Origin: an uncultured bacterium
Lineage (GTDB): Bacteria > Bacillota_I > Bacilli_A > RF39 > UBA660
DNA length: 64,000 nucleotides
Direction: 5' to 3'
NCBI GenBank assembly: GCA_947169285.1
Contig: CAMVPB010000003.1
Coordinates: forward strand, 7,867 to 71,866
Part shown: positions 1-64,000 of the stretch, piece by piece
Layout: the number at the start of each line of letters is the position of its first letter
How positions within the stretch are numbered: position 1 is the first letter of the stretch
Notes under the pieces: generated by a model
What the model was told of the DNA's origin: nothing
Database searches by the model: none
Seen by the model: the letters and a program-made list of their open reading frames with translations, nothing else
Position numbers and translations under genes: made by a program

Positions 1-683
1 CAACCAGAAGCTTAAAACTTATGAGAAAGTTTTATTTATTTCAAAAAGGGCAAGCAGCGCCTGCCCAATTGACATGGAGTCACTACATAGAACTTTTACC
101 AATTAAAGATAATAATAAAATTAATTATTATATTAATGTTACTATCAATCAAAAAATATCATATAGAGAACTTAGAAGAAGAATCAAATCTAATGAATAT
201 GAAAGATTAAGTGATAAAACTAAAAATAAACTAATTAACAGAGAGAATATATCTATTAAAGATAATTTATTAAATCCAATTATTATTAATTCCAATAATA
301 AAGATATTGATATATTTAATGAAAAGGCATTAAAAGAATTAATATTAAATGATATTGAAAGTTTTATGAAGCAACTAGGTAATGGATATTCTTTTATAAG
401 TAGTGAATATTCTATTCTACTTGGTGATAGATATAATTATATAGATTTATTATTATTTAATATTAACTTTAATTGTTATGTTGTTATTGAATTAAAAGTT
501 ACTGAACTCAAAAAAGAACATATTGGTCAAATACAAACCTATATGAATTATATTGATTCTAATGTTAAATCTATTTATCAAGGTAATACTATTGGAATTA
601 TTATTTGTAAAAAAGATAATAAATTTGTTATGGAGTATTGTTCTGATGAAAGAGTTTTAAGAACTACTTATCAGTTAAATTAA
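1..683 (+). CDS. YhcG-like PD-(D/E)XK nuclease (DUF1016 family), 5' partial at the window edge; paralog copy A
   Basis: The frame is open from position 3 and the first Met is at 21. The C-terminal 200 aa are nearly identical to the ORFs at 54590..55486 and 59362..60261. A D...ELK PD-(D/E)XK-like core is present (VVIELKVTELKKEHIGQIQTY). Confidence 0.6.
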   Translation, partial: TRSLKLMRKFYLFQKGQAAPAQLTWSHYIELLPIKDNNKINYYINVTINQKISYRELRRRIKSNEYERLSDKTKNKLINRENISIKDNLLNPIIINSNNKDIDIFNEKALKELILNDIESFMKQLGNGYSFISSEYSILLGDRYNYIDLLLFNINFNCYVVIELKVTELKKEHIGQIQTYMNYIDSNVKSIYQGNTIGIIICKKDNKFVMEYCSDERVLRTTYQLN

Positions 684-767
684 AATTATTTATATTTATT
701 TAATAATAATTTGAACTAATAATTATTTATTGATAAAATAAAACTTGTATGTAAGGAGTTAAATATA

Positions 768-2912
768 ATGAATGAGAGTATTATTAAAAATTTAAGTGAA
801 GAATTAAATGTTAATAAGGGGCAGATAGAGAACACTTTAAAGTTATTAAATGGTGGTAACACTATTCCATTTATTGCAAGATATAGAAAAGAAGTCACTA
901 ATGGACTTAATGAAGAGCAAATAAGAAAAATTAATGAATCTTATGAATATGAAAATAACTTATTAAAAAGAAAAGAAGATGTTATTAGATTAATTGATGA
1001 AAAAGGAATGCTTACTGATGAGATAAAAGCTAATATAATGAATGCTAAAAAATTAGTTGAAGTTGAAGATATATATTTGCCATTTAAAGAAAAGAAAAAA
1101 ACAAAAGCAACCGAAGCTATTAAAAATGGATTAGAGCCACTTGCTAAAATAATAATGAGTTTTCCTAATACATTTGATGAAAAAAATGTATCTAAGTTTT
1201 TAAATGATAATGTCAAAACTTATGAAGATGCAATTATTGGAGCTAAATATATAATATCTGAATGGATAAGTGATAATGCACATTATAGAAAATGGATTAG
1301 AAGCTTTTTCTGGAAAAATGGAATAATTATTACTAAATTAAAAAAGAATGCAAATGATGAAAATAAAACATATGAAATGTATTATGATTTTAATGAACCG
1401 GTTAAATATATAAGGCCTCATAGAGTTTTAGCAATTAATAGAGCCGAAAATGAAAAAGTAATAAACGTAAATATTGATATAAACATTAATGAAGTGATTT
1501 CTTTTTTAGAAAAAAATATTATTAAAAAAGAGTCACCTATTAATGATTATGTAAAAGAAGCCACTGAAGATGCATATAAAAGATTAATTAGCCCTAGTAT
1601 TGAAAGAGAAATAAGAAGTGAACTTACTGAGAAGTCAGAAAATGATGCCATTAAAGTATTTAGTGAAAATTTAGAACATTTACTTCTTACTCCACCAATG
1701 AAAGATAAAACTGTTCTCGGATTTGATCCAGCATACAGAACTGGCTGTAAATTAGCAGTAGTATCTCCTACTTCTAAAGTATTAGATATTAAAGTTATAT
1801 ATCCACATGAGCCTCAAAATGAATGGGATAAATCAAAAGAACAATTAGAAGAACTAATTAATAAATATGATATAGATATAATCGCAATTGGTAATGGAAC
1901 CGCATCTAGAGAAAGCGAAAAACTAGTTAGTGAAACTATAAGTGAAATTAAAAAATGTAAATATGCAATTGTGTCTGAAGCTGGAGCATCTGTATACTCT
2001 GCTTCTAAACTTGCAATTGAAGAATTTCCAGATTTAACTGTTGAAAAAAGAAGTGCAATTTCAATTGCTAGAAGATTACAAGATCCATTAAATGAACTTG
2101 TTAAAATAGATCCTAAATCTATTGGTGTTGGTGAATATCAGCATGATGTTAATCAAAAAAAATTAAGTGAATCTTTAGACTTTGTTGTTACTAAAGTTGT
2201 TAATAATGTTGGGGTAAACATTAATACTGCTTCTCCCTTTATATTAAAATATATTTCAGGTCTTACTAAAACTAATATTGATAGAATAATAAAGTATAGA
2301 GAAGAAAATGGGAAGATAATGTCTAGAGAAGAAGTTAAAAAGAAAAAACTTTTAAGTGATAAAGTATTTGAGCAATCAATCGGATTTATGAGAGTAATTG
2401 ACGGAATTAATCCGCTTGATGAAACAAACATTCACCCAGAAAGTTATGATCTTACTAATAAATTATTAAATTATTTAAATCTTGATATAAAACAAATTGG
2501 TAAACAAGAATTAATAGATGTTTTAAATAAAATAAATATCAATGAATTATCAAAAGAACTAAATACCGATATTTATACATTAGAAAATATTATAAATTCT
2601 TTAAAAACTCCTAAAAGAGATTTTAGAGAACAATATGATGCTCCTATATTAAAAGAAAATATACTAAAATTAGAAGATTTAAAAATTGGTATGAAATTAC
2701 AAGGAACAGTTAGAAATGTTGTTGACTTCGGAGCATTTATTGACATAGGAATTAAAAATGATGGACTTGTACATATATCTAAAATAACTAAAAAATATAT
2801 TAAACATCCTAGCGAAGTATTAAAAGTTGGAGATATTGTTGATTGTTATGTTTTAGATATTTTAAAAGATAAAAATAAGGTATCACTTACTTTAATTAAC
2901 CCTAATGACTAG
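768..2912 (+). CDS. tex: Transcription accessory protein Tex (YqgF/RuvC-like fold, HhH and C-terminal S1 domains)
   Basis: 714 aa. It has the N-terminal Tex architecture, a YqgF-like motif (GFDPAYRTGCKLAV) and a C-terminal S1 domain (GTVRNVVDFGAFIDIG). Confidence 0.85.
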   Translation: MNESIIKNLSEELNVNKGQIENTLKLLNGGNTIPFIARYRKEVTNGLNEEQIRKINESYEYENNLLKRKEDVIRLIDEKGMLTDEIKANIMNAKKLVEVEDIYLPFKEKKKTKATEAIKNGLEPLAKIIMSFPNTFDEKNVSKFLNDNVKTYEDAIIGAKYIISEWISDNAHYRKWIRSFFWKNGIIITKLKKNANDENKTYEMYYDFNEPVKYIRPHRVLAINRAENEKVINVNIDININEVISFLEKNIIKKESPINDYVKEATEDAYKRLISPSIEREIRSELTEKSENDAIKVFSENLEHLLLTPPMKDKTVLGFDPAYRTGCKLAVVSPTSKVLDIKVIYPHEPQNEWDKSKEQLEELINKYDIDIIAIGNGTASRESEKLVSETISEIKKCKYAIVSEAGASVYSASKLAIEEFPDLTVEKRSAISIARRLQDPLNELVKIDPKSIGVGEYQHDVNQKKLSESLDFVVTKVVNNVGVNINTASPFILKYISGLTKTNIDRIIKYREENGKIMSREEVKKKKLLSDKVFEQSIGFMRVIDGINPLDETNIHPESYDLTNKLLNYLNLDIKQIGKQELIDVLNKININELSKELNTDIYTLENIINSLKTPKRDFREQYDAPILKENILKLEDLKIGMKLQGTVRNVVDFGAFIDIGIKNDGLVHISKITKKYIKHPSEVLKVGDIVDCYVLDILKDKNKVSLTLINPND

Positions 2913-2978
2913 ACAAAAGATAAAAAATATAGTATAATCTATATTACTTAAAAGAACTTTTATTTGGAGGAATTATTT

Positions 2979-4655
2979 ATGAATAATAAAGGTGAAACTT
3001 TAGTTTTTGCTTTAGGTGGGCTTGGTGAAGTTGGTAAAAACATGTATGTTATTGAACATGATGATGAAATAATTGTAATTGATTGTGGTGTAATGTTTCC
3101 GGAAGAAAACTTACTCGGAATAGATTATGTACTTGCTGATTATAATTATTTGAAACAAAATCAAGATAAAGTTAAAGCATTATTTATTACACATGGACAT
3201 GAAGATCATATTGGTGCCCTACCTTTTGTCACACCTAATGTTGAATTTCCTAAAATATATGCATCTAAAGTTGCATATAAATTAATAACAAACAAATTAA
3301 ATGAAAGATTAATACCAACAAATAATTTAGAAGAATATAACGAAGATACTGTTATTAATTTCAAACATTTTAAAGTAGAATTTTTTAGAACAACTCACTC
3401 TATTCCTGATTCATATGGAATAAGTATTACTACTCCTAATGGAGTTATCGTTTCAACTGGAGATTTTAAATTTGATTTAACTCCTATTGGACCAATGGCT
3501 AACTTGCAAAAGATGGCTAAAATTGGCAGTGATGGTGTAAAACTATTAATGAGTGATTCAACAAACGCTTTAGTAACTGGTTTTTCAAATAGTGAATCTA
3601 TTGTTGATGAAACATTAGGAGAAATAGTTTCAAGATGTAAACATAGATTAATCATAGCTACATTTGCTTCTAATATTTATAGACTTACACACATTATTGA
3701 AACATGTAAAAAGAACAACAGAAAAGTTGTTACATTTGGAAGAAGTATGAATAATAGTATTGATATAGCTTTAGAATGCGGTTATATAAAAGATAAAGAT
3801 ATTATTATTACGCCTGAAGAAGCTAAAACTTTGAAGCCAAGTGAAATTTGTTTATTATGTACAGGTTCTCAAGGTGAACCACTAGCTGCACTTTCTAGAA
3901 TAGCTAATGGCACTGATAAAAACATAACTTTAATGCCAGAAGATACTGTAATTTTTTCATCTTCACCTATTCCTGGTAATGCTCTTAGCATAAATAGAAT
4001 TATAAATAAATTATATTTAAAAGGTGCTAAAGTTTATACTAATACAGATGAAGCGGATCTTCACACAAGTGGACACGCTAAAAGTGAAGAATTAAAATTA
4101 TTGCTTAGAATCATCAAGCCAGAATACTTTATGCCGATGCATGGTGAATATAGAATGCTAAGGGCTCATGCAAAATTAGCAGAAGAATGTGGTATAAACA
4201 AAGAAAATACTTTTATACTTAAAAATGGAGAAATTCTTTCACTTCATGATAACATTATCGAAAAGAAAGGATCTATTCCTATTAATGACATATATGTTGA
4301 CGGAAAAAGAATTGGGGATGTTGGAACAAATATTATAAGAGATAGAAAAATAATGTCTACTGATGGAATACTATCTGTTATAATAAATATCGATTCAAAA
4401 AATAAAAAAATGTTATTAGAACCCAATATAACGACTAGAGGTTTTGTAATTGTAAATGATAATCAAGAATTATTAAAAAATATACAAACTAAAATATCTA
4501 GCATTTTATTAAATGAACTAGAAAAAGACGGTTTTAATCAAATTGATTTAAAAAATAAAATAATACTTGAAATAAACTCTTATATAATTGAATCAACTGG
4601 AAGAAGGCCAATTATAATTCCAATTATTTTAGATATACAAAAAGATAACAATTAG
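2979..4655 (+). CDS. rnj: Ribonuclease J (metallo-beta-lactamase / beta-CASP)
   Basis: HGHEDHIGALPF MBL motif plus beta-CASP and a C-terminal domain, about 560 aa. GGAGG SD precedes the ATG at 2979; the track ORF starts at 2964. Confidence 0.85.
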   Translation: MNNKGETLVFALGGLGEVGKNMYVIEHDDEIIVIDCGVMFPEENLLGIDYVLADYNYLKQNQDKVKALFITHGHEDHIGALPFVTPNVEFPKIYASKVAYKLITNKLNERLIPTNNLEEYNEDTVINFKHFKVEFFRTTHSIPDSYGISITTPNGVIVSTGDFKFDLTPIGPMANLQKMAKIGSDGVKLLMSDSTNALVTGFSNSESIVDETLGEIVSRCKHRLIIATFASNIYRLTHIIETCKKNNRKVVTFGRSMNNSIDIALECGYIKDKDIIITPEEAKTLKPSEICLLCTGSQGEPLAALSRIANGTDKNITLMPEDTVIFSSSPIPGNALSINRIINKLYLKGAKVYTNTDEADLHTSGHAKSEELKLLLRIIKPEYFMPMHGEYRMLRAHAKLAEECGINKENTFILKNGEILSLHDNIIEKKGSIPINDIYVDGKRIGDVGTNIIRDRKIMSTDGILSVIINIDSKNKKMLLEPNITTRGFVIVNDNQELLKNIQTKISSILLNELEKDGFNQIDLKNKIILEINSYIIESTGRRPIIIPIILDIQKDNN

Positions 4656-5401
4656 TTATCTTTTTTCTTTTGAATATTATATATTACTTTTAACATAAAT
4701 TTTTTACTAAAAATCCTATTAGCAAATATTCCGAGTTTCACTCTAATAGATGGAATTATTACTAATTTGTTCTTCATCATTTGTGAAATACAATAATCTA
4801 CTACATATTCAGGTGTTAATGATTTTAAATTAAATTTGACATTTGCCCTATCATTAAAACCGGTATTAACTGGTCCAGGACATAATACACTTATCTTTAC
4901 ATGGGACTTCTCTCTTCTTAATTCTTCATATATAGCCATTGTTAAATTATAAACATAAGATTTAGATGCATAGTAAGAAGCCATCAATGGACCTGGTTCA
5001 AAAGCGGCAGAAGATGCAACATTTAATATTCTTCCACTATCTCTTTTTACCATATCTTGTAAAAATAATTTAGTTAAAATATGATAAGCTTTTAAATTTA
5101 AATCTATTAAATTTAATTCATCTTTCAACTCGGTTTCAACAAATTTACCAAATAATCCAAAACCAGCATTATTTATTAAGAGATCAATTTTACCCTTAGT
5201 TTTATCATATAAATCATAGATATTTTTCTCATCAGATAAATCCATTGATATTATTTCAACTTCACCTTTTAAAGATTTTTTTATATTTTTTAATTTTTCT
5301 TCATTCCTAGCAACCAGTATTAAATCATACCCTAAATTATTTAACTTTTTAGCAAATTCTAGCCCTATTCCATTTGATGCCCCAGTTATTAATGCTCTCA
5401 T
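4652..5401 (-). CDS. SDR-family short-chain dehydrogenase/reductase
   Basis: TGASNGIG Rossmann motif and NNAG; AGAGGTGG SD precedes the Met of MRALITG. Confidence 0.75.
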   Translation of the reverse strand: MRALITGASNGIGLEFAKKLNNLGYDLILVARNEEKLKNIKKSLKGEVEIISMDLSDEKNIYDLYDKTKGKIDLLINNAGFGLFGKFVETELKDELNLIDLNLKAYHILTKLFLQDMVKRDSGRILNVASSAAFEPGPLMASYYASKSYVYNLTMAIYEELRREKSHVKISVLCPGPVNTGFNDRANVKFNLKSLTPEYVVDYCISQMMKNKLVIIPSIRVKLGIFANRIFSKKFMLKVIYNIQKKKDN

Positions 5402-5455
5402 AAACCACCTCTTTTCTATAAACATTATAAAATAAAAAATAGGATTTTTATAGTC

Positions 5456-5812
5456 CTATTTTCTTACTAATACTTTCTTTGAATTATTTAATTCTTTTGC
5501 AGTTTCAAAATAATTGATTATATATTTACTATCAGCGTGGTTTCTAATATTTTTTTCATTCACATAATTACCTAAAAAATACAATCCACATTCATCATTT
5601 ATCATAGTTTTATTCTTATATACGAACTCATTTCCAGTAATCAATTCTTTACAAGATTGGTTACTAGTTTTTATGAATAAAAATTGTAATCCTTGTTTGT
5701 ATGAATTGAAAACATATTCATTTATAAAGTTTTCATTATCAAATGTTGGTTTAATTTCCCATGCACCAATACTAAATAATCCGCCATTATCTAATTCTTC
5801 AAACTTTTTCAT
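5456..5812 (-). CDS. Hypothetical protein
   Basis: ORF with a GGGGGAAAA SD before the internal Met (MKKFEELDNGG); no recognisable domain. Confidence 0.4.
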   Translation of the reverse strand: MKKFEELDNGGLFSIGAWEIKPTFDNENFINEYVFNSYKQGLQFLFIKTSNQSCKELITGNEFVYKNKTMINDECGLYFLGNYVNEKNIRNHADSKYIINYFETAKELNNSKKVLVRK

Positions 5813-5887
5813 ATTTTCCCCCTTAAATATTGGACATATTATATCACAAATTACTTCATAAATCAAATCAAAAGAAAGAAGAAATCA

Positions 5888-7447
5888 CTATTTAGCAATT
5901 TCTTCTGCTCTTGTCTCGCGAATAACAACAACTTTAATTGTACCAGGGTATTGCATTTCCGCTTCAACTTTATCCTTGATATCTCTAGCAATTTTGTAAC
6001 TTTTAGCATCATCAATCTCTTCTGGTTTAACAATAACTCTAAGTTCCCTACCAGCTTGCATTGCAAATGTTTTTTCAACGCCATCAATTTCATTTCCAAT
6101 TGCTTCTAATTGTTCTAACCTCTTAACATAGTTTTCTAAACTATCATTTCTAGCTCCAGGACGTGAAGCAGATAAAGCATCAGCTATTTGAACTAATACT
6201 GATATAACCGATGTTGGTTTTTTATCACCATGATGTGACTCAATTGCATTTATAACAACTGGATCTTCATTTGCTTTTTTAGCAATATCAGCACCTATTT
6301 CAACATGACTTCCTTCAATTTCAAAGTCAATAGCTTTACCTATATCATGAAGTAAACCAGCTCTTTTAGCAAGAGCAACATTTTCTCCAAGTTCTGAAGC
6401 AAGCAACCCTGCTAAATGAGCAACTTCTTTTGAATGACTTAAAGCATTTTGACCATAACTTGTTCTAAAATTCAATTTACCTATCAATTCAACAAGATAA
6501 GGATCTACTTTAGTTAAATTTAATTCAAATAAAGCTTCTTCTCCTTTTTCTTTGATCTTTGTTTTAAAATCTTCACAAATCTTATCATAAAGTTCTTCTA
6601 TTCTAGCCGGATGTATTCTTCCATCTTTAATTAAAGCTTCAAGAGTAGTTTTAGCAATTTCTCTTCTAAGTGGATCAAAGCTTGATAAAACAATTACTTC
6701 AGGAGTATCATCAATTATAAGATCTACTCCTGTTATAGCTTCAATAGTTCTTATGTTACGACCTTCTCTACCAATAATTCTTCCTTTCATTTCATCATTA
6801 GGAAGGGTTACAGTAGATACAGTTTGTTCACTTGTAACATCATTTGAATATCTTTGCATACAATCAACTAAGTATTCTTTAGATTTTCTATCAGCTTCTA
6901 ATTTAGCCTCATCTTCTCTTTGTTTTAAATATTCAGCTATTTCTTTAGACATTTCATTTTCAACTTTTTCCATTACTAAAGTTTTAGCTTTTTCTTTTGA
7001 AAAACCAGATATTTTTTCTAACAATTCTATCTGTTCTTTCAATAAATTCTCCATTTTTGCATCTTTTTCTTGTAATTCTTTTTGTTTTGCCAATAAATTT
7101 TTGTCTTTTTGATCTAATGATCTTTCACGTTCATTAATAAGTTCATCTCTTTTATCAAGGCTTCTTTCACGATTATCAATTCTATCATTTAACTCATTAA
7201 GTTCTTTTTTCTTTTCTTTAATTTCTTCTTCTGTCTGTTTCTTTAACTTATATGATTCTTCTTTTAATTCAAGAACATTATCTCTTTTAATTCTTTCCGC
7301 TTCTTTTCTAGCATTCTCTATTAATTTATTGGCTTCATTTTTAGCAGCAGCATTTTTTAATTTGCCAACCAAAAAAGTTACTCCTGCACCTATTATAATT
7401 CCAATTAAGCCAAGCAAAATGGAGAAAGTAACATTTTCCATATTCAT
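5888..7447 (-). CDS. rny: Ribonuclease Y (N-terminal TM, coiled coil, KH and HD domains)
   Basis: 519 aa with an N-terminal TM helix, a KH motif ([12 protein letters not shown]) and an HD domain ([17 protein letters not shown] ... LLHDIGK). Confidence 0.9.
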
Positions 7448-7470
7448 TCCTCCATTATTTTTATATTTAG

Positions 7471-7503
7471 AAAGTGTGAACTACTTCCTAAATATTATTT
7501 TAA
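7471..7503 (-). promoter_or_regulatory. Candidate sigma-A promoter for rny (TTGACA, 17 nt, TAAAAT on the minus strand)
   Basis: The minus-strand sequence reads ttgacaatgatgacaaaaaattttaaaat upstream of the rny start. Confidence 0.35.
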
Positions 7504-7529
7504 AATTTTTTGTCATCATTGTCAAATGA

Positions 7530-7566
7530 TATTAATAAAAAAATAATTATAGTTTCACTATAATTA
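7530..7566 (-). terminator. Rho-independent terminator downstream of recA
   Basis: On the minus strand a hairpin (ataattatagtgaaactataattat) is followed by a T7 run. Confidence 0.5.
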
Positions 7567-7574
7567 TTTATAAA

Positions 7575-8615
7575 TTACTTTTCTTTTTTATCAGAAAGTT
7601 TTTTGGTATCATTATCTTCTTTGCTAAAATAATGTTCTCTTACCTTATCATATATTTCTTTACATAACTCAGGATTATTTTTAAGAACAAGTTTTACATT
7701 TTCTTTACCTTGTCCAATTCTTTCACCTTTATATGAGAACCAAGCACCACTTTTATTAATGATATCTACATTAGAAGCAAGATCAACAAGTTCTCCTTCT
7801 CTAGATACACCTTCCCCATACATAATTTCAACTTCAGCAGTTCTAAATGGTGGAGCAACTTTATTTTTAACAACTTTAATAACTGTTCTATTACCTAATA
7901 TTTCATTACCAACCTTAATTTGTTCTGCGCGTCTAACATCAAGCCTAACACTTGAATAGAATTTTAAAGCTCTTCCTCCTGGAGTTGTTTCTGGATTTCC
8001 AAACATCACGCCAACTTTCTCCCTTAATTGATTAATAAATATGCAAATAGTATTTGTTTTATTAATGCTTCCACTTAATTTTCTTAATGCTTGTGACATT
8101 AATCTAGCTTGCAATCCAACATGAGAGTCTCCCATTTCTCCTTCTATTTCAGCTTGTGGAACAAGTGCTGCAACACTGTCAATAACAATGATTGATATTG
8201 CTTCACTTCTTACTAATGCTTCACAAATTTCTAATGCCTGTTCACCGGTGTCAGGTTGAGATAATAATAAATTATCTATATCAACCCCCAAATTTTTAGC
8301 ATATACCGGATCTAATGCGTGTTCAGCATCAATAAATGCTGCTCTACCTCCAAGTTTTTGAACTTCTGCAATTGCATGTAAAGCAATAGTTGTTTTACCA
8401 CTTGATTCTGGTCCAAATATTTCTATAATTCTACCTTTTGGATATCCTCCTACTCCTAAAGCAACATCAAGCGCAATACTTCCGCTAGATACCACATCTA
8501 TATTCTTAACTCCCCCTTCACCTAGTTTCATAATTGCACCTTTACCAAATTGTTTTTCTATATCTAAAAGCACTTGTTCAAGTGTATTATCTTTCTCTTT
8601 TCCTTTCTTTTCCAT
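7575..8615 (-). CDS. recA: Recombinase RecA
   Basis: Walker A (GPESSGKTT) and overall RecA similarity; 346 aa. Confidence 0.95.
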
Positions 8616-8721
8616 ATGTTTTCCTCCTTACAATAATATTTTAACTCACCATTTTTTTAAAGTCAACAACTTTTTTCAAACAATTGTTTGTTAAAATTAA
8701 AATTTATATTTATTAAATTTA

Positions 8722-8753
8722 ATAAAATAAAAAAATCTCTATAAGAGATTTTA
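8722..8753 (-). terminator. Rho-independent terminator downstream of pgsA
   Basis: On the minus strand the hairpin aaatctcttatagagattt is followed by a T-run. Confidence 0.5.
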
Positions 8754-8757
8754 AATT

Positions 8758-9363
8758 TTATTGTAAATCTTTTGAAAATAAATATTTTTTATTATTTAAA
8801 TAATATTGTACACCACTTACTATTGAAAGCACTGTTGCTACTAATATTAAAAATTCAGCCATTCTTAAATTAACAAGTTCAAATGGCAAATTACCAAAAA
8901 ATAACAATGTTAACCCCACAAGCATACAAACTGTTTTAATTTTGCCTGTCCAACTTGCAGCAACTGCGCCATTTTTTTGACCCGCTATCATTTTTATTGA
9001 ATCAACTGTTATATCTCTAATTACTATTACAACCGGAACAATAACACTAATTTGACTCTCTACTGCTAATATAATTAGTACGCCATTTACTAGCATTTTA
9101 TCTGCAATAGCATCTAACACCTTGCCAAAATCAGTTACTTGATTATTTTTTCTAGCTAGATAACCATCTAAAAAATCAGTTGAAGCTGCTATTACAAAAA
9201 TAATACCACAAATAACATATTTTAAATCTAAAATAACTTTACCATTTGCTACTACAAATGTTGGAAAATTAAATCTAAACTTATAAAATGGAAATATTAA
9301 TAATATTAATAATACCACTGATAAAAATATTCTACTAATCGTTATCCTATTTGGAAGATTCAT
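8758..9363 (-). CDS. pgsA: CDP-diacylglycerol--glycerol-3-phosphate 3-phosphatidyltransferase
   Basis: CDP-alcohol phosphatidyltransferase motif (DFLDGYLARK ... G...D...D); multi-TM; 201 aa. Confidence 0.8.
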   Translation of the reverse strand: MNLPNRITISRIFLSVVLLILLIFPFYKFRFNFPTFVVANGKVILDLKYVICGIIFVIAASTDFLDGYLARKNNQVTDFGKVLDAIADKMLVNGVLIILAVESQISVIVPVVIVIRDITVDSIKMIAGQKNGAVAASWTGKIKTVCMLVGLTLLFFGNLPFELVNLRMAEFLILVATVLSIVSGVQYYLNNKKYLFSKDLQ

Positions 9364-9859
9364 ATAAAGTTTCTCCTTTCAAATAATTAAAACCCACAAA
9401 ATTTTCATTATCTACTTTATTTTTTATTAATAAAAATACTAAAATTATTAAAAAAATAACAAAGATACCAATAATTATATATATTAATTTTTTTGAATTA
9501 TTTTTATTATTAGCATTGGTTTTTGTGTAAGGTGAATATACTCTTTTAGATGCTTCTTTTTCTTCTTCTTTTTTTATTTCACTTACTTTTTTTTCAATCT
9601 CAGCAATTGGAATTCTAGATGTATAATTAAACATAAATTCATTATATTCAGACATAACCTCTTCTTCACTTATATTTAAATATTTAGCATATTTTTTAAT
9701 TAATTCTTTTAGAAAAAAAACATCTTTAAAAGCATTAGCATTACCATCTTCAAGATTATCAAGTTGAGCAAGTGTTATGTCCATATCATTAGCAGCTTCT
9801 TCTTTACTTATTCCAAACTCTTCTCTTTTTTCTCTAAAACTTTCTCCTATATCTTTCAT
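9347..9859 (-). CDS. XRE-type HTH protein with a single TM helix, RodZ-like
   Basis: N-terminal HTH (ISKEEAANDMDITLAQLDNLE) and a TM segment near the C-terminus. It sits upstream of pgsA and recA, as ymfM/rodZ does in Bacillus. Confidence 0.5.
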   Translation of the reverse strand: MKDIGESFREKREEFGISKEEAANDMDITLAQLDNLEDGNANAFKDVFFLKELIKKYAKYLNISEEEVMSEYNEFMFNYTSRIPIAEIEKKVSEIKKEEEKEASKRVYSPYTKTNANNKNNSKKLIYIIIGIFVIFLIILVFLLIKNKVDNENFVGFNYLKGETLYESSK

Positions 9860-9874
9860 TTTTCTCCTTTATAT

Positions 9875-10220
9875 AATAATTTTAATAAGCCATATTTTGT
9901 ACCATAAAGGTGACAAACATTTATCTAAGGTTTCCCTTCCTTTACTCAGTTTAATTCCCTCGTAAAAGTTCCCCTACCAAATTTGGGTTTCTCGCTCGCG
10001 GGGTTTACGTCGTTCCACTTCCTTATCCCTAAGGATATCGTCACTATAGCACTTTTATATCTACTTTAATCAGGTCTTGATTATTTCGAAGCCGTAAAGC
10101 AAAGCTTTCCTAGAGTTATTTTTTTCTCTAGCACGAACACTACTGCCATTTCAGGACAGTGCGAGTATGGACTTTCCTCTACATAAAATCTTATGCAGCG
10201 TTTGTCTAAAAATTATTATT
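9875..10220 (-). ncRNA. rnpB: RNase P RNA, Bacillus type (type B)
   Basis: The minus strand reads ...CGCUGCAUAAGAUUUUAUGUAGAGGAAAGUCCAUACUCGCAC ... GUAGUGUUCGUGCUAGAG ... GUGGAACGACGUAAACCCCGCGAGCGAGAAACCCAAAUUUGGUAGGGGAAC ... GGUACAAAAUAUGGCUUAU. This tracks B. subtilis rnpB closely. P1 can form between AAUAAUUUUUA and UAAAAUUAUU. It is adjacent to gpsB as in B. subtilis, and the region has locally raised GC. Confidence 0.9.
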
Positions 10221-10542
10221 CATTTTCACCATATACTATTTTTTCAAGATCACTTATACGTTTAATAATATCTAAATTAGTAACACTTTTACCACTATTA
10301 GATGTCGCTAAATCCAATTTAGATTTTAAATCACGTACTTCTCCTTGTAAGTTTTGGTTTTCACTCTCAAGGTTTTTAATTTCAACAGCTAATTTCTTAA
10401 TAATGTTTTGATATTCAGTATAATCTTTAATAACTAAATCCAAAAATTTATCAACTTCTTGAGGCCTATACCCTCTAACGTCAAAATTAAATTCTTTTTC
10501 AAGTATATCTTTTGTAGTTAAAAATATTTTATCTTCTAACAT
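10216..10542 (-). CDS. gpsB: Cell-cycle protein GpsB (DivIVA-domain)
   Basis: MLEDKIFLTTKDILEKEFNFDVRGYRPQEVDKFLD DivIVA-like N-terminal domain; GGATGAGGGTG SD before the internal Met. Confidence 0.75.
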   Translation of the reverse strand: MLEDKIFLTTKDILEKEFNFDVRGYRPQEVDKFLDLVIKDYTEYQNIIKKLAVEIKNLESENQNLQGEVRDLKSKLDLATSNSGKSVTNLDIIKRISDLEKIVYGENE

Positions 10543-10618
10543 TTTAACACCCTCATCCTTTAATCTTACGTTTATAATTTTACAAAAAAAGACATAAAAT
10601 GTCAATTATTGTGCTTTT

Positions 10619-11587
10619 TTACTTCTCTATTAAAAATTTAAGCATTTCTTCTTTTTCTTTTTTGCCTATTATAATATTATATATTAAATTTATTATAGGC
10701 ATTTTAACTTTTTTCTTTTTAACTAATTTATGTATTGATTTTAATGTATACATTCCTTCAACTGTAGTACTTTCTAAATATTTATCTATTTCTTTTTGAG
10801 AAGCTCCTTCGCCTATTAAATAACCAAAACTATAGTTTCTTGATTTAGTTGATGTACAAGTCATAAGAATATCCCCGAATCCAGCAAAAGATAAAATACT
10901 TTTCTTTTTACCTCCCAAATACTTAATTAATTCTTTTATATCATTCATACTCTCTGTTAAAAATAAAGCTCTTGTTGAATCAGTAACACTCATACCACTA
11001 AGCATTCCAGATGCAATTGCCATAACATTTTTAATGCTTCCACATATTTCAATTCCTCTAACATCTTTAGTTGTTCTAAATTTAGTTGTTTTGTTTTCAA
11101 AACAAGATCTGACAATTTTATCAACTTTTTTAGATTTAGTTGCTAAAGAAAACCCTATACAAGAATCTTTTACTATATCTTCAGCAAAAGTTGGACCAGA
11201 TATTACACCAAATTCATTCTTTAAATATAATTTAAATATTTCATCTAAAAATAAGCATTTATTTTGTTCAATACCTTTAGTTGCAATTAATACAACTGAT
11301 TTTTTATTAATATATGTCTTTAAATTCTTAATAGTTTCCTCAAAAGCAAAAGCTGGAACTGCAATAATCACTAAATCAGAACCATTTACGCATTCTTCCA
11401 TATTACTAGTAATATTAACTTCACCATTTAAGGTATAATCTTTTAATTTAGGACTCTTTCTAGTCTTAATTAAACTATTACACTCTTCTTCATTATATGT
11501 CCAAGAGCAAACATTTACTTTATTATTAACTAATATATGTCTTAAAGCAAGACCATATGCTCCACTACCAAGTATACTAACTTTCAT
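10619..11587 (-). CDS. gpsA: NAD(P)H-dependent glycerol-3-phosphate dehydrogenase
   Basis: N-terminal Rossmann motif (KVSILGSGAYGLAL) and GpsA-like overall layout; about 320 aa. Confidence 0.8.
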   Translation of the reverse strand: MKVSILGSGAYGLALRHILVNNKVNVCSWTYNEEECNSLIKTRKSPKLKDYTLNGEVNITSNMEECVNGSDLVIIAVPAFAFEETIKNLKTYINKKSVVLIATKGIEQNKCLFLDEIFKLYLKNEFGVISGPTFAEDIVKDSCIGFSLATKSKKVDKIVRSCFENKTTKFRTTKDVRGIEICGSIKNVMAIASGMLSGMSVTDSTRALFLTESMNDIKELIKYLGGKKKSILSFAGFGDILMTCTSTKSRNYSFGYLIGEGASQKEIDKYLESTTVEGMYTLKSIHKLVKKKKVKMPIINLIYNIIIGKKEKEEMLKFLIEK

Positions 11588-11675
11588 ATATCCTCCTAAC
11601 ACCGTGTATATTGATTATATCAAAATTTGTACAAAATAAAAAGGCAAGTTTTTTTGCCTTAATTCTTAATATAAT

Positions 11676-12380
11676 TTATTTATCTTCATAATCATCTATC
11701 TTTAATTTTAATGATTGAATTTCAACAAAATTAATGCCATTCATTAAATCTATATATCCATATCTACAATTATATGTGCCATCGTTCAATCTTTCACCAT
11801 TATATTCAACATAGTATAATCTATTATTGACAATTATTGGTTTAGTTGGCAATAAAGCGTTTTCCACAAAAACTCTTGAAGTTGCCTTAGTCGATAAAAC
11901 CTCCCTACCTTCACTGTAAATCCTTAAAGCTGCAACATAATCATGTTCACTTATTGTTACATAATAATTACCAATTTTATAAAGATTAATTTTAGAAGTT
12001 CTATCATTATAGTCAGTAGTATTTATAGAAACTTCATTATTTATTGTTAATTTTATTAAATTACATTTTGATTCATAATTTTCACAATCATACTTATATA
12101 AATTTCCATCTTTGTTGTAAGTCAAATTCTTAAAATTTTCATTTACTTTTCCTTCTGGTAATAATTCTAGTAAGTCATTTAATAAAAATTCCGCCCCACC
12201 ATTTTGTGGAAATTTTAATATTTCAGCAGTTGTAGGTTGATCAACTGAATTATCAGGTGTACTTGGTTTCTCTTCTCCTTTAAAATGATTTACTCCAAAC
12301 CACACACCAAAACCCACTAAACATGTTCCAACTATTGTTAACAATATAATTACTATAGTTGGCATTCTTTTTTCTTCCAT
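11676..12380 (-). CDS. N-terminally membrane-anchored extracytoplasmic protein, paralog 1 of the gene at 23413..24114
   Basis: N-terminus MEEKRMPTIVIILLTIVGTCLVGFGVWFGVNHFKGEEKP is about 70% identical to the N-terminus of the 23413..24114 product; the remainder has diverged. Confidence 0.6.
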   Translation of the reverse strand: MEEKRMPTIVIILLTIVGTCLVGFGVWFGVNHFKGEEKPSTPDNSVDQPTTAEILKFPQNGGAEFLLNDLLELLPEGKVNENFKNLTYNKDGNLYKYDCENYESKCNLIKLTINNEVSINTTDYNDRTSKINLYKIGNYYVTISEHDYVAALRIYSEGREVLSTKATSRVFVENALLPTKPIIVNNRLYYVEYNGERLNDGTYNCRYGYIDLMNGINFVEIQSLKLKIDDYEDK

Positions 12381-12602
12381 ATTTATACCTCTTTTCTATT
12401 ATCTAATATACCACATTTATTATTATTATATTTTACACACTTTACATTTACAGTGTAGAATATTAAATTTAGTATATATTTAATATTTAATAATTTATAA
12501 TTTAAAAACACATATAATAGAAATTAAATTATATGTGTTTTATATACTTATAAATCTTAAAAGAACTCATTTGCATCACTAGACTCACTATGTTAATATG
12601 TC

Positions 12603-12681
12603 TTTGACGTGCTTAAAAAGTGTTAGAGCCCAAATTCATTTGGAATGCATCTAATATCTTTAGAGCACGTCCTTTTTTATT
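12603..12681 (+). ncRNA. Copy 1 of a structured repeat element, the ORF-less variant; predicted about 80-nt RNA with paired 5' and 3' ends and a T-run
   Basis: Upstream TTGCAT-17-TAATAT promoter. The 5' arm gacgtgct pairs with the 3' arm agcacgtc, followed by a T6 run. A convergent minus-strand extended -10 (TGATAAAAT) lies at about 12708..12716. Confidence 0.45.
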
Positions 12682-12721
12682 ATATGAAGTTCCCTTCATC
12701 TATATACATTTTATCAAATAT

Positions 12722-12750
12722 AAAATAAAAAGACAAGTTATTAACTTGTC
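12722..12750 (-). terminator. Rho-independent terminator of rpoC
   Basis: The minus-strand hairpin gacaagttaataacttgtc plus a T-run sits immediately after the rpoC stop codon. Confidence 0.6.
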
Positions 12751-15700
12751 TTATTTATCCATTATAAATGTTTCTTCTAATGCTTCAGCAGCGTCTTCAC
12801 TAATTAGTTCTTTTGAAAGTTCTAATTCAATATCTGAATACTCTCTAGCACCAGTTCCTGCAGGTATTAATTTACCTAGAATAACATTTTCTTTTAATCC
12901 TCTTAAGTGATCAACTTTTCCTCTTATAGATGCATCTGTTAAGATTCTTGTAGTTTCTTGGAATGATGCAGCTGATAAGAATGAATCAGTTTCTAGAGAT
13001 GCCTTAGTAATACCAAGTAATACTGGTTTACCAGTAGCAGGTACTCCACCACTTATGATTATTGGTTTATTAACCTCACCAAATTCTTTTATTGATACAG
13101 CAGTTCCTTCTATAAATGAAGTATCTCCTGGATCAACTATTTTCATCTTAGGTATCATTCTCTTAACAACAACTTCAACGTGTTTATCAGACATATCAAC
13201 ACCTTGAGATTTATAAACTTTTTGAATTTCTTTTAAGATATACTCTTGAACAGTAATTGGATCTGTTACAGCAAGTAATTCTTTTGGAGCAATTGCACCT
13301 TCTGTTAAAGGTTGTCCTGCTTCTACTTCTTGTTTTAGTTCAACAGCAAGTTTTGAATTATACATTGTTATATGTTCTCTAACTTCAACATCATTAGTAA
13401 CATAAATCTTATATTTTCCTTTATCTCCTTCTGATATTTTAGTAACTTTTCCACTAATTTCAGCAATCGTAGCTTTTACTTTTGGACTTCTTGCTTCAAA
13501 TAGTTCCTCAACTCTTGGAAGACCTTGAGTGATATCACCAGCACCTGCAACACCACCTGTATGGAATGTTCTCATGGTTAACTGTGTACCAGGTTCACCG
13601 ATTGATTGAGCAGCCATAATACCAATAGCTTCACCAACTTCAACAGTTGAACCAGTTGCAAGATTTCTACCATAACACTTACAACATACTCCATTTTCTG
13701 TTTTACATGTAAGTACACTTCTAATTTCAACTGATTTAATACCAGCTTTTTCAATTTTATCTGCTATATTTTCAGTAATTAACTCACCTTTTTCAAGTAT
13801 AACTTCTTTAGTTTCAGGATTAATAATCTTTTGATTAGAATATCTACCTATTATTCTTTCTGATAAACTTTCAAGAACTGATCCACTTTTTTCATCAACA
13901 AATGCAGATACTTCTACACCTTGAATAGTTCCACAATCTTCTTCTCTTACAATTACATCTTGTACAACATCTACAAGTCTACGTGTTAAATAACCAGCAT
14001 CTGCAGTACGAAGTGCTGTATCAGCTGTACCTTTTCTTGAACCATGTGTAGAAAGGAAGAATTCTTGTACGTCTAGTCCATCTTTAAATGAAGCTAAGAT
14101 TGGAATTTCCACACTAGAGTTATCTGTTTTTGACATAATACCACGCATACCAGATAATTGAACTAATTGTGCTTTACTTCCTCTTGCTTTTGAATTAAAG
14201 ATTAAGTTAAGTGGATTATCTAAATCTTTTCCAGCTTTTTCAACTAAATCTGCTTGAACTTTATCTTTAGCATCAAACCATAATTTAACAACTTTATCAT
14301 GTCTTTCACTATCAGTTATTAAACCACGTTTAAATTGTTTATTAATTTGTTCAATTGTTTTATTAGTTTCTTCTATTACTTGCTCTTTAATATCACTATC
14401 AGTTATATCTGAAAGCGAGAATGTTATACCAGCAAGTGTTGAATGTTTAAAACCTAAATTCTTAAGTTTATCAAGCATTACTGAAGTTTCAGTTGTTTTA
14501 TATCTTTTGAATATTTGAGCAATAATCTTCTCTAAATCTCCTTTTTTGAAGGCATCAGTACATGGCATATTTTTAACAGCCTCTACTAAATTAGTTCCTT
14601 TTTCTAAGAAAAATTTATCTGGAGTTAATCTTTCAATATTTTCTTTACTTGGTTCATTTAAGTATGGATATGTATCTGGTAATATTTCATTAAATATAAT
14701 TTTACCAGGAGTAGTAACTAAATACTTCTCTCTTTGTTCATCAGTAAATACTTTATGTTTGAATGTTTTAGCAAGTAAGCATACTCTTGTATGAAGTGTT
14801 AAATCTTTTCTTTCGTAAGCCATTAATACTTCATCAGGACTCTTATATGCATGACCTTCTAAAGGTAATCCTTCTCTTTCCATTGTTAGATAATAGTTAC
14901 CAAGTACCATATCTTGTGATGGAGTAACAATTGGTTTTCCATCTTTTGGACTTAGGATATTATTAGCACCTAACATAAGGATTCTTGCTTCTGCTTGAGC
15001 TTCTTCTGAAAGTGGTACGTGAATAGCCATTTGGTCACCATCAAAGTCTGCGTTAAATGCAGTACACACTAATGGGTGAAGCCTTAATGCTTTACCACCA
15101 ACTAATTTAGGTTCAAATGCTTGAATACCTAATCTATGTAAAGTTGGTGCACGGTTTAACATTACAGGATGTTCTTTAATAACATCTTCTACTATATCCC
15201 AAATTCTTTCATCTTGTGCATCTATTAATTTTTTAGCACCTTTTATATTATGAGCTAAATCTCTTTCAACTATTTCGTGAATTACATGTGGTTTAAATAA
15301 TTCTAGAGCCATTTCTTTTGGAACACCACATTCATGCATTTTTAGATTTGGACCAACTACGATAACACTACGACCAGAATAGTCAACACGTTTACCTAGT
15401 AAGTTTTGTCTAAATCTACCTTGTTTACCTTTTAACATTGAAGATAAACTCTTTAATGCTCTATTTCCTACACCTTGTACACTTCTTCCACGTCTACCAT
15501 TATCAATTAAAGCATCAACTGCTTCTTGAAGCATACGTTTTTCATTTTGTACGATAATTGTAGGAGCTCCTAATTCTAATAATTTCTTTAAACGATTATT
15601 TCTATTAATAATTCTTCTATATAAATCATTTAAATCACTAGTAGCAAATCTTCCACCAGGAAGTTGAATCATAGGTCTAATATCTGGTGGTATTACTGGA

Positions 15701-16389
15701 AGGACATCTAATATCATCCATTCAGGTCTATTACCACTTTCTTTGAATGCATTTAATGTATCTAATCTTTTAACAAGACTAATTTTCTTTTGACCTTGAG
15801 CTTTTTCAAGTTCTTTTTTGATTACTTCAATTTCTTTATCTAAATCAACTTCTGAAAGTAATGTTTTAATAGCTTCAGCTCCCATACCCACTTTAAAGCC
15901 ATTACCATATTTTTCATAGTTTGCTCTATATTCTTTATCAGATAAAATTTGTTTTTTCTCTAATGGTGTAATTCCTGGATCTAATACTACATAACTTACA
16001 AAGTAAATTACTTCTTCTAGATCTCTTGGAGACATACCAAGAACTAAACCAATTTTAGGTGGCACACCTTTTGTATACCAAATATGTGCAACTGGAGAAG
16101 CAAGCTCGATATGACCCATACGTTCTCTACGAACTTTAGAACGAGTTACTTCTACTCCACATCTATCACATATTACATTTTTATATCTAAGTCTTCTATA
16201 TTTCTTACATGAACATTCATAATCTTTAGTTGGACCAAATATTTTTTCACAAAATAGTCCATCTCTTTCAGGTTTTAATGTTCTATAATTTATAGTTTCT
16301 GGTTTTTTAACTTCACCATAAGACCATGATCTAATTTTTTCTGGGGATGCAATTCCTATGCGAATTCCTGCAAAATCATTTACTTCCAT
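12751..16389 (-). CDS. rpoC: DNA-directed RNA polymerase subunit beta'
   Basis: 1212 aa with the NADFDGD catalytic motif and zinc-binding Cys clusters. Confidence 0.97.
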
Positions 16390-19300
16390 TATTCTTCACT
16401 CCCCTCTACAAAACTATCTTCTATAGTTCCTGAATTTGCAAATGCTTCAAAATCTTTTTCAATTTCTTCTTCATCTTCATCTTCAAATTCATCTTCTTCA
16501 ATTTCTTCTTCAACTATCTCATCTCCTGGTTCTACAACTGGTTCTGATTCTTTATTTATATCAATTTCATCAATTGTAACAGGAGTATCTAATTTATCTT
16601 CTTCATCTTCAAGTTCTTTAATTTCTTTAGTTTCACCAGATTTAGTTATTACTGAAATATCAAGTCCTAATGCTTGGAATTCTTTAATTAATACTCTAAA
16701 TGATTCTGGAACACCAGCTTGATCAACAGGTTGTCCTTTTACTAATTCTTCATATACTTTAACTCTTCCAAGAACATCATCTGATTTAATTGTTAATATT
16801 TCTTGAAGTACATGAGCAGCACCATAAGCATATAATGCCCAAACTTCCATTTCACCAAATCTCTGTCCACCAAATTGAGCTTTACCACCAAGTGGTTGTT
16901 GTGTAACTAGTGAGTAAGGTCCAGTAGCACGCGCATGTAATTTATCATCAACCATGTGTACTAGTCTTATCATATACATGACACCAACAGCTACTCTCTT
17001 ATCAAATTTTTCACCAGTTCTACCATCATATAAATCCGTCTTATAATCGGCATCCAATCCGGCTTCTTTTGTTATATCTTCTATATCTTTAATAGTTGCA
17101 CTATCAAATACTGGAGTACATATTTTACATCCTAATTTTCTACCAGCATTACCCATATGTAATTCTAGGATTTGTCCTAAATTCATACGAGAAGGAACAC
17201 CTAATGGGTTAAGCATGATATCAACTGGAGTACCATCTGGTAAATATGGCATATCTTCTTCAGGTAATACAAGTGATACAACACCTTTATTACCATGACG
17301 TCCAGCCATCTTATCTCCAACTTGCATTTTTCTCTTCTTAATCAGATATACTCTAACTATTTTAGAAACACCAGCTGGAAGATCATCTGAATTTTCTTTA
17401 GTGAATATTTGAACATCGTGAACTATTCCATCAGATCCATGTGGAACTCTTAAAGAAGTATCTCTAACTTCACGAGTCTTTTCACCAAATATAGCATGTA
17501 ATAATTTTTCTTCACTAGATAATTCTTGTACACCTTTTGGTGTTACTTTACCTACTAAGATATCATTTTCTTTAACTTCTGTACCAATTCTAATAATACC
17601 GTCTTCACCTAAGTTTTTACGAGCTTCTTCACTAACATTAGGAATATCTCTTGTAAATTCTTCAGGCCCAAGTTTAGTATCACGGCACTCTATTTCTTTC
17701 ATTTCAATGTGTACCATTGTAAGTACATCATCTTTAACTATTCTTTCATTAAGTATAACAGCATCCTCATAGTTATAACCATTAAATGTCATAAATGCAA
17801 CAAGTAGGTTACGTCCTAAAGCAAGTTCTCCATTTTCAGTAGATGGTCCATCTGCAAGAACCATATCTTTGTGAACTTCGTCCCCTTTTCTAACAATTGG
17901 ATGTTGGTTGTAACAAGTTTCTGCATTACTTCTTTGATAGCTTATCATATCATATGTGTGCTTATTACCATCTTTAGATTTAACTACTATTTTCTTAGCA
18001 TCAACATAATCAACTATTCCATCTTCTTCTGCTACTACAACAGCACCGGAATCATGAGCAGCCATATATTCAACACCAGTTCCAATAATTGGAGCTTCAG
18101 GTTTTAATAGTGGTACTGCTTGACGTTGCATGTTAGCACCCATAAGTGTTCTATTAGCATCATCATGTTCCATAAATGGAATCATAGATGTTGTTATTGA
18201 TACAATTTGGTTAGGAGAAACATCAATATAATTAACTTTTTCAGTTGGTATAATTAAGTTTTCTCCACCCAATCTTGCAGGTACTTGTTCATCTAGAATT
18301 TTACCTTTAGCATCACAATTAATTGTGGCTTGTGAAATATAGTAATCTTCTTCTTCATCAGCAGTCATATATACTATATCTTTTTGTACAACACCATTTA
18401 CAACTTTTCTATAAGGTGTCATTATAAATCCATATTCATTAACTTTAGCATAACTTGCAAGTGAAGTTATAAGTCCAATATTTTGTCCTTCTGGAGTTTC
18501 AATTGGACAAATTCTTCCATAATGTGATGGGTTAACGTCACGAACTTCCATACCAGCTCTATCTCTAGATAGTCCTCCTGGCCCTAAAGCACTAAGACGT
18601 CTTTTATCGTTTAATTCTGCTACTGGATTTATTTGATCCATGAATTTTGATAATTGAGAACTACCAAAGAATTCTTTTAAAGCAGCAGTTACTGGACGAA
18701 TATTAATTAAACTTTTTGGAGTAACAGCATCTATTTCTTGAGTAGACATTCTTTCACGAATTACTCTTTCCATTCTCTCAATACCAACTTTAAATTGGTT
18801 ACCAATTAATTCTCCACTTTGTCTTACTCTTCTGTTACCTAGATGGTCTATTTCATCTAAATGACCTACACCATATTGTAAATTCAAGTAATAAGAAGTA
18901 GCTGCATATACATCTGATATGGTAAGTCTTCTTTCATTAATAGTTTGATCATTACCTATAACTTTTAATACTTTATTACTTCCATCATTAGCATACACTA
19001 AAACTTCTTGAACTTTATTATATTTATCTAGTTCATCATTAATTTTAACTTCATGGACTCCATAACCATTTTCAAATAATGGTCTTATTGACTCAAGGAT
19101 TTCTTTAGTAATAATAGTTCCTTTTTTAACTACGATATTCTTACCATCTTTAATATCTTGAGCTATCTTATTATTCAATAATCTATCTAATACATTTAAT
19201 TTTCTATTAAATTTATATCTACCTACTTTAGCAAGGTCGTATCTAAATTTATCAAAGAATCTAGTTATTAATTGGTTTTTAGAACTATCAAGAGTTGCTG

Positions 19301-20033
19301 GTTCACCAGGTCTTAATTTTTCATATATTTCAATTAAAGCTTCATCTGTATTACTAGTAGAATCTTTTGCTATTGTATTAGTTATAATTTCATCTTCACC
19401 AAATACTTTAATAATATCTTCATCAGAAGAAAGTCCTAAAGCTCTTAATAAAGTTGTCATTGTAACTTTTCTTGTTCTATCTATTCTTACATGGAAAATA
19501 TTTCTAGCATCTAATTCAAATTCTAGCCATGTTCCTTTATTAGGTATTATTTCACTCTTAATTAATCCTCTACCATTTTTATCTACTTCATTTTTGAAAT
19601 AAATACTTGGAGAACGAACTAATTGAGAGTTAATAACTCTTTCTACACCATTAATAATAAATGAACCAGTTGGTGTCATTAAAGGCATATCACCTAGATA
19701 TACTTCTTGTTCTTTAACTTCACCTGTTTCATTTATGAATAGTCTTGCTTGAACTTTTAGTGGAGCAGCATAACTAACTCTTCTTTCTTTGCTTTCCTTA
19801 ACTGAATATTTAGGCTCATCAAAAGAATAATCACCGAATTCTAGTGATAATGAACCTGAAAAACTTTCAACAGGGAAAACATCATCGAAAACTTCCTTTA
19901 TTCCTTCCTTTAAGAATCTTTCAAAAGAACTCTTTTGAATTTCTAGCAAATTGCTAAGTTCCAACGTGTTACGAGAAGAACCATAATATCTTCTCTCAGT
20001 ATGGTCACCAAATTTTTTTATTTTGTATGCCAC
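16389..20033 (-). CDS. rpoB: DNA-directed RNA polymerase subunit beta
   Basis: 1214 aa, unmistakable RpoB, with the acidic C-terminal tail usual in Firmicutes. Confidence 0.97.
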
Positions 20034-20138
20034 ATTTTCACCCCAATCCCATAAATTTTTAAAAAAGACACAATAATTTGAAAATCAATATATCGCAATT
20101 TATAATTTTATCAAATGTAAGTAAACAAGTCAATGATT

Positions 20139-20729
20139 TTATTTATTTTTTGCAACAAAAATTATATATCCTTTTTTCTTTTCTTTAATTTCTATATTAT
20201 ATATACTTTCTAACTTCTTCATTATGGTAAGTCCACCTTGATCTTTTCTTATAACATACCATAATTCTCCCTTTTCATTTAAATGCTTTTTTGCGTCTAT
20301 TAAGATTTCTAAAAGTTTATCATTTCCTACCCTTATAGGTGGATTAGTTATAACTATATCGTAAGTATCATTTACTTCACTATAAGCATCTGAATAAAAC
20401 ACATTGTTATTAGACCCAAATTTTTTAATATTCATTTTAGAAAGATGTACACTTCTTTTATTAATATCAATCATATCTACTTTAGAATTTGTTATTGATT
20501 CAATTACTAAACCAATCACTCCATAACCGCAACCAACATCTAATACTTTAAATGATTCATTATGATTATTTAAATATGTTCTTAATAAAAGATCTGTTCC
20601 ATAATCAACTTTGTCTTTAGAGAAAACTCCCAAGTCTGTATAAAATGTAAATTTTTTATCTAAAATATTATAATTTATTTCTTTAATTTTGCTTTCTAAA
20701 TCTTCATTATTAGTGAAATAATGTTCCAT
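20139..20729 (-). CDS. Class I SAM-dependent rRNA methyltransferase, small-MTase domain (RsmC/YbxB-like)
   Basis: VLDVGCGYGVIGL motif I and NPPIRVG motif IV. It lies between rplL and rpoB, like ybxB in B. subtilis. Start chosen at MEHYF after a GGAAGTGA SD. Confidence 0.7.
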   Translation of the reverse strand: MEHYFTNNEDLESKIKEINYNILDKKFTFYTDLGVFSKDKVDYGTDLLLRTYLNNHNESFKVLDVGCGYGVIGLVIESITNSKVDMIDINKRSVHLSKMNIKKFGSNNNVFYSDAYSEVNDTYDIVITNPPIRVGNDKLLEILIDAKKHLNEKGELWYVIRKDQGGLTIMKKLESIYNIEIKEKKKGYIIFVAKNK

Positions 20730-20784
20730 AAAATTCACTTCCTTTATAAACGCAAAAAAGCCTTTTTTCAAAGGCTCATTGTAA

Positions 20785-21153
20785 TTAAGCTAATTCTACT
20801 TCAGCGCCAACTTCTTCAAGTTTTGCTTTTAATTCGTTAGCTTCATCAGCTGAAATATTTTCTTTAATATTTCCTCCAGCATCAGCTAAATCTTTAGCTT
20901 CTTTTAGTCCTAATCCAGTAACTTCTCTAATTACTTTAATAACTTGTAATTTTTGAGCACCAGCATTCTTTAATACAACAGTCTTAGTAGAACTTCCTTC
21001 TTCTTCTGCTGCAGCTGCTGGAGCAGCGGCTACTGCTACTGCGCTTGGATCAACACCAAATTCTTCTTTCATCATATCAACTAATTCTTTAACTTCAAGA
21101 ATAGTTTTTTCTTTTAATGCTGCGATAATGTCTTTGTTTTCAATTTTTGCCAT
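20785..21153 (-). CDS. rplL: 50S ribosomal protein L7/L12
   Basis: 122 aa; Ala-rich hinge and conserved C-terminal domain ([10 protein letters not shown]...[20 protein letters not shown]). Confidence 0.95.
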
Positions 21154-21656
21154 TATTCATTTCCTCCTTTTTCTAACTTTTCAGCATATAAGTTAAGCCC
21201 AATACTTAAATTTCTTAAGTGTTCAATTAAACCACCAGCAAACATTGTAAGTAATCCTTCCATTGATGGTATTTCTGCATATTTCTTAATTACATTAACA
21301 TCAACAACTTCTTGGTCTATATATCCAGCTCTAATTTCTAGTGCAGGATGTTCTTTAGCGAACTTACTTACTACTTTAATAGGTTCAATAATATCACTTG
21401 AGAATAAGTATGCATTAGGTCCTTCCATAAAGTCATCTAATTTAATGTTTTTATCTTTTAAAGCTAAATTCATTAAAGTGTTTTTATAAACTTTTATGTC
21501 AGATCCCATTTCTCTTAAACTTCTTCTTAGTTCTGTAATCTCTGAAACACTAAGTCCACGATAATCTATTAACAAGAATGTTTTAGCATTATCTAACTTA
21601 TTTTTAATTTCTTCAACAACAGCTTTCTTTTGTTCAAGAATTCTTTCGCTTGCCAT
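21153..21656 (-). CDS. rplJ: 50S ribosomal protein L10
   Basis: 167 aa; L10 family; it is followed by rplL. Confidence 0.9.
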
Positions 21657-21659
21657 ATA

Positions 21660-21800
21660 TATCCTCCTTTTTTGATTAATAAAGAAAAAGCTTTCCCAAG
21701 GGAAAGCTTATAAACGTTCTATAAGATTTCACCTCGGTAGGATTTATGTTTGTACCTACTGTCTTTGGGGACTTCTTTTCTTCATCGCTTTAGATTATAT
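21660..21800 (-). promoter_or_regulatory. Putative L10 (rplJ) leader autoregulatory RNA region
   Basis: Structured 5' UTR upstream of rplJ. It is locally GC-richer, with stems such as gctttcccttgggaaagc. The position matches the Firmicute L10 leader, but the structure was not verified. Confidence 0.35.
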
Positions 21801-21884
21801 AATATTAATTTATATTTTTCAATACTTTTTATTAATTTTATTAAAAAAGTAATTATCTTATGACAATTACTTTTATTTTATTAA

Positions 21885-22574
21885 TTAAAATTCATTAACA
21901 TCAATTTTTAAACCTGGACTCATTGTTGAAGAAATACTTATATTCTTAATAAATGTTCCTTTAACACCATTTGGTTTATTCTTAATTATTTCTTTAACGA
22001 TTGCATTTAAGTTTTCTTTTAATGCATCTTCTTTAAATGATAATTTACCAAATATTGCATGAACATTTCCATAAGAATCATTCTTATATTCAACTTGACC
22101 TTTTTTGATGTTTTCAATTGCAGTTTTTACATTAGTTGTAACAGTTCCAAGTTTAGGGTTAGGCATTAAACCTTTAGGTCCTAAAATCTTACCTATTTTT
22201 CCTAATGGAGCCATCATATCAGGAGTAGCTACGATTACATCAAAATCAAACCAATTTTCTTTTTCAATTTTTTCAATCATATCCATATCTCCTATATAAT
22301 CAGCACCAGCTTCTTTAGCATCTTTAGCTGCCATTTTAGTAACAACTAAGATTCTCTTAGATTTACCAGTACCATTAGGTAATACAACTGAATTTCTAAC
22401 ATTCATATCTGTTTTCTTAGCATCTATATTCAATTTAAGAGCTACTTCAACAGTTTCATCAAAATTTCTTTTCTTCAAACTTTTTAAAGTTTTTAACGCT
22501 TCATCAACTGAATAAACTTTTGATTTATCAACTAATTTTGAAGCTTCCACATAATTTTTACCATGTTTCTTCAT
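21885..22574 (-). CDS. rplA: 50S ribosomal protein L1
   Basis: 229 aa; L1 family. Confidence 0.93.
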   Translation of the reverse strand: MKKHGKNYVEASKLVDKSKVYSVDEALKTLKSLKKRNFDETVEVALKLNIDAKKTDMNVRNSVVLPNGTGKSKRILVVTKMAAKDAKEAGADYIGDMDMIEKIEKENWFDFDVIVATPDMMAPLGKIGKILGPKGLMPNPKLGTVTTNVKTAIENIKKGQVEYKNDSYGNVHAIFGKLSFKEDALKENLNAIVKEIIKNKPNGVKGTFIKNISISSTMSPGLKIDVNEF

Positions 22575-22624
22575 AATACCCTCCTTCTGTGGTTTGGATT
22601 ATATTTTTACTCGACTTTATATTT

Positions 22625-23245
22625 TTATTCTTCAGTTTTTTCTTCTGATTCTTCAGTAGCTTCTGATTGTTCACTTACTTCAACTTCTGGAGTTTCTTCA
22701 GCCATTGCTTTAGCGTCAGCTTCCATTTGTTCTAAGCTAGCTTCCATCTTAGCATATTCTTCAGCAGCCTTTTGAGCTTCTGCAGCTTGTTCTGCTAATT
22801 CAGCATCATTAACACCTTTAATAGCTATACCCATATTTCTAGCAGTACCTTCAACTATATTCATAGCTTCTTCTACCGTATATGCATTTAAATCAGGTAA
22901 TTTTGTTTCAGCTATTTTTCTTAAATCATCTTTTGAGATAGTAGCTACTACTTCATTAGCTCCTTTACTTGAAGCCTTTTGTAAGTTAGCTGCTTTCTTT
23001 AAAAGAACTGATGCTGGTGGAGTCTTTAATACAAAATCAAATGTTCTGTCTTCATAAATATTAATTACTACTGGAATTACATTACCCATTTGATCTCTAG
23101 TTGCATCATTATATCTAGTACAAAATTCTTGTAAGTTAATTCCTGCAGGACCTAAAACAGTTCCAACTGGTGGAGCTGGTGTAGCTTTACCTGCTTCAAT
23201 TTGTAATTTAATTACTTTTGTAATATTCTTTGCCACGAAAAACAC
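22625..23245 (-). CDS. rplK: 50S ribosomal protein L11 with an unusual acidic/Ala-rich C-terminal extension of about 65 aa
   Basis: N-terminus KLQIEAGKATPAPPVGTVLGPAGIN is canonical L11. The single ORF runs to 206 aa and ends ...AEQAAEAQKAAEEYAKMEASLEQMEADAKAMAEETPEVEVSEQSEATEESEEKTEE. Confidence 0.85.
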   Translation of the reverse strand: MFFVAKNITKVIKLQIEAGKATPAPPVGTVLGPAGINLQEFCTRYNDATRDQMGNVIPVVINIYEDRTFDFVLKTPPASVLLKKAANLQKASSKGANEVVATISKDDLRKIAETKLPDLNAYTVEEAMNIVEGTARNMGIAIKGVNDAELAEQAAEAQKAAEEYAKMEASLEQMEADAKAMAEETPEVEVSEQSEATEESEEKTEE

Positions 23246-23377
23246 CTCCCTATTAGTTTAATTTTTTTCGCGAGTGGTCCACGATAATCCAATAATCTCC
23301 CACTAATCAAATTATATATAAATATAAATTTGCTTATTCATAATATCACATAAATAGCAATATTTCAATCGAATTTT

Positions 23378-23410
23378 ATATTTTTCAAATAAAAAACTAC
23401 TTTCGTAGTT
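23378..23410 (-). terminator. Rho-independent terminator downstream of the paralog-2 gene
   Basis: On the minus strand aaactacgaaagtagttt is followed by a T-run. Confidence 0.45.
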
Positions 23411-23412
23411 TA

Positions 23413-24114
23413 TTATTCTATTTCTTTATATTTAGTAATTACCCAATTACCATCAACTTTTTCAAAAGTAGCATTAAAGTATTCTAATAATTCAGAAACT
23501 TCAACATCCCATTCATTTATACTTTTAACTATAATTCTTGTTTCAGCCTTATTATTATTTAAACTAATAATATTCACTTTACTACTTTCGTATCCATAAA
23601 GCCATCCTTTAGAATCAAGTTTACAATAAAGTTTCCCATCTTTTACATAATAGTTTTCCTTACCAATGTTTGAATGACGATTTATGACAGCTATTGACAT
23701 ATATTTTTTTAAATAATCTAAAAGTTCATCATATGATTTAAATTGTTTAGAAATTGCCGCATCATCATTAGGATTATCAATATCTTCTACTACTTGTAAT
23801 TCACCTTCTCCACAATATGTAGTCTCAAGAAAAAAAACATAGACAAATTTATGTATCTTACTAAATTCCGAAACCAACGCATCATTTTCAATATAATTTT
23901 CAGGTTCTTTAATATCATCGCAAGAATTATTTTCTACTTTGTTTGTTTCTGAATTTAAAGATTGCTCTACATTGCTTGATGGTTGTTCTACTGGTTTTTC
24001 TTCTCCTTTAAAATAATTTACTCCATACCATACACAAAATCCTACTAAACATATACCAATTATTGTAAGTATTACTATCAGTATTGGTGACATTCCTTTT
24101 TTCTTTTCTTCCAT
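23413..24114 (-). CDS. N-terminally membrane-anchored extracytoplasmic protein, paralog 2
   Basis: N-terminus MEEKKKGMSPILIVILTIIGICLVGFCVWYGVNYFKGEEKP is conserved with the 11676..12380 product. Confidence 0.6.
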   Translation of the reverse strand: MEEKKKGMSPILIVILTIIGICLVGFCVWYGVNYFKGEEKPVEQPSSNVEQSLNSETNKVENNSCDDIKEPENYIENDALVSEFSKIHKFVYVFFLETTYCGEGELQVVEDIDNPNDDAAISKQFKSYDELLDYLKKYMSIAVINRHSNIGKENYYVKDGKLYCKLDSKGWLYGYESSKVNIISLNNNKAETRIIVKSINEWDVEVSELLEYFNATFEKVDGNWVITKYKEIE

Positions 24115-24353
24115 ATTTTTTATTCACTCCTTTTCGTAAATCATTATACTGTATATATATATATATATATCAATTGCATTATTTATAATTTACATTTTAC
24201 ATTTACATTGTAAATTATTAAAATTTATATATCTTTAATATTTTATAAAACAAAATAAAAAAATACATATAATAAAAATTAAATTATATGTATTTTTTAT
24301 ACCATTAAAACTCAAAAGTATTGATTTGCATCCCAAAACTCTCCATGTTAATA

Positions 24354-24592
24354 TGTCTTAGACACACCTTAATAGATGTTAGTCGTGTGCTTCCTTATTC
24401 TATAAAAATAAGGGAGGTGATATGCATGAATAAAAGAGAAAAATCTTATTATTTCATAATTATCCTCTTGTTTATATTGATATTTATAGTATTAATATTT
24501 AAATAAAAATCACACTAACATCAAAACGATGTTAGTGTGTGACCTCAATGGGAAGCACACCTACTCTTTAAGGTGTGTCCTTTTTTATTTTA
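24354..24592 (+). ncRNA. Copy 2 of the structured repeat element: predicted mRNA with paired 5' and 3' ends carrying a small hydrophobic-peptide ORF
   Basis: TTGCAT-17-TAATAT promoter. Helix P1 is gacacaccttaa (24361-24372) with ttaaggtgtgtc (24569-24580), followed by a T6 run. Helix P2 is gtgtgcttcc with ggaagcacac. An inner hairpin cacactaacatc/gatgttagtgtg acts as a minus-strand terminator (it is followed by a T-run on that strand). A convergent minus-strand extended -10 TGGTATAAT lies at 24615-24623. Confidence 0.5.
24426..24506 (+). CDS. 26-aa ultra-hydrophobic peptide (MNKREKSYYFIIILLFILIFIVLIFK), candidate type I toxin-like small protein
   Basis: Strong SD AAGGGAGGTGA 8 nt upstream. 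A single TM-like segment is followed by a C-terminal Lys. It is conserved as a 24-aa ORF at 40730..40804 (MNKREFSFFIIIIILLIIIYKILF). Confidence 0.5.
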   Translation: MNKREKSYYFIIILLFILIFIVLIFK

Positions 24593-24647
24593 TGAAGTTT
24601 CCTTCAATAAATACATTATACCATTTTTTATATTAGATATACAAGTA

Positions 24648-25187
24648 TTAAGCTTTTGTTATTTGAGTAAGTTCTACTTCTACAGGTGTTTCTTGACCAA
24701 ATAAATCTATTAATATAGTTAATTTTTGATTTTCAGTATCAAGAGTTTCAATCTTACCAAACATTCCTTTGAATGGACCTTCAATAATTTGAACTGAATC
24801 TCCTACTTCAACATCAGTATTAATTTCCATATTATTAATACCTTCATTAGCTAAAATCTTATCAATTTCTTGAGGTAATAATGGAGTTGGTTTAGCACCT
24901 TTACCAGAAGAACCAATAAATCCTGTTACACCTGGTGTATTACGAACTACATACCATGCTTCATCAGACATAATCATTTCTACTAAAACATATCCAGGAA
25001 ACATTTTTTTAACTTTTTCTTTCCTTACACCATCTTTTATTTCTACTTCTTTTTGCTGCGGAATAATAACTCTAAAAATATTATTTTCCATTCCCATTGA
25101 TTCAGTACGCATTTCTAAGTTTTCTTTAACTTTTTCTTCATGTCCTGAATAAGTATTAACTACATACCAAAGTTTTTCACCTTCCAT
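24648..25187 (-). CDS. nusG: Transcription termination/antitermination factor NusG
   Basis: NGN and KOW domains (KOW: GPFKGMFGKIE); follows secE. Confidence 0.93.
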   Translation of the reverse strand: MEGEKLWYVVNTYSGHEEKVKENLEMRTESMGMENNIFRVIIPQQKEVEIKDGVRKEKVKKMFPGYVLVEMIMSDEAWYVVRNTPGVTGFIGSSGKGAKPTPLLPQEIDKILANEGINNMEINTDVEVGDSVQIIEGPFKGMFGKIETLDTENQKLTILIDLFGQETPVEVELTQITKA

Positions 25188-25369
25188 TATAATAGCCCCC
25201 TTAAAAATGCAAATAGAACATCAAATGCATAAAAGAAAACCGCAAAAAACGCAATCATAACCAAACATATAACTGAGTTCTTTAATAATTCTTTCCCTTT
25301 AGGCCAACGAGTTCTTTTTGCTTCTTTCTTAACTCCACTAAAAAAATCTTTCATAAATAACTCCTCCAA
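25187..25369 (-). CDS. secE: Preprotein translocase subunit SecE (the start may be the internal Met at 25354)
   Basis: KRTRWPKGKEL followed by a TM helix, as in SecE. Confidence 0.8.
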   Translation of the reverse strand: MEELFMKDFFSGVKKEAKRTRWPKGKELLKNSVICLVMIAFFAVFFYAFDVLFAFLRGLL

Positions 25370-25438
25370 AAAAAAACACCTTTTGTTTCGTGTAAATAAA
25401 ATATAACATATTTATACCAAACTTTCAAGTGTTTTTTA

Positions 25439-25729
25439 TTATTTTCTCTTATATTCAATTACTCTTCTTAATTTAATAGGTTCTGTCAATCCTTCTTCAT
25501 TTTCCATTTTCTTAAGACACTCATCTTTTTTAAATAAGTAATAAGCTAGTTGCGCTAAAGATAATAAAAGAGAGAATGAAAAAAATAATGGAAATTCACT
25601 TTTTGTGCCATAACTCAACATTTCTCCATAAGCGCTCAAAAGTGCACTGTCAATGTATGGATCAGCCTTATTATCAAACTTCTGAGCTTTTTTAAAATAA
25701 TATTCATTTGTGTAATTATTTTTATTCAT
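25439..25729 (-). CDS. Hypothetical small membrane protein
   Basis: ORF with one TM segment; no known domain. It sits where rpmG would normally be. Confidence 0.4.
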   Translation of the reverse strand: MNKNNYTNEYYFKKAQKFDNKADPYIDSALLSAYGEMLSYGTKSEFPLFFSFSLLLSLAQLAYYLFKKDECLKKMENEEGLTEPIKLRRVIEYKRK

Positions 25730-25804
25730 ATTATCACTTCCTATAAATTTATAATATCACAAATGATTATTAAACAAAATAAAAAGCATAAAAATTTATG
25801 CTTT

Positions 25805-26047
25805 TTAAAATGAATCAATATTTACTTTAACATTTTTAATGCCTTCGTTATAGGCTTTAGCTTGTATTAATGTTTTAATTGAATTAGCTATTTTTCCTCT
25901 TTTACCAATTACTCTACCCATATCAGATTCTGGAACTAATATTTCAATCATTAATCCTTCTTCTGTTTCATAATCTTTAACTTTTATTAAATCTTCTTCT
26001 TTAGCAAGGCGAGTAACTAGAAATTCAGCAAATTCTACTAATGTCAT
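25805..26047 (-). CDS. KH-domain RNA-binding protein (YlqC/UPF0109-like)
   Basis: GRVIGKRGKIANSIKTLI KH motif; 80 aa; downstream of rpsP as in the Firmicute rpsP-ylqC arrangement. Confidence 0.8.
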   Translation of the reverse strand: MTLVEFAEFLVTRLAKEEDLIKVKDYETEEGLMIEILVPESDMGRVIGKRGKIANSIKTLIQAKAYNEGIKNVKVNIDSF

Positions 26048-26313
26048 TATTTTCTCTTAGAATCATGGAATTTTTTCATAATTCCAGCATCGCTTAAAAT
26101 GTTTTTAACTGTATCGGTTGGAGTAGCACCATTTTTTAACCATTTTAATGCTAATTCTTCATTAATATTAGCTTTATTATCTTCTAGTGTACTATAAGTT
26201 CCTATTAATTCAATAAAATTACCGTCTCTTTTTTCTCTTGAGTCAGCTGCAACTATACGGTAAAAAGGTCTTTTTTTAGATCCCATTCTTTTAAGTCTTA
26301 ATTTAACTGCCAT
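26047..26313 (-). CDS. rpsP: 30S ribosomal protein S16
   Basis: N-terminus [26 protein letters not shown]. Confidence 0.93.
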
Positions 26314-26386
26314 ATTTTTCTCCTTCTTTCTTGTTAATAATATTACTATAAATAAAAAGATATGTCAACCTTTTTTGGTTAACACA

Positions 26387-26935
26387 TCATTTTTCTTCCT
26401 CTTTTAAAAAATCTTCATTAACATTTTCATCTATTTCTTTGGATACTTCTTCAGGATCTATAACACTTTCTAATATATCATAATCATCTTCTTCATCATT
26501 AGTAAGTATTCTAATCTTTGTATCCCCCACTATTTCAATACCTAATTCTTTTTCTATCTCATAATTTATTACATTTCCATTTGAAGAAACTTCTATACAA
26601 TTAGGATTTCTTAAACTTCTAACAATAATTTCTGAATTATCATTTAGCGTTGCTTCATCTTTAAGTCTAACATTTACCCTTTCTTCATAACTAACGTTAG
26701 TGGATGCCACATTTGTTTTAGTATTGTTATCATAACTATACCATATATTAACATCAAAATTTCCTTTTATTAACACTGAATTAGAATCATTGCTCCCAAA
26801 TATATTATGGTTAATTACCCAACATCCTAAAACAGTATCTACTTTATCACTTACCTCTAATGAATATTTATTTGTAAAAGTTTTTTTACCTTTACCTATA
26901 ACAGCTTTAGTAACAATTTCTTTATATTGTTGCAT
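26387..26935 (-). CDS. cotE: Spore coat morphogenetic protein CotE
   Basis: Aligns with B. subtilis CotE: YKEIVTKAVIGKG vs YREIITKAVVAKG, VNIWYSYDNNTKTNVA vs INVWYSYADNTKTEVV, and RNPNC vs QQPNC; acidic C-terminal tail. Confidence 0.8.
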   Translation of the reverse strand: MQQYKEIVTKAVIGKGKKTFTNKYSLEVSDKVDTVLGCWVINHNIFGSNDSNSVLIKGNFDVNIWYSYDNNTKTNVASTNVSYEERVNVRLKDEATLNDNSEIIVRSLRNPNCIEVSSNGNVINYEIEKELGIEIVGDTKIRILTNDEEDDYDILESVIDPEEVSKEIDENVNEDFLKEEEK

Positions 26936-26989
26936 AACCCTCCTCACTTTAATTTATGCGTTTGCCTAAATTTTTGTGAAAAGTATTTA

Positions 26990-28042
26990 TTATTTATTAA
27001 AGTAATCTATTCCAATTGCATTCCTTACTTCAATTATTTTTTTAGATGCATATTCCCTTGCTTTTTTAGTTCCTTCTTCAAGTATTTTATAAACTTCATC
27101 AATATTACTTTCTAATTCTTTTCTTCTTTCTCTAATTGGTTTTAATTCTTCTTGAATTATATTATTTAAAAATTTTTTAATTTTAACATCTCCTAATCCA
27201 CCACGTTCATAATGTGCTTTTAATTCATCTAAATTTTTATATTCAGGTAAATATTTTTCAAAATGCTCATCGTTGCAAAAAGCATCTAAATATATAAATA
27301 CTGGATTATCTTTTACATTACCAGGATCTTCAACTTTTAAATGATTAGGATCAGTATACATACTCATTATTTTCTTTTCAATAACCTCAGGCTCATCTGA
27401 TAAATAAATACAATTTCCTAAAGATTTACTCATTTTATTCTTTCCATCTAATCCAGGAAGTCTCATACAAGTATCATTATCAGGTAACATCTCTTTAGGT
27501 TCCTTAAATATTGGTTTATATAAATTATTAAAACTTCTAACTATTTCTCTTGTTTGCTCTATCATAGGAAGTTGATCATCACCTACAGGTATAATTTCAG
27601 CATCAAATAGGGTTATGTCAGCAGCTTGACTAATTGGATATGTTAAAAATCCAGTAGGAATACTACCTTCAAAATTTCTTAATTTAAGTTCATCTTTAAT
27701 AGTTGGGTTCCTTTGAAGTCTTGATAAAGTTACAAGATTTAAATAATAAAATGTTAATTCACAAAGTTCAGGTATTTGAGATTGAATAAATATATTTGAT
27801 TTATTTGGATCTATACCACATGCTAAATAATCAAGAGCAACCTCTATTATATTATTTTTAACTTTATCAACATTATTAAAATTATCAGTTAATGCTTGAG
27901 CATCAGCTATTTCAATAAAAATTTTATCAAACTCTCCACTATTTTGTAATTCTACTCTTCTTTTTAAAGAACCAACATAATGACCTAAATGAAGTTTTCC
28001 AGTTGGTCTATCTCCAGTAAGAATTATTCTTTTATTTTCCAT
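26990..28042 (-). CDS. trpS: Tryptophan--tRNA ligase
   Basis: Class I aaRS with N-terminal TGDRPTGKLHLGHYVG; DAEIIPVGDDQ; KMSKS; about 350 aa. Confidence 0.75.
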   Translation of the reverse strand: MENKRIILTGDRPTGKLHLGHYVGSLKRRVELQNSGEFDKIFIEIADAQALTDNFNNVDKVKNNIIEVALDYLACGIDPNKSNIFIQSQIPELCELTFYYLNLVTLSRLQRNPTIKDELKLRNFEGSIPTGFLTYPISQAADITLFDAEIIPVGDDQLPMIEQTREIVRSFNNLYKPIFKEPKEMLPDNDTCMRLPGLDGKNKMSKSLGNCIYLSDEPEVIEKKIMSMYTDPNHLKVEDPGNVKDNPVFIYLDAFCNDEHFEKYLPEYKNLDELKAHYERGGLGDVKIKKFLNNIIQEELKPIRERRKELESNIDEVYKILEEGTKKAREYASKKIIEVRNAIGIDYFNK

Positions 28043-28107
28043 AATATCACTTCCAATAATATAAATATATCATAATTTTTAATATATTAAAAGACGTATT
28101 ACTACGT

Positions 28108-29517
28108 CTATTTAACTATTTCTCCATCTAAACTAAAACTTTTAGCATCTTTTATTTCTACATCTATTATTTTACCAATTGTATCTTTTGAAGCTTCAAT
28201 GTTAACAAGTTTCATATTTTCAGTATACCCCATTACTTTAGTATCATCTTTTTCAGATACACCCAATATTAAACATTTTTGAATAGTACCAAGTAATCTT
28301 TTATTTGATTCATTACTATACTTATTAACTAATGTATTTAATTCTTTTAATCTTTTAGATTTAATATTCTCATCTATTTGGTCTTTCATAACTGAAGCTG
28401 GAGTACCTTCTCTAGGAGAATATATAAACGTAAATGCTCCGTCAAATTTACAAATATTTACTAAATCTAAAGTTTCTTTGAAATCATCCTCTGTTTCGCC
28501 TGGAAATCCAACTATTATATCAGTTGTAATAGATACGTTTTCAACATTATCTCTTATTCTGTTATATAATTCTATATATTCTTCTTTAGTATAACGTCTT
28601 CCCATTAATTTAAGTATTCTATCACTTCCTGATTGAACTGGTAAATGAATATATGGCATTACATTTTTATATTTAGATATAATTTTAATCATATCATCTG
28701 TAAAATCCCAAGGATGAGATGTTACAAATCTTATTCTATCTATATTAGTTTTAGCTACATCTTCTAATAGATTAGATAGATTATAATCATCATATAGATC
28801 TTTTCCGTAAGCATTTACATTTTGGCCAAGCAAAGTTACTTCTTTATAGCCTTGTTTAACAAGGTTCTCCACTTCTTTAATAATAGATTCTTTTGTTCTA
28901 CTTCTTTGTTTACCTCTTGCATATGGGACTATACAATAAGTACAAAACTTGTCACACCCTAGCATTATATTAACCCAAGCTGTAATATTTGAATCTCTTT
29001 TAACAGGTATCCCTTCTACAATATCTCCTTCTTTTGAATATACTTCCACTTGAAGTTTTTTATCATCCATACATTTCTTTACTACATTAGCTAAATCATC
29101 TATATTGTGAGTACCAAGTACAAAGTCCATCCATTTATAGTTTTTAAGTATTTCTTCTACAACTACTTCTTCTTGAGACATGCATCCCATTAAACCAACT
29201 ATTACATTTGGATTACTTTCTTTAAAATGTTTTATTCTACCAAGAAGACCAAATACTTTGTTATGAGCATTTTCTCTAATCGCACATGTATTTAGAATGA
29301 TAACATCCGCTTTTTCCATAATATCAGTGTTAGTAAATCCGACGCTTTCTAAAATACCCTTTATATTTTCCGAATCATGTTCATTCATTTGGCATCCATA
29401 TGTTTTTAAATAGTATTTTTTATTTAAACCAAAAAGACTTGGATTATTATTATAATCTAAGTAATCTGTCTTTTTATTAGTTCTTTTTTTAGCTTCTAAT
29501 AAATTAGGTAACTTCAT
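28108..29517 (-). CDS. miaB: tRNA-2-methylthio-N6-dimethylallyladenosine synthase (MiaB-family radical SAM methylthiotransferase)
   Basis: UPF0004 N-terminal domain with TYGCQMNEHDSE; radical SAM CxxxCxxC (CDKFCTYC); C-terminal TRAM domain. Confidence 0.8.
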   Translation of the reverse strand: MKLPNLLEAKKRTNKKTDYLDYNNNPSLFGLNKKYYLKTYGCQMNEHDSENIKGILESVGFTNTDIMEKADVIILNTCAIRENAHNKVFGLLGRIKHFKESNPNVIVGLMGCMSQEEVVVEEILKNYKWMDFVLGTHNIDDLANVVKKCMDDKKLQVEVYSKEGDIVEGIPVKRDSNITAWVNIMLGCDKFCTYCIVPYARGKQRSRTKESIIKEVENLVKQGYKEVTLLGQNVNAYGKDLYDDYNLSNLLEDVAKTNIDRIRFVTSHPWDFTDDMIKIISKYKNVMPYIHLPVQSGSDRILKLMGRRYTKEEYIELYNRIRDNVENVSITTDIIVGFPGETEDDFKETLDLVNICKFDGAFTFIYSPREGTPASVMKDQIDENIKSKRLKELNTLVNKYSNESNKRLLGTIQKCLILGVSEKDDTKVMGYTENMKLVNIEASKDTIGKIIDVEIKDAKSFSLDGEIVK

Positions 29518-29543
29518 AATCTCACTTCCGAATATGTATTATA

Positions 29544-29993
29544 TCACCTTTCACTAATTCTAACTAGTCTTAATAATTTATCTTTAGTATATTTGGGTTT
29601 TTTAGTTGTTGTTATATAATTACCCTCTTCGTCAATAAATAATTCTGGTACAACTATACCATATTTAATTTCCAAATAGGAAGAAACTAGATATCTATGT
29701 GAAAATTCTTCCGGTTTAGCATAAGAAAGTAATATAATATCTTTTTGGTATCCCTCATATTTCTTTACTAATTCATCTAATACATACTTATTTCCTTTTA
29801 GTACTTGATAATAATATTGATTTATATAATACTGATCCCATTCTTCTTGATTATTCCAATGACTATATATATTTTCATTAGGAGAAAGTTCTCTAATCCA
29901 TTTCCCTTCAAAATTAGCTTTTTTACCACCATCTATGGAAATAGATGCTAAATTCCCCTCTTTAGCATTTTCATAATTACTTGTAAAAATCAT
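29544..29993 (-). CDS. Hypothetical protein
   Basis: ORF of 149 aa with no assignable domain. Confidence 0.4.
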   Translation of the reverse strand: MIFTSNYENAKEGNLASISIDGGKKANFEGKWIRELSPNENIYSHWNNQEEWDQYYINQYYYQVLKGNKYVLDELVKKYEGYQKDIILLSYAKPEEFSHRYLVSSYLEIKYGIVVPELFIDEEGNYITTTKKPKYTKDKLLRLVRISER

Positions 29994-30045
29994 ACTACAC
30001 CTCTACTACTATATAATACAATTTTACCAGTTTAAAATTCATTTA

Positions 30046-30357
30046 TCAATTAATATCAATAATATTATCAATTAATATTCTTTCACCATTTATGTTTAAT
30101 AAATAATCATAGTTTTTGGATACAACTATTTCTTCTCTTTCTTCCCCGTTAGGATAAGTTATTATCACTTTTACTTTATAATTGTAATCTGATTTGTTAA
30201 ATATCTCATTTATTTTTTTTCTTATGTCTATTGAATTATATTTGCTATTTACTCTATTTTTTTTATTATCTAAAAATGAATAATAGACGCTTTTATTATT
30301 ACCATTTACATTTTTAGCATTAGTATTAACATACACATTAGGTAATTTTTTTCCCAT
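30046..30357 (-). CDS. Hypothetical protein
   Basis: ORF of 103 aa, Lys/Asn-rich. Confidence 0.35.
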   Translation of the reverse strand: MGKKLPNVYVNTNAKNVNGNNKSVYYSFLDNKKNRVNSKYNSIDIRKKINEIFNKSDYNYKVKVIITYPNGEEREEIVVSKNYDYLLNINGERILIDNIIDIN

Positions 30358-30434
30358 AAAAACACCTCTAATAAATATTATGATTATTTTTTATTTTAAT
30401 TAATTATTTTATTTATTTTGTAAATACTAATAGT

Positions 30435-31535
30435 ATGATTAAAAAAAAGAAATATGAAATTATAATGCCTTTATGTATATTATTATTTTTTGTAATAAGT
30501 ATATGTACAATATATAGTTCTGAGTCAATATTACCTAGTTATTATAATAATTTACATATAAAACAATTAATTTGGTATGCTGTTGGCTTCATTGTTTTTA
30601 TAACCCTTATATTTATTAAAAATGACAAAATATTGAGATATAGTAAATTAATATATATTGCATCTATTCTTCTTTTAATAATTGTTTTAATAGTTGGACA
30701 AAAAGTGAATAATACAAAAGGATGGATATCACTTGGATCTCTTAGTTTTCAACCTAGTGAATTTGCTAAAATAGGATTAATACTTTACATATCTAAATTA
30801 TTAAATGATTTTAGATTTGAGCAAAACATTACAAATAAAAAAGAATTATTATTAATTTTCAAAATAATTATAATAACTTTAATACCATCTATTCTAGTTT
30901 TTATAGAGCCCGACACTGGCGCTGTTATATCATATTTTATAATAGCTTTTACATTAATTTTAATAAGTGAAATTAGAATTAAATGGTCAATATTATTGAC
31001 TATACTTTGCTTTATAATTCTTGGATTATTATCTATTTTTTATATTAAATACCCTAATAGTTTTATAAAAGTTTTTGGAAGCTCTATATATTATAGAATA
31101 TTTAGAATAATTGATTGGAAAAATAATAGTGGGATGCAGCTTGAAAATAGTATGATAGCTATTGGAAGTTCAAAATTATATGGAAAAGGATTAAATGATA
31201 TGCCAATATACTTTCCAGAAGCATATACGGATTTTATATTCTCAGTTTATACAAATGCATTTGGATTAATTGGAGCAATAACACTAATAATACTTATATT
31301 TCTTTTTGACTATAGAATTTTAAATATATGTAACAAAACAACAAAAACAATAAACAAATATGTAATTGTAGGTTTCTTCATATCATTTTTATATCCACAG
31401 CTTCAAAATATTTCTATGACTATTGGACTACTTCCTATAACAGGTATACCTCTTCCATTTATTAGCTATGGTGGTTCTTCCTTAATAGTTGCATTTATAA
31501 TGACCTCATTTATTATAAATGCATATAACCAATAA
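30435..31535 (+). CDS. SEDS-family peptidoglycan glycosyltransferase (FtsW/RodA/SpoVE)
   Basis: About 10 TM segments; conserved C-terminal region GLLPITGIPLPFISYGGSS. Confidence 0.85.
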   Translation: MIKKKKYEIIMPLCILLFFVISICTIYSSESILPSYYNNLHIKQLIWYAVGFIVFITLIFIKNDKILRYSKLIYIASILLLIIVLIVGQKVNNTKGWISLGSLSFQPSEFAKIGLILYISKLLNDFRFEQNITNKKELLLIFKIIIITLIPSILVFIEPDTGAVISYFIIAFTLILISEIRIKWSILLTILCFIILGLLSIFYIKYPNSFIKVFGSSIYYRIFRIIDWKNNSGMQLENSMIAIGSSKLYGKGLNDMPIYFPEAYTDFIFSVYTNAFGLIGAITLIILIFLFDYRILNICNKTTKTINKYVIVGFFISFLYPQLQNISMTIGLLPITGIPLPFISYGGSSLIVAFIMTSFIINAYNQ

Positions 31536-31558
31536 AAAAATGTAGTTCTCTACATTTT

Positions 31559-32467
31559 TTATCTTTTATTTTTTATAACAAAATATGAAATTCCTCCAAT
31601 TAAATAAATTATAAGCAATACTCCACTAATTATTAACAATTTAGTATTAACATTTAATGGTTGTTTTTTATTTGAAGGATCTATATAAAATGAAGGTTCT
31701 TCTGTTTGACTTGATGGTTTTTCTGTTTGACTTGATGGTTCTTCTGATGGCTCTTCTGATGGATCTTCAATATCAGTATTTTTATTTACTGTTACTGTGG
31801 CTTTAGCTGTCTTACCATTAGAAGTTTTTACCGTAATTGTTGCTGTTCCTTCTTTCTTTGCAGTTATTACACCATATGAATTTACTTCTACTACTGAAGA
31901 ATTGCTACTACTCCATGTTACATTTTTATTTGTAGCATTGCTCGGACTTATTATTATTGAAAAAGAATCAATTTCATCTTCTTCAAGTATTAATGAAGTC
32001 GGATCTATAGTAATACTAGTTACAGGAATTGTTGTGGGTGTTGGAGTCGGCGTTGGCGTTGGAGTCGGAGTCGGTGTTGGATTAACAGCCGCATTTACCG
32101 TAATAATAGATATGCTCTTTTTTCCATTTGAAGTAGTCGCCACGATTGCAGCAACACCAACCGATTTAGCAGTTACAATTCCTTTTGAATCCACTGTTGC
32201 AACAGAAGTATCACTACTCGTCCATGTTATAGTTTTGTTAGTCGCATTCGCTGGTTCTAATGTAGCAATAAGAGAAAGTTTTCCACCAACATTAATTGTT
32301 TTCGAAGATGGAGTTACTGTTACTTTTGTAACAACTACTGCTGCAAAACTATTCTCTATGATTAATCCTCTTCCTAACAAATATGTAAAAGAGCATACAA
32401 TTAAGAAAACTAGACTTGATAATATCATTAACTTTTTAGTGTCTCTATTTGTATTAATTTTTTGCAT
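31559..32467 (-). CDS. Surface protein with two Big_2 (bacterial Ig-like group 2) domains, a PT-repeat linker and a C-terminal TM anchor
   Basis: N-terminal signal peptide. Big_2 signatures (ITWTSSDTSVATVDSKGIVTAKSVG ... VTWSSSNSSVVEVNSYGVITAKKEG). (PT)7 linker; C-terminal hydrophobic helix followed by KNKR. Confidence 0.75.
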   Translation of the reverse strand: MQKINTNRDTKKLMILSSLVFLIVCSFTYLLGRGLIIENSFAAVVVTKVTVTPSSKTINVGGKLSLIATLEPANATNKTITWTSSDTSVATVDSKGIVTAKSVGVAAIVATTSNGKKSISIITVNAAVNPTPTPTPTPTPTPTPTTIPVTSITIDPTSLILEEDEIDSFSIIISPSNATNKNVTWSSSNSSVVEVNSYGVITAKKEGTATITVKTSNGKTAKATVTVNKNTDIEDPSEEPSEEPSSQTEKPSSQTEEPSFYIDPSNKKQPLNVNTKLLIISGVLLIIYLIGGISYFVIKNKR

Positions 32468-32587
32468 AACAAAACCTCACTATCATAATGCAAGTATATA
32501 TTTTTTTTGAACTTTTGTCAATTAATAACTAATCAAAAGCAAAAATAAAAACCAATTAAGTTTAACTTAATTGATTTATCTATTGTT

Positions 32588-34504
32588 TTAAATATTAGAT
32601 ATTTTTTTCTTTTGAGTTAAGAAATAAGCTATTCCTCCAAATGTAACAATGATCAATAATATTCCTCCAACTTCAAATACACCCGTTTTTGGATTAGTAT
32701 TATCACCTTCTTTAACATATATTACCGTTATATAGTGGTCTTCCGATACATCTTCAAATGTATATTGAGTTTCATTACCTTCTGTGGAAATACTTTCACC
32801 ATCTATTTTAATTTCAGATAATTTATATCCTTCATTAGGTGAATATTCAATTGTTTTATCACTTCCCTCAGTAACAACGTCAGAATCAGTTATATTACCA
32901 TAATAAACTTCAGTTATTATTACATATTCATTCTCATTTGTAGGTGTTTCTTCCGAATTCGCTAATACTGTTATTTTTGAAGTTGCAGATTTATTACCAT
33001 CTATAGTTGTAACTGTTATTGTTGCTGTTCCAGGAGAAATTCCTGTAACAACTCCATTTGCATTAACTGTCGCAACTGACGTATCACTACTTGTCCAAAC
33101 AACATTCTTATTAGTTGCATTAGTTGGCGTAACTATTGCCTCTAATTCCTTTGTATCACCCACCTGCATTTTCCAAGTTGATGGCGTTAACACTATTCCT
33201 GTTACACTAACTGTACTGCTTCCACTTGAAGTCCATTGCGCATATACAGTCATATTTGAACTAGCTATTGATGAAGATGTAACTTTTGTTCCACTTCCAT
33301 TCTTTTTTGTGTTCCATTCTTTGAATGTATATCCACTTCTTGTTGGTGTACATAATGTTCCCCATTTGCTTCCAGAGGTTGCTGTTTTTGTAGTTGGACT
33401 ACATGCATTACCACCATTAACATTGTATGTTAGTGTATACTCTACCGTTGTTGGTGATGTAGGACCAGTTGTAGATGAACTTGAACTTCCCGTATTAGCT
33501 TCAAGAACTTCTATTGCTACACTATCAGAGCAGTCATCAGTATCAGTACAACTTGCATCATTAGTTTTAATACTTATTGTTGCTACACCTGGTGATTTTG
33601 CCCTAACTACACCAGTACTTGAAACAGTTGCAATACCACTTGCATCAGTTGAAAAAGTTACGTTTTTGTTTGTCGCATAATTCGGATAAATATTATAAAG
33701 CAAAGGATACTCTTGACCAACTCGCATTTGTATGTGATCTGATTCACTAGCGAATCGTATACGTATTACAGGAATATAGAATATAAATACAGACCCTCCG
33801 CTGTCTTCACACGCAGTTTCGCATGCTGTCCTACTTGTTATATTTTCTTCTTCCCAATACCCAAACTGATTACTATAACACCAACAACCAGTTTCAGATG
33901 CTGAAGGTTCCTGATATGAACTTGAACTTCCCGTATTAGCTTCAAGAACTTCTATTGCTACACTATCAGAGCAGTCATCAGTATCAGTACAACTTGCATC
34001 ATTAGTTTTAATACTTATTGTTGCTACACCTGGTGATTTTGCCCTAACTACACCAGTACTTGAAACAGTTGCAATACCACTTGCATCAGTTGAAAAAGTT
34101 ACGTTTTTGTTTGTCGCATTGCTTGGAGAAATACTATAAAGCAAAGTATACTCTTGACCAACTCGCATTTGTATGTGATCTGATCCACTAGTGAATCGTA
34201 TACGTGTTACAGAAATGGTTGAAGACGTTGAGGAAGAAGATGATGCTGTTGGTTCAACAAAAGACTCAAATGTTAAGCCAAGGTTTTCACATGCACTTTT
34301 GCAAGCACCTAGGCTACTATAACCAGATCCTATAGAAGTTATTGCTCCGTTTTCATTACAAGAGCAAATCCATGTGCTTGTGTCTACCACAGACATACTT
34401 TTTTGTACAGTTATGTTTTTAGCAAATATTGCTGCTACTATAACTGTAAATCCACATAAAATTGGTATTAAAAACATTTTAAAAGCTTTTTTATTATCAT
34501 TCAT
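32588..34504 (-). CDS. Large surface protein with Big_2 domains, two Cys-rich modules, an exact internal repeat of about 100 aa, a Flg_new (Listeria-Bacteroides repeat) domain and a C-terminal TM anchor
   Basis: Signal peptide. Repeated module IRF(T/A)S(G/E)SDHIQMRVGQEY...NKNVTFSTDASGIATVSSTGVVRAKSPGVATISIKTNDASCTDTDDCSD. Flg_new pattern YTLTYNVNGG...GYTFKEWNTKKNGSGT. Big_2 VVWTSSDTSVATVNANGVVTGISPG. C-terminal TM. Confidence 0.75.
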   Translation of the reverse strand: MNDNKKAFKMFLIPILCGFTVIVAAIFAKNITVQKSMSVVDTSTWICSCNENGAITSIGSGYSSLGACKSACENLGLTFESFVEPTASSSSSTSSTISVTRIRFTSGSDHIQMRVGQEYTLLYSISPSNATNKNVTFSTDASGIATVSSTGVVRAKSPGVATISIKTNDASCTDTDDCSDSVAIEVLEANTGSSSSYQEPSASETGCWCYSNQFGYWEEENITSRTACETACEDSGGSVFIFYIPVIRIRFASESDHIQMRVGQEYPLLYNIYPNYATNKNVTFSTDASGIATVSSTGVVRAKSPGVATISIKTNDASCTDTDDCSDSVAIEVLEANTGSSSSSTTGPTSPTTVEYTLTYNVNGGNACSPTTKTATSGSKWGTLCTPTRSGYTFKEWNTKKNGSGTKVTSSSIASSNMTVYAQWTSSGSSTVSVTGIVLTPSTWKMQVGDTKELEAIVTPTNATNKNVVWTSSDTSVATVNANGVVTGISPGTATITVTTIDGNKSATSKITVLANSEETPTNENEYVIITEVYYGNITDSDVVTEGSDKTIEYSPNEGYKLSEIKIDGESISTEGNETQYTFEDVSEDHYITVIYVKEGDNTNPKTGVFEVGGILLIIVTFGGIAYFLTQKKKISNI

Positions 34505-34567
34505 ATTTTTTCCCTACTTTCTATTTAATATATTACAAGCATTAATTAAAAAAGTCAATGTTTAAAA

Positions 34568-34598
34568 AAACTTGAAATCTATTCTTTCAAGTCTTTTT
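34568..34598. terminator. Bidirectional rho-independent terminator
   Basis: Hairpin cttgaaa-tctattc-tttcaag flanked by an A-run and a T-run. Confidence 0.45.
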
Positions 34599-34734
34599 GA
34601 ATTGTATTAACTTTTAATATGCAATATGTTACATCGTTAATTATTTTATCTAATTTTCTATTTGAATCTATTTTATCACTCTCCTAGTTTAAGGATAAAA
34701 TATTTTTTTAAACATTTCATTATATTCGACAAAA

Positions 34735-35391
34735 CTAGTTATTATTAGATATGTCAATTTTATTTATATTATAAAATTTCATGTCATAAATGACACTTTG
34801 ATAATCATAATTTAAATTTTTATATAAATTAGTTAAGTCCATTTCAATTTTATATTCATTATCTTTATCTGATATAAATTCTATAAGTATTTCTCCACTT
34901 ACAGTTTTTTCTAATTGAGCATTGTTTATTTCATTATATAGATTTAACCAATTATTTGTTTCTATCATATATTTGTTTTTATTACTATATGTTTTAGCAT
35001 TTATTAATCTTAATATATTTTGCGGTTTTATAAATGTGATATCTATATTTTCATTAATTATATCATCTTGATTATATGTATTATTTGAATCGTATTTTTT
35101 AATATTAATTATTTCATTTAATCCCTGCTTTTTAACATTTATATATTCATTAAAATAATATTTATTAATTATTATATCTGATTCATAGTTATTTGAAATA
35201 TCATTTAACACTTTATTATAATCAATTATTTCTTCTTGTGTAATATTTTCATTATAAGTTTTATTATCATTTGACTTACTTGGTACAAACTTAACAATAA
35301 GTGCAACTATAATAATAAATACAAATATTATTCCATAGAAATATGTTGTTTTAGTTTCACTATCTAAATTTTTAAATTTTTCTTTTTTCAT
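34735..35391 (-). CDS. N-terminally anchored hypothetical protein
   Basis: N-terminal TM segment (YFYGIIFVFIIIVALIV) then an Asn-rich domain; 218 aa. Confidence 0.4.
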   Translation of the reverse strand: MKKEKFKNLDSETKTTYFYGIIFVFIIIVALIVKFVPSKSNDNKTYNENITQEEIIDYNKVLNDISNNYESDIIINKYYFNEYINVKKQGLNEIINIKKYDSNNTYNQDDIINENIDITFIKPQNILRLINAKTYSNKNKYMIETNNWLNLYNEINNAQLEKTVSGEILIEFISDKDNEYKIEMDLTNLYKNLNYDYQSVIYDMKFYNINKIDISNNN

Positions 35392-36319
35392 TAAATATCT
35401 TCCCCATTAAATACTCTTTTTTATGACCATTTATAAAGTCTATTGCATTCATTTCTTTTTTACCTTCTGGTTTAAGCCTAGTTATTATGATTTCTAAGTC
35501 TTTACACATTACCCCTATTCCATCTTTATAAATATTTATTATTTCACCAGGAACACCTTTAGAATTGTTTCCAATACACGCTTCTAATATTTTTATATTA
35601 TTATCTTCTAATATTGCATATCCACAAGGAAAAGGATAAAGTCCTCTTATTTGGTTAAATACCTCTTTTGATGTTTTATTAAAATCAATTATTTCTTCTT
35701 CTCTTTTAATATTATAACCATAAGTTGCTTCTTCATTATTTTGAATAATCGATTTATTAGTACCTTCAAATATACTTGGTAATGTCTTAATTAATAATTT
35801 TTTCCCTAATAAAGATAATTTATCATGGAGAGTTCCTACATTATCAGTATCTAATATTTTTATTTCTTCTTGAGAAATAATATCTCCTTCATCCATATGT
35901 TCATTCATATACATTATTGTAATACCAGTTTTATCATATCCATCAATTATAGCATGATGTATAGGAGCTCCTCCTCTTAATTTGGGAAGAAGTGATGCAT
36001 GAACATTTATAGCTTTATATTTTGGCTTATATAACAATTCACTTGGTATTATCTGACCATATGCACAAGTTATAATGATATCTGGTTTTAAATCTAATAT
36101 ATGATTATAATCATTTCTTATTTTTATTGGTTGAAACACCTCAATATTGTTTTTTAAAGCAACTTCTTTTATAGGACTAAACTTAATTTCTCTTTTTCTT
36201 CCAACTTCTTTATCTGGTTGTGTTACAACCAAAATAACATTTGTATTTTCAATAAGTGCTTCAAGTATAGGAACTGCAAATTCGGGAGTTCCCATAAAAA
36301 CTACTTTTTTATCTTTCAT
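35372..36319 (-). CDS. fmt: Methionyl-tRNA formyltransferase
   Basis: Formyl-transferase N-terminal domain (VVFMGTPEFAVP ... HASLLPKLRGGAPI) plus C-terminal domain; 315 aa. Confidence 0.9.
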   Translation of the reverse strand: MKDKKVVFMGTPEFAVPILEALIENTNVILVVTQPDKEVGRKREIKFSPIKEVALKNNIEVFQPIKIRNDYNHILDLKPDIIITCAYGQIIPSELLYKPKYKAINVHASLLPKLRGGAPIHHAIIDGYDKTGITIMYMNEHMDEGDIISQEEIKILDTDNVGTLHDKLSLLGKKLLIKTLPSIFEGTNKSIIQNNEEATYGYNIKREEEIIDFNKTSKEVFNQIRGLYPFPCGYAILEDNNIKILEACIGNNSKGVPGEIINIYKDGIGVMCKDLEIIITRLKPEGKKEMNAIDFINGHKKEYLMGKIFNEKRKI

Positions 36320-36365
36320 ATCTATCCTCTTTTATATAATAAATATTAACAAATTTTAAATTTTT

Positions 36366-38537
36366 TTACAATATATTGATTGGGTTAATATCAATATCAA
36401 TCAATACCTTATTACTGTGATTATCCCTTATGTTTTTTAATGTTTCAAATAAGTTTTCTTCATATTTATACTTTATTAAAATGCTAAAATTATATTTATT
36501 CTTTAATTTAAAAATTCTTGCTAATGAAGGCCCTAATATTATAAATTTTTCATTTAAAGTACTACCTAAATAATCAAATACTTTCTTTGACTCTTTTGAT
36601 GCTTCTTCATAAGAAGTACTACTTATTTTAATTGAAGCTATATTGTAATATGGGGTATATTTAAGTTTTTTTCTTATATTCATTTCGTAGTTATAAAAAG
36701 ATATATAGCTATTATTAATTAAATATTTAAATACATAGTTATCGGTATTATATGTTTGTATTAAAACTTTACCATCTTTTTCAAATCTAGCAGTTCTGCC
36801 AGCAGTTTGTAAAAGTAACTCAAACGTTCTTTCTCCACTTCTAAAATCTGGTATTGCTAAAGAAGCATCAATATTTAGTATTCCAACTAAAGTGACATCT
36901 TTAAAATTGAGTCCTTTAGATATCATTTGAGTTCCAATTAAAATATCATAATTATGTTTACTAAATTCATCTATTAGTTTTTCATAACTACCTTTTCTAG
37001 ATGTAGTATCAGCATCCATTCTAAGTACTCTTGCATCATATTTTGAGCTAATTAATTCTTCTAATTTTTCAGTACCAAGCCCAAGATCTTTTATAGCATC
37101 TTCATGACATTCTGGACATATTTTATCCATTTTTTTAGAATATCCACAATAATGACAAGTTAAGTTATTAGTTGATTTATGATAAATTAAAGATATATCA
37201 CAATTTGGACATTTATAAACATAGCCACAGTTAGAACAACTTATAAAAGTTGAATATCCTCTTCTATTAAGAAGTAAAATTACTTGTTCATTATTTATTA
37301 AACATTTTCTTATTTCTTTATCTAATTCGCTACTTATTATAAAGTTTCTTTTTTTAACTTCTTCATTCATATCAACAAGTTTTATAATAGGTAAATTTTT
37401 AGATATTCTTGTTTTAAGTTCAATTAATTTGTATATTCCTTTTACTCCTCTTGCATATTGTTCTAATAAAGGAGTAGCACTTCCTAAAATACATTTTGCT
37501 TTATGATATTTGCATCTTTCAATAGCTATTTCTATTCCGTTATATTTAGGGGTTGATTCCTGCTTATATGTTGCGCTTTGACACTCGTCAATAATAATAA
37601 TTCCTATATTAAAAAGCGGTGCAAACACTGCACTTCTAGCTCCAACTACAACGCTAACTTCTCCATTCATAATACGTCTATATTCATCATATTTTTCACC
37701 ATTAGAAAGTCTAGAATGAAGAACTGCAACTTTAGTTGAAAACACGCTTTTAAATCTTGCTACTATTTGTGGAGTTAAACTAATTTCGGGCACTAATAAT
37801 ATTGCAGTTTTTCCTAAAGACAAATAGTGTTCTATTAATTTAATATATATTTCAGTTTTACCACTTCCAGTTACTCCGTGAAGTAAAAATACATTCTTAT
37901 TTTTTTCATTAATTATTTCATTAAATGCATTTTCTTGCTCCGAAGTTAATTCTATTTTTTTATTATCTTCATTTAATGAATATGCTTTTCTATTAACTTC
38001 TTCTTTTATTTCTATAACAATATTTTTTTTAATTAAATTATTTAAAGAACTACATAATAAATTCTTTTTTAATATTTTACCTTCTTTTAATATATTTAAT
38101 ATTTCGATTTCTTTTTTCTTTCTTTGATTATTTTTAATATATTCATCAATATTTATTTCATCATTTAATTTTACATAATAAATATATTTTCTATTTATAT
38201 TTGTTTTTACACTAGCTTTTAATGCTTTTGGTAACATTATTTGATAACAACTTATTAAATTACTCAAAGTTGTATTTTTCATAAATTTACCTAATTCTAA
38301 TAAATCTTCTTTTAAATAAAAGTCACTTTCCACAATATCTTTTATTTCTTTCAATTCAAAAGAAGTATCAATTTTATTTGATACATTTAATACAAATCCT
38401 TCAACAAAACTCTTACCAAAAGGCACTAAAACTTTATTACCTTTTTTAATTTTATCTTGTAAATTAGATGGTATTATATAGTCAAAAGTTTTATCTAAAG
38501 ATTTAACATTATATTCTATTAGAACACTCGCTATCAT
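36366..38537 (-). CDS. priA: Primosomal protein N' (PriA helicase)
   Basis: Walker A LLHGVTGSGKTE, DEAH-like IIIDECQ, and zinc-binding Cys clusters (CSNCGYVYKCPNCD ... CHYCGY); 723 aa. Confidence 0.9.
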   Translation of the reverse strand: MIASVLIEYNVKSLDKTFDYIIPSNLQDKIKKGNKVLVPFGKSFVEGFVLNVSNKIDTSFELKEIKDIVESDFYLKEDLLELGKFMKNTTLSNLISCYQIMLPKALKASVKTNINRKYIYYVKLNDEINIDEYIKNNQRKKKEIEILNILKEGKILKKNLLCSSLNNLIKKNIVIEIKEEVNRKAYSLNEDNKKIELTSEQENAFNEIINEKNKNVFLLHGVTGSGKTEIYIKLIEHYLSLGKTAILLVPEISLTPQIVARFKSVFSTKVAVLHSRLSNGEKYDEYRRIMNGEVSVVVGARSAVFAPLFNIGIIIIDECQSATYKQESTPKYNGIEIAIERCKYHKAKCILGSATPLLEQYARGVKGIYKLIELKTRISKNLPIIKLVDMNEEVKKRNFIISSELDKEIRKCLINNEQVILLLNRRGYSTFISCSNCGYVYKCPNCDISLIYHKSTNNLTCHYCGYSKKMDKICPECHEDAIKDLGLGTEKLEELISSKYDARVLRMDADTTSRKGSYEKLIDEFSKHNYDILIGTQMISKGLNFKDVTLVGILNIDASLAIPDFRSGERTFELLLQTAGRTARFEKDGKVLIQTYNTDNYVFKYLINNSYISFYNYEMNIRKKLKYTPYYNIASIKISSTSYEEASKESKKVFDYLGSTLNEKFIILGPSLARIFKLKNKYNFSILIKYKYEENLFETLKNIRDNHSNKVLIDIDINPINIL

Positions 38538-39046
38538 TCTTCGTAATAAACTCCAAATAAATCAATTAATTCATCCAAACTTTTGATTGTTTTATATTTT
38601 CCTTCTTCATGTTCTTTTACAAACTTAATAGGTATTCCACCTTTAGATTCCCAAACCTTTAGATTGCCAGAATAATCATCCACAAGAATTGCTCCTTTAC
38701 TGTGAACCATTTCTGTTTTTTCAAGTTGTTTAGGAGTTAAAACAATGGTTATATCTTTAAAATATCTTCTTAAATAATTAACTTTAACAATACCTTCTTC
38801 TAATGAATTTATGTGAGTTAATATTGATATTTGAAATATATTACTTTTTTTAAGTTTATCAATACACGCTATTGAATTATTTAAAATATTACCATCATTT
38901 ATTATTTTAGAATAATCATATTTAGCAAAGAATTCTCTTTTAGCAGATTCATTAGAAGTATCAACGTTATTATCCTCAAGTGCTTTGTATAAAAATGGAA
39001 TAGTATCCATAATTACACCATCAAAATCAATATATAACTCTTTCAT
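38534..39046 (-). CDS. HAD-superfamily hydrolase, 5'(3')-deoxyribonucleotidase-like
   Basis: N-terminal DxDG motif (IDFDGVIMD); 170 aa. Confidence 0.4.
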   Translation of the reverse strand: MKELYIDFDGVIMDTIPFLYKALEDNNVDTSNESAKREFFAKYDYSKIINDGNILNNSIACIDKLKKSNIFQISILTHINSLEEGIVKVNYLRRYFKDITIVLTPKQLEKTEMVHSKGAILVDDYSGNLKVWESKGGIPIKFVKEHEEGKYKTIKSLDELIDLFGVYYEE

Positions 39047-39055
39047 AAAACCCTC

Positions 39056-40261
39056 CTATTTAATAACAACTTTCTTAAATTGTTTTTTACCTTTTTGAAC
39101 AAGTATTCCACCATCTTTAATAAATGATAAATCTATAATAGTTTTTGGATCACTTATTTTATCACCATTTATACTAATAGCATTTTGTTCAACCATACGT
39201 CTTGCTTCACTCTTAGATGGGAACATCTCAGTAAGCATTAAGAAATCAACAATTGAAATATTAAGATCGCTATGTACTTCAATGGTTTCAGTACTTTCTC
39301 CCATTCCTCTTGACGCAAAGATTTCTTCACTTTCTTTTTTAACTTTTATAGCTTCTTCTTCACCATGTAAATCCTTAATTATTTCATAAGCCAAAGTTTT
39401 TTGAGCAAGTCTTTTTTCTGGTTCGGTTTTAACACTTTCTTCTAATGATTCAATTTCTTCTCTAGTTAAGAAAGTAAATACTTTTAAATACTCAATAACT
39501 TTAGAATCATCTGTATTTAATAAATATTGGTACATTTTGTATGGACTTGTTTTTTCTTTATCAAGCCATAAGGCATTACCTTCACTTTTACCAAATTTAT
39601 TTCCATTTGCATCTAAAATAAGAGGCATAGTAAATCCATAAGCTTCTTTACCTAATTTTTTCTTTATCAATTCTATTCCTGTAGTAATGTTACCCCATTG
39701 ATCTGAACCTTCTACTTGCATAATACAATTCTCTCTTTGAAATAATTCTAAAAAATCATTTCCTTGAATTAATGTGTATGAGAATTCTGCATATGTTATA
39801 CCTGTTTCAAGTCTTCTTTTAATGATATCTTTATTAAGCATATAATTAACGTTTATATATTTTCCTATATCTCTTAAAAAATTTAAATATGAAACATCTT
39901 TAGTCCAATCATAATTATCAACCAATTTAGCTTTACCTTCAAATATTTTATTAATTTGATTTCTTATTCCTTCTATGTTATTTCTAACTGTCTCATAACT
40001 TATAATTTCTCTTTCAGCTGTTGGTCTTGGATCACCTATTAAACCAGTTGCCCCACCACATAATAGTATTGGCTTGTGTCCGTGACGAGCAAGTCTTTTG
40101 GCAGTTACTAGTGATGAATAATGTCCCAAATGAAGACTATCAGCAGTTGGATCCGTACCCCAATAAAATGTTACCTTCTCTTCATTTAATAATCTTTCAA
40201 TTTCAGGACTACTTATATCTTTTATTAGTCCTCTCCATTTCAACTCTTCAAAAAAATTCAT
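39056..40261 (-). CDS. tyrS: Tyrosine--tRNA ligase
   Basis: GTDPTADSLHLGHYSSL HIGH region, KFGKS motif, C-terminal S4 domain; 401 aa. Confidence 0.93.
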   Translation of the reverse strand: MNFFEELKWRGLIKDISSPEIERLLNEEKVTFYWGTDPTADSLHLGHYSSLVTAKRLARHGHKPILLCGGATGLIGDPRPTAEREIISYETVRNNIEGIRNQINKIFEGKAKLVDNYDWTKDVSYLNFLRDIGKYINVNYMLNKDIIKRRLETGITYAEFSYTLIQGNDFLELFQRENCIMQVEGSDQWGNITTGIELIKKKLGKEAYGFTMPLILDANGNKFGKSEGNALWLDKEKTSPYKMYQYLLNTDDSKVIEYLKVFTFLTREEIESLEESVKTEPEKRLAQKTLAYEIIKDLHGEEEAIKVKKESEEIFASRGMGESTETIEVHSDLNISIVDFLMLTEMFPSKSEARRMVEQNAISINGDKISDPKTIIDLSFIKDGGILVQKGKKQFKKVVIK

Positions 40262-40264
40262 ATA

Positions 40265-40500
40265 ATATTTCTCTCCTTTTAAAGCAAAAAAATGGTATCA
40301 AAGAAAGTCACAAGGACGGTACCATTTCTCAATTTCACTCTAATGTTTTATAGCTCATCAGCTTTATAAACTCATAATATCGTAATTCATTAAAGATATC
40401 TGCTTATTTACACCGACCATAAACTCTCTTTAAAAAATATTCTTTAACTACTAAAATATTAATCAACATTTATTTCAAAATTATTTTAACATAGAGATAA
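40265..40500 (-). promoter_or_regulatory. Putative T-box leader (tyrosine specifier) upstream of tyrS
   Basis: The minus strand has AAAUGGUACCGUCC, resembling the T-box GGUGGUACCGCG core. A candidate UAC specifier lies in ...AAUUACGAU... . A hairpin plus U7 run sits just before the tyrS SD. Gene context supports it; the full fold was not verified. Confidence 0.5.
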
Positions 40501-40662
40501 TAAAATATCAATAAGTTAAAATTGTGAATTCAGACACACAATTCATTTTCAATTGACAATATTCAATATTTACATATTAGTTTTAATTAATATTTGCATC
40601 AATTGCCAAAGAGCAAAAAGCAATTTTTAATAATTTGAACTATAAAATTTATTGTGATAATA

Positions 40663-40886
40663 TGTCTAAGACATGCTTAAAAAGTGTTAGTGCATTCCTT
40701 TAAACCAAATATTTAAAGGAGGTGATTTTATGAATAAAAGAGAATTTTCTTTTTTTATAATTATTATCATCTTGCTTATTATAATATACAAAATATTATT
40801 TTAAACAAAACGCTCTAACACCTAGGTGTTAGAGCAGCCCAAGATTGGAATGCATCTAATATCTTTAGAGCATGTCCTTTTTATTA
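40663..40886 (+). ncRNA. Copy 3 of the structured repeat element with its small ORF
   Basis: TTGAAC-17-TGATAATAT promoter (40636-40664). P1 is gacatgct (40668-75) with agcatgtc (40869-76), followed by a T5 run. P2 is tgcattcc with ggaatgca. A perfect palindrome gctctaacac-ctag-gtgttagagc followed by gTTTTgTTT on the minus strand acts as a minus-strand terminator. A convergent minus-strand extended -10 TGATATAAT lies at 40911-40919. Confidence 0.5.
40730..40804 (+). CDS. 24-aa ultra-hydrophobic peptide (MNKREFSFFIIIIILLIIIYKILF), ortholog of the 24426..24506 ORF
   Basis: SD AAAGGAGGTGA 5 nt upstream. N-terminus MNKRE is conserved with copy 2 and the hydrophobic core is conserved in character. 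Confidence 0.5.
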   Translation: MNKREFSFFIIIIILLIIIYKILF

Positions 40887-40976
40887 TATGAAGTTTCCTT
40901 CAATAAATACATTATATCATTTTTTATATCTTTTGTATACATAACTATTAAGTGTTTAGTAAAAAATAATAATATA

Positions 40977-42407
40977 ATGGATATAAATGAAAATATAAAA
41001 AAACTATATAAATTAAAGAGTAATATGCCTGATTTAGTTATTAGGGAAATTACTGTGCCAAGAAGACAAAAAGTATATGTTTTAGTTATTCAAACATTAA
41101 CTAGTGAAGATAAAGTAAATGATTTTATATTAAAGTATTTTTCTAATAAAGATTTGTTTAAGAATAAAACTAATATTAAAAAATCAATAAGTGAATTTAT
41201 ACCAGCGATTAACTTTCATGAAATAAATAATTATGATGAAATATTAAATTATTTATTTAATGGTTTTACAGTAGTACTATCTAATAAATTTAATGCTTCT
41301 TTTGAAACAAAAGCTTTAATAGATAGAGCTGTATCCGAGTCTTCTTCAGAGCCGTCTGTTAGAGGACCTAAAGATTCATTTAACGAAAATTATCAAACTA
41401 ACATCGGACTTATTAGAAGAAGAATTAAAGATAAAAATTTATATTTAAAAGAAATTGTTCTTGGTAAAAAAAGCAAAACTAGAATTGGAATTATGTATAT
41501 GAATGGTATTGCATCAGATGATTTAATTCATCAAGTGCAAGAAAAATTAAATAACATTGATATAGAATATATATTGGATTCTTATACTATAAAAGAACTC
41601 ATTAAAAAAGAAAATAAAACTTTATTTCCTACAATCGCCTCTAAAGAAAAACCAGATGAAATAAGCGTTGCCCTTTTAAATGGTAAAATTGCAATTATCG
41701 TTGAAAATAGTCCTAATGTACTTTTAATACCTACTCTATTTATTGATTCATTTAAAAATAGTGAAGATTATTATGAAAAATCTTTCTATGCATCTTTTAT
41801 TAGAATAATAAGATTGTTTGCTTTTTTCTTAGCAATTTTTCTTCCTGGATTCTATCTAGCATTAATAACAATTGATCAACAAGTCCTCTCTTCTGATTTA
41901 TTTATAAATTTTGCTTCTCAAAGTGTTGTGGTACCATTTCCATCTGTAATTGAAGCAATACTTTTAACTATTACATTTGAAATACTTTATGAAGGAGATT
42001 CTAGAACTCCCACTTCAAGAGGAGCATCTGTTTCAATACTTGGAGCTCTTATACTAGGTGATGCTGCAGTTAATGCAGGACTTGTATCCCCTATTATGGT
42101 TATAATTATTTCGATATCTTCAATATGTTCGCTTTTATTTATATTTGTAGATTTTCAAGGATCAATTAGGTTTTGGAGATACTTATGTATGATTTTATCA
42201 TCTTTATTTGGACTTATAGGTTTTATAGTAACATTCACTCTACTTTTAATAAACTTGTGTTCTATTAAATCATTTGGAATTCCATATTTAATTCCATATG
42301 TTCCTTTTTATAAAAAAGAAGCTTTAAAAGATGGTGTAATTAGAAGTGAATCAAGTTCATCTAAAATTGATAAAGATTATTTAAGGAGTAATGATGAAAA
42401 AAATTAA
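40977..42407 (+). CDS. Spore germination protein, GerA/GerKA family (A subunit)
   Basis: GerA-family A-subunit architecture with conserved C-terminal TM helices; operon with the C and B subunits. Confidence 0.8.
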   Translation: MDINENIKKLYKLKSNMPDLVIREITVPRRQKVYVLVIQTLTSEDKVNDFILKYFSNKDLFKNKTNIKKSISEFIPAINFHEINNYDEILNYLFNGFTVVLSNKFNASFETKALIDRAVSESSSEPSVRGPKDSFNENYQTNIGLIRRRIKDKNLYLKEIVLGKKSKTRIGIMYMNGIASDDLIHQVQEKLNNIDIEYILDSYTIKELIKKENKTLFPTIASKEKPDEISVALLNGKIAIIVENSPNVLLIPTLFIDSFKNSEDYYEKSFYASFIRIIRLFAFFLAIFLPGFYLALITIDQQVLSSDLFINFASQSVVVPFPSVIEAILLTITFEILYEGDSRTPTSRGASVSILGALILGDAAVNAGLVSPIMVIIISISSICSLLFIFVDFQGSIRFWRYLCMILSSLFGLIGFIVTFTLLLINLCSIKSFGIPYLIPYVPFYKKEALKDGVIRSESSSSKIDKDYLRSNDEKN

Positions 42408-43587
42408 ATATTTGATTTTAATAATTACGTTTATTTTTGTATTAACTGGATGTGAAACTCATAAAGAAATAAGTGACCTTGGTATGGTTAGTGCGATGGG
42501 AATAGAAAAAATAAATGATGAATACTTAATATCAGTACAAGTCGCTAATATAAAGAAAAGTACTAAAATGGGAACAGATAACTCTTCAAAAGTAACCCTT
42601 TATACAGGAAGTGGTAAAACTCCATTTGAAGCAATAAGAGAAGTATCTACTAAAAGTTCTAAAAAATTATACTTTTCACATATAAAAATTATTATATTAA
42701 GTGATGAAATAATAAATGATAATACAGAAGAAATTATTGATTTTTTTACAAGAGATAATGAAGGAAATATGAATGCGTATGTACTTGTTTCAACTAAAAA
42801 TACTCCAAGTGAAATATTATCCACTATAACTGCTTTCGAAGATGTTCCAGCGGAATATATATATAATTCAATTATACTTAGTGAAGCAAGCTACGGTAAT
42901 ACTAGAATACTTTCATTTGAAGACTTTGTTAATTTTTTAATAAAACCAGGAATAGATCCATCATTTACTAAAATAAGTTTATCAAGTGATAGCAAAGATA
43001 AAAATAACACCGAAACTTTAAATGCAATCAATTTATCTTCTTATATAAATTTAGGTAATATATTAGTATTTAATAAAGATAATAAATTAGTTGAACTTTC
43101 AGAAGAAGAATCAGTTGCTTTCAACTTAATAAACGGTAAATCTTCTAACTCTATTATAACTTTAAAATGTGATAATAATGATTCATATTATACTTTAGAA
43201 CTAATGAATAATTCTTATAATATAAAATTTAATTCAAAAAAAGATGAGATAAATATTGATTTAAAACTTACTTATAGTATATCTGACTTTAACTGTGAAA
43301 CAAGTTTACTAAATAATGATAGTATTAAAAAAATAGAAAAAGAAATCGAAAATAAAATAAAAAATAATATAAATAGTTTATTAAACAAAGTAATAGAATA
43401 TCAAAGTGACTTTATAGGTTTTGGAACACTTGTTAAATCAAGAGATAAAAACTATTTTGATTTTGAAAATAATGATTGGAATAAAGATGGACTATCCAAT
43501 ATAAAGTTCAAAACAAATGTAAAAGTATCTCTAGAAAATAGAGGTGACTTAATAAATATAGTAAAAAAAGAAGGTAAATATGAATAA
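42391..43587 (+). CDS. Spore germination lipoprotein, Ger(x)C family
   Basis: Lipobox LTGC; GerAC-like; overlaps the neighbouring genes. Confidence 0.75.
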   Translation: MMKKIKYLILIITFIFVLTGCETHKEISDLGMVSAMGIEKINDEYLISVQVANIKKSTKMGTDNSSKVTLYTGSGKTPFEAIREVSTKSSKKLYFSHIKIIILSDEIINDNTEEIIDFFTRDNEGNMNAYVLVSTKNTPSEILSTITAFEDVPAEYIYNSIILSEASYGNTRILSFEDFVNFLIKPGIDPSFTKISLSSDSKDKNNTETLNAINLSSYINLGNILVFNKDNKLVELSEEESVAFNLINGKSSNSIITLKCDNNDSYYTLELMNNSYNIKFNSKKDEINIDLKLTYSISDFNCETSLLNNDSIKKIEKEIENKIKNNINSLLNKVIEYQSDFIGFGTLVKSRDKNYFDFENNDWNKDGLSNIKFKTNVKVSLENRGDLINIVKKEGKYE

Positions 43588-44677
43588 AGATAAAATAAAT
43601 AGTTTTGAGTTTTCGAGTGTTATTCCTTTAATAGTAAGTAATAGCATTTTAGGAAGCGGTTTTTTATATTTATATAATTATTCAAATAAGTCTTCAGTTA
43701 TAAGCATGTTTATAGGCCTTATAATAAGTATATTTTTTATATTATTAGTATTTAAAATATTTAATATTTTACCTAATGAAACAATAACCCAAAAATTAAA
43801 AACAATATTCCCAAAGTTTATTTATTATATAATTAATATAATATTTATATTAATTTCTCTATCTATATCAGCATTAATATTTTTTAGATTAACAGTATTC
43901 TTTCATTCACAATTTACTGGTTCATTTTCAAAATATATAATCGCTTTAGTATTATTACTACCCACTTATTACCTATCAACCAAAAATATAGAAGTTATAA
44001 CAAGATTATCAAATATCATTATATTCATATGTATATTCATATTCTTATTTGATGCTTTATCATTAATACCTCAAGTTGATTTAAATAATATATACCCATT
44101 AATAGATACATCTTATAAAAATATATTAACATCTTCATTAGTGTTCTCTATTCTATTTAGTGGTCCATCTTTTTTAATATTAGTTATTCCCAAAAATAAT
44201 ATTAAAAAGAAAAATAAATTAAAAAAATATATAACTATTTCATACATATTATCAGGATTATTCTTATTAATAATAAATATCATTACATTAGGTGTCCTAG
44301 GTATTGATTTAATAAAAATATATACATATCCTGCTTATATAGTTTTAAAAAAAATACATGTAATTAAATTTATAAATAGTATTGAAAATTTAACAGTATT
44401 AATGTGGTTCTTTATACTTATGTTTACTTCAAGTATTTCACTATTCTTCTCAAAGTCTTGCCTAATAGAAATGTTTAATATAAAAAACAAAGGCACAAAA
44501 ATCATTATAAATATAATAATGAACTTGTTAATTGCATTTTTACCTTTAATATTCTTTAACAATAAATCATTCTTTGATAAACCAGCTTCAGCAATTATAC
44601 CAGTAATACTATATAGCATCATATTTATCATATTAGTATTTACCATATTAATAAACAAAATCAAAACTAAAAACTAG
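43580..44677 (+). CDS. Spore germination protein, Ger(x)B family (APC-type permease)
   Basis: About 10 TM segments; 365 aa; operon position. Confidence 0.75.
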   Translation: MNKDKINSFEFSSVIPLIVSNSILGSGFLYLYNYSNKSSVISMFIGLIISIFFILLVFKIFNILPNETITQKLKTIFPKFIYYIINIIFILISLSISALIFFRLTVFFHSQFTGSFSKYIIALVLLLPTYYLSTKNIEVITRLSNIIIFICIFIFLFDALSLIPQVDLNNIYPLIDTSYKNILTSSLVFSILFSGPSFLILVIPKNNIKKKNKLKKYITISYILSGLFLLIINIITLGVLGIDLIKIYTYPAYIVLKKIHVIKFINSIENLTVLMWFFILMFTSSISLFFSKSCLIEMFNIKNKGTKIIINIIMNLLIAFLPLIFFNNKSFFDKPASAIIPVILYSIIFIILVFTILINKIKTKN

Positions 44678-44696
44678 TTTTGATTTTATATTTAAA

Positions 44697-46157
44697 TCAT
44701 CCTTGAAGATCACCGGGTTGTATACCAATTTCAGCTCCTGGCCGAATATTAATATTACCAGGTTGAACATTAATTAATTCTCCAGTAACAATATCAGAAG
44801 TATTTACTACTATAACCGGGCGAACCCCGAAGTCGCCACCATACGCGAAGATGTCGAAGATAACACTGCCATCAGAAAACACACTCCACACGCCGCCATT
44901 GCTGTTAGCAGAACCCAACCAATAAGATGTTCCATTAAATACTATTCCATTATTTGAACTTGCTAATGATTGCTCTTCTTCATATGTTAGTAATCTTCCT
45001 GTTCCATTTATTCCTAATCTATTTACATATTCTTCCACATAATACGCTATTGTGTATCCATTATTTTGGGCTAATCCATAACCATTATCATAATTTGATG
45101 ATGGTGCTATATTAGACATACTACTTCTATATACTATTGGATAAGGGGTCCCACTATAACTTGCTCCTCCTGTTGCATATTCGCTCTTTAAGTCTGACGT
45201 TCCTGTACATCCCCAAGATGTACCAGTATACTGACATACACTATCATCCCAATAGTTTGTTCCACTAAATGGCACTACTCCTATATATTGGACATTTGAC
45301 CCACTTATATATCCCTTTGCTGTAATATTTTGTAATCCATAACCTGTATCTGATGATGTTAATGTTTTGTTTAATGAATATGCTGAGCCATTATAATCTA
45401 GTATATCACCTACATATAAGTTATATTTAGCTAGTAATACTGTTTCTGTTGCATTTGTACTTACTACATAGAAGTCTTCTCCTGATATTGTTACTTCTTG
45501 TCCTTGAACAACTCTTGTTGCAGACATCGTTATTACATCCCCTCTATCTAATGTTCCTATTGTTCCTTGATCTGTTTTCAAAGATATTGTTGCTGGTTCA
45601 ACTCCTTCTCCTATATTTATTGTTCCATAGAATTCTTTATTTTGATTATAATTTTGATTTGATCCTGTATCTATAAATGTCACTGTTACTGTATATGTAT
45701 GTGTCTCTCCTGGTTCTATCTCTATATTATTTTTTATTGCTATATTATGTGCTAAAGTTGTTTCTGTTGGTATTACTGTTTCACTTATATTACTACAGCT
45801 TCCTGATGAAGATGAGCAAGTTGCTGATATTACTAATTCATTATTTATTATTTCATTATATAAGTCTCTCCATATGATGTTATAGTATGCTGTTGTATTT
45901 CCATTATTATATACTGTTATTGTCTTTGGTGTACTACTCCATGGTGGTGTTACATTCTCTCCACTTCTTATTTCTATATCTGTATATACTAAACTCATAT
46001 TTGCTGTTGTTAATCTCATTGAACTTGCTGTATCATTACCAGTTATTTGTATTGTGAAATATGCATATGATATTCCTGCGATTGCTACTAAAAATACTAA
46101 CGCAGTTAATACTATTATCTTTATTTTATTACTCTTTGTTAATTCATTTTGTTCCAT
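44697..46157 (-). CDS. TasA/camelysin-like secreted protein with a SipW-cognate class signal peptide
   Basis: N-terminus KIKIIVLTALVFLVAIAGISYAYFTIQITGNDTAS matches the SipW-dependent signal signature (G-[ST]-YAYF-[ST]-D). Confidence 0.55.
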   Translation of the reverse strand: MEQNELTKSNKIKIIVLTALVFLVAIAGISYAYFTIQITGNDTASSMRLTTANMSLVYTDIEIRSGENVTPPWSSTPKTITVYNNGNTTAYYNIIWRDLYNEIINNELVISATCSSSSGSCSNISETVIPTETTLAHNIAIKNNIEIEPGETHTYTVTVTFIDTGSNQNYNQNKEFYGTINIGEGVEPATISLKTDQGTIGTLDRGDVITMSATRVVQGQEVTISGEDFYVVSTNATETVLLAKYNLYVGDILDYNGSAYSLNKTLTSSDTGYGLQNITAKGYISGSNVQYIGVVPFSGTNYWDDSVCQYTGTSWGCTGTSDLKSEYATGGASYSGTPYPIVYRSSMSNIAPSSNYDNGYGLAQNNGYTIAYYVEEYVNRLGINGTGRLLTYEEEQSLASSNNGIVFNGTSYWLGSANSNGGVWSVFSDGSVIFDIFAYGGDFGVRPVIVVNTSDIVTGELINVQPGNINIRPGAEIGIQPGDLQG

Positions 46158-46211
46158 GATAAAAACTCCTTATCTTACAAATAAATGATACTATAAATTT
46201 GGGGTTTTGTA

Positions 46212-46236
46212 AATGATTTTTTAATATAAAAATTCT
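46212..46236 (-). terminator. Rho-independent terminator downstream of the pseudouridine synthase gene
   Basis: On the minus strand ttctaacaaaagttagaa is followed by a T5 run. Confidence 0.45.
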
Positions 46237-46954
46237 AACTTTTGTTAGAATTTAATGAGAATAATTTCTTAACTTCTTTTATATTTAATTTTCTATATTC
46301 ACCCATTTTAAGATTATCTAGTGTTAAGAATGCATATTTAATTCTTTTTAATTTTAATACTTTATAATTGAAATAAGCAAATAAGTTTTTAACTTCATGA
46401 TTTTTACCTTCTTCTAAAATAATAGTTAAATAACTTTTTTTATTTTTTTTATCTATCTTTTTTAATTTTATTTTACATTTTTTGGTTTTAATACCATTAA
46501 TTAAAACACCATTTTCTAATATTTTAATCTCATTACCTTTTATTATCCCATCTATTTTTACTTCATATACTCTTTCAATTTCATATTTAGGATGAGTAAG
46601 TATATTAGAAAGTTCACCATCATTTGTTATTAAGAGTAATCCGGAAGTATCATAATCAAGTCTACCTACTGGGAATAATTTAGACTTAGATTCAATTAAA
46701 TCAATAACAGTAGTTCTTCCTTTTTCATCTTTAACACTACTAACTGTTTTATTTGGCTTATAAAGTAAATAATATTCTTTATCTTCTTTTTTAATTTCTT
46801 TACCAGAAACAATTACCTCATCCTTAGAAGTTACTTGATATCCAAGCTCAGTTACTTTTTTACCATTAACATAAACTTCACCTTTTAAAATTAACTCTTC
46901 ACTTTTTCTTCTTGAAGCAACTCCACATTCACTCATATATTTTTGTAATCTCAT
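46235..46954 (-). CDS. Pseudouridine synthase, RsuA/RluB family (S4 domain)
   Basis: MRLQKYMSECGVASRRKSEELI S4 domain; VGRLDYDTSGLLLITNDG catalytic Asp motif. Confidence 0.85.
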   Translation of the reverse strand: MRLQKYMSECGVASRRKSEELILKGEVYVNGKKVTELGYQVTSKDEVIVSGKEIKKEDKEYYLLYKPNKTVSSVKDEKGRTTVIDLIESKSKLFPVGRLDYDTSGLLLITNDGELSNILTHPKYEIERVYEVKIDGIIKGNEIKILENGVLINGIKTKKCKIKLKKIDKKNKKSYLTIILEEGKNHEVKNLFAYFNYKVLKLKRIKYAFLTLDNLKMGEYRKLNIKEVKKLFSLNSNKS

Positions 46955-46977
46955 AATCATCACAAGGAAATTATATG

Positions 46978-48033
46978 TTATTTTTTCCAAAAAAACAATA
47001 TTGATTTTATTTTCTTAATTTTACTTTCTTTTTCAATCGCGTATATCGGCTCATTATGAATTATCTTATTTTTTAATTTAATTGATATATACCCTACTTC
47101 TGTTTCACTTTTAATTTTTTTATTCTTTATCAAATTTATTTCTAATACTAAATCTTTTATTTCATTTTCTTTCATTAACATATTAAAATCATTTTTAATG
47201 TATAAATGATATTTATTATAATTTTTTTCATTTACAAAAAATGTATATTTATCTAATATTTGATATTTATTATATTCATTAAAATATTTTTCATATAAAT
47301 ATTCATGTGTATTAAATCTATCAGTATCTTTTAAAGATACAACTATTAAGTTTTTATCATCTTTAGTAGCACTTGAAACAAATATATGACCACTTTTTTT
47401 AGTGTATCCTATCTTACCACCTGTCGCATATTTATAACTAGTTAAAAGTTGATTTTTATTATACCAAATATGAGTATTTAAATTAGTTGTCAATTTATAT
47501 TTTTTTGTATTAGTTATTTTTATAAACTCAGGATTTTTCATTGCATATTTTATAAGTAATGCAAGGTCATATGCGGTTGAATAATTCTTAGTATCATCAT
47601 CTAACCCATGTGGATTTTCAAATGTCGTATTATACATTTTTAATTCTTTAGCTTTATTATTCATTGCTTCTATAAATTTATCATAACCCAATGTATTTGT
47701 AGCAATTATCATTGCTGCATCATTACCACTTCTTAACATTAATCCATATAATAAACTTTCTAAAGTTAGTTTTTCACCTTTTTTAACATATATCATAGAT
47801 CCATAAACTTTGTCTATTTCATCCCCAACCTCTATTTCTAAAGATGTATCCATATTTTCAATTGCGATTATTGCAGTCATTATTTTAGTAGTTGATGCAA
47901 TTAACATTTTATTATCTTTATTTAAACTAGCAATTACTCTTCCAGAATCAGCATCCATCACTACATATGAAGCAGCACTTGCATATATATTTAAAGGAAT
48001 TAATAAAAATAAAAATAGTATTATCTTTTTCAT
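46978..48033 (-). CDS. D-alanyl-D-alanine carboxypeptidase (serine-type, PBP5/DacF-like)
   Basis: Signal peptide; SxxK in ASTTKIMTA; SGN in LRSGNDAA; KTG-like KIGYTKKSG. Confidence 0.8.
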   Translation of the reverse strand: MKKIILFLFLLIPLNIYASAASYVVMDADSGRVIASLNKDNKMLIASTTKIMTAIIAIENMDTSLEIEVGDEIDKVYGSMIYVKKGEKLTLESLLYGLMLRSGNDAAMIIATNTLGYDKFIEAMNNKAKELKMYNTTFENPHGLDDDTKNYSTAYDLALLIKYAMKNPEFIKITNTKKYKLTTNLNTHIWYNKNQLLTSYKYATGGKIGYTKKSGHIFVSSATKDDKNLIVVSLKDTDRFNTHEYLYEKYFNEYNKYQILDKYTFFVNEKNYNKYHLYIKNDFNMLMKENEIKDLVLEINLIKNKKIKSETEVGYISIKLKNKIIHNEPIYAIEKESKIKKIKSILFFWKK

Positions 48034-48069
48034 CTTTATAATATATGAAAAAAAGACTAAAAATAGTCT

Positions 48070-48609
48070 TTATTCTAATTCATAATTATAAATACCATGA
48101 ATTTTTTCTTTTACTACATTATCCGGTTCATTTAAAACCCATTCTTCATCAACTTTTGATAAGTTAAAACTAATAGTATAGTCAACTGTATAATTTGTCT
48201 TTAACATTTGGTTTAATTCATATTCTCTATATTTATTTTGATCATATACACCATTAACTTCAAACTCGGTTGAGTTATCGGTTAAATAATCATTTGATTC
48301 TTTCATAGCTTTATACAAATCATATACAGTTATTTTAGCTGTTACAACCGCTTCATCACCATTAACATTTTCATTTGTTATTTCATATTTTAAATTCTTA
48401 TAATTTCTTTGCATAACATCCATATATGTTATTTTATTTGTTGAAGATAAATTTTCCATCTCTGCACTTAACTCTAGATCTGAAACAACATCTTCTGATA
48501 ATGTTTGATAACTCATTAAAAATTCTTCTACTTTTTTAGTTGGAGTATTCATCATATTACATCCAACCATAAGAAAAACTATTAATAAAAATGACAATAC
48601 TTTTTTCAT
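48070..48609 (-). CDS. Lipoprotein, hypothetical
   Basis: Lipobox LMVGCN after the signal peptide; 179 aa. Confidence 0.5.
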   Translation of the reverse strand: MKKVLSFLLIVFLMVGCNMMNTPTKKVEEFLMSYQTLSEDVVSDLELSAEMENLSSTNKITYMDVMQRNYKNLKYEITNENVNGDEAVVTAKITVYDLYKAMKESNDYLTDNSTEFEVNGVYDQNKYREYELNQMLKTNYTVDYTISFNLSKVDEEWVLNEPDNVVKEKIHGIYNYELE

Positions 48610-48647
48610 TATTCCTCCCATTAATAGTTTTTACTTAGTATAAATTT

Positions 48648-49292
48648 TTATACATTATTTTTAACACTAATTAAGTTTAACAGTTCTAAAAAACTCGAAC
48701 GAGTTTCATCATAATTTTTATTTATATCACTTACTAATTCTTCATATGAATTATTAGATTCACTCTTTTTATTAAACCATTCATAATATAAATAGTCTAT
48801 TTTTTCTTTATCATCTTTTATAGCTTTTAATTCATTAATAATCAATTTAATAGTTTCTTTATTTTCTCTTGATATAAAAGATATATTACATTCTTTATTT
48901 GATATTTCTTTATAGTCTATTTTAATTAGTTTTAAAGAAGTAGATGCTTCCAATAATTCTAATTCATCTTGAATAGTAAATCTTGTTTTTTCTAGTATTT
49001 CTCCATTAGACGAAAAAGTTAATCCAATCACATCTTTACCGTTAGTAAATATACCCATATAAGTAATATTTTCTATTTTTTTATTCTTTAAAATGCATGT
49101 CTTGTCTTTTATTGTTTCTAATGTTTTATTTCCTATAACAATATTATTGGTTAAAAGTTTTTTATATATATAATTACTTACTTTTAATAAAACTCCTTTT
49201 TTTAAATATTCAATATCATCTTTTTCTTCCCATTCATAAAATTTATAATCATAGTCATTTAAATTTATAAGTAAATCATAAACATAAGTCAT
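48648..49292 (-). CDS. Hypothetical protein
   Basis: ORF of 214 aa. Confidence 0.4.
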   Translation of the reverse strand: MTYVYDLLINLNDYDYKFYEWEEKDDIEYLKKGVLLKVSNYIYKKLLTNNIVIGNKTLETIKDKTCILKNKKIENITYMGIFTNGKDVIGLTFSSNGEILEKTRFTIQDELELLEASTSLKLIKIDYKEISNKECNISFISRENKETIKLIINELKAIKDDKEKIDYLYYEWFNKKSESNNSYEELVSDINKNYDETRSSFLELLNLISVKNNV

Positions 49293-49494
49293 TGTTTTTA
49301 TCCTTTCTTAAACCAATTATCATTAATATTATGCCTATAAAAAATAAATATAATTCCCATTTTCTAATAATAAAGTTTAAAAAGTCTAAAAAAGTATACC
49401 CTAAATTTATAATATTTAAATACAAAATAATGAATGTTAACGATATTGAACTTAATATAAAGCCAATTATAAATGTTATTATTTTTATTAACAT
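49276..49494 (-). CDS. Small membrane protein, hypothetical
   Basis: Two TM helices; 72 aa; overlaps the upstream gene by 17 nt. Confidence 0.35.
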   Translation of the reverse strand: MLIKIITFIIGFILSSISLTFIILYLNIINLGYTFLDFLNFIIRKWELYLFFIGIILMIIGLRKDKNNDLCL

Positions 49495-49559
49495 AAAACA
49501 CCTCTATAAAATTTTATTATATTTTTTTATGTTTATTATATAATTTTATAGGTGACATT

Positions 49560-50366
49560 ATGATTCTTTTAAAATATATAATATTAGGTATTATTCAAGG
49601 TTTTACAGAACCATTACCAATTTCATCTTCTGGACATATTTTTATATTTAAAAAAATATTTCAAGCAAATATAGCATTAAATGACTTAAATTTTGAAATA
49701 ATTGTTAACTTTGGAAGTTTAATTGCAATTACAATAATTTATTTTAAAGATATTAAAAAACTAATAATTAATTTTTTTAAATATTTTAAAATAAAGAATG
49801 AAGAGACTAAAAAAGATTTTAAATACGCAGTATTAATTATTTTAGGATGCATACCAGTAGGTATAGCTGGATTTTTATTAAAAGATTATATTGAAAATTT
49901 ACTTCAATCTTCTTTTATTGTGGGCATTTCTTTCTTAATAACATCTTTATTTTTATTTTTAGTTAGAAATATTAATGGTTGTAAAGAAGAAAAAGATTTA
50001 ACTTGGAAAGATGCTTTATTTATAGGATTAATTCAAATAATAGCATTAATTCCTGGGATAAGCAGAAGTGGTTCAACTTTAATAGCAGCACTATTTAGAA
50101 ATATCAAAAGAAATGATGCTTTAAAATATTCATTTATGTTATATGTACCAATTAGTTTAGGTACGATGGTATTAAGTGTTAAAGATTTAATTAATTCAAA
50201 CAATTTAAATACTTTACTATTACCTTATTCATTAGGTTTTATATCTTCACTAATTGTTTCATATTTTACTCTTAGATGGTTTATTAATGCAGTTAAAAAA
50301 GGCAATTTACTATATTTTAGTATCTATTGCCTTATACTTGGTTTATTTATTTTAATATTATTTTAA
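49560..50366 (+). CDS. uppP: Undecaprenyl-diphosphatase (BacA/UppP)
   Basis: GFTEPLPISSSGHIFIF and PGISRSGST motifs. Confidence 0.9.
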   Translation: MILLKYIILGIIQGFTEPLPISSSGHIFIFKKIFQANIALNDLNFEIIVNFGSLIAITIIYFKDIKKLIINFFKYFKIKNEETKKDFKYAVLIILGCIPVGIAGFLLKDYIENLLQSSFIVGISFLITSLFLFLVRNINGCKEEKDLTWKDALFIGLIQIIALIPGISRSGSTLIAALFRNIKRNDALKYSFMLYVPISLGTMVLSVKDLINSNNLNTLLLPYSLGFISSLIVSYFTLRWFINAVKKGNLLYFSIYCLILGLFILILF

Positions 50367-50376
50367 AAAAAGAAAT

Positions 50377-51171
50377 CTATTCAGATTTCTTTTTAGTTGC
50401 TATTGCTTTAGTAGTATTAGCTAATTTACTTAAATCTGCTCCTTGAAAAGCACTTAACACTTCAATTGGAATACAGAATATTAATGTGTTTGATTGATCA
50501 GAACTTACATCATTAATTGTTGATAATGTTCTTAAATGTAATGCTCCAGGAACAGTAGACATAGTTTCAGCTGCTTTTGCTAAGTTCTTAGAAGCTTCAA
50601 CTTCACCTTGAGCTTTAGTAATAACAGCCATTTTTTCACGTTCTGCTTCAGCTACTTTAGCAATTACTCTTTTCATTTCTTCTGGAAGAGATATATCTTT
50701 AAGTTCAACATTCTCTACTTTTATTCCCCAAGGATCAGTAGCTTTATCAACTATTTTACAAATTTCTTCACTTATCTTTTCTCTTTCAGATAACAATTCA
50801 TCTAAAGATACAGAACCAACTGCATTTCTCATTGTAGTTTGAGCAAGTTGAGAAACCGCAAAATTAAAGTTTTCTACTGCGATTAATGCTTTAGAAGCAT
50901 CAAATATTTTATAATAAAGAACTGCATTAATTCTAACAGATACATTATCTTTTGTAATAGCTTCTTGTTCTGGAACGTCTACTGTTCTAGTACGAATATC
51001 AACCTTTTTATATGATTGGAAAATTGGAAATACTAAATTCCATCCTGGTTTCATAATTCCACTAAATTTACCTAATGTAAATTTAACGCCCCTTTCATAT
51101 TCATTTATTTGTTTAACGCTTCCAAGAATGATAATTAAAGCTACTACTAAAATTGGCATTATTAATTCCAT
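50377..51171 (-). CDS. SPFH/band-7 (stomatin/prohibitin-like) membrane protein
   Basis: N-terminal TM then an SPFH domain (NAVLYYKI ... RNAVGSVSLDELLSERE). Confidence 0.8.
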   Translation of the reverse strand: MELIMPILVVALIIILGSVKQINEYERGVKFTLGKFSGIMKPGWNLVFPIFQSYKKVDIRTRTVDVPEQEAITKDNVSVRINAVLYYKIFDASKALIAVENFNFAVSQLAQTTMRNAVGSVSLDELLSEREKISEEICKIVDKATDPWGIKVENVELKDISLPEEMKRVIAKVAEAEREKMAVITKAQGEVEASKNLAKAAETMSTVPGALHLRTLSTINDVSSDQSNTLIFCIPIEVLSAFQGADLSKLANTTKAIATKKKSE

Positions 51172-52280
51172 TCTTCTTCACCTCCTTCTATTTTTTTATT
51201 TTCTTCTATTTTAACATTACTAATAGAATCAAATCTTTTTGATATTTTATTAGTTGTAATGTTAATGTCTTTAATATCATTAGTAACTGTATCAATACTT
51301 CTAGATAATTTATCCCATCTTACTCTATACTTATTAAATTCAATTCCTAATTTATTTAATTCTTCATGTATAACAGATGCATATTTATCTCTTTCTATTC
51401 CCATTAATACAGTTTGTATGATTGTTAATAAGCTTATTAATGTTGTAGGAGATGCTATCCAAACATTCTTCTTTTGAGAATACATTATTATATTTGGATG
51501 ATATGCATTAATTTCCGCAAATATTGCTTCAGCTGGTAAAAACATTATTGCTTGGTTTGATGTTTCACCTGGAATTATATACTTGCTACTTATTGCATCT
51601 ATATGTTTTTTAACATCATTTTCAAATTCTTTTTCTCTTTTAGTTCTTTCAATTTCACTAATTCCTTTTTCAATCATACTTTTATAATTTTCTAAAGGAA
51701 ATTTAGAATCAATCGCAATTGTTCCTAAAGGTTCTGGACCAAACAAAACAGAATCTGCTATAAATCCATTAGATAATGTATATTGTGTTTTATAAATCTT
51801 TTCATTATTTTCACCAAATACATTAGATAATATATGATATAAATTAACTTCACCAAATATACCTCTAGTTTTTTTATCAGTTAATATTCCTTGTAAAGAT
51901 ACTATATCACTACTTAAATTATCAATTTTCTTTTGAGCTTCATCTATTTTAGCAAGTCTCTCTAGCACATTATTAAATGTTTTATTAGTTCTTTCAAAAT
52001 TAACATCTAATCTTTCATTGACTTTATCGTTTATCAAATTTAATTTTTTTTCAATTCTATCGTTAAGTGATAAAAAGTCTTTTGTCAAATCATTAGAGAA
52101 ATTTAACTTAAATTCCCCTATTTCTTTAATAAGAGATGTTTCTATTTTACCAAGCCTTTCTGTTATATTGGTCTCATTAACATTTTTTCTTAAAGAAATT
52201 ATTAAATTTATTATTAATAATATTAAAACTAAAACTAATAATCCAATTACTACATATTTCATAAGTACCTCTGTATACAT
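51162..52280 (-). CDS. rmuC: DNA recombination protein RmuC
   Basis: N-terminal TM, coiled coil, and a C-terminal RmuC domain (AIDSKFPLENY ... IMFLPAEAIFAEI). Confidence 0.75.
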   Translation of the reverse strand: MYTEVLMKYVVIGLLVLVLILLIINLIISLRKNVNETNITERLGKIETSLIKEIGEFKLNFSNDLTKDFLSLNDRIEKKLNLINDKVNERLDVNFERTNKTFNNVLERLAKIDEAQKKIDNLSSDIVSLQGILTDKKTRGIFGEVNLYHILSNVFGENNEKIYKTQYTLSNGFIADSVLFGPEPLGTIAIDSKFPLENYKSMIEKGISEIERTKREKEFENDVKKHIDAISSKYIIPGETSNQAIMFLPAEAIFAEINAYHPNIIMYSQKKNVWIASPTTLISLLTIIQTVLMGIERDKYASVIHEELNKLGIEFNKYRVRWDKLSRSIDTVTNDIKDINITTNKISKRFDSISNVKIEENKKIEGGEEEWN

Positions 52281-52310
52281 TATACCATTTTTATTACATT
52301 TATTAAAGAC

Positions 52311-53387
52311 TCACATTGTAAATTTTTTTGCTTTTCTCATAGGCACTAATGAATTCGTATTATCTTTTACATATTGCTTTAAAAAGTTAATCTTATCTAA
52401 ATTATTATCAAATATCATATCTGCTAATTCAACCGCTTGTTCAAAAAAAGCCTTATGATAATTGTTAAAATAAATCTCTTCTTTTTTTCGTTTTAGTACT
52501 TTATCCATATCAAAATCACTTCTACTACAATACATTAGAAGTCTTGTAAAAAAATTAACATTATTCTGCCAAATAATTGGATTTAAGCATCCATTTGGAT
52601 TTCTAAATTCAATTGTACTAAATGGAATAACTTTATTTGTTAAAGTTACATTTTGAAAATTAACTGCATTAAGTCTATTATCTTTTAAAAAATGCAAAAT
52701 TATTTCTAAATCATAATCTTCTGCTAAAGATTTACAAACTTTTTTGAATTTTTCAGACATTATTTCACAATAACGTATTCTTGAATTAATATTTAGATAT
52801 TCATTAAATCCAAATCTAAATATTACATTTTCATAGCTAGACCACAAATTTAGAAAATTTATCCATGAAGTTTTATCTTTGCCAAGTATATTAGAGCCAA
52901 TATGAATATGTCCGGATGAATGAATAGATAGTTTTGCATATTTTTTTATAAAATCACACACTTTTTTTAAATCATACCAATACTCTTTTTTATCAATCAA
53001 AATTGGAGATGTAATTTCGCCTCCATTATCTAATGAAATGTCCTTATCAAAATTCCAGAAAAAAACTTCTTCTGGCAATATATTTGAATAATTATTTTGA
53101 TTTATTATTTCAAATGTTTTACTATGTTTTTTATAATTTTTTAGTTTTTCTACATTTTCATTATTAAAAAAAGTTGAAGGTAATAAAGATAGTTTACTAA
53201 ATAAGTTAAACATTTCATCATAAGATGTTTTTATATTTTCAAATTCTATTTCTAAACCAAAAGTAACATTACTATTTAAATTTAAATTATCTCTTAAAGA
53301 AAGCTTATATTCTTTTAACATTTCAATAATATCATTATATCCTATTTGAGACAGGTTATCATTATCTTCTAAATTTAAAAAAACCAT
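52311..53387 (-). CDS. Putative GS-like amidoligase (Amidoligase_2 family)
   Basis: Motifs appear in the family order: GLEIEFE, GGEITSPIL, SGHIHIG, TIEFRNPNG. Assigned by motif only. Confidence 0.45.
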   Translation of the reverse strand: MVFLNLEDNDNLSQIGYNDIIEMLKEYKLSLRDNLNLNSNVTFGLEIEFENIKTSYDEMFNLFSKLSLLPSTFFNNENVEKLKNYKKHSKTFEIINQNNYSNILPEEVFFWNFDKDISLDNGGEITSPILIDKKEYWYDLKKVCDFIKKYAKLSIHSSGHIHIGSNILGKDKTSWINFLNLWSSYENVIFRFGFNEYLNINSRIRYCEIMSEKFKKVCKSLAEDYDLEIILHFLKDNRLNAVNFQNVTLTNKVIPFSTIEFRNPNGCLNPIIWQNNVNFFTRLLMYCSRSDFDMDKVLKRKKEEIYFNNYHKAFFEQAVELADMIFDNNLDKINFLKQYVKDNTNSLVPMRKAKKFTM

Positions 53388-53432
53388 AATAAATCTCCAC
53401 TTTTAATAGAGCATATTATACCACAATAAAAA

Positions 53433-54002
53433 CTATAATTTAATAACTTTTTTAATAATTAATGAAATAACATAGGTTATTACAAGAATAATTACTATTT
53501 TTATTAAAATCATTGGATTTTTAAAACTTTCAACTAAGCTTGTACCAATATATCCCCAAAAATATACAAGTCCTATTTTACCTATTAATAAAGATAATAT
53601 AAATTTTCTTTTAGGCATATCAGAAAGACCTGCTGCAATATTTACTAAAAATGCTGGAGTAAAAGGAATTGCGATTATTACTGCAAATTCTGCAAATGAT
53701 ATATTATTAAATTTTATCATTAAACTATTTAACTTAACTCTATCTTTTGTAAGTCTTTGAAACCATCCTTGTACACCTTTTCTAAATAAGAAAAATGACA
53801 TTAAACATCCCAAAACAGTAAACACCCAAGAAATTATAAAACCTATAAGACTTCCATATGCTAAAAAGTTTATTGTTATAAATACTGCAAGTGGCATGAT
53901 AGGAAATATAGATTCAAATAAGATCAAAACGCATGACAAAATTGGGCCATATATCCCCATTGCATTTATAACACTATATATAAAATCGTTTATTGCTCCC
54001 AT
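53433..54002 (-). CDS. DedA/TVP38-family membrane protein
   Basis: Multi-TM; SNARE-associated/DedA-like core; 189 aa. Confidence 0.65.
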   Translation of the reverse strand: MGAINDFIYSVINAMGIYGPILSCVLILFESIFPIMPLAVFITINFLAYGSLIGFIISWVFTVLGCLMSFFLFRKGVQGWFQRLTKDRVKLNSLMIKFNNISFAEFAVIIAIPFTPAFLVNIAAGLSDMPKRKFILSLLIGKIGLVYFWGYIGTSLVESFKNPMILIKIVIILVITYVISLIIKKVIKL

Positions 54003-54035
54003 TTCAACCTCGTTATAATTATAATACTTTTTGCA

Positions 54036-54257
54036 TTATTTTTCTATATAATTTGCATCATACCCTAAATAACTAAGTACTGAAGTTACTCTTTTAGCAA
54101 GCCTTCCACTTTTGCAATAAAAATAATATGTATCTTTTTTATTTAAATAGTTTCTATAATTATTCATCAATTCATCATAAGGTATATTTATAGATCCGGG
54201 ATAATGCCATAAATTATATTCATTTCTATCTTGTATATCTATTATTATTTTACTCAT
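54036..54257 (-). CDS. Single-domain rhodanese-like protein
   Basis: Active-site loop YFYCKSGRLAK (Cys-X-X-G-X-R); 73 aa. Confidence 0.7.
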   Translation of the reverse strand: MSKIIIDIQDRNEYNLWHYPGSINIPYDELMNNYRNYLNKKDTYYFYCKSGRLAKRVTSVLSYLGYDANYIEK

Positions 54258-54379
54258 AGTATCACCTTTTATATACTATGAATTTTAATTATTTAGAGTA
54301 AATATATTTATATTATTTTTTTATAAAATTTTATAAATTTATTATTGACAAAATGACCTCTTTAGTATAGTATATAGAC

Positions 54380-54482
54380 TTACCAATTCACTTTTAGGCG
54401 AATTGGTGCTAGTATCACACTAGCCAACCCCTTTTTATTCTTTTTTCCGGATTGCTCTCAGGGGGAGCAATCCTTTTTTATT
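54380..54482 (+). ncRNA. Candidate small RNA or leader (promoter, three hairpins, intrinsic terminator) upstream of YhcG copy B
   Basis: TTGACA (54345-50), 17 nt, TAGTAT. Hairpins accaattc/gaattggt and gctagt/actagc. Terminator ggattgctc-tcaggg-ggagcaatcc followed by a T6 run. Confidence 0.35.
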
Positions 54483-54589
54483 TGGTATTTTTTCCAACAA
54501 AAAAAGTGTTTTAAATAAAAATTTACGATAATATATGTAGAGGATACTTTGAGTATCTTTTTTTATATTTTAGAAAGGAGGTAAAAATA

Positions 54590-55486
54590 ATGAACTATTA
54601 TGATGAAATAAAAAATATTTTAATTTCTAATGAAGCATACAAACAAGTTAAAGATTATTATAAAAATAGAAATGATTTAATGTCTTATTATAATGTTGGT
54701 AAATTATTATTGAAAGCTGGCAATAAATATGGTGAAAGTATTATTAAAAACTATTCTATTAAATTAACCAAAGAACTTGGTAAAGGTTATTCTTGGAGAA
54801 ATCTTTATAATATGAAAACATTTTACTCATTATTTAAAAATGAAGAAATTTTGCAGACATTGTCTGCAAAATTAGCATGGAGTCATTTTTGTGAACTATT
54901 TAAATTTGAAGATGTTAATAAAATTAATTATTATATTAGTATATCTATTAATCAAAATCTATCAGTTAGAGAACTTAGAAGAAGAATTAAATCAAAAGAA
55001 TATGAAAGATTAAGCGATGAAACTAAAAATAAACTAATTAACAAAGAGAATATATCTATTAAAGATAATTTATTAAATCCAATTATTATTAATTCCAATA
55101 ATAAAGATATTAATATATTTAATGAAAAAATATTAAAAGAATTAATTCTTAATGATATTTCTAGTTTTATGGAACAACTTGGTAATGGTTATTCTTTTAT
55201 AAAAGATGAATACCCTATTTTCTTAGGTGATAGATATAATTATATAGATTTATTATTATTTAATATTAATTTTAATTGTTATGTTTGTATTGAATTAAAA
55301 GTTACTGAACTTAAAAAAGATCATATTGGTCAAATACAAACATATATAAATTATATCGATTCTAATGTTAAATCTATATATCAAGATAAAATTATAGGTA
55401 TTATTATATGTAAAAAAGATAATAAATTTGTTATGGAATATTGTTCTGATGAAAGAATACTTAGAACTACTTACCAGTTAAATTAA
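54590..55486 (+). CDS. YhcG-like PD-(D/E)XK nuclease (DUF1016), paralog copy B
   Basis: 298 aa; the C-terminal half is nearly identical to copies A and C (RELRRRIKSKEYERLSDETKNKLINKENISIKDNLLNPIIINSNNKDI...). Confidence 0.65.
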   Translation: MNYYDEIKNILISNEAYKQVKDYYKNRNDLMSYYNVGKLLLKAGNKYGESIIKNYSIKLTKELGKGYSWRNLYNMKTFYSLFKNEEILQTLSAKLAWSHFCELFKFEDVNKINYYISISINQNLSVRELRRRIKSKEYERLSDETKNKLINKENISIKDNLLNPIIINSNNKDINIFNEKILKELILNDISSFMEQLGNGYSFIKDEYPIFLGDRYNYIDLLLFNINFNCYVCIELKVTELKKDHIGQIQTYINYIDSNVKSIYQDKIIGIIICKKDNKFVMEYCSDERILRTTYQLN

Positions 55487-55495
55487 AAAGTTAAG

Positions 55496-58400
55496 TTATT
55501 CACTTAACCTTTTATAATATTCATATCTTTCTTTAGCAGAATCTATATTTAATGTATATAATTCTTCATAAGCTTTTGGATTAGTTTTCTTTAAATTTTT
55601 ATATCTAAGTTCTTTTTCAAATATAGTTTCATATTTAGAAAAATCTGGTTCTTTTGAATCAATTGATAAAGCACTTTCTATTGGATTATATCTCATTAAA
55701 ATATTATATCCACTTTCTGCTAAGAGTTTTTCTTCATCAAGTGAATTTCTAAGTCCACCTGTTATACCATGAGAAATACATGGACTATAAGCTATTATCA
55801 AAGATGGACCTTTATGTTCATATGCTTCTTTAAATGCTTTTAAAGTTTGATTCATATTAGCACCCATAGAAATTGATGCAACATAAACATTTGGAATACT
55901 CATTGCAATCCTAAATAAATCTTTTTTATTTGTCTTTTTACCATTTGAAGAAAACTCTGCTACAGAAGCATATTTGGTAGACTTAGATGTTTGTCCTCCC
56001 GTATTTGAATAAACTTCAGTGTCAAGTACAAGTATATTTACATTTTCGTTTGAATGAAGTATATGATCAAGGCCACCATAACCTATATCATAAGCCCAAC
56101 CATCTCCTCCAACAATCCATACTGTTCTTGATGGTATATATGGAAGTAATCCTTTTAATTCATTAGGAATTTCATGGTTTTCTAATTCTTTTTTTACATT
56201 AGAAGTTATTTCAAAATCTTCCATATTGTCTATCCAAGTTTTATAGATATCTTTTACATCTTTATTTACAATGTCTTTTGTTTCATACATTAAATCTTTT
56301 ATCATTTCTCTTTTAGTTTTATAAGACATATAAAGTCCATAACCAAATTCGGCATTATCTTCAAATAGAGAACTTGCCCATGGTACCTTATAAGGAAGAC
56401 TTGGCAAAGAGCCTCCATATATTGAAGAGCATCCAGTTGCATTAGAAATAACTATTTCATCTTTATAAAGACTTGTAAGTATATTTAAGTATCCACTTTC
56501 ACCACATCCAGCACAAGCTCCACTAAATTCAAAACCAGTTTCTTTAAATCCTAAACCTTTAACAGTATATTTATTGAATTTAGTATCATTTTTAACATTT
56601 TTAAATAAATCTATACTTCTTAAACTTAACTTTTCATCAAAGTCACCAAACTCTAATGCTTTATTACCTCCTTTGCCAGGACAAGCACTTATACATAGTC
56701 CACAAGAAGTACAGTCACTTTCAGAAACACTTAAATAAAATCTTTTACCATTTTCTTCTCCAATACTTAATATTGTTTCATCTTCAGGTATATTATTAAA
56801 TTTCATATCATCTTCAGTAAGTGAAAATGGTCTTATAACTGCATGAGGACATATAAATGAACATTGATTACATTCTATACAATTTTCTTTTATCCATTTA
56901 GGTACTTTAGAAGATATTTTTCTTTTATCTGATGAAGATGTTCCACCATCAAACATACCATCTTTATGTTCTAAGAAATCAGATACTTTTATATTATTAG
57001 ATTTATTATTAATTTTACTATACAAATCATCATTTATTTCTTCATTTGAAGAATCAATTGCTAACATTTCTGTATCTACTTCATGACAATATTCAAATGC
57101 TGAATCTAATGATTCAATGTTATTCTTTATAACACTTTCTTCTTTATCTTTATATGCATTTAATATTATCTCTTTAAAGTTTTCATTATCTTCATTAGAG
57201 CATCCTAATATTTTAAGAATATATGTAGACATTACATTATTTATTTTTCCACCTAAATGATACTTTTCATCTATACTATTAGTATCACATACAAAGAATT
57301 TAATTTTTTTATCTTTAATAATTTTCTTAATATTACTTGGTATATAATCATTTAATTCATCAATACTTTTACTTGTTGATAATAAGAATATACCGCCTTT
57401 TTTAATACCTTCAAGCACATTAAACTTTTTTAAATAATTTTCTTTAGTAACTACTACTAGATTAGTAGATTCAGGATAATAGGGAGCATTTATAGGACTA
57501 TTATCTATCCTTAAATGACTAATAGTCACTCCACCACTCTTTTTAGAATCATATTCAAAATATCCTTGTACAAAAGTATCATCTTTTTTACCAAGTAATT
57601 TTAGTATATTCTTAGATGCACTTACCATTCCATCTGATCCAAAACCATATATTTTTATTTCTTTAAAATCTTTTGATAATTTAAATTCACATTTGGGTAA
57701 GCTTTTTAAAGTTACATCATCATTTATCCCAACAGAAAATTTATCCATGGGATTATTTTTATTCATATTATCATATACACTTTTTATATCAGATGGGTCA
57801 GTATTTTTAGAAGATAATCCATATATTCCATTATATATTTCAATATGTTCATCTTTTAATACTTCACATACATCTAAGTATAAAGGTGTACCTGTTCCAG
57901 AAAATTCTTTAGTTCTGTCCATTACTGTTATCTTAGTTACAGTTTTAGGTAATACTTTAAAGAAATATTCTTTAGAAAATGGTCTATATAAATGAACGTT
58001 AATAAGTCCAACTTCTTCTCCATTTTTATTCATTTCATCAACAACTAATTTAATAGTATCAGTTACACTTCCCATCGCAACTATTATGTGCTTAGCATGT
58101 TCATCTCCATAATAATTAAATGGTTTATAATTAGTATCAGCAATCAAATTAATATGTTCCATATATTTATTAACTATATCAGGAATAGCTTCATAGTATT
58201 TATTTCTAGCTTCAGTATTTTCAAAATAAACATCTTCTGTTTCACTAACACCTTTAGTAATACACTTACCTATATTTAAACTTTTATCTTTAAATTCTTT
58301 TACCTTATCCATATCTATTAAAGGTAAAATGTTCTCTTCTTTTAATATATTAATTTTATTAATTTCATGAGAAGTTCTAAATCCATCAAAAAAATGTAAA

Positions 58401-58921
58401 AAAGGTATACTAGATTTAATAGCACTTAAATGAGAAATTAATGACATATAATAAGCATCTTGTACATTAGAACTTGATAAAAATGCAAAACCTGTAGACC
58501 TAGTTGCATAAATATCTTGATGATCCCCAAATATAGATAAAGCATGAGTTGACAGGCTGCGTGCAGCAACATGTATAACAAGAGGTAACATTTCACCTGC
58601 TATTTTATACATAGAAGGAATCATTAAAAGTAGTCCTTGAGAAGCAGTAAAAGTTGTACTTAAACTACCAGTTGTTAAAGAGCCATGCACTAAAGCAGAA
58701 GCCCCTCCTTCACTTTGCATTTCAATAACTTTAACTTTTTCATTAAAAATATTTAATTTACCTTCACTACTCCATTTATCACAAAGAGTTGCCATTGGAG
58801 TTGCAGGAGTAATCGGATAAATACCTGCTATTTCAGTAAATAAATAAGCACCAGTCGCACATGCTTCATTACCATCCATAACTTTATAATTATTCATATC
58901 ATCACCATAATAATTATACAA
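55496..58921 (-). CDS. nifJ: Pyruvate:ferredoxin (flavodoxin) oxidoreductase; the start may be the internal Met at 58897
   Basis: About 1140 aa; PFOR domains I-VI; two 4Fe-4S Cys clusters (CIECNQCSFICPHA / CTSCGLCISACP); TPP-binding GGDGW. Confidence 0.93.
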   Translation of the reverse strand: MYNYYGDDMNNYKVMDGNEACATGAYLFTEIAGIYPITPATPMATLCDKWSSEGKLNIFNEKVKVIEMQSEGGASALVHGSLTTGSLSTTFTASQGLLLMIPSMYKIAGEMLPLVIHVAARSLSTHALSIFGDHQDIYATRSTGFAFLSSSNVQDAYYMSLISHLSAIKSSIPFLHFFDGFRTSHEINKINILKEENILPLIDMDKVKEFKDKSLNIGKCITKGVSETEDVYFENTEARNKYYEAIPDIVNKYMEHINLIADTNYKPFNYYGDEHAKHIIVAMGSVTDTIKLVVDEMNKNGEEVGLINVHLYRPFSKEYFFKVLPKTVTKITVMDRTKEFSGTGTPLYLDVCEVLKDEHIEIYNGIYGLSSKNTDPSDIKSVYDNMNKNNPMDKFSVGINDDVTLKSLPKCEFKLSKDFKEIKIYGFGSDGMVSASKNILKLLGKKDDTFVQGYFEYDSKKSGGVTISHLRIDNSPINAPYYPESTNLVVVTKENYLKKFNVLEGIKKGGIFLLSTSKSIDELNDYIPSNIKKIIKDKKIKFFVCDTNSIDEKYHLGGKINNVMSTYILKILGCSNEDNENFKEIILNAYKDKEESVIKNNIESLDSAFEYCHEVDTEMLAIDSSNEEINDDLYSKINNKSNNIKVSDFLEHKDGMFDGGTSSSDKRKISSKVPKWIKENCIECNQCSFICPHAVIRPFSLTEDDMKFNNIPEDETILSIGEENGKRFYLSVSESDCTSCGLCISACPGKGGNKALEFGDFDEKLSLRSIDLFKNVKNDTKFNKYTVKGLGFKETGFEFSGACAGCGESGYLNILTSLYKDEIVISNATGCSSIYGGSLPSLPYKVPWASSLFEDNAEFGYGLYMSYKTKREMIKDLMYETKDIVNKDVKDIYKTWIDNMEDFEITSNVKKELENHEIPNELKGLLPYIPSRTVWIVGGDGWAYDIGYGGLDHILHSNENVNILVLDTEVYSNTGGQTSKSTKYASVAEFSSNGKKTNKKDLFRIAMSIPNVYVASISMGANMNQTLKAFKEAYEHKGPSLIIAYSPCISHGITGGLRNSLDEEKLLAESGYNILMRYNPIESALSIDSKEPDFSKYETIFEKELRYKNLKKTNPKAYEELYTLNIDSAKERYEYYKRLSE

Positions 58922-58959
58922 TAAAAAAAGTTCTAATAAAAGAACTCATTTATGCTTTA

Positions 58960-59235
58960 TTAATTTCCTAATCCTTCCCATACTATGTTATTAGAATCAT
59001 TGTATCCATCAGTCCATCCCCATAGACCAGTCCCATATAATTCAAAATCACTTGACGATAATTTTTCTTTTATTGTTACTGAAGTTAATAAATTATTAGA
59101 AAATGCATAATTGCCTATTGATTCGATGCTATTTGGAATTGTTACTGAACTCAAGTAATTATACATAAACGCATTTTCATCTATTGTTCTAACACTATTT
59201 GGAATTACTACTGAAGTTAATGATTTTTCTTCCAT
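58960..59235 (-). pseudogene. Leucine-rich repeat (BspA-type LRR_5) protein fragment; likely a gene remnant driven by a duplicated promoter and leader
   Basis: 91 aa with IPNSV..I...AF LRR_5 repeats. It has no signal peptide and is too short for a functional LRR surface protein. The upstream 70 bp and the Met-Glu start are identical to the TasA-like gene at 46157. Confidence 0.45.
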
Positions 59236-59361
59236 GATAAAAACTCCTTATCTTATAAGTAAATATTACTATAAATTTGGGGTTTTATAAATGATTATTA
59301 TTTTTTTATTCAAAAAAAGTGTTTTGGAAAAAAACTAACGATAATATATATAGGAGGATTT

Positions 59362-60261
59362 ATGAACTACTATAATGAAATAAAAAATATATTAATATCT
59401 AATGAAGCTTATAAACAAGTTAAAGATTATTATAAAAATAGAAATGATTTAATGTCTTATTATAATGTTGGTAAATTGTTAATAGAGGCTCAGGGTGGCG
59501 AAGCAAGAGCTAAATATGGAGATAACTTAATTAAAGAGTATTCTATTAAATTAACAAAAGAATTGGGTAAAGGATATACCGTTAGTGAACTCAAAAGAAT
59601 GAGACAATTCTATGTGTTTCAAAAAGGTGCGACAGTGTCGCACCAATTAACATGGAGCCATTACATAGAGTTATTAAAGTTTAATGACGTTAATAAGATT
59701 AATTATTATATTAATATATCTTCTAATCAAAATCTATCAGTTAGAGAACTTAGAAGAAGAATTAAATCAAATGAATATGAAAGATTAAGTGATAAAACTA
59801 AAAATAAACTAATTAACAGAGAGAATATATCTATTAAAGATAATTTATTAAATCCAATTATTATTAATTCCAATAATAAAGATATTGATGTTTTTAATGA
59901 AAAGGCATTAAAAGAATTTATATTAAATGATATTTCTAATTTTATGAAACAACTTGGTAATGGTTACTCTTTTATAGATAGTGAATACCCTATTCTTTTA
60001 GGTGACAGATATAATTATATTGATTTATTACTTTTTAATTATATTTATAATTGTTTTATAGTTATTGAATTAAAAATAACTGAGCTTAAAAAAGAACATA
60101 TAGGTCAAATAGAGACTTATATGCACTTTATTGATTCTAATGTTAAATCTATATATCAAGATAATACTATTGGTATTATTATTTGTAAAAAAGATAATAA
60201 ATTTGTTATGGAATATTGCTCTGATGAAAGAATACTTAGAACTACTTATGAGTTAAATTAA
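59362..60261 (+). CDS. YhcG-like PD-(D/E)XK nuclease (DUF1016), paralog copy C
   Basis: 299 aa; shares long verbatim stretches with copy A (RELRRRIKSNEYERLSDKTKNKLINRENISIKDNLLNPIIINSNNKDID). Confidence 0.65.
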   Translation: MNYYNEIKNILISNEAYKQVKDYYKNRNDLMSYYNVGKLLIEAQGGEARAKYGDNLIKEYSIKLTKELGKGYTVSELKRMRQFYVFQKGATVSHQLTWSHYIELLKFNDVNKINYYINISSNQNLSVRELRRRIKSNEYERLSDKTKNKLINRENISIKDNLLNPIIINSNNKDIDVFNEKALKEFILNDISNFMKQLGNGYSFIDSEYPILLGDRYNYIDLLLFNYIYNCFIVIELKITELKKEHIGQIETYMHFIDSNVKSIYQDNTIGIIICKKDNKFVMEYCSDERILRTTYELN

Positions 60262-60271
60262 AAAGTTATCA

Positions 60272-60709
60272 TTATTTATGATAACTTTCATTATTTAATA
60301 TTTTAAATGATCTATATATTTGTTCTAAAAGCATCCCTCTAAATACTCCATGAGGAAATGTCATGTCTGAAAAAGATAATCTCAAATTACATTTATTTTT
60401 TACTTCTTCTGTAACTCCATTAGAAGCTCCTATTATAAATGTAATTGTTCCATAGCTATTTGAAAAAGTATTATCTATTAATTTTGAAAATTCTATTGAA
60501 TCATATTTTTTACCTTTAATATCTAATAATATATTAAAATCTTTTTCATTTAATTTATTTAATATTTCTTTACTTTCTATCTCTATATTACTATCTTTTA
60601 ATTCAATTATTTCTATTTTATGATAAGCGTTTATTCTGGTTTTATAATCATCTATAAAATCATTTAAATATTTTTCTTTTATTTTACCAACACATATTAT
60701 TTTAATCAT
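60272..60709 (-). CDS. rlmH: 23S rRNA (pseudouridine1915-N3)-methyltransferase RlmH (SPOUT)
   Basis: 145 aa; SPOUT/YbeA layout; conserved C-terminal R...E..YR motif. Confidence 0.8.
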   Translation of the reverse strand: MIKIICVGKIKEKYLNDFIDDYKTRINAYHKIEIIELKDSNIEIESKEILNKLNEKDFNILLDIKGKKYDSIEFSKLIDNTFSNSYGTITFIIGASNGVTEEVKNKCNLRLSFSDMTFPHGVFRGMLLEQIYRSFKILNNESYHK

Positions 60710-61460
60710 TAGATACCTCTACTGTTTCATATTGAGAAGCAGTTATTACTTCTTTTTTTATATTTGAATCTTTTAATATTTTATTAACAGTATTTAATGC
60801 AATTTCTGGTGTATTATTTTCTTCACTTAAGTGAGCAAGAACTATTTTTTTAGTATTATTGCCAACTAATTTCGATAAATAAGACCCAGCAAGTTCATTT
60901 GATAAATGTCCTTTATCTCCCCATATCCTTTGCTTTAAATACTGAGGATATTTTCCATTTATAAGCATATCTATGTCATGGTTACTTTCAAATATATAAT
61001 ATGTTTTATTTTTTATTTTGTTTAATATTCTTGTATTTATATAACCTGTATCTGTTATGTATACTAAAGATTCATCTTTGTAAGTTATTAAGTATCCACA
61101 TGAATCAGTTGCGTCATGAGATGTTTCTAAAGTTGTTATTAATATGTTATTTATTTTAAGTTCATCTTCTAAATATATTATATTTTCATATTTAAAATCA
61201 AAAAATTGATTAGCTATTTTTTTACTTATATAAACAAATGGTTTATAATTTTTTAAATATGTTTTAAGTCCATATATATGATCCGAATGATCATGAGTAA
61301 TTAATATATAATCTATTGTTAAAGGGTCAACATTTATATTATTTAATTTTTCTTTTAATACTCTATAAGAAAATCCAACATCTATTAGAATTTTTGTGTT
61401 TTCTATTTCTATTAATGTTGAATTTCCTTTAGAACCACTTCCCAATATAGTGATTTTCAT
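60702..61460 (-). CDS. MBL-fold metallo-hydrolase (YycJ/WalJ-like)
   Basis: HxHxDH (ITHDHSDH); 252 aa; lies next to the M23 peptidase, rlmH and dnaB. Confidence 0.7.
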   Translation of the reverse strand: MKITILGSGSKGNSTLIEIENTKILIDVGFSYRVLKEKLNNINVDPLTIDYILITHDHSDHIYGLKTYLKNYKPFVYISKKIANQFFDFKYENIIYLEDELKINNILITTLETSHDATDSCGYLITYKDESLVYITDTGYINTRILNKIKNKTYYIFESNHDIDMLINGKYPQYLKQRIWGDKGHLSNELAGSYLSKLVGNNTKKIVLAHLSEENNTPEIALNTVNKILKDSNIKKEVITASQYETVEVSND

Positions 61461-61461
61461 A

Positions 61462-62934
61462 TTATCTATACAATGTTAATGGATCTATCATTCTAGCATT
61501 ACTATATGTTGTTGATCCAGTCCATACTCCCAAATGTAAGTGAGTACCAGTAGATCTACCTGTACTACCCATAAGTCCGATTGTTTGACCCTTAACTACC
61601 GCATCACCTTTTTTAACAAGATATTTTGATAAATGCATGTAAACAGAATTATAACCATTATTGTGAGTAATCATAACAAAGTTACCCATATCACTTCTTG
61701 TTCCGACATTAATTACAGTACCATTTTGTATTGCATATATTGGTGAACCATGCCCTGTACCAGTAATATCAATACCATAATGCCAACTACCCCAACGAGG
61801 TCCAAATACAGAAGATATTCTATAAGGTTTATTTGTAGCCCAAGCCCAATAAGAAGAATCGCCCACATAAACGGTATTAATTCCACCTACTACTAACACT
61901 CTATTAATAGTTGGTGTTATTTCCTCTGTTGATACTGTTACGGCATTATTAAGTAAACCATTAATAATTTCATTTTTATATGTAACTTTAACAAGCCCAT
62001 TAGATCCTTCTTGTTTTACATATCTAACAGATGAACTCAATCTATTGTCATATTCAACAGTTGTTTCATATTTTATTGTTTGTCTTTCAACAACAGTTGT
62101 TTCTTCTACAACATCTACAAGAGGATTAATAAGTGAAACATTTACTTTTTGACCAACTGTTAATAATGCATTTTCACTAACAATTTGAGGATTAGCAACT
62201 AAAAATTCATTAACACTTAACATATTTTTAGTTGCAACGCTTTTAATATCATCACCTAGTTTAACAGTATATTCTTTATTTGTTTCAAGAGTTCCAAATA
62301 ACATATATCTACTTAAATCATCAGCATTTGTGATAATATCTTCTTTAGTAGAAATCAACGCTTCTTTAATTCTAACTTCTTGTTTTAAATAAACATTATC
62401 AAGAATAGTGCCTTCATCAGTAATCTCTTGTTGAGTACCTGCAATATAATTATCTAAAGTTTCTTTTGGAACAAATGACAAAACCATATTTCTAATAGCT
62501 TTATCTAAGTCATCTTTATTTAATATATAAAATGTTTTAGGGGTTTCACTTTTAATTGTTATTTGATATCCCTCTATTGTAAAAGGAGCATCATTTTTTA
62601 TTTTATTATATATAGTTCTAGCTTCAACTGTATTTCTATTATATGTTTTAATAGGTGTTATTTTTAATCCATGAGGTGGATATACTTTTTTAACACTATA
62701 TTTTTCTTTTATAGTAGTTTGTTCTTTGTCTATTAAATCATATAATTCTTGGTCATCTTTAATTAAACCTACTTTTTTACCATTTAAATATACTTGAAAT
62801 AAAGTAACTGTGCCTTTATTATTTCCTTTATCAACAAAACCTACTCCAAAAATAAGAATAGTCATTAATATACAAAAAATTATACCTAATATTTTCCCTT
62901 TTTTATTCATTTTTAGCATCTCCTGCATAAGCAA
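61462..62934 (-). CDS. M23-family metallopeptidase with an N-terminal membrane anchor
   Basis: C-terminal M23 domain (HYGIDITGTGHGSPIYA ... GSTGRSTGTHLHLG); N-terminal TM; 490 aa. Confidence 0.8.
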   Translation of the reverse strand: MLMQEMLKMNKKGKILGIIFCILMTILIFGVGFVDKGNNKGTVTLFQVYLNGKKVGLIKDDQELYDLIDKEQTTIKEKYSVKKVYPPHGLKITPIKTYNRNTVEARTIYNKIKNDAPFTIEGYQITIKSETPKTFYILNKDDLDKAIRNMVLSFVPKETLDNYIAGTQQEITDEGTILDNVYLKQEVRIKEALISTKEDIITNADDLSRYMLFGTLETNKEYTVKLGDDIKSVATKNMLSVNEFLVANPQIVSENALLTVGQKVNVSLINPLVDVVEETTVVERQTIKYETTVEYDNRLSSSVRYVKQEGSNGLVKVTYKNEIINGLLNNAVTVSTEEITPTINRVLVVGGINTVYVGDSSYWAWATNKPYRISSVFGPRWGSWHYGIDITGTGHGSPIYAIQNGTVINVGTRSDMGNFVMITHNNGYNSVYMHLSKYLVKKGDAVVKGQTIGLMGSTGRSTGTHLHLGVWTGSTTYSNARMIDPLTLYR

Positions 62935-64000
62935 AATTATTAAATTTACTTATATTCTTTTCAAACACAAAATCAATACTTCCTGTTTCACCATTTCTAT
63001 GTTTTGCAATTAATAATTCTATCTTAGAAGTTGTATTTGTTATATTTTCGTAATAATCTTCGCTATATAAAAATAACACAATATCTGCATCTTGTTCAAT
63101 AGAACCAGATTCTCTTAAATCACTAAGTCGTGGTTTTCTATCATCACCTTTTCTTTGCTCAGTTCCACGAGAAAGTTGTGCAAGCGCAATAACTGGTACT
63201 TCAAGTTCCATAGCAAGTTTTTTTAAATCTCTTGATATTTCACTTACTTCTGCTACCCTATTACCAGAATATTTTGTAGTACTACTAATAAGTTGTAGGT
63301 AGTCAATTATTATAAGATCTAACCCAGCATCACTTGTTTTCAATCTTCTACATTTTCTTTTAATTTCACTAACTGTTATACCAGCAGTATCATCTATAAA
63401 GAAATTTGTATCCGCAAGTTCACTTTGTGCTTCATTAAATTTTTTCCAATCAGTATTGTTGAGTTTACCAGTAGCAAGCGTATTACCATCAATTCTACCT
63501 ACTGCACTATACATTTTTTTAACTATTTCTTCAGCACCCATTTCTAGGCTAAAAAATGCAACTGTTTTCTTAGCAAGTATTGCTGCATTAATGCCAATAT
63601 TAAGCGCAAAAGTTGATTTACCAGCACCAGGTCTACCAGCAATTATAATTACCTGGTTCTTTGCAAAACCTCTTGTTTTTTTATCTAAATCATGAAATCC
63701 AGTAGGTACCCCTGTAATTCCTGTTTTCTTTTTAGCAAGTTCTTCAATTTCAGCTTGAACTTCTGGTAATATATCTTGTAAATTCTTTATTTCTTTACCT
63801 AATTTATCATTATGGATAGATAAAATACTTCTTTCAGCATTTTCAACAATGTCTTCAACATTTTCTTTTTCATCATATGCTTCTTGTATTATATTAGTTG
63901 ATTTACTTATTAAATTTCTTAGAATATATTTTTCAAATATTATTTTTATATATTCACTTATATGATAAATAGAACCAGCTGAATCTATTATTTCAGTAAT
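62903..64000 (-). CDS. dnaB: Replicative DNA helicase DnaB, N-terminus beyond the window edge
   Basis: Frame open to the window end. Walker A GRPGAGKST, SLEM, IIIDYLQLI, RESGSIEQDADIV. Confidence 0.85.
   Translation of the reverse strand: MTEIIDSAGSIYHISEYIKIIFEKYILRNLISKSTNIIQEAYDEKENVEDIVENAERSILSIHNDKLGKEIKNLQDILPEVQAEIEELAKKKTGITGVPTGFHDLDKKTRGFAKNQVIIIAGRPGAGKSTFALNIGINAAILAKKTVAFFSLEMGAEEIVKKMYSAVGRIDGNTLATGKLNNTDWKKFNEAQSELADTNFFIDDTAGITVSEIKRKCRRLKTSDAGLDLIIIDYLQLISSTTKYSGNRVAEVSEISRDLKKLAMELEVPVIALAQLSRGTEQRKGDDRKPRLSDLRESGSIEQDADIVLFLYSEDYYENITNTTSKIELLIAKHRNGETGSIDFVFEKNISKFNNFAYAGDAKNE

What the first reader, a model, noticed from the sequence alone, without database searches (positions are those of the whole stretch)
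24345..24630. Three-copy structured RNA module with convergent promoters and a tiny hydrophobic-peptide ORF: candidate undescribed type I toxin-antitoxin-like locus (best-preserved copy)
What the sequence shows directly:
- A sigma-A-like promoter (TTGCAT, 17 nt, TAATAT) sits upstream of the 5' arm.
- The 5' arm gacacaccttaa base-pairs perfectly with ttaaggtgtgtc about 200 nt downstream, and a T6 run follows immediately, so the transcript's two ends pair.
- Inside is a second nested helix, gtgtgcttcc with ggaagcacac.
- A strong SD (AAGGGAGGTGA) precedes a 26-aa ORF, MNKREKSYYFIIILLFILIFIVLIFK.
- A perfect hairpin cacactaacatc/gatgttagtgtg is followed by a T-run only on the minus strand, so it reads as a terminator for a minus-strand RNA.
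- A minus-strand extended -10 (TGGTATAAT) at 24615-24623 points into the element.
- Covariation across copies: the same long-range helix is maintained with different sequence (copy 1 gacgtgct/agcacgtc; copy 3 gacatgct/agcatgtc). That argues for selection on RNA structure.

Inference: an mRNA about 240 nt long whose 3' 90 nt are overlapped by a convergent antisense RNA about 110 nt long. That is the arrangement of txpA/RatA and bsrG/SR4 and of mRNAs with paired 5' and 3' ends. The peptide resembles type I toxins (short, one TM helix, basic end). I do not recognise this peptide or RNA family.
Basis: partly seen in the sequence, partly recalled or inferred. Interest (0 to 1): 0.85.

Follow-up and report, generated by a model that had tools for sequence, protein, structure and literature searches.

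The report
New type I toxin-antitoxin-like RNA family
This is one copy of a previously unannotated, multi-copy gene module of uncultured gut bacteria: a tightly folded small mRNA for a 26-residue membrane peptide, overlapped at its 3' end by a convergent small antisense RNA, built like a type I toxin-antitoxin system but matching no described family.

Summary
The window holds two full copies (24346-24623 and 40655-40919) and one internally deleted remnant (12591-12716). The same module occurs at least 164 times in the DNA I fetched from more than 100 MAG contigs, mostly labelled uncultured Bacilli, Tenericutes or Erysipelotrichaceae.

- **mRNA fold:** the long-range 5'-3' helices P1 and P2 and the post-stop hairpin P3 show heavy covariation. 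89% of cells are paired, against 29-41% in slid controls, and 421 cells carry double changes.
- **Which strand:** G.U/A.C asymmetry places P1 and P2 in the plus-strand RNA, and P3 and the 3' hairpin in a minus-strand RNA.
- **Promoters:** both are extended -10 boxes (TGnTATAAT) and are conserved.
- **Peptide:** the ORF is under purifying selection (pN/pS 0.29, against 1.01 out of frame).
- **Decay pattern:** decayed copies keep the antisense unit and lose the ORF about 33 times, against 1-2 the other way. This is what toxin-antitoxin logic predicts.
- **Known families:** nothing matches in Rfam, Pfam or NCBIfam. The peptides are absent from a 15-billion-protein collection.

Most likely this is a new family of type I toxin-antitoxin modules of the 3'-overlap class (like txpA/RatA and bsrG/SR4), with a 5'-3' closing helix as in Fst RNA I. 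Transcription, toxicity and antitoxin action remain untested.

The parts
24346..24354 (+). Copy 2: plus-strand extended -10 promoter TGTTAATAT (mRNA promoter)
   Evidence: Sequence. The consensus TGnTATAAT is conserved at alignment columns 6-14 in 69/75 copies, and these positions were not in the search pattern.
24361..24372 (+). Copy 2: P1 5' arm (GACACACCTTAA), at the predicted 5' end of the mRNA
   Evidence: Pairs with 24568-24579. P1 has 9/9 pairs with compensatory changes and 94% of cells paired. 64/64 copies pair the 5' arm with the 3' end in the MFE fold.
24375..24394 (+). Copy 2: 5'-UTR strand X / P2 5' strand (GATGTTAGTCGTGTGCTTCC). Complementary to both the P2 3' strand and the 5' arm of P3.
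   Evidence: P2 has 13/14 pairs with double changes. The alternative helix X:Y is 86% paired against about 40% in slid controls.
24410..24420 (+). Copy 2: Shine-Dalgarno AAGGGAGGTGA, predicted to be sequestered
   Evidence: SD nucleotides are paired in 0.82 of cases in MFE folds. Pyrimidine anti-SD tract upstream: longest run 7.4 against 6.2 in shuffles, p=1e-8.
24426..24506 (+). Copy 2: ORF for MNKREKSYYFIIILLFILIFIVLIFK (26 aa, stop included), the candidate toxin
   Evidence: Family-wide pN/pS is 0.29 against 1.01 in the +1 frame. 99-108 of 114 full-length copies keep such an ORF.
24511..24539 (-). Copy 2: P3 hairpin, the intrinsic terminator of the antisense RNA (T-run on the minus strand = 24501-24509)
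   Evidence: Terminator scan calls it on the minus strand only. 95% of copies have an A-run before P3 and 1% a T-run after it. G.U on minus 32 against G.U on plus 11.
24551..24560 (+). Copy 2: P2 3' strand (GGAAGCACAC)
24568..24591 (+). Copy 2: P1 3' arm (TTAAGGTGTGTC) followed by the T-run; terminator and 3' end of the mRNA
24593..24606 (-). Copy 2: conserved hairpin TGAAG-GAAA-CTTCA at the 5' end of the antisense RNA
   Evidence: The stem is near-invariant in 155 copies. Changes are either compensatory or give G.U on the minus strand only (6 against 0). The loop is GNRA in almost all copies.
24615..24623 (-). Copy 2: minus-strand extended -10 promoter TGGTATAAT (antisense RNA promoter)
   Evidence: A TAnnnT box lies 6-11 nt before the hairpin in 74/75 copies, with the TG extension in 68/75.
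24500..24609 (-). Copy 2: predicted antisense RNA (about 105-113 nt), the candidate antitoxin: 5' hairpin, A-rich linker, middle hairpin, terminator
   Evidence: Fold z -6.35. Ends are inferred from the promoter and terminator.
40655..40919 (+). Copy 3: complete second module. Ext -10 40655-40663; P1 40670-40677 / 40869-40876; SD 40715-40725; ORF 40730-40804 (MNKREFSFFIIIIILLIIIYKILF); P3 40811-40836; hairpin 40889-40902; minus -10 40911-40919.
12591..12716 (+). Copy 1: internally deleted remnant. Ext -10 12591-12599; P1 12606-12613 / 12664-12671; hairpin 12685-12698; minus -10 12708-12716. No SD, no ORF, no minus-strand terminator. Its antisense unit is near-identical to the 3' region of copy 3.

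Best explanation
This is a self-contained sense/antisense module with the architecture of a type I toxin-antitoxin system.

(1) An extended -10 promoter on the plus strand makes an mRNA of about 230 nt. Its first ~35 nt pair with its last ~35 nt (helices P1 and P2), just before the U-run terminator. This closes the molecule around an SD-sequestering hairpin, a 24-34-codon ORF and hairpin P3.

(2) A second extended -10 promoter on the minus strand makes an RNA of about 105-113 nt. It starts with a conserved GNRA hairpin and an A-rich linker and ends at P3, which serves as its terminator. This RNA is fully complementary to the last ~100 nt of the mRNA: the U-tail, the P1 and P2 3' strands, P3 and the stop codon.

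(3) Inferred: pairing of the two RNAs unzips P1 and P2, exposes the mRNA 5' end and creates a long duplex for RNase III, so the mRNA is destroyed. Without the antisense RNA, the stable closed mRNA persists and yields a single-pass membrane peptide with a K/R-rich N-terminus that damages the membrane.

Shown here by sequence analysis: the two transcription units, the mRNA fold and the fact that the ORF codes for protein. Inferred by analogy: RNA decay, toxicity, and the role of the antisense RNA as antitoxin.
For: - Fold z-scores are -9.4 and -10.
- RNAalifold on 75 copies recovers P1, P2 and P3, with 27/34 pairs compensatory.
- 89.3% of cells are paired against 29-41% in slid controls; 421 cells carry double changes against 60-87; 0/500 shuffles reach the observed values.
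- G.U against A.C counts: P1 75/14 and P2 101/30, pointing to a plus-strand RNA. P3 11/32, pointing to a minus-strand RNA. An A-run precedes P3 in 95% of copies.
- 3' hairpin variants: compensatory GA/TC changes, and 6 one-sided changes that all give G.U on the minus strand.
- Both promoters are conserved outside the search pattern.
- ORF pN/pS is 0.29 (0.22 in disjoint pairs) against 1.01 in the +1 frame.
- 164 copies: 114 full-length, 27 with the 3' part only and at most 3 with the 5' part only.
- ORF lost with the antisense unit kept about 33 times, against 1-2 credible reverse cases.
- Tandem arrays and several copies per genome.
- No recurrent partner gene.
- Architecture matches published type I systems: 3' overlap of 100-140 bp with RNase III (PMC6562991); a 5' upstream helix and an SD-sequestering stem-loop (PMC7472228); the SD/anti-SD and 5'-3' interaction descriptors used to find type I toxin mRNAs (PMC8594479).
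Against: - There is no expression data for either strand. No toxicity test or RNA-RNA interaction test is possible here.
- The peptides resemble no known toxin family. Their charge is N-terminal, not the C-terminal pattern of Fst, TxpA or BsrG.
- Predicted SD occlusion is only modestly above the composition-matched control (0.82 against 0.71). It does not change when the antisense-complementary region is masked, so translational control by the antisense RNA is unsupported.
- Covariation counts are per sequence, not per independent event, so relatedness inflates them.
- All loci were found through the 3' motif, so the family's true breadth and the motif's conservation are biased estimates.
Confidence: 0.72

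Rival explanations
1. The peptide is a non-toxic small membrane protein, for example a modulator of a membrane complex. Its synthesis is tuned by a cis-antisense RNA. The RNA anatomy is the same, but there is no addiction or killing function.
For: The coding gene and the antisense unit are shown only by sequence. There is no similarity to any known toxin. Copies sit in the chromosome next to housekeeping genes and are not found on plasmids or phages.
Against: - Many divergent copies per genome and tandem arrays are unusual for a housekeeping small protein.
- Decay is strongly asymmetric: about 33 copies keep the antisense unit and lose the ORF, against 1-2 the other way.
- The mRNA is extremely closed.
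- Four or more peptide subfamilies share only the pattern 'basic N-terminus plus hydrophobic helix'.
Confidence: 0.18
2. It is a miniature mobile element (MITE-like) whose terminal inverted repeats are the two 'arms'. The ORF and the promoters would be incidental.
For: More than 160 dispersed copies with inverted-repeat ends in unrelated intergenic sites. Copies 1 and 2 arose within a larger segmental duplication.
Against: - The arms covary instead of keeping a transposase-binding sequence, and they tolerate G.U only on the plus strand.
- The ORF is under purifying selection.
- The most conserved sequence lies outside the arms, at the antisense promoter and hairpin.
- No transposase gene recurs nearby.
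- Target-site duplications were not examined.
Confidence: 0.04
3. The conserved palindrome ATGAAG-N4-CTTCAT is a DNA operator for a dimeric regulator that controls the minus-strand promoter. It would not be an RNA hairpin.
For: Its sequence is almost invariant while every other helix covaries. It has 6-4-6 geometry with half-site centres 10 bp apart, and it overlaps the predicted antisense transcription start.
Against: All six one-sided changes keep pairing as G.U on the minus-strand RNA and none keeps it on the plus strand. The minus-strand loop stays GNRA (GAAA, GGAA, GTAA) in almost all copies. The numbers are small (4-5 independent events), and the two roles are not mutually exclusive.
Confidence: 0.12

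Closest known systems
txpA/RatA, bsrG/SR4, bsrE/SR5 and yonT/SR6 of Bacillus subtilis (type I toxin-antitoxin systems with 3' overlap)
   Same: Convergent promoters. An antisense RNA of about 100 nt is fully complementary to the 3' end of a small toxin mRNA over about 100 nt; the published range is 100-140 bp with RNase III-dependent decay (PMC6562991). The peptide has a single hydrophobic helix, and the mRNA is highly structured with an occluded SD.
   Different: - No sequence similarity of peptide or RNA.
- The peptide is shorter (24-34 aa) and its charge is at the N-terminus.
- Not prophage-borne.
- The mRNA is closed by a 23-bp 5'-3' helix.
- The antisense 5' hairpin and promoter are conserved across all subfamilies.
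- No support for an SR4-like conformational effect on the SD.
par (Fst RNA I / RNA II) of Enterococcus faecalis pAD1 and the Fst/Ldr superfamily
   Same: An mRNA of about 230 nt for a peptide of about 30 aa. Convergent promoters. An intramolecular helix sequesters the extreme 5' end (5'-UH), and a 5' stem-loop sequesters the SD (PMC7472228). A DNA direct repeat (X in the 5' UTR and X' inside the antisense gene) gives a possible second region of complementarity, reminiscent of DRa/DRb.
   Different: - No PxxxG motif (0/99) and no Fst or Ldr profile hit.
- The two RNAs have separate terminators and overlap by about 100 nt, rather than sharing one bidirectional terminator.
- The repeat does not cover the start codon.
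hok/Sok and aapA1/IsoA1 (mRNAs kept inactive by a 5'-3' long-distance interaction)
   Same: The full-length mRNA is locked by pairing of its two ends, and alternative or metastable pairings are embedded in the mRNA (PMC8594479; PMC6733600 abstract). Here the 5'-UTR strand can pair with two different downstream segments.
   Different: In those systems the antisense RNA targets the 5' region; here it overlaps the 3' end. There is no leader ORF, and no evidence here for activation by 3' processing. The hosts are Gram-negative.

Membership tests
Type I toxin-antitoxin system (generic kind) | Small hydrophobic, membrane-type peptide ORF (<60 aa) that is really coding | tested here: met
   26 aa and 24 aa in the window. 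Family median is 27 aa, with a hydrophobic run of at least 10 residues in 99/114 copies. pN/pS 0.29 against 1.01 out of frame.
Type I toxin-antitoxin system (generic kind) | An antisense RNA gene complementary to the toxin mRNA | tested here: met
   Conserved minus-strand extended -10 (74/75). Minus-strand terminator. Wobble asymmetry specific to the minus strand. Transcription itself was not observed.
Type I toxin-antitoxin system (generic kind) | Toxin mRNA with a sequestered SD and/or a 5'-3' long-distance interaction | tested here: met
   P1 and P2 covariation. 64/64 MFE folds pair the two ends. Anti-SD tract; SD occlusion is only modestly above control.
Type I toxin-antitoxin system (generic kind) | The peptide is toxic when expressed without the antisense RNA, and the antisense RNA neutralises it | not testable with these tools
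   Indirect evidence only: orphan antisense units far outnumber orphan ORFs.
Fst/Ldr superfamily (par) | Toxin with the conserved PxxxG motif / match to the Fst or Ldr profile | tested here: not met
   PxxxG in 0/99 peptides. No Fst or Ldr hit in Pfam or NCBIfam even at E<=10.
Fst/Ldr superfamily (par) | Shared bidirectional terminator for the two RNAs | tested here: not met
   The mRNA terminator (P1 3' arm plus T-run, 24568-24591) and the antisense terminator (P3, 24511-24539) are about 50 nt apart, and the RNAs overlap by about 100 nt.
TxpA/BsrG-type toxins of Bacillus | Sequence homology of the toxin; residence on a prophage or prophage remnant | tested here: not met
   No profile hit. No phage or viral matches. 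Neighbours are housekeeping genes.
TxpA/BsrG-type systems of Bacillus | [quoted passage not shown] | tested here: met
   The predicted overlap is about 24500-24591 in copy 2, roughly 90-100 nt. The published range is from PMC6562991.
Any Rfam family (including known antitoxin sRNAs) | Score at or above the family's gathering threshold | tested here: not met
   No hit in the window element or in 8 other loci at the gathering threshold. The best sub-threshold hit is 23.5 bits against a gathering score of 99.
MITE / non-autonomous transposon | Sequence-conserved terminal inverted repeats and target-site duplications | tested here: not met
   The arms covary (9/9 P1 pairs with double changes) and show plus-strand G.U bias. 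Target-site duplications were not examined.

The most novel reading that the evidence does not exclude
The near-invariant 5' module of the antisense RNA (extended -10, GNRA hairpin, A-rich linker) may be a shared handle read by one host factor: a regulator, an RNase or an RNA chaperone. It is shared by copies whose peptides and helices have otherwise diverged into mutually orthogonal pairs. In that case, dozens of orthogonal toxin-antitoxin pairs per genome would be switched together by one signal. The three-way complementarity (the 5'-UTR strand pairing with either P2 or P3) would act as an RNA switch that sets when each mRNA becomes translatable. That would be a coordinated type I toxin 'regulon' in small-genome gut Bacilli.
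Probability: 0.15. Interest if true: 0.75.

Novelty: new member of a known kind. Interest (0 to 1): 0.58.

Why it matters
Type I toxin-antitoxin families are hard to find, because neither the tiny peptide nor the small RNA is annotated. T1TAdb works from 16 known families (PMC8594479). None of the ten peptides looked up here is in a collection of 15 billion proteins.

If confirmed, this would be a new and abundant family in a poorly known group of uncultured gut Bacilli. It comes with a ready alignment of more than 100 natural variants that already defines the mRNA fold, the antisense RNA and both promoters. The many naturally orthogonal sense/antisense pairs could also serve as a parts set for RNA-based regulation. 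The asymmetric decay of copies gives a sequence-only line of evidence for toxicity.

Tried and rejected
1. Metagenome-contig scan with a pattern that left the 14 hairpin bases free. All 12 hits were chance matches with no element.
2. Viral contig scans with the 5' and 3' motifs: 0 hits. BLAST against phages: none. Against plasmids: one 71-nt AT-rich hit, E=5e-4, taken as chance.
The exact look-up found none of 10 peptides.
4. My first 5'-motif regex found only the window copies, because the 5' arm covaries.
5. The cross-copy arm-matching test was only weakly discriminating, because many copies share arms. It was replaced by alignment-based counts.
7. An SR4-like mechanism, in which antisense binding increases SD sequestration: masking the complementary region left SD pairing unchanged (0.81 against 0.82). 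This is unsupported.
8. A conserved partner gene: none found.
9. Literature searches for a description of this family: none found.
10. No covariance model was built. nhmmer plus pair counting answered the same questions.

Full report
**What is in the window**

The region 24345-24630 lies between a divergent 233-aa membrane-anchored protein gene (23413-24114, minus strand) and nusG (24648-25187, minus strand).

- TGTTAATAT at 24346-24354.
- 5' arm 24361-24372, perfectly complementary to 24568-24579, followed by T6 at 24581-24586.
- Nested helix 24385-24394 with 24551-24560.
- SD at 24410-24420.
- ORF 24426-24506, MNKREKSYYFIIILLFILIFIVLIFK.
- Hairpin 24511-24539.
- Minus-strand TGGTATAAT at 24615-24623.

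The terminator scan calls the hairpin on the minus strand only. It also finds a local plus-strand terminator hairpin (24555-24578) that shares its 3' arm with the long-range helix. The proposed -35 (TTGCAT) is weak; the conserved promoter feature is the TG extension.

The predicted mRNA folds at -79 kcal/mol against -38 for shuffles (z -9.4). The copy-3 mRNA gives z -10.

Repeat search and alignment show a second full copy at 40655-40919, with the ORF MNKREFSFFIIIIILLIIIYKILF. They also show a short copy at 12591-12716. The short copy is an internal deletion between two direct repeats (GTGTTAGAGC). The deletion removed the SD, the ORF and one arm of the hairpin.

**A large family**

The organism is an uncultured gut bacterium; the identical NusG occurs on an ENA metagenome scaffold. 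These came from MAGs labelled uncultured Bacilli, Tenericutes, Erysipelotrichaceae, 'Mycoplasma sp. CAG:877/CAG:611', 'Coprobacillus sp. CAG:605' and Candidatus Coprosoma. Several loci hold tandem arrays with about 370-nt spacing.

An HMM of 75 aligned copies finds 164 copies in the DNA fetched:

| Class | Copies |
|---|---|
| Full-length | 114 |
| 3' part only | 27 |
| Cut by locus ends | 15 |
| Internal fragments | 5 |
| 5' part only | at most 3 |

No copy was found on viral contigs, phages or plasmids. Neighbouring genes are diverse housekeeping genes in either orientation: 161 clusters among 256 neighbouring ORFs. The module is therefore free-standing.

**The plus-strand RNA**

RNAalifold on alignment A2 (75 copies) recovers three helices. 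P1 is the extreme 5' end paired with the segment just before the T-run. P2 is the next 14 bp. P3 is the hairpin after the stop codon.

| Measure | Observed | Slid controls |
|---|---|---|
| Cells that form a standard pair | 89.3% | 29-41% |
| Cells with a change on both sides | 421 | 60-87 |
| Pairs with a change on both sides | 27 of 28 | 16-22 |

No shuffle out of 500 reached the observed values. These counts are per sequence, not per event.

In all 64 copies assessed, the MFE structure pairs the 5' arm with the last 35 nt. Mean MFE is -74.9 against -39.5 kcal/mol for shuffles.

The 5' arm begins 6-8 nt after a TGnTATAAT box that is conserved although it was not in the search pattern.

The SD is mostly paired (0.82 of SD nucleotides against 0.71 in composition-matched controls). 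Its partner is often a pyrimidine tract 24-36 nt upstream (longest complementary run 7.4 against 6.2, p=1e-8).

**The peptide is real**

Between related copies of equal length, pN/pS is 0.29 (0.22 in ten disjoint nearest pairs). The same sequences read in the +1 frame give 1.01.

Peptides are 17-49 aa, median 27. They have about two K/R residues in the first eight positions, then an uninterrupted hydrophobic helix, and often end in K or KK.

They form several subfamilies, for example MNKKDFLILSLVIIIFLLLFLLFIVLI, MTKREKS..FIIILLFILIF..FK and MKTKTFIIKVLKLISIILLL...IKK.

No Pfam or NCBIfam family comes near its cut-off. The best hit to a toxin model is HokA at 12.4 bits against a cut-off of 89. 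None has the PxxxG motif of Fst. None of ten peptides looked up is in a collection of 15 billion proteins.

**The minus-strand RNA**

Three independent lines place a second transcript on the minus strand.

1. Terminator. An A-run precedes P3 in 95% of copies, which gives a T-run after the hairpin on the minus strand. Only 1% have a T-run after P3 on the plus strand.
2. Wobble asymmetry. P1 and P2 carry G.U on the plus strand (75 against 14, and 101 against 30). P3 carries it on the minus strand (32 against 11).
3. Promoter and hairpin. A TGnTATAAT box lies 6-11 nt upstream of a hairpin TGAAG-GAAA-CTTCA (74/75 copies).

In 155 copies this hairpin stem is almost invariant. The exceptions are either double compensatory changes (GA/TC, three copies) or single changes that keep pairing as G.U on the minus strand only (six copies against none the other way). 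The minus-strand loop is GAAA, GGAA or GTAA in nearly all copies.

Because loci were selected through this motif, its conservation is overestimated. Among the roughly 34 'extra' copies in the fetched flanks, about half match the 25-nt pattern exactly.

The predicted antisense RNA (about 24609 to 24500) folds as a 5' hairpin, an A-rich single-stranded linker, a middle hairpin and the terminator, with z -6.4 (copy 2) and -5.0 (copy 3). The linker is complementary to the U-rich 3' tail of the mRNA, which makes it a plausible nucleation site. This last point is an inference.

**An unexplained feature**

The 5'-UTR strand of P2 is also complementary to the 5' arm of P3, again with covariation: 86% paired against about 40% in slid controls, and 129 cells with double changes. 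So the mRNA holds two copies of a segment and two copies of its complement.

This allows alternative folds. Equivalently, it gives the antisense RNA a second site of complementarity in the 5' UTR, reminiscent of the DRa/DRb repeats of par (PMC7472228). The same repeats explain the deletion that produced copy 1. I could not decide which role is selected.

**Is it a toxin-antitoxin system?**

Direct evidence is out of reach here. The indirect evidence is as follows.

- Many divergent copies per genome, and tandem arrays.
- An mRNA closed at both ends with an occluded SD.
- A strongly asymmetric decay pattern, described next.

27 copies retain only the antisense unit. Of the 21 that could be assessed, 19 keep the hairpin and a -10 box, and 16 keep a terminator. 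About 6 full-length copies have a broken ORF (ATG to ATA twice, SD loss, deletions) with an intact antisense unit. Only 1-2 credible copies keep an ORF without a recognisable antisense unit.

A gene that is harmful without its partner would decay in exactly this way.

In the window, the antisense unit of the ORF-less copy 1 is near-identical to the 3' region of copy 3 over about 58 nt, so it could act on the copy-3 mRNA. Copy 2 has different helices and would be orthogonal.

**Mechanism proposed**

By analogy with txpA/RatA, bsrG/SR4, bsrE/SR5 and yonT/SR6 (3' overlap of 100-140 bp, RNase III; PMC6562991), the antisense RNA pairs with the last ~100 nt of the mRNA. This opens P1 and P2, exposes the 5' end and triggers decay.

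The closing helix would otherwise stabilise the mRNA, as the 5' upstream helix does for Fst RNA I (PMC7472228).

I tested whether antisense binding would also tighten SD sequestration, as SR4 does. Masking the complementary region did not change predicted SD pairing (0.81 against 0.82), so I do not claim it.

**Comparison and novelty**

The architecture belongs to the known kind 'type I toxin-antitoxin, 3'-overlap class'. Membership in any described family fails on the tests available:

- No Fst, Ldr, Hok or TxpA profile match.
- No PxxxG motif.
- No shared bidirectional terminator.
- No prophage context.
- No Rfam family.
- No paper found that describes it.

I classify it as a new member (a new family) of a known kind. 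It has two unusual traits that deserve experiments. One is the near-invariant antisense 5' module, shared by otherwise orthogonal copies. The other is the three-way complementarity.

**Confidence**

- The sense/antisense small-ORF module is real and under selection: about 0.9.
- It functions as a toxin-antitoxin pair: about 0.7.

Noticed in passing
window 12230-12640 and 23960-24400: Copies 1 and 2 lie inside a larger segmental duplication of about 370 nt at about 80% identity. It also covers the 5' end of the divergent genes 11676-12380 and 23413-24114. The two proteins share only the N-terminal membrane anchor (34/64 identical residues) and have unrelated C-terminal parts. One has a sub-threshold IseA-like endopeptidase-inhibitor hit (27.9 bits against a cut-off of 29.9).
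   Followed up: partly
window 24262-24292 and 12510-12540: A conserved inverted repeat (ACATATAAT..ATTATATGT) sits between the divergent membrane-protein gene and the element in both duplicated loci. An (AT)n microsatellite at about 24150-24170 is present only upstream of copy 2.
   Followed up: no
window 12604-12682 (+): The deleted copy 1 would still give a 79-nt plus-strand RNA that folds into one long hairpin followed by a T-run (z -7.5). Its minus-strand unit has lost its terminator. Its 3' region is near-identical to that of copy 3 over about 58 nt, so cross-regulation of copy 3 is possible.
   Followed up: partly
window 24422-24433: An upstream ATG 4 nt before the real start opens a 3-codon out-of-frame mini-ORF (ATG CAT GAA TAA) that overlaps the start of the peptide ORF in copy 2. 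It was not examined in other copies.
   Followed up: no
window 21-352, 54824-55155, 59599-59930 (also 54486-54825 / 59299-59612 and 46138-46221 / 59216-59299): A separate three-copy repeat family of at least 300 nt at 80-87% identity, with extended similarity between the 54.5-kb and 59.3-kb regions. It is unrelated to the element.
   Followed up: no
window 33475-33774 and 33916-34215: A tandem 300-nt repeat, 96% identical, with 441-nt spacing. It probably lies within a repeat-containing gene.
   Followed up: no
window 9881-10213 (-) and 21673-21786 (-): RNase P class B RNA (253 bits) and the ribosomal protein L10 leader (54.6 bits). These are the only Rfam families found in the window.
   Followed up: yes
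L012, and 10 further loci (neighbour cluster): The only recurrent neighbour is a family of large N-terminally anchored proteins (about 640 aa): 18 ORFs in 11 loci, on either side of the element and in either orientation. No functional link is evident.
   Followed up: no
L018, L045, L054, L055: Four loci that carry the element come from bins labelled Muribaculaceae (Bacteroidota), which is at odds with all the others (Bacilli, Tenericutes). This is probably mis-binning rather than true distribution.
   Followed up: no
L090 6026-6700: Two tandem copies carry a hairpin with two compensated base pairs (ATGAGA-TTTT-TCTCAT) and a non-GNRA loop. This shows the stem can change if both sides change.
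   Followed up: partly

What the first reader, a model, noticed from the sequence alone, without database searches (positions are those of the whole stretch)
40636..40925. Copy 3 of the module, upstream of the gerA operon and next to the tyrS T-box: same architecture with a diverged 24-aa peptide
Promoter TTGAAC-17-TGATAATAT. P1 is gacatgct with agcatgtc, followed by T5. P2 is tgcattcc with ggaatgca. SD AAAGGAGGTGA precedes ORF MNKREFSFFIIIIILLIIIYKILF (40730-40804). Immediately 3' of the ORF lies the perfect palindrome gctctaacac-ctag-gtgttagagc, which on the minus strand is followed by gTTTTgTTT (a minus-strand terminator). A minus-strand extended -10 TGATATAAT lies at 40911-40919. The peptide N-terminus MNKRE and its hydrophobic character are conserved with copy 2 while the nucleotides differ, which suggests purifying selection on the peptide. 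An anti-SD-like CACCT lies in the 3' hairpin (cacctag) and could pair with GGAGGTG; that pairing is inference. Here the element is not part of the larger duplicated locus, which argues it is a discrete unit.
Basis: partly seen in the sequence, partly recalled or inferred. Interest (0 to 1): 0.75.

Follow-up and report, generated by a model that had tools for sequence, protein, structure and literature searches.

The report
Undescribed type I toxin–antitoxin-like module family

Summary
A covariance model finds exactly three copies in the window.

The unit spans 40635-40939 and belongs to a large family. I recovered 140 copies from gut and rumen metagenomes and from MAGs titled "uncultured Bacilli". 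Of 120 assessable copies, 97 keep a Shine-Dalgarno sequence plus an ORF (78 distinct peptides, 22-37 aa), with dN/dS 0.31.

The roughly 229-nt sense mRNA pairs its first ~30 nt with its last ~30 nt in all 89 predicted folds. Cognate duplexes average -32.6 kcal/mol, against -18.6 for non-cognate pairs. The SD is mostly paired.

On the opposite strand, a sigma-A-type promoter is conserved in 122 distinct flanks. It would drive a ~100-nt three-hairpin RNA complementary to the mRNA 3' UTR, and 16 of its 22 base pairs show compensatory changes.

The family has no Rfam, Pfam, NCBIfam or PADLOC match and no constant protein neighbour.

Best reading: a new family of type I toxin-antitoxin-like modules. 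Transcription, toxicity and antisense control are inferred, not shown.

The parts
40635..40663 (+). Promoter of the peptide mRNA: -35 TTGAAC (40635-40640), 17-nt spacer, extended -10 TGATAATAT (40655-40663).
   Evidence: Sequence. In 37 family members with enough upstream DNA, a TTG...TGnTAnnAT promoter ends 5-7 nt before the first paired nucleotide of the 5'-3' helix. It is below the threshold of the generic scan.
40669..40699 (+). 5' UTR arm of the long-distance helix. It contains P1 (40670-40677), the 5' box GTGTTAGTGC (40684-40693) and P2 (40691-40698). The predicted 5' end of the mRNA is at about 40669-40671.
   Evidence: Duplex with 40846-40877 is -34.6 kcal/mol. The helix is in the MFE fold. 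Family level.
40696..40725 (+). SD-sequestering hairpin UCCUUUAAA (40696-40704) with UUUAAAGGA (40712-40720), overlapping the SD AAAGGAGGTGA (40715-40725).
   Evidence: -7.1 kcal/mol. Copy 2 has the covarying CUUCCUUAUU/AAUAAGGGAG. In the family the SD core is 83% paired.
40730..40804 (+). ORF for the 24-aa peptide MNKREFSFFIIIIILLIIIYKILF: a charged N-terminus followed by one hydrophobic segment.
   Evidence: Family: 78 distinct peptides of 22-37 aa, dN/dS 0.31, third codon position the most variable, stops in the other frames. No Pfam, NCBIfam or PADLOC family.
40802..40835 (-). Intrinsic terminator of the antisense RNA: hairpin 40812-40835 followed on the minus strand by GUUUUGUUUA (40811-40802), which overlaps the stop codon.
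   Evidence: Terminator scan. In the family, all 9 pairs of this helix show compensatory changes, and 83 of 88 copies have at least 5 U in the next 9 nt on the minus strand.
40846..40882 (+). 3'-terminal arm of the long-distance helix (P2' 40847-40854, P1' 40869-40876), then T5 (40878-40882). This is the predicted 3' end of the peptide mRNA.
   Evidence: Across the family this segment folds locally better on the minus strand than on the plus strand (-11.5 against -6.7 kcal/mol, p = 5e-19).
40795..40906 (-). Predicted ~100-nt antisense RNA (candidate antitoxin) with three hairpins: a 5' hairpin UGAAG-GAAA-CUUCA (40902-40889), a middle hairpin and the terminator hairpin. It is fully complementary to the mRNA 3' UTR.
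   Evidence: Covariance-model hit of 59.2 bits, E = 7e-10. Fold z = -4.8. Family consensus structure with 16 of 22 pairs compensatory.
40911..40939 (-). Promoter of the antisense RNA: -35 TATACA (40939-40934), 17-nt spacer, extended -10 TGATATAAT (40919-40911).
   Evidence: Family: TTG at -35 in 98/96/91% of sequences, a 17-nt spacer, then TRTG and TAnnAT, in 122 distinct flanks. All of these except the last two bases of the -10 hexamer lie outside the search pattern. Copy 3 has a weak -35.
24324..24640 (+). Copy 2 of the module. ORF 24426-24506 encodes MNKREKSYYFIIILLFILIFIVLIFK; the antisense RNA lies at 24495-24610 (-).
12569..12702 (+). Copy 1, an ORF-less remnant. A deletion between the 5' box and the identical 3' arm of the post-stop hairpin removed the SD, the ORF and half of the antisense terminator.
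   Evidence: 51 bits; not in the model seed. The same kind of deletion is seen in locus L034.

Best explanation
Copy 3 is an intact member of a previously undescribed family of type I toxin-antitoxin-like modules.

Sense strand. The plus strand makes a ~215-nt mRNA (family median 229 nt) for a 24-aa single-helix membrane peptide. The first ~30 nt of this mRNA pair with its last ~30 nt. The SD is held in a short hairpin stacked on that helix. The full-length transcript is therefore compact, has both ends protected, and should be poorly translatable.

Antisense strand. A constitutive-type promoter makes a ~100-nt three-hairpin RNA that is perfectly complementary to the mRNA 3' UTR, from the T-run back to the stop codon. 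Because it is complementary to the same 3' segment, this RNA resembles the mRNA's own 5' UTR and would compete with it.

Inferred mechanism:
- Pairing starts at the complementary post-stop and terminator hairpin loops.
- It spreads through the 3' UTR and yields a long duplex.
- The duplex is cleaved by RNase III and/or locks the SD, so the peptide is made only when the antisense RNA runs short.
- The peptide, when made, damages or depolarises the membrane.

Shown by computation:
- A coding ORF under purifying selection.
- Both promoters conserved.
- Both RNA structures and the 5'-3' helix covarying.
- Predicted SD sequestration.
- Multi-copy, tandem, variable and decaying loci.

Not shown: transcription, toxicity, RNase III involvement, and which conformation is translated.
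For: Family size and peptide:
- 97 of 120 assessable copies keep SD plus ORF, with the stop codon 70-112 nt before the anchor motif (accepted range).
- dN/dS is 0.31 in frame, against 0.61 and 1.21 in the shifted frames. Differences by codon position are 242/154/312. The other frames are closed in 87/87 and 68/87 ORFs.
- The peptides share a net positive N-terminus (70 of 78) and an uncharged run of median 17 residues. 60 of 78 have K/R within the last three residues.

Sense mRNA:
- The 5' UTR by 3'-end duplex averages -32.6 kcal/mol for cognate pairs, -18.6 for non-cognate pairs and -12.6 for shuffled sequences. The cognate partner ranks in the top few for almost all of 81 modules.
- 89 of 89 MFE folds contain the long-distance helix (median 25 bp).
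- The SD core is 83% paired, and the start codon is fully paired in 62 of 89.
- There are 64 distinct P1 helices among 89 modules.

Antisense RNA:
- -35 TTG (98/96/91%), a 17-nt spacer, TRTG and TAnnAT in 122 distinct flanks.
- Consensus of three hairpins: 93.8% of cells paired against 83.8% in shuffles and 27-44% when partners are slid; 16 of 22 pairs have compensatory changes.
- The middle hairpin is more stable on the minus strand in 80 of 88 copies, through G-U pairs that become C-A mismatches on the plus strand.
- A U-rich tail follows the last hairpin.

TA-like population behaviour:
- Tandem arrays of 2-3 copies.
- Three copies in 64 kb here.
- Allele replacement at one locus between strains, and absence from that locus in a relative.
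- 23 copies without an intact ORF, whereas none of the 86 profile-matching small ORFs lacks the antisense element (85 carry the consensus 5' hairpin, one a variant).
- No constant neighbouring protein: 140 Pfam families across 139 flanking ORFs. RNase III genes are present in hosts.

Published hallmarks of type I loci match. These are a non-translatable primary transcript, SD hairpins and 5'-3' long-distance interactions (PMC6733600), and 3'-overlapping ~100-nt antitoxins with RNase III cleavage in Bacilli (PMC6562991, PMC8594479).
Against: - There are no expression data for either strand, no toxicity test and no cultured host.
- All loci were retrieved through a motif in the antisense element, so 'toxin never without antitoxin' is biased.
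- The peptides match no known toxin family.
- The plus-strand local terminator hairpin is weak (mean -6.7 kcal/mol), so the mRNA 3' end is uncertain.
- If the 3' UTR is locked in the long-distance helix, the antisense target is partly hidden. The order of events is unknown.
- In copy 3 the antisense -35 (TATACA) departs from the family TTG.
- A crude whole-RNA test for extra trans pairing of the antisense RNA with the translation initiation region was barely above background (-31.2 against -27.7 non-cognate and -25.0 shuffled).
Confidence: 0.7

Rival explanations
1. The same sense/antisense gene pair, but the peptide is a harmless small membrane protein, for example a modulator of a transporter or sensor. 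Its level is tuned by a cis-antisense RNA, and the unit is not a toxin-antitoxin module.
For: The coding and antisense evidence does not itself show toxicity. The modules sit among housekeeping genes, not on obvious mobile elements.
Against: - There is no constant protein partner or neighbourhood.
- The unit occurs in many diverged paralogous copies and tandem arrays per genome.
- Alleles are replaced and ORF-less remnants arise frequently.
- The layered silencing (5'-3' helix, SD hairpin, full-length antisense) is typical of genes whose product must be kept off (PMC6733600).
Confidence: 0.17
2. The peptide is a precursor of a secreted signal or bacteriocin-like peptide whose gene is controlled by a convergent antisense RNA, as with enterococcal prgQ/Anti-Q (comparison from my own knowledge).
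For: The size (22-37 aa), the hydrophobic core and the convergent antisense arrangement resemble pheromone-inhibitor precursors. The 30-aa subfamily (…KVLRYISIILLL…) looks signal-peptide-like.
Against: - No receptor, processing, export or immunity genes recur next to the modules.
- The peptides mostly end in K/KK directly after the hydrophobic segment, leaving no mature C-terminal peptide.
- There is no double-glycine or lipobox-type motif, by inspection of the list.
Confidence: 0.05
3. A non-coding repeated palindromic element (REP/MITE-like), or only an sRNA gene, with the ORF incidental.
For: The unit is repeated, rich in inverted repeats and intergenic. Some copies lack the ORF.
Against: - The frame is kept in 97 of 120 copies in 26%-GC DNA.
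- dN/dS is 0.31 only in that frame.
- A strong SD sits at the correct spacing.
- Stops are present in the other frames.
- There are no terminal inverted repeats or target-site duplications. The flanks at tyrS-gerA are continuous with the allele-swapped core.
Confidence: 0.03
4. A cis-acting leader or attenuator for the downstream gerA operon, or an element linked to the tyrS T-box.
For: Position: 72 nt upstream of the gerA start codon, same strand as the ORF, ending in a hairpin plus T-run.
Against: - Copies 1 and 2 lie next to rpoC and nusG with convergent neighbours.
- 139 flanking ORFs elsewhere are unrelated to gerA.
- A relative has gerA without the module.
Confidence: 0.02

Closest known systems
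Bacillus subtilis 3'-overlapping type I systems (bsrG/SR4, txpA/RatA, bsrE/SR5, yonT/SR6)
   Same: - Found in Firmicutes.
- Convergent genes, with a ~100-nt antisense RNA complementary to the 3' part of a short mRNA for a small hydrophobic peptide.
- The SD is partly sequestered.
- First contact is expected between the antitoxin terminator loop and an mRNA loop.
- The duplex is an RNase III substrate (PMC6562991).
   Different: - No sequence or HMM similarity.
- The peptides here are shorter (22-37 aa) and carry the charge at the N-terminus and at the last residue or two, with no charged C-terminal tail (the Bacillus tail is from my own knowledge).
- The antisense RNA stops at the stop codon, so only its U-tail overlaps the ORF.
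- The mRNA 5' end pairs with the very segment the antisense RNA targets.
- The modules are not prophage-linked in the contexts seen.
hok/Sok (E. coli plasmid R1) and aapA/IsoA (Helicobacter)
   Same: - The full-length mRNA is locked by a 5'-3' long-distance interaction into an inert form.
- SD-sequestering hairpins are present.
- Several module-specific chromosomal copies occur (PMC6733600).
   Different: - Those are from Gram-negative bacteria.
- Their antisense RNA pairs with the 5' region or ORF of a 3'-trimmed, activated mRNA.
- Here the antisense RNA covers the 3' UTR itself, so 3' trimming would remove its target.
- No leader ORF is present.
Enterococcus par (fst/RNA II) and Staphylococcus SprA1/SprA1AS
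   Same: - Convergent RNAs in Firmicutes.
- The antisense RNA lies 3' of the ORF and does not overlap it (PMC8594479).
- A 5' stem sequesters the SD (my own knowledge).
   Different: - No match to Fst-type Pfam or NCBIfam models at E <= 1.
- Two separate terminators rather than one shared bidirectional terminator.
- In par and SprA1 the functional pairing lies outside the overlap (PMC8594479). Here a test for such extra pairing was near background.
E. coli Ibs/Sib and ShoB/OhsC toxins
   Same: Peptide size and extreme hydrophobicity: 19-26 aa and I/L-rich (my own knowledge).
   Different: Unrelated sequence, different antisense geometry (PMC8594479) and a different phylum.
Clostridioides difficile type I systems (CD2517.1/RCd8 and relatives)
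   Same: A low-GC gut Firmicute with convergent antisense antitoxins (PMC5961336; title and abstract only were read).
   Different: Those toxins are about 50 aa and the loci lie next to CRISPR arrays or prophages (partly my own knowledge). No similarity was detected here.

Membership tests
Type I toxin-antitoxin systems (class) | A short ORF (under 60 aa) for a hydrophobic, membrane-type peptide with its own SD | tested here: met
   24 aa in copy 3. Family: 78 distinct peptides of 22-37 aa, dN/dS 0.31.
Type I toxin-antitoxin systems (class) | An antisense RNA gene with its own promoter and terminator, complementary to the toxin mRNA | tested here: met
   By sequence only. Conserved -35, TRTG and -10. 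Three-hairpin structure with 16 of 22 compensatory pairs and a U-tail. Covariance-model hit at 40795-40906. Transcription was not observed.
Type I toxin-antitoxin systems (class) | A primary toxin transcript folded so that the SD is occluded (local anti-SD hairpin and/or 5'-3' long-distance interaction) | tested here: met
   Predicted, with covariation support. Definition from PMC6733600.
Type I toxin-antitoxin systems (class) | The peptide is toxic when expressed, and the antisense RNA neutralises it | not testable with these tools
   Needs expression experiments. The only indirect hint is ORF-less remnants without the converse, from a biased sample.
Fst/RNA II, Ldr, Hok, Ibs, TisB, TxpA/BsrG and other named toxin families | The peptide matches the family's Pfam or NCBIfam profile | tested here: not met
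   54 peptides scanned at E <= 1 gave only scattered chance hits to unrelated membrane families (also 21-23).
Rfam antitoxin/sRNA families (RatA, Fst RNA II, Sok, Sib and others) | The RNA matches the family covariance model | tested here: not met
   Nothing relevant at E <= 10 over 40200-41000. Nothing but tRNAs at E <= 1 in 13 diverse loci. Nothing at gathering score in the window.
B. subtilis-type 3'-overlap systems | The antisense RNA overlaps the 3' part of the toxin mRNA over about 100 nt | tested here: met
   The predicted overlap is about 75-80 nt in copy 3, from the T-run at ~40882 back to ~40803. In the family the stop codon lies 70-112 nt before the anchor motif (accepted range). 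Geometry only.
B. subtilis-type 3'-overlap systems | RNase III cleavage of the duplex drives mRNA decay | not testable with these tools
   RNase III genes exist in host contigs. No cleavage data.
hok/Sok- and aapA/IsoA-type systems | The antisense RNA targets the 5' region of a 3'-processed, activated mRNA | tested here: not met
   The antisense gene lies at the 3' UTR. A test for extra pairing with the 5' region was near background.

The most novel reading that the evidence does not exclude
This may be a distinct regulatory design rather than only another type I family. The mRNA 5' UTR and the antisense RNA are sequence mimics that compete for one 3' segment, which also serves as the mRNA's terminator region. 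In that design the antisense RNA acts by evicting the 5' end from a protective long-distance helix.

Two further features fit such a design:
- Each module carries a built-in direct repeat (the 5' box equals the 3' arm of the post-stop hairpin). This repeat has repeatedly excised the toxin ORF, leaving antitoxin-only relics (window copy 1 and L034).
- The sequence-invariant 5' hairpin UGAAGGAAACUUCA would be a docking site for a host factor shared by all alleles.
Probability: 0.25. Interest if true: 0.7.

Novelty: new member of a known kind. Interest (0 to 1): 0.6.

Why it matters
Type I systems are missed by annotation because both genes are tiny. Eight of the ten peptides looked up, including both from this window, are absent from a 15-billion-protein collection, and the two that are present carry no functional name.

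The family appears to be abundant in uncultured, low-GC gut and rumen Bacilli. It offers about 80 natural peptide variants and matching RNA variants. That makes it a ready-made covariation data set for studying how 5'-3' mRNA locking and 3'-antisense control combine in Gram-positive bacteria.

It may also explain contig breaks and hypervariable intergenic cassettes in these MAGs. In addition, it gives a set of very short membrane-active peptides to test.

Tried and rejected
- blastn of the unit against phage and plasmid collections gave only short AT-rich chance hits. The viral-contig pattern scan gave 0 hits.
- Rfam at gathering and permissive thresholds gave nothing. Pfam, NCBIfam and PADLOC on the peptides gave nothing.
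- The search for homologous proteins refuses queries under 40 aa.
- An exact look-up found two of ten peptides, neither with a functional name.
- The look-up of encoding contigs did not find the window's own TyrS.
It occurs in 38 of 90 copies and is weakly associated with AGGTG-type SDs (23 observed; about 16 expected by my calculation from the counts).
- Whole-RNA RNAduplex of the antisense RNA against the 5' UTR and initiation region was uninformative (-31.2 against -27.7 non-cognate and -25.0 shuffled). The first attempt timed out.
- A narrower test did show that the 5' box can pair with the 5' arm of the post-stop hairpin (-12.1 cognate against -7.4 non-cognate). I treat this as an alternative or metastable pairing of unknown role.
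- The gerA-leader, mobile-repeat and pheromone readings were considered and set aside. See the rival explanations.
- The host could not be placed more precisely than 'uncultured Bacilli', from the record titles.
Full report
**Observation**

Plus strand:
- -35 TTGAAC at 40635-40640, a 17-nt spacer, then TGATAATAT at 40655-40663.
- P1: gacatgct 40670-40677 with agcatgtc 40869-40876, followed by T5 at 40878-40882.
- P2: tgcattcc 40691-40698 with ggaatgca 40847-40854.
- SD AAAGGAGGTGA at 40715-40725.
- ORF 40730-40804, MNKREFSFFIIIIILLIIIYKILF.
- Palindrome at 40812-40835.

Minus strand:
- The palindrome is followed by GTTTTGTTTA. The generic scan calls this as the only terminator in the region, against 0.1 expected.
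- TGATATAAT lies at 40911-40919, with TATACA 17 nt upstream.

Context is as stated:
- tyrS at 39056-40261 (-).
- A T-box at 40300-40475 (-), E = 1e-8 but below the Rfam gathering score.
- A GerA/GerC/GerB-type operon from 40977.

Statistics:
- The 225-nt sense RNA folds at -69.2 kcal/mol, z = -8.0.
- The antisense RNA has z = -4.8.

Two caveats apply.
- The plus-strand promoter matches only 8 of 12 consensus positions. Promoter-like hits in this 26%-GC DNA are at chance level, so single-sequence promoter calls mean little on their own.
- The MNKRE codons of copies 2 and 3 are identical in nucleotides.

**Copies in the window**

Repeat finding, alignment and a covariance model agree on exactly three copies:
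- Copy 2, 24324-24640, with ORF MNKREKSYYFIIILLFILIFIVLIFK.
- Copy 3, the finding.
- Copy 1, 12569-12702.

Copy 1 has no ORF. Its sequence jumps from the 5' box GTGTTAGAGC straight into the segment that follows the 3' arm of the post-stop hairpin. This is a deletion between two direct repeats that every module carries.

P1 covaries among the three copies:
- GACATGCT/AGCATGTC.
- GACGTGCT/AGCACGTC.
- GACACACCT/AGGTGTGTC.

**The family**

An exact-pattern scan of one genome per species found 7 loci. All are in MAGs titled 'uncultured Bacilli bacterium', from rabbit and reindeer gut. That gives 140 copies in hand. Phage, plasmid and viral collections gave nothing meaningful.

Of the 120 copies not cut by a contig end:
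- 97 have an SD and an ORF, and the stop codon lies 70-112 nt before the anchor motif (that range was required for acceptance).
- They encode 78 distinct peptides of 22-37 aa (median 27), in several subfamilies.

The peptides share a design rather than a sequence:
- A net positive first eight residues in 70 of 78.
- An uncharged run of median 17 residues.
- K or R within the last three residues in 60 of 78.

Evidence that the ORF codes, pooled over a minimum spanning tree of related ORFs:
- dN/dS is 0.31 in frame, against 0.61 and 1.21 in the shifted frames.
- Third codon positions change most (242/154/312).
- The other frames carry stops in 87/87 and 68/87 ORFs.

The peptide is real.

**The sense RNA**

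In the 37 members with enough upstream DNA, a TTG...TGnTAnnAT promoter ends 5-7 nt before the first nucleotide of P1. P1 and P2 are parts of one long helix between the first ~30 and the last ~30 nt of a ~229-nt transcript.

Evidence for that helix:
- It appears in 89 of 89 MFE folds, with a median of 25 bp.
- It is module-specific. Cognate 5' UTR by 3'-end duplexes average -32.6 kcal/mol, against -18.6 for non-cognate pairs and -12.6 for shuffled sequences. The cognate partner ranks at or near the top for nearly all of 81 modules.
- There are 64 different P1 helices among 89 modules.
- For copy 3 the duplex is -34.6 kcal/mol.

The SD:
- The SD core is on average 83% paired.
- Its partner is an upstream anti-SD in 55 of 89 folds. 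In copy 3 this is UCCUUUAAA/UUUAAAGGA; in copy 2 it is CUUCCUUAUU/AAUAAGGGAG.
- Its partner is the ORF in 32 of 89 folds.
- The start codon is fully paired in 62 of 89.

**The antisense RNA**

I aligned 122 distinct downstream flanks on the last bases of the search pattern. This shows, on the minus strand:
- TTG at -35, in 98, 96 and 91% of sequences at the three positions.
- A 17-nt spacer.
- T-R-T-G, then TAnnAT.

Apart from the last two bases of the -10 hexamer, none of these positions was part of the pattern.

From there a ~100-nt RNA runs back to the stop codon. An alignment of 49 non-redundant sequences gives three hairpins:
- 93.8% of cells are paired, against 83.8% in column shuffles and 27-44% with slid partners.
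- 16 of 22 pairs have compensatory changes.

The strand can be told apart. The middle hairpin is more stable on the minus strand in 80 of 88 modules (-11.5 against -6.7 kcal/mol, p = 5e-19). The reason is that its G-U pairs become C-A mismatches on the plus strand. So this segment is shaped to fold in the antisense RNA. In the mRNA it is shaped to pair with the 5' UTR instead.

The last hairpin is followed by a U-rich tail (at least 5 U of 9 in 83 of 88). In some subfamilies that tail is the complement of the C-terminal lysine codons.

The 5' hairpin UGAAGGAAACUUCA is almost invariant in sequence, even in covariance-model hits that the exact pattern did not select. I cannot explain that.

**Population behaviour**
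- Modules occur in tandem arrays of two or three.
- They lie in unrelated intergenic contexts. 139 flanking ORFs hit 140 different Pfam families. Most are housekeeping, no mobile-element family is among the 25 most frequent listed, and there is no constant partner. RNase III genes are among the neighbours.
- In the window, copies 1 and 2 lie beside rpoC and nusG.

At the tyrS-gerA locus itself:
- Two strains with 96% identical TyrS carry the same allele as the window.
- Two others with 96% identical TyrS have near-identical flanks, but the core is replaced by another allele. That allele encodes MSRKDFPFFVIIILLFALVFIVLLSK and has matching changes in P1.
- A relative with 80% identical TyrS has cysS and a tRNA gene there and no module.

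Twenty-three copies lack an intact ORF. Inspection of these copies shows three kinds of loss:
- A premature stop.
- A lost start codon.
- A 5' truncation, or the same direct-repeat deletion as copy 1. The latter is seen independently in L034.

Conversely, all 86 small ORFs in the held DNA that match the peptide profile are followed by the antisense 5' hairpin; one of them carries a variant form. This asymmetry fits toxin-antitoxin logic. It is biased, however, because all loci were retrieved through the antisense element.

**Mechanism**

Shown by computation:
- A translated small membrane-type peptide gene.
- Two conserved convergent promoters.
- A sense RNA whose two ends pair and whose SD is occluded.
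- A structured antisense RNA fully complementary to the sense 3' UTR.

Inferred:
- The full-length mRNA is stable and poorly translated.
- The antisense RNA first contacts the complementary post-stop hairpin loop, then invades the 3' UTR and displaces the 5' UTR, which it resembles.
- It thereby creates a long duplex for RNase III and/or reinforces SD occlusion.
- The peptide is made and harms the membrane only when antisense RNA is limiting.

These steps follow published behaviour of bsrG/SR4, txpA/RatA and relatives (PMC6562991), and of the 5'-3' locked hok and aapA mRNAs (PMC6733600). Which conformer is translated, and where the mRNA really ends, remain open. The local plus-strand terminator hairpin is weak.

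**Comparison and novelty**

[quoted passage not shown] It fails membership of every named family:
- No Rfam match.
- No Pfam, NCBIfam or PADLOC match for 54 peptides.
- The peptides are almost entirely unannotated.
- Two literature searches of the held library returned no paper whose title or abstract describes such a family, and the T1TAdb paper lists 24 known families in total.

Its geometry combines two things:
- The Gram-positive 3'-overlap arrangement (PMC8594479, PMC6562991).
- The 5'-3' long-distance lock best known from hok and aapA (PMC6733600).

I file it as a new family of a known kind. The competition between the 5' UTR and the antisense RNA for one target, the built-in deletion repeats and the invariant 5' hairpin are possible novelties. 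All three need experiments.

**Verdict**
- Best explanation: a type I toxin-antitoxin-like module, confidence 0.7.
- Interest: 0.6.

Noticed in passing
loci L023, L029, L037, L044, L050, L059, L063, L079, L083, L088, L089, L106, L110, L122, L124: In 16 of 140 module copies a tRNA gene (Glu, Arg, Met, Leu, Thr, Ser or Lys) lies with its midpoint 107-151 nt beyond the anchor motif. It is on the antisense-RNA strand, so its 3' end sits just upstream of the antisense promoter. This may reflect a preferred landing site or a shared flank.
   Followed up: partly
window 40889-40902 and all family members: The antisense RNA's 5' hairpin UGAAGGAAACUUCA is nearly invariant in sequence across all peptide subfamilies. 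This holds even in covariance-model hits not selected by the exact pattern, and the rare variants do not compensate. The cause is unknown; a protein or ribosome contact site is one possibility.
   Followed up: partly
window 12569-12702; locus L034 (second copy, 224 nt from an intact one): The same deletion occurred independently twice. It runs between the 5' box and the identical 3' arm of the post-stop hairpin, and it removes the SD, the ORF and half of the antisense terminator.
   Followed up: yes
window 11676-12380 (-) and 23413-24114 (-): Paralogous 234- and 233-aa proteins with an N-terminal membrane anchor (MEEK...GVW.GVN.FKGEEKP) lie directly beside copies 1 and 2. Only their N-terminal ~40 codons and the upstream region are similar at the DNA level.
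   Followed up: no
window 40300-40475 (-): The tyrS T-box leader scores only 45.5 bits, against the Rfam gathering score of 93. It is therefore missed at default thresholds although E = 1e-8.
   Followed up: no
window 53-352, 54856-55155, 59631-59930; also 54486-54825 / 59299-59612 and 46138-46221 / 59216-59299: A second, unrelated set of repeats: three copies of at least 300 nt at 85-87% identity, plus neighbouring duplicated stretches. Not examined.
   Followed up: no
window 33475-33774 and 33916-34215: A tandem 300-nt repeat at 96% identity with 441-nt spacing, probably a repeat within a gene.
   Followed up: no
window 9881-10213 (-) and 21673-21786 (-): RNase P RNA class B (253 bits) and a ribosomal protein L10 leader (54.6 bits), consistent with a Firmicute host.
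   Followed up: no
loci flanking modules (alignment A5): RNase III genes lie next to the module in 3 loci and ToxN (type III toxin) genes in 2. Otherwise the neighbours are unrelated housekeeping genes.
   Followed up: no
locus L128 (contig end 766 nt upstream of tyrS): A 37.8-kb metagenome contig ends about 70 nt beyond the tyrS-gerA module, inside the 5' end of gerA. The multi-copy unit may break short-read assemblies.
   Followed up: no

What the first reader, a model, noticed from the sequence alone, without database searches (positions are those of the whole stretch)
54493..55486. Three near-identical YhcG-like PD-(D/E)XK nuclease paralogs within 64 kb, each with a conserved upstream leader
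The ORFs at 1-683 (partial), 54590-55486 and 59362-60261 share long verbatim protein stretches and high DNA identity, plus about 60 bp of upstream sequence (aaaaagtgtttt...acgataatatat...aggagga). They sit in unrelated contexts: before tex, between a rhodanese gene and PFOR, and between an LRR fragment and rlmH. The N-terminal thirds differ (GNKYGESIIKNYSI versus AQGGEARAKYGDNLIKEYSI), while the C-terminal nuclease core is almost identical. That points to gene conversion or recent duplication. The protein fits the DUF1016/YhcG pattern; that family is poorly characterised.
Basis: partly seen in the sequence, partly recalled or inferred. Interest (0 to 1): 0.6.

Follow-up and report, generated by a model that had tools for sequence, protein, structure and literature searches.

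The report
Nuclease gene family hiding a palindrome
The three genes are real but only about 78% identical copies of a widespread, uncharacterised nuclease (YhcG/DUF1016), and each carries inside its coding sequence a DNA palindrome that is kept as a structure, not a sequence, in relatives from E. coli to Deinococcus, which points to an undescribed built-in control or recognition site.

Summary
The three ORFs exist and are YhcG-family PD-(D/E)XK nucleases (DUF1016_N + YhcG_C, catalytic E/D/ExK intact). "Near-identical" is overstated: they are 77-80% identical in protein and 83-87% in DNA. They are mosaics, which fits recombination among paralogues. Only two leaders lie in the window; they share about 51 nt, a promoter-like stretch that is not conserved in other lineages. 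Related low-GC gut "Bacilli" MAGs carry many copies, often 2-4 in head-to-tail arrays plus fragments.

Each copy has an in-frame, odd-centred palindrome just 5' of the L-x-W-S-H codons (48-66, 54847-54873, 59626-59644). Across 90 distinct relatives, 93.6% of cells pair (61.6% when shuffled), with 217 double-sided changes and almost no G-U. Rare codons are used to keep it. It encodes a surface loop. The same axis holds in plasmid, prophage and chromosomal homologues from at least six phyla. E. coli K-12 has three modules and O157 has one.

I found no description of it. Its function is not shown. My best inference is a DNA-level hairpin or palindrome that serves as a cis site for the structure-specific nuclease itself. 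RNA-level, recombination-hotspot and self-perpetuating readings remain open.

The parts
1..683 (+). Copy 1 of the YhcG-family gene, 5'-truncated by the window edge (reading frame from base 3; stop at 681-683)
   Evidence: catalytic YIDLLLF at 438-458 and IELK at 486-497
48..66 (.). Coding palindrome of copy 1, degenerate: GGGCAAGCA G CGCCTGCCC (7 of 9 pairs, two A.C mismatches)
   Evidence: weak fold, z = -1.05
54486..54536 (+). Upstream stretch shared with copy 3 (…AAAAAAAGTGTTTT…ACGATAATATAT), promoter-like
   Evidence: 51 nt at 82% identity to 59299-59349; partly shared only with L026 among related loci
54537..54589 (+). Copy-2-specific leader segment: about 41-nt insertion with hairpin GATACTttgAGTATC plus a T-run, then the Shine-Dalgarno AGGAGG
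   Evidence: a similar arrangement in L026
54590..55486 (+). Copy 2, complete YhcG-family ORF (298 aa): DUF1016_N + YhcG_C
   Evidence: catalytic YIDLLLF at 55241-55261 and IELK at 55289-55300
54847..54873 (.). Coding palindrome of copy 2: AATTTTGCAGACA T TGTCTGCAAAATT (13-bp arms), encoding E-I-L-Q-T-L-S-A-K-L
   Evidence: DNA fold -11.3 kcal/mol, z = -4.9
59299..59349 (+). Upstream stretch shared with copy 2 (promoter-like), directly followed by the Shine-Dalgarno and ATG
59362..60261 (+). Copy 3, complete YhcG-family ORF (299 aa)
   Evidence: AF2 model with pLDDT 80.6; C-domain fold resembles NucS/EndoMS, Bax1, MGME1, Cas4, Hjc; catalytic YIDLLLF at 60016-60036 and IELK at 60064-60075
59626..59644 (.). 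Coding palindrome of copy 3: GGTGCGACA G TGTCGCACC (9-bp arms), encoding G-A-T-V-S-H-(Q). It lies in the loop between helices 74-87 and 98-104
   Evidence: z = -4.5; the only GC-rich odd palindrome with arms of 8 or more in the 64-kb window

Best explanation
SHOWN. The three ORFs are diverged, recombining paralogues of a stand-alone YhcG/DUF1016 nuclease. The N-terminal domain is helical and HTH-like. The C-terminal domain is a PD-(D/E)XK domain with a NucS/Hjc-like fold and an intact E-D-ExK motif. The family matches PADLOC candidate defence family PDC-S02. The copies belong to a lineage-specific expansion in low-GC gut 'Bacilli' MAGs, where such genes form head-to-tail arrays and leave fragments.

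Also shown: every copy carries an odd-centred palindrome at a fixed codon position, with its centre 18 nt 5' of the Trp codon of the L-x-W-S-H motif. The palindrome is conserved as base-pairing potential, not as sequence, and is kept against codon usage. It is found across the whole family in many phyla.

INFERRED. The palindrome is a cis-acting element that works at the DNA level, as a hairpin or cruciform-prone site, or as a twofold-symmetric duplex. Most likely it is the ligand by which the structure-specific, dimeric nuclease recognises its own gene, for example to limit its own expression or to mark or load on its own locus. It sits in a loop-coding segment because that is the one place that always travels with the gene and tolerates amino-acid change. 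As a side effect this segment is prone to duplication, IS insertion and recombination, which feeds the mosaicism seen between paralogues.
For: Family and fold.

Expansion and arrays: 35 of 79 loci have more than one copy, arrays of up to four, plus fragments.

Mosaicism.

The palindrome is real and selected:
- 64 of 95 copies have perfect arms of 8 bp or more at the same place.
- 93.6% of cells are paired against 61.6% when shuffled (0 of 500 shuffles reach it). The covariation score is 0.684 against 0.149. There are 217 double-sided changes. Slid controls give 24-45% paired.
- Codon 3 is NCA in 73 of 81 and never NCT, although NCT is about 42% elsewhere in the same genes. Codon 4 is NTG in 74 of 81, although G-ending codons are about 5% elsewhere.

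Family-wide: E. coli, 11 of 12 plasmid homologues, Wolbachia phage WO and Singulisphaera carry it. In 64 distinct diverse homologues a single axis gives 72.7% Watson-Crick pairing, against 17-34% for every other axis. In 34 of 57 it is the best palindrome in the whole gene.

DNA-level rather than one-strand RNA:
- G.T and A.C mismatches are equally rare, 21 versus 22, and there are very few G-U pairs.
- The innermost pair next to a 1-nt centre is selected.
- It is an isolated helix on either strand.
- No 3' end is listed at the E. coli palindromes in the file that mentions yhcG.

Loop location: AF2 model.

Structure-specific nuclease: the C-domain resembles NucS/EndoMS and Hjc (PMC1189080). 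An E. coli yhcG deletion is synthetic-lethal with dnaB, dnaN and parE hypomorphs (PMC2672614).

Instability at the site: E. coli K-12 has a 78-nt in-frame insertion, equal to two extra modules, compared with O157, and two IS junctions lie at the base of module 3. Orphan modules sit next to YhcG genes.
Against: - No binding, cleavage or expression data exist. The link between protein and palindrome is inference.
- Arms of 8-9 bp are short for cruciform extrusion in vivo.
- In the diverse set the innermost pair is often G.T and loops of 3-5 nt occur. That fits a hairpin in any single-stranded nucleic acid, RNA included.
- No copy of the half-site lies near the promoters, 1 of 48 against 3.1 expected, so a classic operator pair is unlikely.
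- A few subfamilies lack the palindrome yet keep the catalytic residues.
- In the low-GC clade the palindrome also scores as an intrinsic terminator on the minus strand.
- The N-domain has no significant structural or sequence match. The Spo0J HTH hit has E = 0.033 only.
Confidence: 0.4

Rival explanations
1. RNA-level element. The palindrome acts as a hairpin in the mRNA (slowing ribosomes, stabilising or destabilising the transcript, or serving as a site of self-cleavage by the nuclease). Alternatively it acts in an antisense transcript; in the low-GC clade it would terminate a short antisense RNA that starts about 60-80 nt downstream and could pair with the mRNA.
For: An 8-bp stem with a 3-nt loop is feasible, and variants with 3-5-nt loops keep the stem. 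Both complete window copies score as minus-strand terminators, GC stem followed by TTTTT. Antisense promoter-like hexamers (TTGATT-17-AATAAT) sit at the same place in both copies. Watson-Crick-only covariation is what a hairpin needed on both transcripts would give. An orphan module just 3' of a YhcG gene looks like a bidirectional terminator (L030).
Against: There is no excess of G.U on either strand, 21 versus 22. The T-run is absent in Clostridium, Proteobacteria, Deinococcus and others. Promoter-like hits are no more frequent than in shuffles. There is no larger conserved RNA structure and no Rfam match. No RNA end is listed at the E. coli palindromes. Selection on the innermost A-T pair next to a 1-nt centre is not explained by hairpin energetics.
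Confidence: 0.2
2. Recombination device. The palindrome is kept because it provokes breaks or template switching that shuffle the variable N-terminal block among tandem and dispersed paralogues and partial cassettes. This would diversify a defence nuclease, as in cassette-based antigenic variation.
For: Paralogues are mosaics. Adjacent-window identity correlation is lowest (0.08-0.11) 40-70 nt 3' of the palindrome and low over the N-terminal half. Partial copies cover mainly residues 43-141 and include the palindrome. In E. coli, module number varies and IS junctions lie at the palindrome.
Against: There is no sharp breakpoint at the palindrome. The fragments carry stop codons and look like decay products. 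Most family members are single-copy genes, for example in type I R-M operons, with no donor cassettes, yet they keep the palindrome. No recombinase is linked in the MAG loci.
Confidence: 0.15
3. Non-adaptive, self-perpetuating palindrome. An ancient hairpin module of about 36 nt lodged in a tolerant loop. It persists because mutations in one arm are copied to the other (template switching or repair within the hairpin) and because the module duplicates locally. It has no role for the host gene.
For: The module multiplies in tandem: three copies in E. coli K-12, two in Legionella, and clusters at 35-55-nt spacing next to genes in L067 and L062. Perfect palindromes persist in stop-codon-ridden fragments and in stretches with no detectable coding homology. 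Arms change fast between close relatives with identical flanking helices. Coding palindromes that behave as selfish elements are known in Nematomorpha mitochondria (PMC6649704, listed).
Against: The fixed position and axis across many phyla, together with heavy use of rare codons, argue for purifying selection on the structure. The modules do not spread elsewhere: all 87 in 672 kb are in or beside YhcG genes, and none lie elsewhere in the window. The orphan modules were found by searching for perfect palindromes, so their 'persistence' is biased by how they were ascertained.
Confidence: 0.15
4. Sequence-specific operator. The N-terminal HTH-like domain binds the duplex palindrome as a dimer, each paralogue reading its own site, in the way ParB binds a parS site that lies inside spo0J.
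For: The palindrome is odd-centred and symmetric up to the dyad. There is a weak profile match of residues 54-136 to the Spo0J HTH region (E = 0.033). Two broad classes of helix 74-87 go with two classes of palindrome (TxSxLKRMRQ with G-A-T-x-S-H; STRxLKLMRK with G-Q-x-x-x-A).
Against: Within a class the arms change freely (GGGCAGACA, GGGCAGGCA, GGGCAACCA) with no change in the helices. The strict need for arm complementarity at variable positions is not explained by duplex reading. No matching half-site lies near promoters. The Spo0J match is not significant.
Confidence: 0.05
5. The copies are a mobile element or a homing-type selfish nuclease gene that carries its own promoter and inserts into unrelated contexts.
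For: Copies sit in unrelated housekeeping contexts, with homology starting about 75 nt 5' of the ATG and ending just after the stop codon. The family is common on plasmids and prophage-like contigs.
Against: No terminal inverted repeats or target-site duplications are seen at the homology borders. Tandem arrays with 12-25-bp spacers point to unequal crossing-over. Leaders differ between lineages. The family is rare in bona fide phage genomes, 12 of 50,697 records. No transposase or integrase lies nearby in the window or in the MAG loci.
Confidence: 0.05

Closest known systems
E. coli YhcG / Pfam PF17761 (DUF1016_N) + PF06250 (YhcG_C); PADLOC candidate defence family PDC-S02
   Same: Same two-domain architecture, same catalytic motif, and strong HMM matches. 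The E. coli gene carries the same coding palindrome at the same place.
   Different: The window proteins are shorter (298-299 versus 349-375 aa) and only about 26% identical to E. coli YhcG. They are stand-alone and multi-copy or tandem in this lineage. Elsewhere the gene is typically single-copy, in hsdM-yhcG-hsdS operons or beside integrases.
NucS/EndoMS, archaeal Hjc/Hje resolvases, Cas4, MGME1 (PD-(D/E)XK fold)
   Same: The C-terminal domain of the AF2 model matches them best (Foldseek). Kosinski et al. 2005 reached the same result by profile methods.
   Different: The matches are weak (E of about 3e-3, TM 0.25-0.32) and cover the nuclease core only. The N-terminal domain has no counterpart.
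parS sites inside the parB/spo0J gene (ParB-parS), from my own knowledge of the B. subtilis system
   Same: A palindromic cis site that lies within the coding sequence of the gene for a DNA-binding protein and travels with it.
   Different: parS is conserved in sequence and read as duplex DNA. Here the arms vary freely with compensation. ParB relatedness is not established (E = 0.033).
Integron attC sites and REP elements with their RAYT transposases (from my own knowledge)
   Same: Sequence-variable, structure-conserved palindromes recognised as folded DNA. They are tied to a dedicated nucleic-acid enzyme encoded nearby, and modules occur in local clusters.
   Different: attC and REP elements are non-coding, longer or imperfect, and spread through the genome. 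Here the palindrome is in frame and single per gene, and it is found only in or beside YhcG genes. The enzyme is a PD-(D/E)XK nuclease, not a tyrosine recombinase or HUH enzyme.
Intrinsic (Rho-independent) terminators
   Same: In the low-GC clade the element is a GC-rich 8-9-bp stem followed by TTTTT on the minus strand, and the terminator scan calls it.
   Different: It lies inside an ORF and on the antisense strand. The T-run is missing in most of the family.
Coding palindromes of Nematomorpha mitochondrial genes (PMC6649704, seen)
   Same: Perfect inverted repeats embedded in protein-coding sequence, with both arms translated.
   Different: Those are long (up to 284 bp), numerous, scattered over many genes and lineage-restricted. 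This one is short, at one fixed site of one gene family, and conserved across phyla.

Membership tests
YhcG / DUF1016 family (Pfam PF17761 + PF06250) | N-terminal DUF1016_N domain | tested here: met
   E = 2e-29 and 3e-28 for copies 2 and 3, and 3e-13 for the truncated copy 1; all above the gathering score
YhcG / DUF1016 family (Pfam PF17761 + PF06250) | C-terminal YhcG_C PD-(D/E)XK domain | tested here: met
   E = 3e-30, 7e-31 and 1e-32
YhcG / DUF1016 family (Pfam PF17761 + PF06250) | Catalytic motif E…D…(D/E)-x-K (Kosinski et al. 2005: E-D-E(I/L/V)K) | tested here: met
   E208, D221, E236-L-K238 and Q249 in copy 3. The same columns are conserved in 27 close and 13 distant homologues
YhcG / DUF1016 family (Pfam PF17761 + PF06250) | Restriction-endonuclease-like alpha/beta fold of the C-domain | tested here: met
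   AF2 model with pLDDT 80.6. Best PDB matches are EndoMS/NucS, Bax1, MGME1, Cas4, XisH and Hjc, at weak E-values
YhcG / DUF1016 family (Pfam PF17761 + PF06250) | Nuclease activity | not testable with these tools
   No biochemical data were found for any member
Anti-phage defence system (PADLOC PDC-S02 candidate) | Match to the PDC-S02 profiles | tested here: met
   E = 3.7e-65 for copy 3 and 2e-131 for E. coli YhcG
Anti-phage defence system (PADLOC PDC-S02 candidate) | Location in a defence island or linkage to R-M genes | tested here: not met
   The window copies lie next to tex, PFOR, rlmH and rhodanese-like genes. Arrays in MAG loci lie among envelope and housekeeping genes. Distant members do sit in type I R-M operons
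Anti-phage defence system (PADLOC PDC-S02 candidate) | Demonstrated protection against phage | not testable with these tools
   The papers that mention PDC-S02 only list it as a candidate
Mobile element / homing endonuclease gene | Terminal repeats or target-site duplication at the borders of the duplicated unit | tested here: not met
   Nothing is seen at the homology borders of copies 2 and 3
Known RNA families (Rfam 15) | Match of the palindrome or the leader to a curated covariance model | tested here: not met
   No match at gathering score in the window. At the permissive threshold there were only chance-level hits, for example mir-7131 at E = 0.57
Intrinsic terminator (antisense strand) | GC-rich stem-loop directly followed by a U-run | tested here: inconclusive
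   Met on the minus strand for copies 2 and 3 and for most low-GC relatives. Not met in most other family members. No transcript data
ParB/Spo0J-type HTH with cognate palindromic site | Significant sequence or fold similarity of the N-domain to a ParB HTH | tested here: not met
   The only hit is Spo0J at E = 0.033 in a profile search of PDB sequences. Foldseek found no ParB hit

The most novel reading that the evidence does not exclude
The YhcG nuclease and the palindrome inside its own gene form a self-recognising pair. The dimeric, junction-resolvase-like enzyme binds or cuts the hairpin or cruciform extruded from its own coding sequence. This sets its own dosage. In lineages with tandem and partial copies, it also starts break-induced gene conversion that reshuffles the variable block. 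That would be a built-in diversification engine for a defence nuclease, comparable in logic to mating-type switching or pilin cassette variation.
Probability: 0.12. Interest if true: 0.9.

Novelty: new variant of a known kind. Interest (0 to 1): 0.68.

Why it matters
YhcG/DUF1016 is a large family. This search found 9,680 clusters at 50% identity, 481 plasmid records, and the gene in about 73% of complete E. coli genomes. It sits in type I R-M operons, on plasmids and in prophage-like contigs, and it is listed as a candidate defence gene, yet no function is known.

A palindrome that is strongly selected at the nucleotide level, conserved in position across phyla, and dictates the amino acids of a protein loop is a rare kind of overlapping code. 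It gives a direct experimental handle: break the palindrome, restore it, and look at what changes.

It also explains why the 'variable' block differs so sharply between paralogues. It warns that protein alignments and selection tests on this region are confounded by a DNA constraint. Natural E. coli alleles with one or three modules offer ready-made test material.

Tried and rejected
- Rfam searches at gathering and permissive thresholds found nothing for the palindrome or the leader.
- No tRNA or tmRNA lies nearby.
- NCBIfam has no model for these proteins.
- Exact-sequence look-ups of the source contig failed for P0003, P0007 and copy 2, so the leader of copy 1 and a possible fourth paralogue (P0007) could not be examined.
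- I looked for a larger RNA around the hairpin on both strands and found none.
- I looked for antisense small ORFs and found none of note.
- I looked for a promoter-proximal copy of the half-site and found none.
- I tested whether loss of the palindrome goes with loss of catalytic residues; it does not.
- I tested for G.U bias as a sign of the transcribed strand and found none.
- I considered hairpin-specific hypervariation in the L027 repeat units and rejected it: the flanks vary too, and the units look like decaying duplicates.
- I considered a universal antisense terminator and rejected it as a family-wide role because the T-run is lineage-specific.
- Literature searches linking yhcG/DUF1016 to palindromes, hairpins or inverted repeats returned nothing relevant. 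The library holds open-access papers only, so a prior description cannot be excluded.
Full report
**1. The observation**

The window has 26% G+C. It carries a class B RNase P RNA and an L10 leader, which fits a low-GC Bacillota genome.

ORFs lie at 1..683 (cut by the window edge), 54590..55486 and 59362..60261, all on the + strand. All three match Pfam DUF1016_N and YhcG_C far above the curated cut-offs.

The copies are not near-identical. tblastn gives 77.6% and 78.4% identity, and blastn gives 83.5% and 87.5%.

Identity is patchy:
- Residues 1-40 of copies 2 and 3 are almost the same.
- Residues of about 41-107 are very different (43-54% DNA identity).
- Alignment columns 581-700 are 95-100% identical in all pairs.
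- In columns 821-940 copy 2 groups with copy 1 (92-97%) and not with copy 3 (78-83%).

Only two leaders can be seen. They share 51 nt at 82% identity, 54486-54536 versus 59299-59349. This looks like a promoter. Copy 2 then has an extra segment of about 41 nt with a small hairpin and a T-run.

Among 77 related genes with free upstream sequence, only L026 resembles this leader. Other lineages have other promoters. I saw no terminal repeats or target duplications at the borders of homology.

**2. What the genes are**

The proteins have the complete E…D…ExK motif (E208, D221, E236-L-K238 in copy 3).

An AlphaFold model built on 27 homologues (pLDDT 80.6) has a helical N-terminal half and an alpha/beta C-terminal domain. 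The best PDB matches of the C-domain are EndoMS/NucS, Bax1, MGME1, Cas4, XisH and Hjc, all at weak E-values. This agrees with Kosinski et al. 2005 (PMC1189080). The N-domain has no significant match; a profile hit to the Spo0J HTH has E = 0.033 only.

PADLOC files the family as candidate defence family PDC-S02. I found no experimental test of it.

Other facts about the family:
- It is large: 9,680 clusters at 50% identity reach E ≤ 0.001, and 481 plasmid records carry a homologue.
- It is rare in bona fide phage genomes, 12 of 50,697 records.
- Distant members sit between hsdM and hsdS or hsdR of type I R-M operons, or directly after an integrase gene. This matches Milman et al. 2023 (PMC9881135).
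- In E. coli, deletion of yhcG is synthetic-lethal with hypomorphic dnaB, dnaN and parE (PMC2672614).

**3. A lineage-specific expansion**

A scan of one genome per species found more than 522 related stretches. The best 79 loci are all gut or rumen MAGs labelled Bacilli, Tenericutes, Mollicutes or Erysipelotrichaceae, at 57-70% identity.

In 35 of these loci there is more than one copy. Head-to-tail arrays of two to four full genes, 12-25 bp apart, are common (L055, L021, L041, L069, L018, L060). Several loci add truncated pieces that cover mainly residues 43-141.

In L027 these pieces form a 216-nt tandem repeat with stop codons, so they are decaying duplicates. Neighbours of the arrays are envelope and housekeeping genes, not R-M genes or integrases. 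Forty of 117 gene starts follow another YhcG gene within 150 nt.

The three dispersed copies in the window are therefore part of a general habit of this clade.

**4.

In the middle of the variable block each copy has a palindrome at the same alignment position but with a different sequence:
- Copy 2: AATTTTGCAGACA T TGTCTGCAAAATT (54847-54873)
- Copy 3: GGTGCGACA G TGTCGCACC (59626-59644)
- Copy 1: GGGCAAGCA G CGCCTGCCC, degenerate (48-66)

. Copy 3's palindrome is the only GC-rich odd palindrome with arms of 8 bp or more in the 64-kb window.

Of 95 related copies, 64 have perfect arms of 8 bp or more at this exact place. The arm sequences are many (GGTGCGACA, GGGCAGACA, GGGCAGGCA, GGGCAACCA, GTGTCGACA, GGTCCGACA, TGGTCGCCA, GTCACACA and others).

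On 90 distinct 45-nt segments:
- The 9-1-9 helix is paired in 93.6% of cells, against 61.6% after shuffling (0 of 500 shuffles reach it).
- Sliding the partner by 1-3 columns gives 24-45% paired.
- Eight of nine pairs change on both sides, with 217 such cells.
- The covariation score is 0.684 against 0.149.

The palindrome explains the peptide 'types' seen in the protein alignment (G-A-T-[V/M/L]-S-H, G-Q-T-L-S-A, G-Q-A-[V/L]-P-A, G-Q-P-L-V-A and others). The DNA symmetry dictates the amino acids, and the free central base gives the V/M/L choice.

Codon usage shows the direction of the constraint. The third codon of the palindrome is NCA in 73 of 81 genes and never NCT, although NCT makes up about 42% of such codons elsewhere in the same genes. 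The fourth codon is GTG, CTG, TTG or ATG in 74 of 81, although G-ending Val and Leu codons are about 5% elsewhere.

In the model the encoded residues 89-95 lie in a ten-residue loop between helices 74-87 and 98-104. That is a place that tolerates change.

**5. It is a property of the whole family**

E. coli K-12 yhcG has three consecutive modules in the homologous region:
- CCAGACA A TGTCTGG
- GGAATTCcGCAGACaccGTCTGCaGAATTCC
- AAAGATTTGGCAGACgctGTCTGCCAAATCTTT, with 15-bp arms

Homologues from Clostridium, Iodobacter, Legionella (two modules), Serratia, Klebsiella, Sphaerotilus, Paraburkholderia, Pseudomonas, Leptolyngbya, Deinococcus, Rhodococcus, Singulisphaera and Wolbachia phage WO all carry it.

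In 64 distinct diverse sequences anchored on the Trp codon, one axis, 18 nt 5' of that codon, gives 72.7% Watson-Crick pairing over 13 positions. Every other axis gives 17-34%. Positions 2-9 from the centre pair in 66-84% with three or four pair types each. Positions 10-13 are AATT on both sides, and the right-hand AATT comes from the conserved Gln-Leu codons CAATTG.

In 34 of 57 prophage-contig homologues it is the best palindrome of the whole gene.

In GC-rich hosts the palindrome is AT-rich and uses what I take, from general knowledge of GC-rich genomes, to be rare codons. An example from Pseudomonas is AATTCTCGTATCA C TGATACGAGAATT, with ATA, GTA, TCA and CGA. In AT-rich hosts it is GC-rich.

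A few subfamilies lack it or have it shifted about 30 nt by an insertion. They keep the catalytic residues.

**6. At what level does it act?**

The helix stands alone. No further conserved pairing is predicted within about 120 nt on either strand, and no Rfam family matches.

Mismatches are rare and show no strand bias: G.T 21, A.C 22, other 28, over the low-GC and diverse sets. G-U pairs are almost absent. A hairpin that works in one RNA strand should tolerate G.U on that strand.

In the low-GC clade even the pair next to the single central base is selected, and it could not form in a hairpin. These points favour a constraint on DNA symmetry, or on both strands at once.

On the other side:
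- Variants with 3-5 unpaired central bases keep a 7-8-bp stem. This fits a folded single strand better than a duplex site read by a dimer.
- The arms change freely among close relatives whose flanking helices are identical. This argues against sequence-specific reading.
- No copy of the half-site lies near the promoters, 1 of 48 against 3.1 expected.
- In the low-GC clade the stem is followed by TTTTT on the minus strand and scores as an antisense terminator in both complete window copies, with promoter-like hexamers at matching positions downstream. Such hexamers are no more frequent than in shuffles, and the T-run is missing in most of the family.
- In E. coli K-12, the one supplementary file of Adams et al. 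2021 that mentions yhcG lists positions at 3367906 (+) and 3368581 (-), and none at the palindromes.

**7. The module is unstable and partly autonomous**

E. coli O157:H7 has a single module (GCCAGACA G TGTCTGGC, then …LPWSTY). The K-12 type has a 78-nt in-frame insertion that consists of two further, diverged modules. Of 5,426 complete genomes, 2,858 cover at least 80% of the K-12 segment, and about 1,100 are shorter or truncated.

Two independent IS-associated truncations have their junctions at the left and right base of module 3.

In 672 kb of related loci plus the window there are 87 GC-rich odd palindromes with a CA-N-TG centre and arms of 8 bp or more. Of these, 77 lie in YhcG-homologous stretches. 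The other 10 all lie next to YhcG genes, some in clusters 35-55 nt apart, and they keep the short flanks aaaaa…aatt (L067, L062, L012, L027, L030). This search required perfect arms, so it cannot measure decay.

Across 107 full-length relatives, the correlation between identities of adjacent 120-nt windows is low in the N-terminal half (0.08-0.29, lowest 40-70 nt 3' of the palindrome) and higher in the C-terminal half (0.4-0.55). Recombination is frequent there, but there is no sharp break at the palindrome.

**8. Interpretation**

Shown:
- The genes are YhcG-family nucleases with intact active sites.
- They are recombining paralogues in a clade that amplifies them.
- They carry a strongly selected, position-fixed, sequence-variable palindrome that is a hallmark of the family.

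Inferred: the palindrome is a cis element acting at the DNA level. The most economical partner is the protein itself, a dimeric nuclease with a resolvase/NucS-like core that is linked genetically to replication intermediates. It would recognise structure rather than sequence. This would explain three things:
- why every member in every host keeps the element;
- why its sequence is free;
- why it sits inside the gene, in the one segment that tolerates it.

I put this at about 0.4. The rivals are an RNA-level role (0.2), a recombination device (0.15), a self-perpetuating module without function (0.15), a sequence-specific operator (0.05) and a mobile-element reading of the copies (0.05).

**9. 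Novelty and limits**

The gene family is known and the paralogues are new members of it. I found no mention of the coding palindrome in papers that name yhcG or DUF1016. The library holds only open-access texts.

No experiment was possible, the source genome could not be recovered, and the role of the element remains a hypothesis.

Noticed in passing
window 54345-54482 (+): A small structured RNA candidate lies between the rhodanese-like gene and copy 2. It has a promoter-like TTGACA-17-TAGTAT at 54345-54373, then two hairpins and a strong terminator (GGATTGCTCTCaggGGGAGCAATCC plus a T-run). Folded as RNA it gives -34.1 kcal/mol, z = -5.8. No Rfam match.
   Followed up: partly
window 54537-54589: The copy-2 leader has an insertion of about 41 nt absent from copy 3. 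It contains a small hairpin (GATACTttgAGTATC) followed by a T-run just before the ribosome-binding site, which looks like an attenuator. A similar layout occurs upstream of the gene in L026.
   Followed up: partly
window 55487-55515 and 60262-60292: Directly after the stop codons of copies 2 and 3 lie different hairpins that both begin AAAAGTTA… (GTTAAGTtattcACTTAAC; GTTATCATtatttATGATAAC). They probably serve as terminators shared with the convergent PFOR and rlmH genes. Homology between the copies ends here.
   Followed up: no
window 9881-10213 (-) and 21673-21786 (-): Bacterial RNase P class B RNA (253 bits) and the ribosomal protein L10 leader (54.6 bits). With 26% G+C these place the window in a low-GC Bacillota lineage.
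   Followed up: no
L027 5795-6400; also L012, L073, L009, L017: Tandem 216-nt repeat units (82% alike) made of the YhcG segment coding residues of about 66-141. Each has its own palindrome and several stop codons. They look like decaying partial duplications next to intact copies.
   Followed up: partly
L067 3860-3990; L062 3850-3950; L030 1795-1825: Orphan palindrome modules with the usual short flanks (aaaaa…aatt) occur outside detectable YhcG coding sequence. There are two or three in a row just upstream of a YhcG gene (L067, L062). One lies about 60 nt after a gene end and is flanked by an A-run and a T-run like a bidirectional terminator (L030).
   Followed up: partly
L080 (E. coli K-12) 6136-6237; L171 (O157:H7); L172; L173: E. 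coli yhcG alleles differ by a 78-nt in-frame block of two extra palindrome modules, present in K-12 and absent in O157:H7. K-12 also has Arg in place of the conserved Trp. An IS1 junction and another transposase-linked truncation lie at the two bases of module 3.
   Followed up: yes
L018, L019, L025, L029, L046, L048, L051, L068, L069, about 20-60 nt upstream of the first YhcG gene: A conserved promoter region, TTGACAAAATTTTTAA…AAATGTTAGTATAtAAAACATTTAAGGAGG, carries an inverted repeat AAATGTT-N9-AACATTT across the -10 box. It is a possible operator and is unrelated in sequence to the coding palindromes.
   Followed up: no
L041 1862-2872: A second, distant DUF1016-type gene, split into two ORFs (…NNTMLLAYWNVG… and …LELGKGFMFIGIQQRI…), lies 1.1 kb upstream of a three-gene array of the low-GC type. 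Two subfamilies therefore coexist at one locus.
   Followed up: no
window 58960-59235 (-): A short ORF (91 aa) with leucine-rich-repeat-like sequence (…SVVIPNSVRTIDENAF…SVTIPNSIESIGNYAF…) lies directly upstream of copy 3. It appears to be a fragment of a larger surface protein gene.
   Followed up: no
protein hits P0003, P0007, P0033: Three relatives are recorded on one 87,026-bp contig. Over the region the window covers, P0003 equals window copy 1. P0007 (300 aa, 80% identical to copy 3, loop type I-C-P-T-M-S-D) matches none of the three window copies. The source genome may therefore hold a fourth paralogue just outside the window. Contig look-ups failed.
   Followed up: partly
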